Position numbers and translations under genes: made by a program. Below the pieces are notes generated by a model. The model was not told the DNA's origin, searched no databases, and worked only from the letters and a program-made list of their open reading frames with translations. 32,000 nucleotides of DNA, from contig JAIZWK010000001.1 of assembly GCA_021498095.1 (NCBI GenBank), positions 810,001 through 842,000 of the forward strand, written 5' to 3'. Below are positions 1 through 32,000 of this stretch, piece after piece. The stretch's first letter is position 1, and each line of letters starts with the position of its first letter. Source of the stretch: Candidatus Harpocratesius repetitus. GTDB lineage: Archaea; Asgardarchaeota; Lokiarchaeia; Sigyniarchaeales; Promethearchaeaceae.

Positions 1-305
1 TTGAAGCACCTCAAATAATTCGAGTGAATCAACAGGGAATGAATGTATATCAAGTAATTGGTAATGCAGAGTCATATCCTTCTGGAACTTATTCAGGACA
101 AGCTTCTGAAGTATCAGAGAGCGTTGAAGAAGTGAAAGATATTGAAGACACAAATGCTGATTTATCTCTTAATGTGGAAATTACTGAACAAGATATTCAA
201 TTAGTCGTCATGCAAACTAATGTTTCTCCTGAAATCGCTAAGCAAACTCTTCAAGAAACTAATGGGGATCTTGCTAAAGCGATTATTAAATTAAAAACGC
301 AATAA
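1..305 (+). CDS. nac: Archaeal nascent polypeptide-associated complex (NAC) protein, 5'-truncated by the window edge
   Basis: Frame is open from position 3 (EAPQIIRVNQQGMNVYQVIG, end of the NAC domain). An acidic linker follows, then a UBA-like C-terminus (EQDIQLVVMQTNVSPEIAKQTLQETNGDLAKAIIKL). Confidence 0.9.
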   Translation, partial: EAPQIIRVNQQGMNVYQVIGNAESYPSGTYSGQASEVSESVEEVKDIEDTNADLSLNVEITEQDIQLVVMQTNVSPEIAKQTLQETNGDLAKAIIKLKTQ

Positions 306-374
306 TTCGCTAAAATTTAATGTCTGTTCCAAAATTTTTTTTAATTTTATCGAAATTAGCTTCTTTGATTATAT

Positions 375-686
375 ATGTCTGCTATTGCCTCAAAAAAAAC
401 GGAAAAACTGGATGGACCAGAAAAAATATTGTTTTATATGAGCTTTGTATTTCTGGGCACTATAGTAGTTATACTCATTCTGGTGGCGTTATTTTCCTGG
501 GATCTCTTTTCAACTAATGTTTTAGCACCAATTATTTACTTTCTTATATTAACTGGCTTAGTTCTCAGTTTTGGAACCTTGTTGAAAGAAGTTCCAAATT
601 CGAAAAAATTGATTTTAAATTGGTTTTATGGATTTATTAGTCTTAGCTTTATTATTGGGATTGTATTAGGTGTTTTTATGTGGTAA
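375..686 (+). CDS. Small membrane protein, about 3 TM helices, function unknown
   Basis: 103 aa ORF with three hydrophobic stretches separated by charged loops; co-directional with nac. Confidence 0.7.
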   Translation: MSAIASKKTEKLDGPEKILFYMSFVFLGTIVVILILVALFSWDLFSTNVLAPIIYFLILTGLVLSFGTLLKEVPNSKKLILNWFYGFISLSFIIGIVLGVFMW

Positions 687-707
687 TTTTTCCATTGCCA
701 TTATTTC

Positions 708-1028
708 TTATTTTTTTCCTATCATTTTATTAAGTTCAACTATTTTTTGGTCAATAATAGATGAGAATTCTCGATTATTTGAATCTTCCACAAATCTAAA
801 TGCTTGTAAGTATTCTTCTAAAGCTTTTTGATGAAATCCTAAATGTTCTAGTAAATTTGCTTTTTCTGCCATAGATTTTGCAATTCCAAATCGATTGGAC
901 AGCTGAAGCTTTAATTTAATAATTTGATTGTAAATTTCTAAAGCTAAAGGGTAATTTTCATTTTTTTTAGCGATTTCTAAATTTTGAGCAAGTTTGTACA
1001 ACTCAATGATATCTTTCATTTCTTTCAT
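708..1028 (-). CDS. Short TPR-like helical repeat protein
   Basis: TPR-like patterns (NYPLALEIYNQII; GIAKSMAEKANLLEHLGFHQKALEEYLQA). Confidence 0.7.
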   Translation of the reverse strand: MKEMKDIIELYKLAQNLEIAKKNENYPLALEIYNQIIKLKLQLSNRFGIAKSMAEKANLLEHLGFHQKALEEYLQAFRFVEDSNNREFSSIIDQKIVELNKMIGKK

Positions 1029-1149
1029 ATTTTGACAAATTGGAACTAAACTTTTGAAATCACTTACTATTCAGATCATATCACTATATTCTTTATTCAT
1101 TCTTATGCATTGGAAAAGCATTTATGATTTTAAACGATTAATTATTTAT

Positions 1150-1905
1150 ATGAATCAACTTGCAGAAATATCTCCTAGTGCCAATAAATATCGCATTGTA
1201 TGCAAAGTAGCTAATCCAATTAACAAGTTGATATGCTTTTATTCATTTGACAAAGGAAATTCTTGGGTATCTCAAGTCATGATCCCCACTAATGAGTTTG
1301 AATATTTAATGTATATTTCTGATATTCCCTCCTTCTCTTCTATTTATCTCTTTTTTCAAATTGAAACTTTGGATTCAAATATCATTATTGATAGTAATAA
1401 TGGTATTTTTTATCAACTTTTATCCCAAGATGATGATTTCACTCCTTCAATTCAAACAGATTCAAATAACATTTCTGAATTTCAAGATTTAAACGATGAT
1501 TATGGATCAATAGAAGACAATAAGCCAGATCTTGAAAACTTACATGAAAGTCTTCCTTCTTACAATGCACCTTCTCCTATTTCTTCTTCATTTTTGTCAT
1601 CTCCGTCCATAGTTCAATCCGAATTTCCTGAAAATTTACAACCTTCCAAAGAATCTTCTTCTTCCAGTTTAGCTATTCGTTCTTACAACCCTTTTAATTC
1701 TTCTTCATTAAGTAAACCTCTTCCCTCCCAAAAAATCATCAAATTTAGGCAATCTCACATTAGCGATATTTCTATTACTTCCAAATCGAAGTCAAAATCA
1801 CGTGATATGAAAAGTAAGATTGAATTTTTCACTTGTCAAAAGTGCAACGGACGATTTCCTGAACCCCTTTCTATTTGTCCATACTGCGGATCCCAGAATA
1901 ATTAA
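1150..1905 (+). CDS. Protein with a beta-sandwich (Ig/CBM-like) N-domain, Ser/Pro-rich linker and C-terminal C4 zinc ribbon
   Basis: ATG at 1150 preferred over TTG at 1054. Beta-rich N-domain ends in IIDSNNGIFY, reminiscent of the WDNNxGxNY motif of starch-binding CBM folds (weak). Low-complexity linker, then CQKC-x10-CPYC. Confidence 0.7.
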   Translation: MNQLAEISPSANKYRIVCKVANPINKLICFYSFDKGNSWVSQVMIPTNEFEYLMYISDIPSFSSIYLFFQIETLDSNIIIDSNNGIFYQLLSQDDDFTPSIQTDSNNISEFQDLNDDYGSIEDNKPDLENLHESLPSYNAPSPISSSFLSSPSIVQSEFPENLQPSKESSSSSLAIRSYNPFNSSSLSKPLPSQKIIKFRQSHISDISITSKSKSKSRDMKSKIEFFTCQKCNGRFPEPLSICPYCGSQNN

Positions 1906-2056
1906 TATATCAGAATTACAAAAAAAAATTAATAAATTTGCATATTTCCCATTTATATTCTTCTAACATTTTCATCAAAATCAGACTAAAAAAGTTGGAT
2001 TATTAGGCAAGAATTTCTTTATGTTACTTAATATATATATTAAAAAAGTTATCCTT

Positions 2057-3838
2057 ATGGGCGTGAATCTCTTGACTGATCAATATGATTTTCTCTTTAA
2101 ATGTGTAGTACTTGGTGATGGTGGCTGTGGAAAGACTGCCATTGTTGTTCGTTTCTCTCAAGGCTTCTTTAAAGAGAACTATAAGATGACCATAGGTGTC
2201 GAGTTCGCAGTCAAGAGTATAGAAGTAAAAAACGCTCAAAATTATACATATAATGTTAAATTGCAGATTTGGGATACAGGAGGACAAGATCGTTTTCAAT
2301 ATGTTCGACCACTTTATTATAAAGGGGCAATGGGGTGTATTATCCTTTTTGATATAACAAATCGAGAAAGCTTTGATCATATTCCCCGGTGGATTGAAGA
2401 AATTCGCAAAGAAGCGGGTGAAATTCCTACATTACTTGTTGGTAATAAAAGTGATTTGCAAGATCAACGTGTTGTGTCTCGGAAAGAAGCTGAAAAATTG
2501 GCTAAAAAACTAGGATTTTTATATGCAGAATCTAGTGCAAAAAATGGCGTGGGAGTGGGAGATATTTTTAAGATCTTGGCTTTAATGATGATAGGTGAAG
2601 AAGTCCCTAAAGAATTGATTGAAGATAACTTAGCACAACAGTTGCAAACCTCAAAAACACCTTTTTCAGAAAGTAAGACACAACCATCACCATTCGGTAT
2701 AACTTCAAAACCATTCAATATTGGAGAAACTGAGCATTCTGAAGCTGATCAAAGAATGGTAAGTAAACCGAAACCCGCACAATTATATAATAAAAATAGC
2801 AGTGGAGTCTCACCTAAATCGGGTTTTGAACCTATCAAAGTAAAACCCTCACTGAATTTTTCTTCAAACTCATTGAAAGTAAATCCTTTTAAATCATCAG
2901 ATCAAAACACTTCATCAACAAAGAAGCTTGATGATATAGTGAATGATAGTTCACTTGAAGCTGTTGAAAATCAAGGTATTTTTACTACAGGAACACGGAA
3001 AACATTTCCAAAACCACAACCAATGCCGTCTCAAACTATTGATTCAGAACTATTTATCCCCAAACCACCACCAAATCCACATATTCCAAAAGTTCAGAAA
3101 TCTTATAAATTGGAGGAGAAATCTGAACAACATGATGTTTACCAAGTTCCATCTGCAAATCAGGGAAATAAAACCCCTTTCTTAGAAAGCAGCAAGGAAA
3201 TGAAATCAACGAGTGGTTTTGATAACCCTTTTCTCGCAAAAAAAGAATCAGAATCAAATAAATCTATTATAGATTCCCAAGATCAAAACCCTTTTATTTC
3301 ATCATCAGTCAAAAAGGATGAAAATAAATTAAATTCTAAATTTAAAGATGAACAGAAAAAAGTTCCCTTCATATTTCCTACAAAATCAATTCCTTCATCA
3401 TCGCAAACAAAACCTATAACAAAATCCACATCAGAGAGATCTACTTTAGATTCACCAAGAAAATCAGCTAATTTACAACAATCTACACCATTTTCTTCAA
3501 AAATATCTTCTTCTCGAACATCTTCAACTTCTTCATTAGCACCTTTTATTCCCGGGCAAAACTCAAATGAGAAAAAATCTATAGAAAATAAACGTGAATT
3601 AATTGAAAAGAATTTAGAGTTGAAAATTCCTGCAAAAACGTTTACTGGGACGATCAATCCTTTTTTAACACCGAAATCTACAATGATACCACCTGTACCA
3701 AAAAAACCCTCACCAAATCCCTTTATTAAACAAAAAGAATCAATCAATCCAAAACAAATCGTATGTCCTAATTGTGGAAATGTATTGCCAAGAAAATTTA
3801 AGTATTGTAATAAATGTGGTGCTTTAATGAAATATTAG
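2057..3838 (+). CDS. Rab-like small GTPase with a ~390 aa low-complexity tail and C-terminal C4 zinc ribbon
   Basis: G1 GDGGCGKT, G3 WDTGGQ, G4 NKSD, G5 SAK. RabF-like motifs IGVEF, KLQIW, RFQYV, YYKGA, LFDIT. Ends CPNC-x10-CNKC with no prenylation motif. ATG at 2057 chosen. Confidence 0.93.
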   Translation: MGVNLLTDQYDFLFKCVVLGDGGCGKTAIVVRFSQGFFKENYKMTIGVEFAVKSIEVKNAQNYTYNVKLQIWDTGGQDRFQYVRPLYYKGAMGCIILFDITNRESFDHIPRWIEEIRKEAGEIPTLLVGNKSDLQDQRVVSRKEAEKLAKKLGFLYAESSAKNGVGVGDIFKILALMMIGEEVPKELIEDNLAQQLQTSKTPFSESKTQPSPFGITSKPFNIGETEHSEADQRMVSKPKPAQLYNKNSSGVSPKSGFEPIKVKPSLNFSSNSLKVNPFKSSDQNTSSTKKLDDIVNDSSLEAVENQGIFTTGTRKTFPKPQPMPSQTIDSELFIPKPPPNPHIPKVQKSYKLEEKSEQHDVYQVPSANQGNKTPFLESSKEMKSTSGFDNPFLAKKESESNKSIIDSQDQNPFISSSVKKDENKLNSKFKDEQKKVPFIFPTKSIPSSSQTKPITKSTSERSTLDSPRKSANLQQSTPFSSKISSSRTSSTSSLAPFIPGQNSNEKKSIENKRELIEKNLELKIPAKTFTGTINPFLTPKSTMIPPVPKKPSPNPFIKQKESINPKQIVCPNCGNVLPRKFKYCNKCGALMKY

Positions 3839-3872
3839 AGCATTTAAATCAGAGCTCATTAAAAATAATATT

Positions 3873-4229
3873 ATGCCTAAAGATAACAATACTTTACAAC
3901 ATTTACAACAACAAGTTGATCTTTTAATAAAAGATTTTGGTGGATATTGGCCTCCATTATCTATGTTAGCTTGTGTTATCGAAGAAGTTGGTGAAATAAG
4001 TCGTGAATTAAACGCTCTTGAAGGATTTAAGCCAAAAAAGCAAGATATTACTATTTCAATTCATGATAAGTTAGCTGAAGAATTAAGTGATACATTATTC
4101 AGTTTAATTTGTATTGCGAATTATTATCAAATCAATTTATCAAGATCCTTTCAACAAATTCTTAAAAAATATCAAGAAAGAGATCAAAAGCGTTTTTCTT
4201 CTGATTTCAAATCTTCTCCTTCATCTTGA
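3873..4229 (+). CDS. MazG-like nucleotide pyrophosphohydrolase (YpjD-like)
   Basis: EEVGE...EELSD acidic metal-binding motifs; N-terminal GGYWPPLSMLA typical of this family. Confidence 0.85.
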   Translation: MPKDNNTLQHLQQQVDLLIKDFGGYWPPLSMLACVIEEVGEISRELNALEGFKPKKQDITISIHDKLAEELSDTLFSLICIANYYQINLSRSFQQILKKYQERDQKRFSSDFKSSPSS

Positions 4230-4477
4230 TTCCATTCTTTGATAATTAGGTGGCTACTACTCTCAATGATTTCAGGAATTTGATCAATATCATTAAGAAA
4301 TCTTAAATGAAGGGTCTGTGTATTTTCAGCAGCGAGAATAAACATTAAATCATATTCACCTGTTATATATGAAATTTGACGAACTTCTGGGATTTTTCGA
4401 AGTTTTGCAATAACATCTAAGCTTTTTCCAACTTGAATTTTCAAAAAGGTCATAATTTTCACGTTCATTTTTGCCAT
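4184..4477 (-). CDS. Stand-alone Lrp/AsnC ligand-binding (RAM) domain protein
   Basis: IPEVRQISYITGEYDLMFIL signature; no HTH; 97 aa. Confidence 0.85.
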   Translation of the reverse strand: MAKMNVKIMTFLKIQVGKSLDVIAKLRKIPEVRQISYITGEYDLMFILAAENTQTLHLRFLNDIDQIPEIIESSSHLIIKEWNQDEGEDLKSEEKRF

Positions 4478-4707
4478 ACCTCTAGCACGTAATGTGAGTG
4501 TATTTCTTTTAAACCTGGAATTCGCTCAATTGATTCGAAGATCCTGACAAGTTCTTCTGAAATTTGTACTCCTATTTCAATAAGAATGTCAAAATAACCT
4601 GAAATTACTTGCATTTTTTGAATTTCAGGAATATCTTTTAAAGCAACTAGAAATTCTCTTTTTCGTTGATTTTCAATTTTTAGAAAGCTAACAACTTGGA
4701 TTTCCAT
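4465..4707 (-). CDS. Stand-alone Lrp/AsnC ligand-binding (RAM) domain protein
   Basis: IPEIQKMQVISGYFDILIEI signature; no HTH; 80 aa; overlaps the next gene by 13 bp. Confidence 0.85.
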   Translation of the reverse strand: MEIQVVSFLKIENQRKREFLVALKDIPEIQKMQVISGYFDILIEIGVQISEELVRIFESIERIPGLKEIHSHYVLEVWQK

Positions 4708-4719
4708 AATATTTTTCTC

Positions 4720-6150
4720 CTAAAGTGAATCATTAAAATTTTGCTCAAAATGCTCAGATTGTTTTTCCGAAAGTTTAGAAAATTCCATGCGTTCCTTTAT
4801 TGAGATGCCTTTATGTTGTTCTGGTATGGATCGATCGATATTTTGACTTTGATTCAAAACAAATAATAATTCATACCGTTTTAAACCGGGCAATTTAGAA
4901 ATTTGATTGTAAATAACTTTATTCAGTATTTTTGCAGTAGGAAATTGAAATTCTGCCATAAGATCAAATTCTCCTACAAGAGAACGAACTTCTTTAGCAG
5001 ATTTGATTAAATACAATTCCTTCATAGCCAAAAAATGGAATTGAGGTTCTATCTTTATAAACAAATAAGCATGAATCTGTGCTTGCGTTTCACTAACAAA
5101 TTTTGTGATAACTGAAATACTAAGTAAAAATATTATAATAAACAACCAAGATGTTGGAAAAGTTTCAGATAATACTGTTACGCCGAGAATAATATTAATA
5201 ATAGGTTCAAGTAATTGAAGAACTCCAACCCATAAATCAAATGGCGCGGATTTCGGCCAAGAAGTCGACAAGTAATAATATAATGTATAAGGAGCAATAG
5301 TTAATCCTAAAATTAAAATGAGTCCATTCAAAGAAAACATAATAGCTCCAATGTCAGGTAATTCCAAAAAGAATAGTGCAATTTCGTCTTGTAAGGATTG
5401 GTTCGGTATTGAAATTTTTGCAATAAATAGAAGTGGAATGAATGTAATCACACAAAGTATACTTAATATTGTCAGTTTAAGTAAAACTCGCAAAAATTTA
5501 TAATTAGAGTTTACTCGCATAATTGTAAATTCTGTATTTGATAATCGATCCATCCCACTTGAAATAACAAAAAAGGAGAGAACTATTCCATATCCAATCA
5601 CAAGAATCAATGATTGAATTGAAAATTTTGAATTTGATTCAATAGATTGCGAATTTAATCCTAATATAATTGAAGCTACAATTAAAGTGATTAAGTAAAT
5701 TAATTTAAAACCAGAAATTTCTTCTTTACCCATCCCCCATTTAATTCCTGCAATAATTATCAAACTTAAAATTACTCCAATTGCTGTTGTAATTGCTCCA
5801 ATTGTTTTTAGACAATAGAAAAAGAGAAGAGTCATAACATTCAATCCAAATATCGCAATAACTAACAGATAAAGCCACTGAGGAAATAAGAAAAAATCGG
5901 CATTTTTTTCTAATAAATAGCTCCAAAGTTGAGTAATTTTAATTTTTTCTTCTTTTGCCTTTTTAAAATATTCAAAAATCATAATTGCTAGAATAATTAG
6001 GAGTAAAACAACGGCCATAGCCAAAAATCGCGTAAAAATTATAGTAAACGATGAGAATTGCGAAAATAGCAGTTTAGCTGGCCAAGGAATCAAACCCCAA
6101 AGCAAGTTGCATAAGCTAAGAAGAAAAATTTTGCGGGTTAGCTCCTTCAT
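4720..6150 (-). CDS. DMT/EamA-family transporter fused to a C-terminal Lrp/AsnC ligand-binding domain
   Basis: EamA start LLWGLIPWPAK...IIFTRF, about 10 hydrophobic helices, second-repeat QLLEPII motif. C-terminal AYLFIKIE...EVRSLVGEFDLMAEF RAM domain. Confidence 0.8.
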   Translation of the reverse strand: MKELTRKIFLLSLCNLLWGLIPWPAKLLFSQFSSFTIIFTRFLAMAVVLLLIILAIMIFEYFKKAKEEKIKITQLWSYLLEKNADFFLFPQWLYLLVIAIFGLNVMTLLFFYCLKTIGAITTAIGVILSLIIIAGIKWGMGKEEISGFKLIYLITLIVASIILGLNSQSIESNSKFSIQSLILVIGYGIVLSFFVISSGMDRLSNTEFTIMRVNSNYKFLRVLLKLTILSILCVITFIPLLFIAKISIPNQSLQDEIALFFLELPDIGAIMFSLNGLILILGLTIAPYTLYYYLSTSWPKSAPFDLWVGVLQLLEPIINIILGVTVLSETFPTSWLFIIIFLLSISVITKFVSETQAQIHAYLFIKIEPQFHFLAMKELYLIKSAKEVRSLVGEFDLMAEFQFPTAKILNKVIYNQISKLPGLKRYELLFVLNQSQNIDRSIPEQHKGISIKERMEFSKLSEKQSEHFEQNFNDSL

Positions 6151-6400
6151 GAAACTCCTTTTGTATAACGAATCCTTATAAATAAGGTTATTGAAGTTAT
6201 TTGATTATGTAAATTGAAAATAATTCTAATTATTGAACAAAATTGATCTTTTTTTTTTAAATTGATCAAAGTGAAAGCAAAATTACCTTCTATTTTCCGA
6301 CTTCTATAAATCTTACACTAAATTTTGCCAAAAAATCCGTATGGCAAAAGCTTTAATTATTTAGTTGGTACTAATTTATCTGTTTATCGGCGAGAGTGGA

Positions 6401-7984
6401 ATGTCAAACAAAGAATCAGACTTTATTTTAGCTTTTGATCACGGGACTTCAGGTATGAAGACAGCTATAGTATCCACAAAAGGTGAGATATTAGGATTTG
6501 CTTTTCAAAATTATGACATGTATTATTTTGAACAAGGATGCGCTGAGCAAGATCCTGAAGATTGGTGGCAGGCACTGTTGAAAACTAGTCATCAAGTAAT
6601 TGATCAAACTCACATTGATCCAAAGAAAATAATTGCTATTACTTCAAGTAATCAAATGGATGGTACCATTCCAGTTGATCGTGATGGAAATCCATTACAC
6701 AACTGCATTACATGGCTTGATAGTCGAGGTTCAAGCGTAATTAAAGAAAAATTTGGTGGCATAATTGGTGGCTATAACCTCCGTACTATTTTCAATTGGT
6801 TATTCCGCACTGGAGGAGTTCCAGGACTTTCTGGTAAAGACATTATTGCCCATATTCTTTGGCTTAAAACAAACTTTTCAGATATCTATAATCAGACATG
6901 GAAATTTCTCGATTGCAAAGATTTTCTTAATTATCGTCTTACAGGCAAAATTGCCACTTCTTATGACTGTGGAATATTAACGTGGCTTGTAAACGATACT
7001 GATATCAATAATATTCATTTCGATGATAAATTAATCCGTTTGGCTCAGTTAGATCGAGAAAAACTACCAGATTTACACACAGCAACCCATATTCTTGGTC
7101 CTGTTCTCCCACAAATTGCTCAAGAATTGGGAATTCCTCGCAATACAAATGTGATAATTGGAGCAGGTGATATGGCTAGTGCTGCAGTCGGCTCAGGGGC
7201 AATATTACCTGGACAAGGGCATGTGAGCTTGGGAAGTTCATCTTGGATTATTTCTCACACTCCACGCCGGAAATTAGATATTGATCATTACATTGGATCA
7301 ATTCCTTCTGCAATCCCTTCAATGTATATGATCGTTGGGGAACAAGAAGCTGCAGGAATTACACTTGCATGGTTAAAAGACAATATTTTATATCATAAAG
7401 ATCAGCTCCTTCATGAAGAAGGCCAGCCAGATGTTTATAAGATTTTTGATAAACTTGTTAGTGAAATTCCACCCGGAGCAAACAATCTCATTTTCACTCC
7501 ATGGTTGTATGGAGAACGCAGTCCAATTGAAGATCATACATTACGTGGAGGATTATTCAATATCAGTTTGGATACCGATCGTCGTCATTTATTGCGGGCA
7601 ATTTTCGAAGGTGTGGCTTTTAATTCACGGTGGTTGCTCCAATTTGAAGAAAGATTGATTGGAAGGAAATTTTCAGAGATTTCTATGATTGGTGGTGGGG
7701 CCAGTAGTGATATCTGGTGTCAGATTTATGCAGACATTCTTAATCGGAAAATTAAGCAAGTTTCTCATGGTAAAGAATCAAATTCAATTGGAGCATCGCT
7801 TATTGCATCAGTAGCTTTGGGAAAAATTACATGGGAAGAAATTCCTAAATTAATTTCATTTAAAGCAGTATATACTCCAAAAATTGAAAATAAAAAACTT
7901 TATGATCGTTTATTTAGAGAATTTGTAAATATTTATTCCAATAACCGGAGAATGTATCAACGGTTAAATAAATTGAAGCGCTAG
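6401..7984 (+). CDS. FGGY-family carbohydrate kinase (xylulokinase-like; substrate uncertain)
   Basis: FDHGTSGMKT, EQDPEDWW, CITWLDSR, PWLYGERSP, AIFEGVAF and GGGASSDIWCQI motifs. Confidence 0.9.
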   Translation: MSNKESDFILAFDHGTSGMKTAIVSTKGEILGFAFQNYDMYYFEQGCAEQDPEDWWQALLKTSHQVIDQTHIDPKKIIAITSSNQMDGTIPVDRDGNPLHNCITWLDSRGSSVIKEKFGGIIGGYNLRTIFNWLFRTGGVPGLSGKDIIAHILWLKTNFSDIYNQTWKFLDCKDFLNYRLTGKIATSYDCGILTWLVNDTDINNIHFDDKLIRLAQLDREKLPDLHTATHILGPVLPQIAQELGIPRNTNVIIGAGDMASAAVGSGAILPGQGHVSLGSSSWIISHTPRRKLDIDHYIGSIPSAIPSMYMIVGEQEAAGITLAWLKDNILYHKDQLLHEEGQPDVYKIFDKLVSEIPPGANNLIFTPWLYGERSPIEDHTLRGGLFNISLDTDRRHLLRAIFEGVAFNSRWLLQFEERLIGRKFSEISMIGGGASSDIWCQIYADILNRKIKQVSHGKESNSIGASLIASVALGKITWEEIPKLISFKAVYTPKIENKKLYDRLFREFVNIYSNNRRMYQRLNKLKR

Positions 7985-7991
7985 ATCAACA

Positions 7992-10022
7992 TTAATCTTC
8001 TTCAATTTCAACTTCATCAAAAACCTCATCTTTTTCAATTTCTTCTAAGAATTGGGAAGGTCCATTAAGCTGATCTCGATCAAATCTACGTACTATTTCA
8101 GGATAGGTAAGATAAAGAACATCCTTAGCTCGGGTGCAAGCAACATAGAATAACCTGCGTTCTTCTTCGATTTCTTGAGGATCCCCTATAGATCGAGATG
8201 AAGGCATCCTACCATCAACTAAATTAATAACATAAACTACTTTCCATTCTAATCCTTTAGCTTGATGAATTGTAGAGAGAATTAAGGGTTTTTCATCTTC
8301 TATTTTATCCCCTTGAATAATCGTTTCTGCTTGTAAATTATATTGGGTGAGAATATCTGCTAAAAATTCTCGAACAGAATGATACTTTGCAGCAAAATTT
8401 TGCAATTCTTTCAAATCTGCCAATCTATCTTCAAAATTCTTAACGTATCGAGAAGGAAATATTGGTTCAAGATAATCTGTTATCTTTTTAATGATCTCTG
8501 GTAAAGAAAGCCATTGATCTTCTGGAAGTGGTTCTTTCAAATTATTTTGAAAGGCTAATTTTCGATAAAACCTCTGCAATTTTTGAAGATTTTCCAATCC
8601 TATTTTTCGTAGACGTTTACCCCGCATTTCGATTTCTAAATTACAGAATACAAACCCATTTAGTAGATTTGGACGTTTTGATAATTGTGTGATGATTTTT
8701 TGCGCACCATTATCCGAAACCCCTTCGTGCATTGAAAGTACTCTAATCCATTGAATTGTATCTGTTGGATTGGCTAAAATGCTAAGGAAAGCAATTAAAT
8801 CTTTAATATGGGCTTGTTCAAAAAATCTCACTCCTGCACGCATTTCATAGGGAATTTTTTGTCTGACCAATTCTTGTTCCAGCTCAATTGCATGAAATCT
8901 GGCACGAAAAAGTACCGCTTGTTCGTGTAATGGGATATTTTCATCACGATGAAATAAAATCTGTTGGCAAATCAATTGAGCTTCTTGTTCTAAAGAATAG
9001 CATGGAACCATCATTGGGCGCTCTTTACTTTCACGAATCGCTCTTAGTGTTTTTGAAAATCCAATTTTGTTTTTAGAAATGCTAGCATTTGCAAGAGCTA
9101 ATATTTCTGGTGTGCTCCTATAATTCGTCTCTAATTTATATATTTGACAATTTGGAAAAATTGAAGGGAAATCCAGCATATGTTCATAATTTCCTCCACG
9201 GAAGCGATAAATCGATTGTGCATCATCTCCTACTACAGTCACCGATTTAGCATGTTTACCTAGTTCGATTACGATTTTAGCTTGGATAGCATTAACATCT
9301 TGATATTCATCTACCAATACATGATGAATTGAATCCCTATATGTTTGGGAAATTGAGTCATTTCGAAGAAACTTAAGGTAGTTCACCAAAAGATCATCAA
9401 AATCCATTACATTATTGGATTTCTTTTGTTTTTTAAAAACTTCTATAGTTTCAGCAATTTCTTTTCCTAAATCTTCATAAGAAGGATAATACTCTGATAA
9501 AACATCTTTCAAAGATTTCCCTAAATTAATTGTTTTGGAAGCTATATCCAAAATTTGAGGTGATTTAGGAAAACGACGGCGTTCCTTTTCATTAAACCGG
9601 TTTGCTACAATTAATTTCATAAACTGTTTTTGATCACCAGGATCTAAGATCGTAAAATTTGGAGAATAGCCCATCTGTGATGCATATTTTCGAAGAGCCA
9701 AGTTAGCAATATGATGAAATGTCCCTGCTTTTAACCCATGGATTTCTTTTCCCACTAACCTTTGCACTCGACTTATCATTTCTTGAGCGGCTTTTTTTGT
9801 GAATGTAACTAAAAGAATTGCATCTGCAGGAACATGTTGGTTAATTAAATACGCAACTCTATATGTTAACATACGTGTTTTTCCAGAACCGGCTCCGGCA
9901 ATAACTAAAGCAGGTCCTTTTGAGTGTATAACTGCTTGAAGTTGTTCTGAATTTAATTCCTTTTGGAATTTTGGGGGAATTTCTAGTGGTTTACTCTTCA
10001 GTTTGATTACTTTTTTTGCCAT
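7992..10022 (-). CDS. UvrD/Rep/PcrA superfamily 1 DNA helicase
   Basis: AGAGSGKT (Walker A), VDEYQD (Walker B), VGDDAQSIYRFRG, LETNYRS, STIHQAKGLEW, EEERRLFYVACTRAK. Confidence 0.95.
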   Translation of the reverse strand: MAKKVIKLKSKPLEIPPKFQKELNSEQLQAVIHSKGPALVIAGAGSGKTRMLTYRVAYLINQHVPADAILLVTFTKKAAQEMISRVQRLVGKEIHGLKAGTFHHIANLALRKYASQMGYSPNFTILDPGDQKQFMKLIVANRFNEKERRRFPKSPQILDIASKTINLGKSLKDVLSEYYPSYEDLGKEIAETIEVFKKQKKSNNVMDFDDLLVNYLKFLRNDSISQTYRDSIHHVLVDEYQDVNAIQAKIVIELGKHAKSVTVVGDDAQSIYRFRGGNYEHMLDFPSIFPNCQIYKLETNYRSTPEILALANASISKNKIGFSKTLRAIRESKERPMMVPCYSLEQEAQLICQQILFHRDENIPLHEQAVLFRARFHAIELEQELVRQKIPYEMRAGVRFFEQAHIKDLIAFLSILANPTDTIQWIRVLSMHEGVSDNGAQKIITQLSKRPNLLNGFVFCNLEIEMRGKRLRKIGLENLQKLQRFYRKLAFQNNLKEPLPEDQWLSLPEIIKKITDYLEPIFPSRYVKNFEDRLADLKELQNFAAKYHSVREFLADILTQYNLQAETIIQGDKIEDEKPLILSTIHQAKGLEWKVVYVINLVDGRMPSSRSIGDPQEIEEERRLFYVACTRAKDVLYLTYPEIVRRFDRDQLNGPSQFLEEIEKDEVFDEVEIEED

Positions 10023-10207
10023 AAAATTGTTCACTTGTTCACTTTGTTCAGTTGTTCCTTTTTTTTGAATTGCAAAAGATTATCTTTATCACAATTTTTT
10101 CCTTTAAAAAAATTCCCCGCATTGTGATCTTATTATTTTTTGGCGAAATTTATGGAGAAAATTATCATTAATATAAATAATATAAGAACTTGATATTTGT
10201 AGTAAAT

Positions 10208-11500
10208 TTAAAAATGATAATAAAGAATTCGTTTTAAATCGTTGAGAAATTCATCAATGTGAGCTTGATTTACATGCGGCATACTTACAAAGCGTAGTAA
10301 TCCTCTATTTTCAAAAAAACCTAGATACCAATCATGTTCTCGCAGAATTTGATTTAATTTTTTAATTTTCTTAGAAGATCTTATATTATTCTCGTTAGAA
10401 AATTGGATACCTAATACATTTGTTTCAGGAGAACACACAGTACTTAATTGAGGTAATTTCTGGATTTGATCTTCCAAATATTTAGTCAAATCCCATGCTT
10501 GCTGAACAATTTCCAAAAATCCTTCAAAACCAAGCAAATGGATAAGACCCCAAAATGAGATGGCTGGTGCTCCTGGACGTGTGCCTAAAATATTAAAGGT
10601 TCTAAAACCTCCTCCTGCTAAGTAAGGAATTTTAAATCCATTTTCCTTTTTAACCTTAGAATTATCATCATCACCATCTTTTACTAAAAAAATTCCAGAT
10701 GGATTGACATTCATACCCATTTTATGTGGATCTACGCTGATTGTATTGATGTAAGGAGATCTAAAATCATAAATTGGAAATTGATGTCCTAACTTTTCTA
10801 AAAATGGAAGCACAAAACCTCCAAAAGCTCCATCTATATGAAGAAATTTATGATATTTACGGGCTAATTCGGCTATTTTATCGGTGGGATCTACTAAACC
10901 TAAAGCACTTGTTCCAGCAATACCCACCAAAGCGATGGTACTATCATTTATTAAGCTTTGATATTCGTGCATATCAGGATGGAAATCATCTTTTAAATGT
11001 GCAAAGCGTAATTCGATATTCATAAGTCGAGCAATCTTTTCAAAACTATAATGAGCTGCTTCAGATAAGACTATATTGGGATGAGAAATCTCCGGTTGAA
11101 GGGATTTCGCTAAATAAATTGCAATAATGTTGGATTCGGTTCCACCTGAAGTCATATTTCCTTTTATTGCATCAGTATGTGATGCTCCAAGTAAGGAACC
11201 CATCATTTGAACCAATTTTGCTTCAATTTTTGCCGTCCCTGGGTTTAAACCACGATCACCCAAGTTTTTCTCCATATATTCAGAATACAGTTTTGCAGCA
11301 AAAAAATGCGGTTGGGTTGACATAGCACCAAGAACTCGCCCCGACTTATATGAAACATCATTTAGGACATCATTTCTCAACATATTATTAATTAATTCGG
11401 GGTTTGAACCATATTTAGGAAAAGTAGAAATAGTAAGTGTATTAAGAGAAAAGAGGTTTTCAAAATCGATGTTAGTTTTGCTTCGTTGACTTAATTCCAT
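10208..11500 (-). CDS. mfnA: Group II PLP-dependent decarboxylase, MfnA-like (tyrosine/aspartate decarboxylase)
   Basis: SGGTESN, HIDGAFGG, SVDPHKMG (PLP lysine) and GTRPG motifs; substrate assignment is an inference. Confidence 0.8.
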   Translation of the reverse strand: MELSQRSKTNIDFENLFSLNTLTISTFPKYGSNPELINNMLRNDVLNDVSYKSGRVLGAMSTQPHFFAAKLYSEYMEKNLGDRGLNPGTAKIEAKLVQMMGSLLGASHTDAIKGNMTSGGTESNIIAIYLAKSLQPEISHPNIVLSEAAHYSFEKIARLMNIELRFAHLKDDFHPDMHEYQSLINDSTIALVGIAGTSALGLVDPTDKIAELARKYHKFLHIDGAFGGFVLPFLEKLGHQFPIYDFRSPYINTISVDPHKMGMNVNPSGIFLVKDGDDDNSKVKKENGFKIPYLAGGGFRTFNILGTRPGAPAISFWGLIHLLGFEGFLEIVQQAWDLTKYLEDQIQKLPQLSTVCSPETNVLGIQFSNENNIRSSKKIKKLNQILREHDWYLGFFENRGLLRFVSMPHVNQAHIDEFLNDLKRILYYHF

Positions 11501-11710
11501 TCTATAATCCTCTATTCTCTATCCATCCTACCCATTTTTGTCAATGACATATATAAATCTTTGATTTCATGCCATATTCTCAAAGGGAACGATTTTTCAC
11601 TCCTTATCCTACCCTCAAATTCAAAACAAGCCTTAAAACTTTAGAAAGATCTAGTATAAACTATTTTATTCGAGACAATTTACACTTTAATCACTTGATG
11701 ACTAATATGT

Positions 11711-11728
11711 GAAAAGTTTTTATATATA
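11711..11728 (+). promoter_or_regulatory. Candidate archaeal BRE + TATA box for the thiS/moaD-mbf1-hflX genes
   Basis: GAAAAG followed by TTTTTATATATA, about 100 bp upstream of the ATG. AT-rich background limits confidence. Confidence 0.4.
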
Positions 11729-11830
11729 ATACCTATTTGTAAACAATCGTAATATTTTTATAAGTGGTTCGTGTGAGGTAAGATGTTAGAAAACAATATT
11801 GTCGAATAAAAATGGAGGTTAAATTGATTT

Positions 11831-12037
11831 ATGCAAGAATTAGAAAAAATTAATGAATTTTCTGGCATCCTCACCTTTGTTTCTCATCAAACTCACACCA
11901 TTTCTGAGATTCTTTCCCGATTAAATTTAGAAGAAAAGCATTTTGCTATCTTAGTTAATGGACACAAAGTAGATTTGAATACAATTGTTAAAGATGATGA
12001 TGAAATCACTGTGTTACCTAAAATTGCAGGAGGATAA
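11831..12037 (+). CDS. ThiS/MoaD/SAMP-family ubiquitin-like beta-grasp protein
   Basis: 68 aa; AILVNG...VKDDDEITVLPKIAGG with C-terminal di-glycine; GGAGGT ribosome-binding site at 11814-11819. Confidence 0.9.
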   Translation: MQELEKINEFSGILTFVSHQTHTISEILSRLNLEEKHFAILVNGHKVDLNTIVKDDDEITVLPKIAGG

Positions 12038-12193
12038 GTATACCATTAATTTATTTTAAGAAATATCCAAAAAAGTTTTCATTTATTGAGATCACCGTCT
12101 TTTCATATCTTAATTAATTTTATTTTTTGTGCTTCATTTTGATTAATGGAAAAAAAAATTTTATTTAATATTTTAGTTCGAGAGCGTTTAATT

Positions 12194-12799
12194 ATGGGAC
12201 CAAGAAAAGAATGCGAGTTGTGCGGACGAGAAACATACTCATTAGTACGACGTGAAATTGAAGGAGTTATTATGTATGTATGCCCTGATTGTAAAGAATA
12301 TGGTGTCGAACCAAAAGCTGATCGCCTAGCTCGAGCAAAACAAATCCGAAGAAACCGTAATACAAAAAAATTTCAATCAATTTACAAATCTGGCACTAGT
12401 TCTGGTGTAGGTTCTGGATCCAAGGTACGCTCTCAACACTCATCGCAAACATCTATATCACGTAAAAGAAATCCTAAGATCGCAAATTTAAAAGTTGTGG
12501 ATAATGCTCCAGAAATATTATTAAAATGCCGCACCAAATTAGGGCTTTCTGCAAAAGATTTCGCGCATTCTGTCCTTGTAAAAGATAATTATTATAAAAG
12601 AATAGAAAAAAAAACCACTCCATTACCTATTGATATTGCTCGTAAATTTGAAAAAAAATACCGACTAAAACTTGTTGAAGAAGAAGATGCTGGGGATGAA
12701 GAAGAGATCTTATCTAAATTTATGGCGCCTAGATCAAAATCGGCAGATTCAGTCATCTATTTTCGTAAACGTGGGGAAAAACCGGAATATGACCAGTAA
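12194..12799 (+). CDS. mbf1: Archaeal multiprotein bridging factor 1 (Zn ribbon + HTH)
   Basis: CELCG...EGVIMYVCPDCKEYG N-terminal Zn ribbon; Cro-type HTH (LGLSAKDFAHSV...YYKRIE...ARKFEKKYRLKL). Confidence 0.9.
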   Translation: MGPRKECELCGRETYSLVRREIEGVIMYVCPDCKEYGVEPKADRLARAKQIRRNRNTKKFQSIYKSGTSSGVGSGSKVRSQHSSQTSISRKRNPKIANLKVVDNAPEILLKCRTKLGLSAKDFAHSVLVKDNYYKRIEKKTTPLPIDIARKFEKKYRLKLVEEEDAGDEEEILSKFMAPRSKSADSVIYFRKRGEKPEYDQ

Positions 12800-12845
12800 T
12801 CTCCATAAATATTGAATTTGATCACCTTCTAGGGTTCGTTTTATT

Positions 12846-14276
12846 GTGAAGAAATATGCAGTAATTATCCAAGTGTTCCATCCAAATTTACATCAATACT
12901 CATTTGCTGAAATGGAAGGCTTGGTGGAAAGTGCGGAGTACACCATCTGTGGGCAAGTGACCCAAATATTGAATAGAATCAACCCCACCTATTTTATTGG
13001 AAAGGGAAAATTCAAGCAATTACAGAAGTTTCTGGATGGATATTTTGATACTAATGATCATGTGACTAGATTGGTAAATTCTGCTAAAAATGAGAAAAAT
13101 TCACACGATTTCGATTTTGAGACCGATTTTGAGACCGATTTTGAGACCGATTTTGATAATGATCTTGAAATGAATTATGATACAAATTTACAATCTGATT
13201 TTGGACATTCTTCTGATGAGGGAGTCGATGGAATTTTAGTATTTGATGATAACTTGACTAATAATGATATAGATAGTGTAGAATCTAAAATTAAAGATTC
13301 TGAAGAGAATGCAAAAATAGATTCCATTGATTTTCCACCTTCACTTTCTCATCGATCTGAACTGACACTAATCTTTAACAATCGGTTAAGTTATTCACAA
13401 ATCTCTACATTATCCAAAGAGCTCGGAGTAATCGTCAAAGACAGGGATGATGTAATTCTTGAAATTTTTGAATTGAATGCCCGTACTCGAGAAAGTAAAC
13501 TCCAAATTGAATTAGCTCGTATGGCTCTTCAAACTAATATCATTAAAAAAGAATTTGGAATGCACCTTAATGAAAAACAAGGTCGTGACTTCATGGGGAA
13601 GGGATTACGTGGTTGGGAACCTCAATTACGTGCTTTTCGCCAGCGTAAAAAGAAAATTCAAAAAGAATTAAAAAAAATCTCGCATCAAAGATCTCTTCGT
13701 AGAAAAAACAGAAGTAAATTGTTTAATATTGGTGTAGTCGGATATACTAATGCAGGTAAATCCACACTAATGAATACATTGGCTAAAACTCATCTAGAAA
13801 CCGCAAATCATGAGTTTACAACAATTTCACCAGTAAGTCGTAAAGTAACCATTCCTCATTTTGATAATTACGGGCGATGGGCTGGTGATGAAGTAATTCT
13901 TACTGATTCTGTTGGATTTATAATGGATATGTCTCCTGTTCTTATTGATGCTTTCTTAAGCACATTGGAGGAACTCCAATTCTCCGATTTACTCTTAATT
14001 TTGGTGGATTGTTCAGATTCTATGGTAGATATTAATCAAAAAATTCAAACAACCCTTTCTATTCTACAGAGAATTAATATCGATGATCTTCCGCGCTTCT
14101 TTTTGTTAAATAAAATTGATCTATTAACGTCAGATGATCTAAAGGAACGAATTCAACATCTTAAGCTCCTTTATCCTCAAGAACATTGGTTTTCTATTTC
14201 TGCACAGAATAAATCAACTTTGGAAAATGTAATTACCGAAATACGAAATTATAAAAGAATGCATTTTCATCAATAA
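12846..14276 (+). CDS. hflX: Ribosome-associated GTPase HflX with an acidic insertion in the N-domain
   Basis: YFIGKGK, ILEIFELNARTRESKLQIELA, G1 GYTNAGKST, G3 DSVG, G4 NKID; GTG start. Confidence 0.93.
   Translation: MKKYAVIIQVFHPNLHQYSFAEMEGLVESAEYTICGQVTQILNRINPTYFIGKGKFKQLQKFLDGYFDTNDHVTRLVNSAKNEKNSHDFDFETDFETDFETDFDNDLEMNYDTNLQSDFGHSSDEGVDGILVFDDNLTNNDIDSVESKIKDSEENAKIDSIDFPPSLSHRSELTLIFNNRLSYSQISTLSKELGVIVKDRDDVILEIFELNARTRESKLQIELARMALQTNIIKKEFGMHLNEKQGRDFMGKGLRGWEPQLRAFRQRKKKIQKELKKISHQRSLRRKNRSKLFNIGVVGYTNAGKSTLMNTLAKTHLETANHEFTTISPVSRKVTIPHFDNYGRWAGDEVILTDSVGFIMDMSPVLIDAFLSTLEELQFSDLLLILVDCSDSMVDINQKIQTTLSILQRINIDDLPRFFLLNKIDLLTSDDLKERIQHLKLLYPQEHWFSISAQNKSTLENVITEIRNYKRMHFHQ
13113..13156 (+). 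repeat. 12-bp tandem repeat (GATTTTGAGACC x3 plus a partial copy) inside hflX, encoding DFET repeats
   Basis: Read directly from the sequence. Confidence 0.95.
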
Positions 14277-14454
14277 TTACTGTATTTCTCTCTATAAATC
14301 GCTGAAATCTACAAAAATTGCCTAATAACCAATCAATTGTACTACAGTAGAAGCAAAATTTTTTTTGTTATGTGATCTTTCCTATCTTGTTTCCTCTTTT
14401 TGAGGGAAGATTTTATAACACTTTTTAGAAGAGAAAATCTCTTTTTTTTGCAAA

Positions 14455-14537
14455 GCGGCGGTAATCAAGTGGTTAAGATGCTGGACTGCTAATCCAGTGC
14501 CTTTACAGGCGCGAGGGTTCAAATCCCTCCCGCCGCG
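14455..14537 (+). tRNA. tRNA-Ser (anticodon GCT), CCA not encoded
   Basis: Acceptor stem GCGGCGG/CCGCCGC; anticodon arm CTGGA-CT-GCT-AA-TCCAG; long variable arm; T arm GAGGG-TTCAAAT-CCCTC; discriminator G. Confidence 0.97.
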
Positions 14538-14866
14538 TTTACTCTAAATAATAATTCTTGATGACTTTATCTCTGATAATGATATTTTTAATTATTTCTA
14601 AGTACTAATTATTGAATTTTTATCTCTCAAATTAAGAGATCAAATAACAAAGATAAAGTCCGTCAGAAGTCATTTTTTTACGATTTAACTTTTCGGCATC
14701 TTTTAATGAAAGTATTCATATTGAACATTGGAATCGTAATCTGTTGAATTCTGATGTGAATCTTGGATTCATACAGTGAAATAATACGCTTGAATACCTT
14801 GGGAGAAAAATATTGATATTTTTATATCTCAAGGAAAAGAAAATCAAACGAAATGGAGAGATATAC

Positions 14867-16108
14867 ATGGTACAACCTTTAAAACTAGATAAATCGAATG
14901 CACTCTATAAGGAAGCTCTTGGATTAATTCCTGGTGCGATATTAGGAATTAGAAGACCATATAATTTTGTTGAAGGAGAATATCCAATATTTTTTGAACG
15001 TGCTAAAGGCGTAAAAGTCTATGACGTTGATGGAAATGAATATATTGATTATCTATGTGCCTATGGACCTATAATAATTGGACATAGGGAAAATGAAATT
15101 GATGAAGCAGTTATCACTCAAATTCAAGAAAATGGATTTTGTATGTCTTTGACTCAACCCGTTCAAAATAAACTAGCAAAGAAATTACAAACGCTAATTC
15201 CCTCTTGTGAAAAATGCGTTTTTGTTAAAACAGGTTCTGATGCTACAACTACTGCTATTCGTATTGCTCGTGGATATACAAACCGAACTAAAATTCTACG
15301 ATGTGGCTATCATGGATGGCATGATTGGTGTGTTGAAGTTAAAGGTGGAATTCCGGAGAAATTATATGAAGATGTTTTTGAATTTGAATATAATAATTTA
15401 GAACAGTTAGAAAACTTAATGAAAATTCATGGATCGGAAGTAGCCGCTATAATAATTACTCCTGTGGGTCATCCTTTAGGACATAAAGTCCAAATGCCAC
15501 AATCTGGATATTTAGAAGCGGTGAAGAAATTAGCCCATGAATATGGTGCAGTTTTGGTATTTGATGAAATTCGCAGTGGATTTCGGGTAAATCTAGGAGG
15601 TGCGCAGAAAGAATTTGGAGTGACTCCCGATTTAGCAGTCTTTGGAAAAGCTATTGCAAACGGTTATGCGATTTCTGTGGTTGTAGGAAAAGCAGAAATT
15701 ATGGATGTGTTAGAACACGACGTCTTTTTAAGTTCAACATTCTTTCCAAATAGTCTCGCTCAAGTAGCTGCCCTAAAAACTATTGAAATAATGGAGAGAG
15801 ATGATGTTTTGGGCGTGATCCGGCGCAAAGGGACTGATTTTGGAAAAGGTATACAGGATATTATTGAAGATGTTGGTGTTCCATGTGAATTTTCAGGTGG
15901 TCCATGGATGCCTTTTATTACATTTAAACATGACCCCGAGAAAAAATATAAAACGCTACGTCCTGCCTTCTATACGAGTTTGATTCGCAGGAAAGTATTC
16001 TTGCAGCCGTATCACCATGGATATATTGCTTTCCGCCATTCTGAAGAAGATCTCGCCTATACTCTGGAAGCAATTAGAGAAAGTTTGAAAGAAATAAAGA
16101 ATCTCTAA
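14867..16108 (+). CDS. kat: Class-III PLP aminotransferase (GSA-aminomutase-like); probable 3-aminobutyryl-CoA aminotransferase
   Basis: DVDGNEYIDY, GYHGWHDW, FDEIRSG and FGKAIANG motifs; GGAGAG RBS. The Kat assignment rests on adjacency to kce and absence of kal (inference). Confidence 0.7.
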   Translation: MVQPLKLDKSNALYKEALGLIPGAILGIRRPYNFVEGEYPIFFERAKGVKVYDVDGNEYIDYLCAYGPIIIGHRENEIDEAVITQIQENGFCMSLTQPVQNKLAKKLQTLIPSCEKCVFVKTGSDATTTAIRIARGYTNRTKILRCGYHGWHDWCVEVKGGIPEKLYEDVFEFEYNNLEQLENLMKIHGSEVAAIIITPVGHPLGHKVQMPQSGYLEAVKKLAHEYGAVLVFDEIRSGFRVNLGGAQKEFGVTPDLAVFGKAIANGYAISVVVGKAEIMDVLEHDVFLSSTFFPNSLAQVAALKTIEIMERDDVLGVIRRKGTDFGKGIQDIIEDVGVPCEFSGGPWMPFITFKHDPEKKYKTLRPAFYTSLIRRKVFLQPYHHGYIAFRHSEEDLAYTLEAIRESLKEIKNL

Positions 16109-16165
16109 TAATTAATGCAATTGGGTAAAAATACAACTTGATAAAAATACAATAGTGAGAAAAAA

Positions 16166-16990
16166 ATGATGGAAAAAGTAATAATAACTGCTGCAATATG
16201 TGGGGCTGAAGTGTCTAAAGAGCATAACCCTGCAGTTCCTTATACTATTGAAGAAATTGGAAGAGAAGCGGAAAGTGCATATAAAGCAGGGGCCAGTATT
16301 ATTCATTTACATGTTCGAAATGATGATGGCACACCGACACAAGATAAGGATCGGTTTGCAGCTGCCATCGCTGAGATAAAAAAGCGCTGTCCGGATGTAA
16401 TTATTCAACCTTCGACTGGAGGTGCAGTAGGAATGACTGATTCCGAACGATTGCAACCCACAGAATTAAATCCTGAAATGGCAACTTTAGATTGCGGAAC
16501 TTGCAATTTCGGAGGCGATGATATTTTTGTTAATACTGAAAACATGATTAAGAATTTTGCAACCAGAATGAAAGAGCGCGGTATTAAACCTGAGTGCGAA
16601 GTGTTTGATAAAGGAATGATCGACATGGCACTTAGATTACATCGAAAGGGCTTTATTCCTGGACCATTACATTTCAATATGGTAATGGGTGTTAATGGGG
16701 GAATTAGTGGAACACCTAGAGATCTGTTGTTTATGGTGGAAAGTATTCCATCTGATGCAACTTTTACTGTGTGTGGCATTGGTAGGGCGGAATTTCCTAT
16801 GATAACTATGTCTCTATTGTTAGGGGGTCATGTAAGAGTTGGATTTGAAGATAATATTTATCTTGCAAAAGGAGTACTAGCAAAATCAAACGGCGAATTA
16901 GTGGCAAAAGCTGTGAGAATTGCGCGAGAATTAGGTCGAGAGATTGCTACACCTGATGAAGCACGAAATATTCTGGGATTGAAACGATAG
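16166..16990 (+). CDS. kce: 3-keto-5-aminohexanoate cleavage enzyme (BKACE family)
   Basis: IITAAICGAE, HLHVR Zn ligands, STGGA and GGHVRVGFEDN motifs; lies within the lysine cluster. Confidence 0.92.
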   Translation: MMEKVIITAAICGAEVSKEHNPAVPYTIEEIGREAESAYKAGASIIHLHVRNDDGTPTQDKDRFAAAIAEIKKRCPDVIIQPSTGGAVGMTDSERLQPTELNPEMATLDCGTCNFGGDDIFVNTENMIKNFATRMKERGIKPECEVFDKGMIDMALRLHRKGFIPGPLHFNMVMGVNGGISGTPRDLLFMVESIPSDATFTVCGIGRAEFPMITMSLLLGGHVRVGFEDNIYLAKGVLAKSNGELVAKAVRIARELGREIATPDEARNILGLKR

Positions 16991-17070
16991 AATTTGAACT
17001 AATCCAAAGAATATAGGTGTTTTTTTTTCTTATTTTATATTTTTACCATTATTTCATTACAATCTTATTA

Positions 17071-17541
17071 TTACAAGCGACGAAGACAATCCTCCTTAAG
17101 AATACTGTTGATTACTAACATATCAATGTCTTCAATCAGATGCGAATTTAGTAATTCCTGATAAACTTTATTCATAAATGTGTGTTGGTTGGGTGTGTGA
17201 GCGAAAATCACAAAATTTTTGGAACCCAATGTTGCATAAACTGCCCAAACTTCCGGAATTGATTCAAGCAATGAAGAAACTTCAACAATATAATTTGGAT
17301 GAATTTTTGCTTTTAATAAAAGACAAATATTAAATTCTTCTTGAACACCTGTAAGATTAACGTGTGCGTGATATCCTTGGATAATTCCTTCTTGCTCAAG
17401 CCGTTTAATGCGATAATTAATTGTAGATAAAGAAACTTTTACAATTTCTGCCAATTTACTTCGCGGGATTTGACAATTTTTTTGTAATTCCTTTAATAAT
17501 ATTTTATCAATATCGTCAAGAAAACTTCTTCGTTCATTCAT
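17071..17541 (-). CDS. Lrp/AsnC-family transcriptional regulator (HTH + ligand-binding domain)
   Basis: LDDIDKILLKELQKN...LAEIVKVSLSTINYRIKRLEQEGIIQGY HTH, followed by a RAM domain (IPEVWAVYATLGSKNF). Confidence 0.93.
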   Translation of the reverse strand: MNERRSFLDDIDKILLKELQKNCQIPRSKLAEIVKVSLSTINYRIKRLEQEGIIQGYHAHVNLTGVQEEFNICLLLKAKIHPNYIVEVSSLLESIPEVWAVYATLGSKNFVIFAHTPNQHTFMNKVYQELLNSHLIEDIDMLVINSILKEDCLRRL

Positions 17542-17548
17542 AATACTT

Positions 17549-27040: not shown

Positions 27041-27244
27041 AAAGAATTTGTTAAAAATTTACCATCCTGTTTATAAATTCTTCAATCTGATATCGATTTT
27101 ATCATAATTTTTGATTTACATATTTTGAATTTGGCAACTTGGTAAAATCGACAAAAAATAAGGAAAGATATTTTAGATTTGAGTCGGAAGAATTAAAATG
27201 ATGAAATGAAAAACTTCGAATCTTTGAAATTTAAAATATCCACT
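27041..27244 (+). repeat. 204-bp non-coding direct repeat, copy 1
   Basis: Ungapped manual alignment to 28968-29171 gives 21 mismatches over 204 bp (~90% identity). Confidence 0.95.
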
Positions 27245-27285
27245 TATAACACTAATATTTTTTAAGGTAACGAGGATAAAACACA

Positions 27286-28233
27286 ATGAATAGATATTTA
27301 AATGTAAACCGGATAGAATTTGCAGTAACATACCTATGTAATGGAAAATGTAAGCATTGTTATACTACTAGGGATAAAGAAATGTTCCCAAATCATATTA
27401 ATGAATTCATTGCTCAAGAAATTGTTCGAAAAGTAGGTAAAAAACATCACCCAAGATCAATTATGACCTTTGGGGGAGAACCACTCTTATTTCCTGAAAT
27501 TGTTTTTAAAATCCATAAAGAAGCAATGAAAGTTGGCATCCTTCGTAGAGAAGTAATAACAAATGGCTATTGGGCAAATAATGATAAAAAAATTGAAGAA
27601 ATAGCCAAGGGTTTATTTGACTCTGGTGTGAATAATGTTATTATTTCTGTTGATGTATTTCATCAAGAACACATTCCCTTAAAATATGTTAGAAAAGCCG
27701 CTCAATCCTGTTTAAAAGCCGGTATTAAAGATATAGAATGGAATCCATGCTGGGTTATTGCTGAAAATGAGAATAATCGATATAATAAAAAAACTAAAAA
27801 AATTTTACAATCCCTTGAAGATCTTTCAATAAAAATATCATATGGAAATGTAATGCAACCCGATGGTTTTGCACTTTTAAATTTAAAGGAATTTTTACCA
27901 AAAAAAGAAAAAATTCCAACTGGTAAATGTGGAGATATCCCATATACAGATCCACTTGATTCAATACAATCAATATTTATTGAACCCGATGGAAAAGTTG
28001 CGGTCTGTAATGATTTTTATATAGGAAATGCAAGAAAGAGGGATGTTCTGAAGATTATTGAAGAGTATGATCCTTATAAAATCATAGAAATGAAATCTAT
28101 AATTGAAAACGGTATGATCGGATTAGCAGAATGGGCTAGAAAAAAGGGAATTGATCCAGATCCAAATGGATATTACTCCATTTGTCATATGTGTACAGAT
28201 ATTCGAAAAAAGGTGAAGAATATGAAATTATAA
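27286..28233 (+). CDS. Radical SAM protein with a C-terminal SPASM/Twitch-like Cys region, function unknown
   Basis: CNGKCKHC and FGGEP motifs; distal C...IEPDGKVAVC and CHMC; GAGG RBS. Confidence 0.9.
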   Translation: MNRYLNVNRIEFAVTYLCNGKCKHCYTTRDKEMFPNHINEFIAQEIVRKVGKKHHPRSIMTFGGEPLLFPEIVFKIHKEAMKVGILRREVITNGYWANNDKKIEEIAKGLFDSGVNNVIISVDVFHQEHIPLKYVRKAAQSCLKAGIKDIEWNPCWVIAENENNRYNKKTKKILQSLEDLSIKISYGNVMQPDGFALLNLKEFLPKKEKIPTGKCGDIPYTDPLDSIQSIFIEPDGKVAVCNDFYIGNARKRDVLKIIEEYDPYKIIEMKSIIENGMIGLAEWARKKGIDPDPNGYYSICHMCTDIRKKVKNMKL

Positions 28234-28408
28234 CAATAAAGATCCAGTCGGATTGTTTCGAAAAAATCATCATAATCGGGATTAGTTTCTATGAAGCTGA
28301 ATCTTTCTGCGAATAATCCATAATTGAATCCTACTATCGAAAAAAGAACTAAACCAACAAGGGTTCTGAATATTTAATTATTTTCACTTATTCCAAAATC
28401 GGAAATCA

Positions 28409-28959
28409 TCAAGTAATTTTCGTTAAAATCTTGTCAGATACAGTACGATCGCCTGATCTTTTTCAAAATGCCGAAATTATTACTTCTATAGGAATACCAA
28501 TTATTTTCTTTGGAGTTGAATCATCGTTTTCTTCAATCCTATAGATTATTAAGATTCCCTCAGAATTGGCAAAACCTGTGATATCTTTAAGAAATTCTTG
28601 TTTTCCATCTCTGGTCTTTAGTTGAAAATTTTTTTTTTAATCTAATTGGATATTTTCCTCCGCTTGTTCATTAATTAAATTTCTGATATCAGATAATTCA
28701 ACTGCTTCGCTCAATTCATACCCGAGTGTCCAAAAAGGCTCAAAACACATATTGATAGTAAATGCAAATGTCAGAGCTTCTTTTATTTCATCAACTGGAG
28801 TTTATTTTGAATCCGATTCATGGATTTAAGATTTTTTTCAGACCAAAAAATTTGTTTTACACGAGGATTTGAGTATTTCATATTCACTTGACAGCGTTTG
28901 GGTATTATCGCGATGTGCCTGATCTAATGCTTTTTCAACTACATCTATTTTTTACCCAC
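28409..28959 (-). pseudogene. Decayed gene containing a Schlafen/AlbA_2-domain fragment
   Basis: Manual translation gives LSDIRNLINEQAEENIQLD*KKNFQLKTRDGKQEFLKDITGFANSEGILIIYRIEE...KIIGI. In-frame stops at 28637-28639 and 28463-28465, with frameshifts upstream. Boundaries are approximate. Confidence 0.7.
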
Positions 28960-28967
28960 ATCAATCT

Positions 28968-29171
28968 AAAGAATTAGTTAAAAATATACCATCCTGTTTA
29001 TAAATTCTTCAATCTGAAGTCGATTTTATTAAAATTATTGATTTTCATACCTTGAATTTGGTACGTCGATAAAATCGACAAAAAATAAGGAAGGATATTT
29101 TAGATTTGAGTCGGGAGAATTAAGATGATGAAATGAGAAACTTAGAATCTTTGAAATTTAAAATACCCACT
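28968..29171 (+). repeat. 204-bp non-coding direct repeat, copy 2
   Basis: Matches 27041-27244; contains a perfect 11-bp inverted repeat GTCGATTTTAT (29019-29029) / ATAAAATCGAC (29069-29079). Confidence 0.95.
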
Positions 29172-29188
29172 ATTCATTTATAATTTTT

Positions 29189-29644
29189 TTATTCATTTAT
29201 AATTTCAAAGACCATCTTATCAATAATCGGCTTTTTGGTCTCACGCTTATCGAAATACCAACCTAGTACGTTATCTGGAGTAATAATAATCATAACTCCA
29301 GTTGAGAGGTAATTTAAAATTTGCAAGTCCATATCATGCAAATCCTCTTTCCCGTCAGGGTGAGTGTGAAACTGCCATACGATATCAATCCCATCTTCTT
29401 CTTTATACTTTCGCATTTGGAACAATTTGCGTTTCTTCATCCGCATCCATGATTTTGGTTTTTCGTGAGCTTTTGCGGGATCTTTTGTAATTTCATAACC
29501 TTTTACTATTCCAAAGTTCTCTTTTCTGTCGGCAAATATCCAACCTGCTACAATTTTATTATTTTCAGCGTGACCTTGTTTTGCAAGATCAATTAATTCA
29601 TTAAAAATCGGTTCTGGAATTAAATAACGAAAATCGATGCTCAT
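29189..29644 (-). CDS. JAB/MPN (JAMM-like) domain protein with an atypical motif
   Basis: WQFHTHPDGKEDLHDMD (HxH...D) followed by MIIITP; 151 aa. Confidence 0.8.
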   Translation of the reverse strand: MSIDFRYLIPEPIFNELIDLAKQGHAENNKIVAGWIFADRKENFGIVKGYEITKDPAKAHEKPKSWMRMKKRKLFQMRKYKEEDGIDIVWQFHTHPDGKEDLHDMDLQILNYLSTGVMIIITPDNVLGWYFDKRETKKPIIDKMVFEIINE

Positions 29645-29759
29645 AATACTCTACCAGAAGCATTAACCTACCATAAAAATTAATTCTTACGGTTCTGAGT
29701 AACAATCAGATCAAAGGAAAAAAAAATAATTTCCATAATTATAGCACCGAATGATTCAA

Positions 29760-32000
29760 ATGAGTCGAAATATTTCTCAATCTTCTACTAAAATAACATC
29801 CCCTTTTTATTATTCATATCCTAAACCTGTTTGGGCTATGAAAAAGGAAGAATTATTGTCTTTTTTGCATACATATGCTGAATTAGGATTAACAGTTAAA
29901 AAAGTCGAAGAACGACTCATTAAGGAAGGAAAAAATGAACTCCCTCATCCAAAACCACATTTTTTAAGGGTCTATTTGGCTCCTTTATTCAATTGGCTCA
30001 TTATTATTTATCTTATTGCTGCTATTATTATGTTTATTTTCGGAATTGTTACTGGTGAGGGAAATATGACAATGATTTACACAACTTTGGCTATCGTTGG
30101 ATTGAATTCTATAGTTGCTGTTGTTCAACAAGCCAGAGCTGTTAAAAAATTAAAAGCTTTACGCGCTTTATCCGCTCCAACTTGTGTAGTAATACGTGAA
30201 GGGCAAAAAATGGATATTCCCACAACTGATGTTGTTCGAGGAGATATTCTAATTTTGGATACAGGTGCCAGAATTCCCGCTGATTGTCGTATTTTAGAAT
30301 CAAGCAATTTGCAAGTTAATGAAGCTTCATTAACAGGCGAAAGCGAACTTGTGGCGAAAAATCATGGTGAAGCTCTACTTAATTTATATAAACCTCGTCC
30401 TCTTTCTAATATTTCTCCAAAAGATTCTGAAATTTCTCCAAAAGATTCTAAAATGGTTCAAAGTTCTTTACCCTTACAAGCGCAATCCAATATTCTTTTC
30501 TTTGGGACTTATATTACCTCGGGGAATTGTCGTGCAGTGGTTTATGCAACCGGTGTTCATACAGAATTAGGGAAAATTTCCCATAAGTTAGAAGAGCAGG
30601 GTTTCCAAGAAATACCAATACAAGTAAAATTGAACCATATCGGTAAATGGTTTGGTATTGGAGTTATGACGTTTTGGGCAATTGTGTTGGGAATCATCTA
30701 TTTTACGACCGGACGGGTTGAAATTATCAAAAGTTTAAACTCTGCGATGGATATAATGCCTATCAATATTCCCCTTCTCACAACTATCGTAATGCTTTCT
30801 GGGACTCTTGCCATGGCCAATCAAGGAGTAATTGTTAGAAATCTCACATCTGTAGAAAGTTTAGGTAGGGTTAGTGTCGTTTGTAGCGATAAAACTGGGA
30901 CTTTAACTAAAGGAGAAATGTGTGTGCAACATATCTGGGCTCGAGGATCGCACTTTATGGTAACTGGTAGTGGATATAATCCTAAAGGAGATTTTTTTCT
31001 TACCGATAATCCGAAAAGACCCGAAAAGATCGAAAATATTCAAGAATATCCGCATTTACAATTATTACTAGCAAATTGCTTGTGGAATAATAATGCATCC
31101 GTTCAAATTCAAAATATTGAAATTGGAAAAAAGACCTCATCCAGATGGACGATAATTGGCACTCCAACAGAAGGAGCTTTAGCTACATTGATAAAAAAGG
31201 TAGGTGATCCAGCAGTTATTAATGATTTTTCAAATCCACCTGTTTCAGTGGTGCATGAATTTGGTTTTTCTTCTCAACTAAAACGCATGACAAAAATTTT
31301 ACAAACCACTGATAAATCCTACATCAGCTTTACAAAAGGTGCCAGTGAAGTCGTTTTATCCCTCTGTGATAGATTATTAGCCGAAGAAAATAGTGCAGTT
31401 CCATTTATTGATGAACTACGATTGGTTATTATGAATCGTATTAATATATTTGAAAGTCAAGGTTATAGAATACTTAGTTTTGCCTATAAAAGGTTTAACA
31501 ATCTTCCATCTGATGATTTGGATACACCTAAAATTAGAGAAGATATTGAGTCAAATTTAATATTTATTGGCTTTGTTGCAATTATGGATTCTCCACGTAA
31601 TGGAATAAAGGAAGCAATTCAATCTTGCTATAATGCTGGTGTTGATGTTGTTATGATCACTGGTGATAGTCTGCCAACAGCAAAGGCTATTGCTGCTCAA
31701 ATTGGAATGTCTGCTTTATCTCCTAATAATGTGCATTTGGGAGGTCTTGAATCAATATTTTCTGATACTAATAAAATACCAAATATTTCTCAAATTAAGG
31801 TTTTTGCTCGTGTTTCTCCTTTGAATAAGCAAGAAATTGTTGAAGCATATCATAAACATGATAAAATTGTGGCAATGACGGGTGATGGTGTTAATGATGC
31901 TTTGGCTTTACATGATGCTGATGTTGGTATTGCCATGGGGATTCAAGGAACGGATATTGCGAAAGAGGCAGCCGATATGATCCTTTCTGATGATAATTTC
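29760..32000 (+). CDS. P-type ATPase (P2-like scaffold), 3'-truncated by the window edge; absent from the ORF track
   Basis: Manually translated open frame from ATG 29760 to the window end: RIPAD, SLTGES, DKTGTLT (30888), TKGASE, MITGD, FARVSP, MTGDGVND. Helix M4 reads PINIP. Confidence 0.95.
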   Translation, partial: MSRNISQSSTKITSPFYYSYPKPVWAMKKEELLSFLHTYAELGLTVKKVEERLIKEGKNELPHPKPHFLRVYLAPLFNWLIIIYLIAAIIMFIFGIVTGEGNMTMIYTTLAIVGLNSIVAVVQQARAVKKLKALRALSAPTCVVIREGQKMDIPTTDVVRGDILILDTGARIPADCRILESSNLQVNEASLTGESELVAKNHGEALLNLYKPRPLSNISPKDSEISPKDSKMVQSSLPLQAQSNILFFGTYITSGNCRAVVYATGVHTELGKISHKLEEQGFQEIPIQVKLNHIGKWFGIGVMTFWAIVLGIIYFTTGRVEIIKSLNSAMDIMPINIPLLTTIVMLSGTLAMANQGVIVRNLTSVESLGRVSVVCSDKTGTLTKGEMCVQHIWARGSHFMVTGSGYNPKGDFFLTDNPKRPEKIENIQEYPHLQLLLANCLWNNNASVQIQNIEIGKKTSSRWTIIGTPTEGALATLIKKVGDPAVINDFSNPPVSVVHEFGFSSQLKRMTKILQTTDKSYISFTKGASEVVLSLCDRLLAEENSAVPFIDELRLVIMNRINIFESQGYRILSFAYKRFNNLPSDDLDTPKIREDIESNLIFIGFVAIMDSPRNGIKEAIQSCYNAGVDVVMITGDSLPTAKAIAAQIGMSALSPNNVHLGGLESIFSDTNKIPNISQIKVFARVSPLNKQEIVEAYHKHDKIVAMTGDGVNDALALHDADVGIAMGIQGTDIAKEAADMILSDDNF
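30411..30452 (+). repeat. 21-bp tandem duplication within the ATPase A-domain (ISPKDSE/ISPKDSK)
   Basis: ATTTCTCCAAAAGATTCTGAA followed by ATTTCTCCAAAAGATTCTAAA. Confidence 0.9.

Follow-up and report, generated by a model that had tools for sequence, protein, structure and literature searches.

The docking of proteins onto multiple short motifs in disordered regions is usually regarded as characteristic of the trafficking and signalling systems of eukaryotes. NPF arrays in the disordered regions of epsin, Dab2, synaptojanin, rabenosyn-5 and Rab11-FIP2 bind EH domains, as found in Eps15 and the EHD proteins. Such EH-read adaptors display multiple NPF motifs within disordered stretches, the motifs are often followed by a hydrophobic residue, and the proteins are tied to a Rab-type switch (see also PMC12370899 and PMC2238750). 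POLE2 reads NPF, and also NPY, with a fold that is not the EH fold (PMC12808100). Among Asgard archaea, none of the small GTPases of MK-D1 possesses a prenylatable C-terminal cysteine (Tran et al. 2024, PMC10933270), and the primordial Rabs have been described without a C-terminal extension, while other architectures were referred to as "various domains of unknown function" (PMC10933270). The protein analyzed here, from Candidatus Harpocratesius repetitus, shares its G domain, its Rab motifs and the lack of a prenylatable cysteine with the known Asgard Rab-like GTPases (7EZB and the MK-D1 set, PMC10933270), but it has in addition a tail of approximately 385 aa and a predicted zinc ribbon, an architecture that is not described in PMC10933270. 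It resembles the eukaryotic adaptors in its several NPF motifs in a probably disordered region, whereas in those adaptors the motifs reside on the effector and here they reside on the GTPase itself, in a genome in which profile searches detected no EH domain.

The gene was analyzed within a window of 32,000 nucleotides (GCA_021498095.1, JAIZWK010000001.1:810001-842000), and all nucleotide positions are counted from the first letter of this window. It spans 2057-3838 on the plus strand and encodes 593 aa from the ATG at 2057; an alternative TTG start at 2072 would give 588 aa with the N-terminus MTDQYDF, which agrees with the orthologues and with a 588-aa database entry. The G+C content of the window is about 31-37%, and the host genome is closed, has a size of 4.36 Mb with 31% G+C and contains 53 Ras-family matches, a make-up typical of a Loki-type Asgard archaeon. 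The named homologues of the Rab belong to Promethearchaeota such as Lokiarchaeum ossiferum and Promethearchaeum syntrophicum. More than 100 homologues, among them the orthologues from these two organisms, are listed in the databases only as "GTP-binding protein".

Residues 15-175 (2099-2581, plus strand) constitute the G domain, which matches Pfam Ras PF00071 with E = 4e-54 and contains all of the motifs G1 to G5, with GDGGCGKT as G1, followed by IGVEF, KLQIWDTGGQ, YYKGA, ILFDIT, NKSD and SAK. The RabF1-F5 consensus of Pereira-Leal and Seabra reportedly reads IGVDF, KLQIW, RFRSIT, YYRGA and LVYDIT. In comparison with it, IGVEF, KLQIW, YYKGA and ILFDIT are found in the archaeal protein and RabF3 is only partial (RFQYVR). 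The best relatives of solved structure are all Rabs, namely Rab43, Rab8A, Rab1 and the Thorarchaeota Rab 7EZB, with E-values of about 1e-42 to 1e-43. Judged from its sequence, the protein can be assigned to the Rab-like small GTPases of the Ras superfamily, in agreement with the canonical Rab-like G domain that had been recognized in a sequence-only reading of the window.

At the other end of the protein, residues 570-587 (3764-3817, plus strand) form a putative C4 zinc ribbon of the type CxxC-x12-CxxC, for which Zn_Ribbon_1 (PF13240) scores 24.1 bits at a cut-off of 25 bits; its four cysteines are kept in 113 of the 121 full-length homologues scanned. The protein ends shortly thereafter with CGALMKY, and neither a prenylatable C-terminal cysteine (CC, CXC or CAAX) nor the short hypervariable tail of a eukaryotic Rab proper is present in its sequence. 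The view that a zinc ribbon replaces the prenylation site, which the sequence-only reading had put forward, is supported as far as position is concerned, and the predicted ribbon appears to occupy the place of the prenylated cysteine of the eukaryotic Rab. The same arrangement, with 200-500 aa of tail between the G domain and the zinc ribbon, is also seen elsewhere in the genus, family and order, and it is found in about 120 database homologues, including ones labelled as Hermod-, Hod-, Sigyn-, Hel- and Thorarchaeota.

Between these two domains lies a tail rich in serine, lysine and proline (residues 181-566; 2597-3754, plus strand), for which disorder is suggested by composition and divergence and whose length of ~385 aa comes close to the ~390 aa estimated before. 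Twelve of its 21 phenylalanines follow a proline, although proline makes up only 11.1% of the residues (binomial p = 4e-7), so that the earlier manual count of 12 of 21 at ~11% proline proved correct. The resulting xPF sites are located at nucleotides 2657, 2687, 2708, 2882, 3173, 3224, 3287, 3362, 3485, 3539, 3656 and 3716, and they comprise five NPF and seven other xPF, exactly as had been read from the sequence. Asparagine, which accounts for 6.7% of the tail, precedes PF in 5 of the 12 sites (p = 7e-4), and neither 12 PF nor 5 NPF was ever attained when the tail was shuffled 200,000 times, the expectation being 2.4 PF. The five NPF motifs, all on the plus strand, begin at residues 276 (2882-2890), 390 (3224-3232, as NPFL), 411 (3287-3295, as NPFI), 534 (3656-3664) and 554 (3716-3724). 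In addition, the tail contains the Pro-rich motifs FIPKPPPNP and IPPVPKKP.

This enrichment is not a general property of the proteome. Across 3,810 ORFs taken as a crude proteome, the ratio of observed to expected PF is 1.02, and NPF is barely more frequent than expected (185 versus 164). The two ORFs with the strongest PF enrichment are both tailed Ras-family GTPases; one of them is the window Rab and the other is a paralogue with 28 tandem EPKPFAPPTT units. In 138 other disorder-like segments of the genome, only 9% of the phenylalanines follow a proline, mostly due to three proteins, compared with about 55% in the window tail, so that xPF is encountered far less often in the remaining low-complexity proteins of the organism. 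Tandem Repeats Finder detected no tandem repeat array in the DNA of the tail, and with neither such repeats nor a PF excess in the proteome, composition or repeat amplification does not account for the motifs. Part of the NPF excess that disorder-like segments show across the proteome stems from another feature, by which secreted proteins are marked for sorting at their C-terminus, and this part was set aside as not belonging to a cytosolic network.

The motifs are selectively retained in orthologues. In the seven closest homologues, with at least 85% identity in the G domain, 8-12 xPF are present where 2.2-3.0 are expected, and 4-7 of these are NPF. Homologues with 68-75% G-domain identity mostly have 1-5 NPF, a few having none, and below about 67% identity NPF is essentially missing, PF is near expectation and the sites are chiefly IPF, VPF and GPF. 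Within the genus clade, the tails match that of the window protein with an identity of 0.33, while the scores are 0.75 for proline preceding phenylalanine and 0.56 for phenylalanine following proline. Six xPF sites are fixed in position in this clade while others turn over, and five of the twelve are common only to the closest strain. The NPF at residue 534, which is embedded in the island RE.IE.NL...KTF....NPFLTP, is invariant in 8/8 genus-clade sequences, the second and third NPF are retained in 5/7 and 4/7 of the other genus-clade orthologues, respectively, the first remains, either unchanged or as SPF, in most of the genus orthologues, and the fifth is shared only with the closest strain. 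When the window protein is pooled with the six database homologues closest to it, asparagine precedes PF in 37 of 70 sites and L, I, V or M follows it in 41 of 70. The motif can therefore be described as NPF[L/I] and comprises more than an aromatic residue alone. One alignment column with SNPF[LFM] is common to four genera. Amplification also occurs in relatives, one of which contains four tandem PEPNPFITPE units and another four NPFMPK units.

In a tree of the G domains, the NPF-bearing tails cluster, with 9 changes compared with about 30 in shuffles, and in the part of the tree that holds the rows of the genus clade and of the genera g5 and g6, 27 of the 29 scored rows bear NPF. Elsewhere, a single NPF turns up now and then, about as often as chance would allow, and a g4-like lineage has two. 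The Rab tails of g3 are without NPF, and the Rab ORF of g4, being short and devoid of the zinc ribbon, is uninformative. Tails of the sister family possess other conserved islands instead, namely a repeated [DE][YF].APPVPEP as well as EFKTPEEIL, YKPK..PFS, PF[RM]V, SL.DYMP, PSLFQTL, LRIIPN.AD and a Lys/Glu-rich block; the Pro-rich one among them has its counterparts in FIPKPPPNP and IPPVPKKP of the window Rab. This indicates that NPF is a clade-specific layer on an older scaffold. The net charge of the tail varies from +22 to -42 among homologues, and a polybasic, membrane-binding role of the tail was dropped for this lack of conservation.

The same motif is found in other proteins of the clade, beginning with the gene directly upstream. 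P0002 (1150-1905, plus strand) is co-oriented with the Rab gene and is predicted to consist of an Ig/CBM-like beta-sandwich with an Asp-box (nucleotides 1183-1422), a linker and a C-terminal zinc ribbon (1834-1887). The linker, which is modelled with a pLDDT below 50 and is thus likely disordered, contains a single, conserved NPF (1687-1695), and the P0002 orthologues in NPF-bearing genera each have one NPF in the same alignment column. Among P0002-type cluster representatives that share less than 50% identity with one another, all 23 without an N-terminal zinc ribbon contain the motif [RK]PI..[YF]NP[FY]..[DE].G[DE]I (PYNPFxxDxGD-type), with NPY in three of them, and acidic residues are conserved after its core. 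The motif is present in 0/10 of the sister type, which possesses an additional zinc ribbon at the N-terminus and, in most cases, TIFG.PQ. A fold search with the P0002 beta domain gave just generic CBM/Ig-like matches (E >= 3e-3), and in a profile search Asp-box repeat proteins dominate. Three NPF[F/L] are present in the tail of a longin-pseudoGTPase that is encoded elsewhere in the genome; orthologues of this protein contain NPFF in g1, g5, g6 and g7 (NPFM in one of these), and those in g3 and g4 have no xPF. A further protein combines a helical N-terminal region with a disordered linker containing NPFF and a zinc ribbon. No families are common to the window locus and the neighbours of these two other NPF-bearing proteins.

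The Rab and P0002 genes are part of a conserved gene module. Downstream of the Rab gene and co-oriented with it follows a MazG-type nucleotide pyrophosphohydrolase (3873-4229, plus strand), which is syntenic in the same clade, and on the other side a 106-aa TPR protein, TPR106, is encoded divergently on the minus strand (711-1028). The succession TPR106(-)/P0002(+)/Rab(+)/MazG(+) is seen in g1, g5, g6 and g7 as well as on independent metagenome contigs, and three NPF-less relatives have other neighbours and miss the module genes. Clear orthologues of TPR106 (E <= 1e-16) are present only in g1, g5, g6 and g7 among 41 related genomes; in the sole g4 genome that was searched, which is 85% complete, TPR106 was not found. 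As the genera with NPF are probably members of a single clade, the co-distribution of TPR106 with NPF in the three proteins may reflect few evolutionary events; any clade-specific gene would show such a distribution.

TPR106 is modelled as a five-helix TPR with a pLDDT of 93.6, and the model superimposes on the TPRs of LGN, KLC, Hop and alpha-SNAP with TM-scores of 0.8-0.88, and on the motif-reading set of KLC, Hop/Tah1 and LGN with 0.7-0.88, so that the predicted fold is that of a peptide-binding type of TPR domain. The motif-reading TPRs of kinesin light chain (W-acidic), Hop/Tah1 (EEVD) and LGN are among the closest known systems for this model, also with respect to the acidic residues that follow the P0002 NPF. 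In contrast to them, TPR106 possesses only ~2.5 repeats and is a candidate binder, and its sequence matches generic TPR families below their cut-offs (TPR_12 with 20.2 bits). The family contains invariant Lys and Asn residues. A complex prediction of TPR106 with Rab residues 505-552 and P0002 residues 166-199 resulted in a score of 0.00, which weighs neither way on binding. The N-terminal TPR of P0083, a fused relative, was considered as a Rosetta-stone link, but it shares no homology with TPR106 (hhalign probability 2.7%). TPR106 is our best guess for a reader of the NPF motifs, albeit a very tentative one.

As an NPF reader, an EH domain would come to mind first, since the sequence-only reading had interpreted the array as a ligand of eukaryotic EH domains. 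Profile searches, run without a positive control, did not detect EH (PF12763) in this genome at E <= 1 or in any of 301 Asgard genomes at E <= 0.01, and EF-hand_7 (PF13499) gave nothing better than E = 0.2 in this genome, so that an EF-hand pair as basis for such a domain was not found either. Other candidate readers, namely SHD1, the alpha-adaptin C2 (ear/appendage) domain and DNA_pol_E_B of the POLE2 type, were likewise without significant match in this genome. POLE2 is nevertheless instructive. It resembles the present case in that NPY, which it also reads (PMC12808100), replaces NPF in some P0002 orthologues, and it differs by the missing DNA_pol_E_B match and by an unrelated cellular context. 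As NPF and NPY are read by a non-EH fold there, an unrelated reader is plausible here. A full-text literature search yielded no paper connecting Asgard archaea with NPF or the EH domain among the matches listed.

We think that the protein is a Rab-like switch GTPase whose NPF/xPF tail is a predicted multivalent docking scaffold for a motif-binding protein, and we would give this interpretation a probability of roughly 0.6. The tail, which is probably disordered, would expose its five NPF[L/I], seven further xPF and the Pro-rich F.P..PPKP sites as an array of short linear motifs, which most likely recruit several copies of one motif-binding protein, and the C4 zinc ribbon may take the role of the eukaryotic prenyl anchor. 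The Rab, P0002 and the longin-pseudoGTPase would then be gathered by one reader, or compete for it, resulting in a GTPase-centred assembly. It is also conceivable, albeit rather doubtful, that the clade has its own eukaryote-style motif network in which NP[FY] on all three proteins is read by TPR106 and a multivalent, GTPase-switched assembly is formed at a surface that is reached via the zinc ribbons. As alternative to the docking scaffold, it had already been suggested that the PF units are aromatic stickers, in which case evenly spaced xPF in a spacer-rich, disordered tail would cause the GTPase to condense, either homotypically or heterotypically, and no dedicated folded reader is required. 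The gaps between aromatic residues in the tail have a coefficient of variation of 0.57 compared with 0.92 +/- 0.16 in shuffles (p = 0.003), and this more even spacing fits stickers, but it fits a motif array equally well. Proline and phenylalanine are the most conserved residue types of the tail, the motif positions turn over while the motif number is maintained, and the paralogue with its 28 tandem units can also be taken in favour of stickers. Stickers do not need fixed neighbours, yet asparagine precedes PF in 53% and an aliphatic residue or methionine follows in 59% of the sites, so that the N-P-F-[LI] specificity is poorly explained in this way. Moreover, the NPF of the 23 P0002-type proteins is part of a conserved 15-residue motif, and one copy makes no sticker array; nor is the net charge of the tail conserved. 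The fixed Asn-Pro before Phe, the aliphatic residue thereafter and the single-copy motif of P0002 argue for recognition by a pocket, and we consider condensation through stickers unlikely, slightly more so than the network read by TPR106.

A simpler possibility would be that the PF excess has no specific function and is a by-product of slippage or composition drift in a spacer between G domain and zinc ribbon. The tail indeed diverges fast, with about 30% identity within the genus clade, 5 of its 12 sites are strain-specific, and tail repeats are amplified in relatives. The gene itself is, however, free of tandem repeats, an excess of PF is found neither in the proteome nor in most other disordered segments, and drift would hardly maintain 8-12 motifs in seven orthologues where 2-3 are expected, together with an invariant NPF at residue 534. 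The motif is also common to two further, unrelated families of proteins in the clade, and we therefore regard this explanation as improbable. Least probable, to an extent that we would be surprised to see it realized, is a true EH-type network in which the array binds an EH-like EF-hand pair and which would represent the ancestor of the endocytic NPF-EH system. The NPF[L/I] form, the disordered context, the multivalency and the link to a Rab resemble eukaryotic EH ligands by analogy, and the motif occurs in several trafficking-type proteins. Against this stand the missing EH matches in this genome and in the 301 genomes of the phylum, the best E of 0.2 for EF-hand_7, the literature search mentioned above and the confinement of NPF to one sub-clade of the Loki-type order; its absence from sister families does not permit an origin in a deep Asgard ancestor. 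With NPF restricted to one sub-clade and other motifs in the sister tails, the likeness to eukaryotic EH ligands is most simply explained as convergent. From the initial proposal of a Rab and a multivalent adaptor in one chain, the part that remains is that the sites act as selected short linear motifs, whereas the EH framing and the idea of a pre-eukaryotic motif network are not borne out.

The docking scaffold, as the interpretation that we prefer, would be of relevance beyond this organism. It would mean that a prokaryote close to the eukaryotes bears sequence signs of motif docking, and that these are located on a Rab-like switch of the membrane-organizing kind. At the same time, the restriction to one clade warns against viewing NPF as a heritage from the ancestor of eukaryotes. 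The predicted zinc ribbon suggests how the non-prenylatable small GTPases of Asgard archaea may be tethered. As the module is carried by Lokiarchaeum ossiferum and Promethearchaeum syntrophicum, both of which are in culture, these ideas are experimentally testable.

The metagenome-derived protein P0083 (metagenome contig, locus L058:4086-5939), a relative of the window GTPase, is a fusion protein with a canonical multi-repeat TPR domain ahead of a Rab-like G domain of the window-GTPase type, and its tail, which ends in a zinc ribbon, carries four units of the type NPFMPK at a spacing of about 20 aa. A further relative, P0030 (L056:5001-6371, from a g6-like lineage, g6 being one of the genera with NPF-bearing tails), possesses four tandem PEPNPFITPE units in its tail, and sister species of this lineage have PEPKPYIPP units in their place. 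The P0030 array is an NPF-bearing repeat that was amplified recently.

The plan of a domain, a disordered linker with NPF and a zinc ribbon, as found in the window Rab and in P0002, the beta-sandwich protein encoded upstream of it, is shared by a 403-aa protein of the source genome G000 (contig C1, 3290679-3291890, - strand; L055:4680-5888). Its helical N-terminal region is followed by a long disordered linker with VNPFFLSP and a C-terminal zinc ribbon, and its gene adjoins those of a second zinc-ribbon protein and a calcineurin-like phosphoesterase. In the protein of locus L035 (C1:643719-644561, - strand), the zinc ribbon is N-terminal and is accompanied by eight [ST/A]PFPPP units, while the C-terminal part looks by eye like an FHA domain. 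Locus L033 (C1:2508474-2510738, + strand) encodes a longin-like domain, then a degenerate Arf-like G domain (E = 7e-4 against Pfam Arf). Three NPF[F/L] motifs lie in the tail of about 420 aa that follows; one of them, an NPFF, is kept in orthologues from four genera (as NPFM in one orthologue). A second Rab-like GTPase (L034; C1:4242431-4244131, - strand), which is without a zinc ribbon, has a tail made up of 28 tandem, near-perfect copies of the decapeptide EPKPFAPPTT, and it shows the highest PF enrichment among the ORFs of this genome.

The proteome-wide NPF count is raised by five ORFs (C1:229322-232672, 1818121-1821729, 3426662-3428590, 3432528-3434519 and 3435305-3438136), in which a Thr/Asp-rich linker leads to NPF.N(I) and then to IPGY beside a hydrophobic C-terminal helix. 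At least two of the five have a signal-like hydrophobic stretch at the N-terminus. This C-terminus resembles a sorting signal of PGF-CTERM-like type, preceded at a distance of a few residues by a conserved NPF, and these NPFs are unrelated to the cytosolic motifs.

At a cut-off of E <= 0.01, nothing in the whole genome matched PF04042 (DNA_pol_E_B in Pfam; PolD small subunit / polymerase B-subunit family); the control archaea do match. PolD DP1 is either absent here or has diverged beyond the reach of this search.

Directly 3' of the window GTPase gene and in the same orientation lies the gene of a 118-aa MazG-type nucleotide pyrophosphohydrolase (window 3873-4229, + strand), which is syntenic throughout the NPF-bearing clade. 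It is possible that this enzyme is functionally linked to the GTPase.

Follow-up and report, generated by a model that had tools for sequence, protein, structure and literature searches.

What does a P-type ATPase carry across the membrane when the glutamate that P2 pumps hold in their fourth transmembrane helix (M4) is replaced by a hydrophobic residue? The question is raised by a gene at the end of the window analyzed here, a 32,000-nt stretch of the genome of the Asgard archaeon Candidatus Harpocratesius repetitus, whose M4 motif reads PINIP. The initial annotation likened its isoleucine to that of lipid flippases, proposed an active pump with a noncanonical substrate, and considered the gene potentially informative on the origins of P4 and P5 pumps. 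Subfamilies of P-type ATPases are told apart by the signatures of their transport sites, and few new ones have been recognized; P6, represented by CtpE, is the sole family added since 1998, and more are predicted in prokaryotes (PMC10654040).

The gene and its M4 motif

The features of the gene, including those beyond the window, are listed in Table 1. The encoded PINIP pump carries the Pfam domains Cation_ATPase_N, E1-E2_ATPase, Cation_ATPase, and Hydrolase. Its place in the P-type superfamily is indicated by profile scores (TIGR01494, 281 bits against a cut-off of 62.3; PF00122, 153.7 bits against 28.1) and by the presence of DKTGT, TGES, TGD, and GDGVND, which we found intact, as first reported. 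The DKTGTLT columns are invariant in alignment A1, and TGES, the form in the PINIP pump, or SGES is present in 116 of 118 relatives scored. The AF2 model has 10 transmembrane helices, with a pLDDT of 89 and a pTM of 0.86; a low-confidence stretch (pLDDT 53-56) coincides with an insert of ~40 residues in an A-domain loop, within which the ISPKDSE/ISPKDSK repeat lies. Judged from its sequence and this model, the gene is full length, intact in its catalytic motifs, and encodes a confidently predicted 10-helix fold of the P2 type.

Table 1. Coordinates of the P-type ATPase gene and its features, in window positions unless a prefix is given.
Feature	Coordinates	Strand	Remarks
P-type ATPase gene, first 750 codons of 1016 aa	29751..32000	+	open reading frame runs past the window end
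Full P-type ATPase gene	G000:C1:839751-842801; L001:1501-4551		ends 801 nt beyond the window end
TGES, A-domain dephosphorylation motif	30333..30344	+	P2/P3 type, not P4 DGET
21-nt tandem repeat, 2.4 copies	30404..30454	+	encodes ISPKDSE/ISPKDSK
Asp334, three residues ahead of the M4 proline	30750..30752	+	SERCA A305 position, by alignment
M4 motif PINIP	30759..30773	+	P337 30759-30761; I338 30762-30764; N339 30765-30767; P341 30771-30773
DKTGTLT phosphorylation motif	30888..30908	+	D380 at 30888-30890
TGD motif, P domain	31659..31667	+
GDGVND hinge motif	31881..31898	+
Transport-site residues past the window	L001: N778 3832-3834; E781 3841-3843; H814 3940-3942; E920 4258-4260

The residues around M4 are AMDIMPINIPLL. 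Rereading the sequence placed the motif where the initial annotation had put it, with P337 lying 43 residues before the phosphorylated aspartate D380. A HMMER alignment to the Listeria Ca2+-ATPase agreed, pairing P337 with the proline and I338 with the glutamate of PEALS. In the alignment with SERCA, I338 occupies the position of E309, as had been claimed, and N339 that of G310. At the DNA level, a pattern of P-φ-N-φ-P (φ, hydrophobic) followed by DKTGT 43 residues on was matched once in the window, against 0.00 matches expected from shuffles. The same kind of M4 motif, at equal spacing, was present in 118 of 119 relatives among the matches listed, the remaining one being missed by the DKTGT pattern used; a sequencing error in the PINIP codons is thereby excluded. 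Across 122 aligned relatives, P337, N339, and P341 are conserved at 100%, while I338 alternates among Ile, Leu, and Val. In the AF2 model, M4 consists of helical segments at residues 325-333 and 339-357, separated by a break at 334-338, so that it is unwound at the proline. Within this break, Asp334 is found in 95% of the 122 close relatives; it is not conserved across the whole clade described below and is thus a feature of the PINIP subclade only. Asp463 of ATP13A2 was considered as a counterpart of D334 and rejected, since the alignment of PPALP with PEGLP in PMC4033846 places it one residue away.

The comparison with lipid flippases held only for the residue itself. Asgard P3A H+-ATPases, which score above 1000 bits on TIGR01647, have PVALP at equal spacing, together with an arginine in M5 and an aspartate in M6. 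Flippases are not alone in having a hydrophobic side chain where SERCA has E309, since these Asgard P3A pumps have one too.

Affinity to P2A pumps and a separate clade

NCBIfam profiles ranked the families for the PINIP pump as P2A > P2D > P2B > P2C > P3A > P3B > P5 >> P4, with every score under the subfamily cut-off. Among P2A models, it scored 411 bits on TIGR01522 (PMR1; cut-off 798.3) and 397 on TIGR01116 (SERCA; cut-off 703.4), as against 714 and 702 bits for P0006, the canonical paralogue in the same genome. Scores on the other models were 328 bits for P3A (TIGR01647; cut-off 615.5), 237 for P5 (TIGR01657; cut-off 618), where P0006 reached 258, and 109 for P4 (TIGR01652; cut-off 431). 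Structure-based identity followed the same course, at 27-30% with P2A, 22% with P3A, 20% with P5, and 15-19% with P4; identity was used because whole-model structural Z-scores were 20-32 for every P-type family and vary with conformational state. The nearest solved and reviewed structures were all P2A, P2C, or P2D. Prokaryotic P2A pumps (Listeria LMCA1, B. subtilis YloB; SERCA/SPCA type) gave the best sequence, profile, and fold matches, and share with the PINIP pump the 10-helix topology, TGES, the N-terminal Cation_ATPase_N domain, NxxE in M5, and the M8 glutamate.

P4 flippases (Drs2, ATP8A1, Neo1) have in common with the PINIP pump an isoleucine, and no acidic residue, at the M4 gate. They differ in carrying DGET and a PISL motif without a second proline, whereas the PINIP pump has asparagine in place of the serine and a second proline, as in P2 and P3 pumps. 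P4A and P4C pumps require a CDC50 partner, and P4B pumps function without one; no match to CDC50 (PF03381) was found in this 93.6%-complete genome, and the control genomes likewise gave no signal. PISL is the M4 signature of P4 pumps (PMC4033846), which are restricted to eukaryotes (PMC10654040). As the pump lies closest to P2A and at the greatest distance from P4, carries TGES in place of DGET, and finds its hydrophobic gate matched by PVALP in Asgard P3A pumps, neither a flippase nor an ancestral P4/P5 reading is supported, and on present evidence the pump and its relatives have no bearing on the origin of P4 or P5 pumps.

The search for PINIP-type homologues returned more than 100 with P-[I/L/V/F]-N-[I/L/F]-P. 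Four paralogues of the P-φ-N-φ-P type are present in this genome, beside P0006, the one canonical PEGLP pump. In a 61-row tree, the variants formed one clade (UFBoot/SH-aLRT 100/99), with P3A outside, and monophyly was recovered again in a 112-row tree (SH-aLRT 94), which establishes a single origin on phylogenetic grounds. The canonical prokaryotic P2A pumps sampled formed a group of their own (98/95), sister to the variant clade. The pump thus belongs to a P2A-like prokaryotic lineage, as a test of the initial annotation had allowed for; it does not nest within a known cation-pump clade but falls in a separate sister clade with no characterized member. Sampling for the trees covered prokaryotic P2A and P3A pumps, and the likely position of the clade relative to the eukaryotic P2B/C/D, P4, and P5 families rests on the profile scores. 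The boundary is abrupt: in a library clustered at 50% identity, ~40 clusters with the variant signature give way directly to canonical PEGLP/NLVTD.

Most of the Asgard genomes searched have the variant clade, as do a few TACK archaea, judging by MAG label, and it is often present as 2-5 copies and in tandem pairs. Among cultured Asgards, Promethearchaeum syntrophicum MK-D1 has a member of the PFNFP type and Lokiarchaeum ossiferum one of the PINIP type. Matches at E <= 1e-100 were found in 122 of 151 genomes of the phylum, a threshold that lets in canonical P2A pumps as well, and matches above about 450 bits in most families of the phylum. A pattern scan of the collection yielded at least 133 ORFs, all P-type ATPases and most with a histidine at the expected place in M6. 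In some Asgard genomes, bona fide P3A pumps coexist with the clade. As its signature we propose P-[ILVFW]-N-[ILF]-[PVI] in M4, 43 residues before DKTGT, with histidine at the D800 position in M6 and glutamates in M5 and M8, all of which the PINIP pump has. Apparently, this is a large, so far undescribed Asgard-centred sister group of Ca2+ pumps. Our search of the literature on Asgard P-type, flippase, SERCA, and P5 pumps, FUPA families, and archaeal PEGL motifs found no description of it, although it may correspond to a TCDB FUPA family; a search for the motif string PIAMP retrieved unrelated papers only.

A rebuilt transport site

Inspection of M5, M6, and M8 in the full gene, proposed at the outset, revealed a charged, ion-like site. 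P2A pumps are marked by PEGL(P) in M4, with a gating and ligating glutamate. Aligned with SERCA, the PINIP pump has isoleucine for E309, asparagine for G310, serine for N796, valine for T799, and histidine for D800, so that S810, V813, and H814 fill the M6 ligand columns and the M6 pattern N..T-D of canonical pumps becomes S..V-H. SERCA N768, E771, and E908, the M5 and M8 residues typical of P2A site I, are retained as N778, E781, and E920 and align with those of P0006. The changes are general: across the clade, E309 is replaced by Ile, Leu, Val, or Phe, N796 by Ser or Tyr, T799 by Leu or Val, and D800 by His. N339, E781, and H814 are each conserved at 100%, and N778 at 98%, in the 122 close relatives; in 62 diverse clade members, the values are 95% for N339, 100% for E781, 98% for H814, and 97% for E920. 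In the divergent member P0158, N339, H814, and E920 are jointly lost (replaced by Ser, Phe, and Gln), which fits these residues working as a unit. At the level of sequence, the ligands of Ca2+ site II have been removed, those of site I kept, and a new asparagine fixed at the G310 position, a coordinated rebuild in which half of the predicted Ca2+-binding residues are replaced by a fixed Asn/His pair. The grouping of E781, E920, H814, N778, and N339 into one site is predicted from homology to the SERCA sites.

Two acidic columns in M2 are also altered. One, which we take to be SERCA E109, is Glu in 100% of the canonical clade and Gln in 92% of the variant clade; the other, near the outer end, is Asp in 90% of the canonical clade and hydrophobic in the variant clade. 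Together with a hydrophobic gate, the loss of these residues would also fit substrate uptake from the E2P state only, as in P4 and P5B pumps.

What the pump may carry

On balance, we lean toward a working P-type ATPase, from an Asgard-centred sister clade of prokaryotic P2A pumps and unrelated to P4 and P5, with a site for one small cation and a substrate other than Ca2+. The protein is most likely a cation pump with a single predicted Glu/Glu/His/Asn site, and the exchange of half of the Ca2+-binding residues suggests that its substrate is probably not calcium. It would run the usual E1/E2 phosphoenzyme cycle, binding one small cation through Glu781 and Asn778 (M5), Glu920 (M8), His814 (M6), and Asn339 (M4), and the hydrophobic M4 residue would form the gate, as one does in P3A proton pumps. 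The proposal of an active pump with a noncanonical substrate fares well in this respect: the gene is intact and under clear constraint, and its predicted site is unlike that of a Ca2+, Na+, or K+ P2 pump, which makes a noncanonical substrate likely; what does not survive is the flippase analogy.

By analogy with known sites, the candidate substrates that would fit best are a divalent transition metal (Mn, Fe, Co, Ni, or Zn) or H+. The former is suggested because two carboxylates, an imidazole, and amides make a typical site for these metals, and histidine commonly ligates Zn (PMC4033846). In the neighborhoods examined, no regulator that senses metals, no chaperone, and no metal-binding domain was consistently linked to clade genes. 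For H+, a His/Glu pair might do what the Asp/Arg pair does in P3A pumps, where the M6 Asp accepts the proton and the M5 Arg is its partner (PMC10654040); by analogy with that mechanism, H+ could be carried by one titratable residue at the D800 position. P3A pumps (AHA2, Pma1, and those of Asgards) likewise have TGES and, in a P-x-x-x-P motif, a hydrophobic side chain in place of E309, but they combine the M6 Asp and M5 Arg with the absence of the M5 and M8 glutamates, whereas the variant clade has an M6 His, both glutamates, and no M5 Arg. A pure H+ pump would have no need to retain E920, N778, and N339, and the coexistence of P3A pumps with the clade in some Asgard genomes likewise counts against H+.

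Gene neighborhoods were examined on eight contigs with clade members from other genomes and around the four paralogues of this genome, and they contained no partner or regulator common across lineages, only lineage-specific gene orders. In Lokiarchaeia, the order is kamDE-pump-M1 peptidase, the pump adjoining a lysine-fermentation cluster and the M1 aminopeptidase. Elsewhere, pumps stand in tandem, in some cases accompanied by VTT or GNAT genes. Two contigs of other Asgards have a gene of the VTT/DedA family (PF09335) situated between a pair of tandem clade pumps, and in three contigs GNAT acetyltransferases are encoded downstream.

These associations bear on an alternative that we regard as unlikely, a convergent P4/P5B-like transporter. 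Such a pump would phosphorylate without cytoplasmic cargo and, once in E2P, would take up a bulky polar substrate from the outside, with the hydrophobic M4 residue as the gate; lipid head groups and organic cations (polyamines or basic amino acids, for instance) are the candidate cargoes. The VTT, lysine-fermentation, aminopeptidase, and GNAT genes would suit such a cargo, as would the Ile/Leu/Val/Phe at the gate position (compare PISL), the missing M2 acidic residues, and, in the PINIP subclade, a polar, acidic outer half of M4 (S328, N330, S331, D334) together with many aromatic residues in M5 and M6. P5 pumps have additional N-terminal helices. P5B polyamine pumps (ATP13A2) likewise lack an M4 glutamate and have acidic and aromatic residues near the site, and speculatively an organic cation could enter from the E2P side here too; P5 pumps differ in their M4 motif, PPALP or PPELP (PMC4033846). 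Two invariant buried glutamates and a histidine look instead like an ion-type site. P4 pumps are not known to have buried carboxylates, and the conserved M5 lysine of P4 pumps presumably has no counterpart in the PINIP pump. TGES, the second M4 proline, the distance from P4 by both profile score and structural identity, and the lack of a CDC50 match, in a search that had no positive control, also count against it. The VTT link holds for a subset only, many tandem pairs being directly adjacent and the four paralogues here having no VTT neighbor, and the neighborhoods may reflect gene order inherited among related genomes. The broader proposition, an Asgard-wide pump family for non-metal cargo (archaeal lipid head groups, say, or polyamines and other organic cations) with a hydrophobic M4 gate and E2P uptake, seems to us decidedly doubtful; if true, the family would be the prokaryotic equivalent, in function, of eukaryotic P4 and P5B pumps and not their ancestor, possibly with VTT/DedA-type partners.

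It is improbable that the protein still pumps Ca2+, or Ca2+ and Mg2+, through nothing but a site I-like pocket formed by N778, E781, E920, and water, His814 supplying a tethered positive charge, even though its closest relatives are Ca2+-ATPases, three of five site I side chains are retained, and the database label is "Ca2+-transporting ATPase". One-site Ca2+ pumps do exist (SPCA, PMCA, and Listeria LMCA1), but they retain site II, with the M4 Glu and M6 Asn/Asp that the PINIP pump lacks, and mutants of E309 indicate that Ca2+-activated phosphorylation of SERCA requires this residue; moreover, P0006 already supplies the genome with a pump holding every Ca2+ ligand, and the subfamily profile scores are all far under their cut-offs. 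A paralogue that has lost transport, whether retained for regulation or simply decaying, would account for the missing canonical ligands and for four paralogues in one genome, and is hardly credible given full-length open frames, invariant catalytic motifs, replacement residues N339 and H814 that are invariant across relatives only 35-65% identical overall, and retention of the clade across the phylum.

Clade members are labeled "Ca2+-transporting ATPase" or "cation-translocating" in databases, and a transportome survey, which may have counted members of the clade, takes Asgard P2-type pumps as evidence of Ca2+ signaling (PMC7997004). Identification of the cargo would close a gap in what is known of Asgard membrane physiology and reveal how the scaffold of a Ca2+ pump can be retuned. 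We found no described family in which an M4 Asn and an M6 His are combined with retained glutamates in M5 and M8. A parallel is offered by the P6 ATPases (mycobacterial CtpE), a prokaryotic P2-like family set apart by replacement of the M6 Asp with Ile, with altered transport behavior (PMC10654040). In both cases, a separate P2-like family is recognized through a replaced canonical site residue; CtpE, from bacteria, keeps PEGL in M4, whereas the variant clade, from Asgard archaea, alters both M4 and M6 and fixes an Asn and a His.

A conserved PINIP motif in a P-type ATPase

The pump gene lies in a window of about 33% GC that spans G000:C1:810001-842000 of a genome assembled as a single contig of 4.36 Mb, and its product, P0002, has the M4 sequence AMDIMPINIPLL. 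The initial annotation had read this motif as PINIP, placed 43 residues ahead of the phosphorylated Asp in a protein with intact catalytic motifs, and we found all of this borne out. The codons of P337 and D380 (see table) give a spacing of 43 residues, and TGES, DKTGTLT, KGA, TGD, and GDGVND are all present. The proposed occupation of the M4 Glu position by Ile was likewise confirmed by an independent HMMER alignment, in which the P-E of the PEALS motif of the Listeria Ca2+-ATPase is aligned with P337-I338; the same alignment pairs S810 and H814 of P0002 with the M6 Asn and Asp of the Listeria enzyme.

A DNA pattern for P-phi-N-phi-P followed by DKTGT 43 residues on matched once in the window against 0.00 matches expected. 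The suggested search for PINIP-type homologs recovered the motif in 94 of the best 119 relatives (49-65% identity, nearly all Asgard MAGs), the others including PLNIP (14), PINLP (5), and PVNIP (3); the same tally also holds rows from the pump's own genome (two further PINIP and one each of PINLP, PVNIP, PLNFP, and PEGLP), and the DKTGT pattern used for it missed one of the 119. P337, N339, and P341 do not vary across 122 aligned sequences. The motifs of the relatives and the expectation of 0.00 matches rule out sequencing error or chance as the source of PINIP.

The genome encodes four P-phi-N-phi-P pumps, P0002 (PINIP), P0003 (PVNIP), P0004 (PINLP), and P0005 (PLNFP), together with one canonical pump, P0006 (PEGLP, NxxE, NLVTD, and an M8 Glu), and a CPC-type P1B pump as its sixth P-type ATPase. 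A 2014 genome survey reported only one to three P-type ATPases in most archaea (PMC3896382). A presenilin-like ORF of 457 aa sits 330 nt downstream of the P0003 gene.

Features of the pump gene and of related loci (window positions unless a locus is named)
Feature	Position	Strand	Remark
kamA, lysine 2,3-aminomutase	20429-21718	+	
347-aa ORF	21752-22795	+	without assignment
MutS_V-like (MutS-domain-V protein)	22814-24412	+	
kamD, D-lysine 5,6-aminomutase alpha	24513-26099	+	
kamE, B12-binding beta subunit of D-lysine 5,6-aminomutase	26083-26889	+	
Radical-SAM/SPASM protein	27286-28233	+	between lysine cluster and pump
Small JAB/MPN-like protein	29189-29644	-	HxH...D motif; Prok-JAB, under Pfam cut-off
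P0002 ORF	29751..32000	+	continues past window end
21-nt tandem repeat	30404-30454	+	2.4 copies, 90% matches; codes ISPKDSE/ISPKDSK
P337, first Pro of M4 motif	30759-30761	+	
D380 of DKTGTLT	30888-30890	+	
Complete P0002 gene	L001:1501-4551		1016 codons
76-aa ORF	L001:4679-4909	-	convergent with pump, just beyond window end
Two clade pumps flanking VTT/DedA-family membrane protein (PF09335)	L010:872-7892 and L011:1108-7901		other Asgard contigs
457-aa ORF, presenilin-family match	L013:8333-9706, G000:C1		PF01080, 70.8 bits, C-terminal part
Arf/Ras/Roc-type (Arf-like) small GTPase	L029:10548-11129		

Placement beside the P2A pumps

Against the NCBIfam models, P0002 scored 411 bits for PMR1-type, 397 for SERCA-type, 366 for P2D, 350 for PMCA, and 339 for P2C pumps, followed by P3A (328), P3B (280), P5 (237), and P4 (109), every subfamily score being far under its cut-off; the canonical P0006 reached 714 and 702 bits on the two P2A models. 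A confident AF2 model drawing on 111 sequences (pLDDT 89, pTM 0.86) has 10 TM helices, with M4 unwound at 334-338 and M6 kinked at 815. The top Foldseek matches in PDB and Swiss-Prot were P2A, P2C, and P2D pumps only. Exhaustive structural comparison gave Z values of 20-32 for every P-type family, and Z therefore does not discriminate; structure-based identity was 27-30% to P2A/P2C/P2D, 22-23% to P3, 20% to P5, and 15-19% to P4 pumps. The 21-nt repeat sits within a low-confidence insert of about 40 residues in an A-domain loop.

Among 1.8 billion cluster representatives searched, about 40 clusters, from 886 down to about 450 bits, had P-phi-N-phi-P and the M6 His; below them the matches changed abruptly to canonical PEGLP/NLVTD. 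The phylogeny called for in the initial annotation was run on prokaryotic sequences, with canonical P2A pumps, two Asgard P3A pumps, and the genome's own P1B pump as root. The P-phi-N-phi-P variants formed a single clade in a 112-row tree (SH-aLRT 94) and in a 61-row tree (UFBoot/SH-aLRT 100/99); in the latter the canonical PEGLP group was also one clade (98/95), and the two P3A pumps fell outside both. Together, these results place P0002 in a sister clade to the canonical prokaryotic P2A pumps sampled, nested within no characterized group in these trees.

The Ile had also been read as a likeness to lipid flippases and a possible clue to P4/P5 origins. Published M4 motifs are PEGLP in P2, PISL in P4, and PPELP/PPALP in P5 pumps (PMC4033846), and P4 pumps are confined to eukaryotes (PMC10654040). 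The likeness is weakened by the Asgard P3A H+-ATPases, which have PVALP at the same distance of 43 residues, together with Arg in M5 and Asp in M6; a hydrophobic residue at the E309 position, common to these pumps and P0002, is therefore normal for proton pumps. Unlike flippases, P0002 carries TGES in place of DGET and retains the second M4 Pro, and its site, with two buried Glu and a His, looks ion-like. With P4 giving the lowest NCBIfam score and an identity of 15-19%, a link to flippases or to P4/P5 origins is not supported. A CDC50 search, run without a positive control, found no match. P3A H+-ATPases exceed the TIGR01647 cut-off in 26 of the 151 Asgard genomes sampled, none of them in the genus of P0002. 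Bona fide P3A pumps (more than 1000 bits) occur in L026 and L027 (genomes G041 and G058); the Asgard P3A pumps coexist with members of the P-phi-N-phi-P clade and are at times arranged in tandem.

A rebuilt transport site and its candidate cargo

SERCA equivalences were taken from alignment to P0006 and the Listeria pump and are given in SERCA numbering. Inspection of M5, M6, and M8 in the full gene, as the initial annotation had proposed, showed that the N768/E771 pair is kept as N778 (98%) and E781 (100%) in close relatives and the E908 equivalent as E920. In M6, N796 is replaced by S810, T799 by V813, and D800 by H814, which is invariant among close relatives. Across 62 diverse clade members, N339, E781, H814, and E920 are kept at 95%, 100%, 98%, and 97%. 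The divergent member P0158 has lost N339, H814, and E920 together, which suggests that these residues act as a unit. The P0002 clade also lacks the acidic residue at two M2 positions where canonical relatives conserve it: one, presumably equivalent to SERCA E109, is Glu in 100% of the canonical clade versus Gln in 92% of the P0002 clade, and the other, near the outer end, is Asp (90%) versus Phe/Leu. Asp334, just ahead of the M4 Pro, is limited to the PINIP subclade. In the group of P0002, a P2A-derived subfamily whose transport site has been rebuilt, the catalytic engine is intact and the fold P2-type. The group has lost Ca2+ site II, retains the carboxylates of site I, and has gained a new, fixed Asn and His.

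P0002 would run a normal E1/E2 cycle, with a single binding pocket formed by E781, E920, H814, N778, and N339 and gated by the hydrophobic M4 residue. A divalent transition metal is a candidate cargo that would fit two carboxylates, an imidazole, and amides. H+ is the other candidate: a His/Glu pair could do in this pump what an Asp/Arg pair does for H+ in P3A pumps (PMC10654040). Ca2+ is unlikely, because the one-site Ca2+ pumps known so far retain precisely the residues that P0002 has lost and because the same genome encodes the canonical P0006. Asgard orthologs of a putative Ca2+-ATPase have been listed as support for Ca2+ signaling (PMC7997004); our literature search found no publication on the P-phi-N-phi-P clade. 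Less probably, the pump takes up a P4/P5B-like cargo in E2P; points for this are the loss of the acidic M2 residues, an outer half of M4 that is polar and acidic in the PINIP subclade, and the VTT/DedA gene that separates the tandem pumps of two contigs.

Gene neighborhood and distribution

Upstream of the pump lies a lysine-fermentation cluster (window 20429-26889, + strand). Between the two, the JAB-like gene is divergent from the pump across a 106-nt spacer; the gene for an M1 aminopeptidase, along with a small ORF, lies downstream of the pump. The order kamDE, pump, M1 aminopeptidase recurs in two other Lokiarchaeia, at L009 and in Lokiarchaeum ossiferum (L012); the arrangement may have been inherited and offers no clear clue to function. 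The convergent 76-aa ORF, which is not hydrophobic and matches no Pfam family, has counterparts of like size, orientation, and place at L009 (80 aa) and L012 (75 aa), both unannotated. In the L010 and L011 pairs, the upstream pump is of the PINLP/PFNLP type and the downstream one of the PINIP/PLNIP type, with a GNAT acetyltransferase gene next; at L032, the position between the pumps is occupied by a C_GCAxxG_C_C protein instead of VTT/DedA.

Matches at E <= 1e-100, a threshold that also admits canonical P2A pumps, occur in 122 of the 151 genomes of the phylum sampled, and those scoring more than about 450 bits, down to which the clusters had retained the signature, in most families. Many of these genomes have two pumps directly adjacent, head to tail. 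With each prokaryotic species represented by one genome, a scan for the motif pattern gave at least 119 loci with at least 133 ORFs, all P-type ATPases among the matches listed and most with the M6 His where it was expected. Labels among the matches listed were Promethearchaeota (at least 57), Thorarchaeota (at least 15), Heimdallarchaeota and Hodarchaeota (at least 8 each), Hermodarchaeota (at least 4), Odinarchaeota (at least 1), and archaea without a phylum label (at least 20), which include an Atabeyarchaeia genome and isolates named Hermod. Non-Asgard labels among them were Nitrososphaeria and Bathyarchaeota (at least 2 each), Methanomethylicus (at least 1), and an 'Aerophobetes bacterium' contig (at least 1) that may be mis-binned, since its accession prefix is common to two Asgard MAGs among the matches listed. 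Contig JABAHQ010001742.1 (L029) of a 'Korarchaeota' MAG carries a clade member and, nearby, an Arf-like small GTPase gene; the bin may be mislabeled, or the contig may come from an Asgard archaeon.
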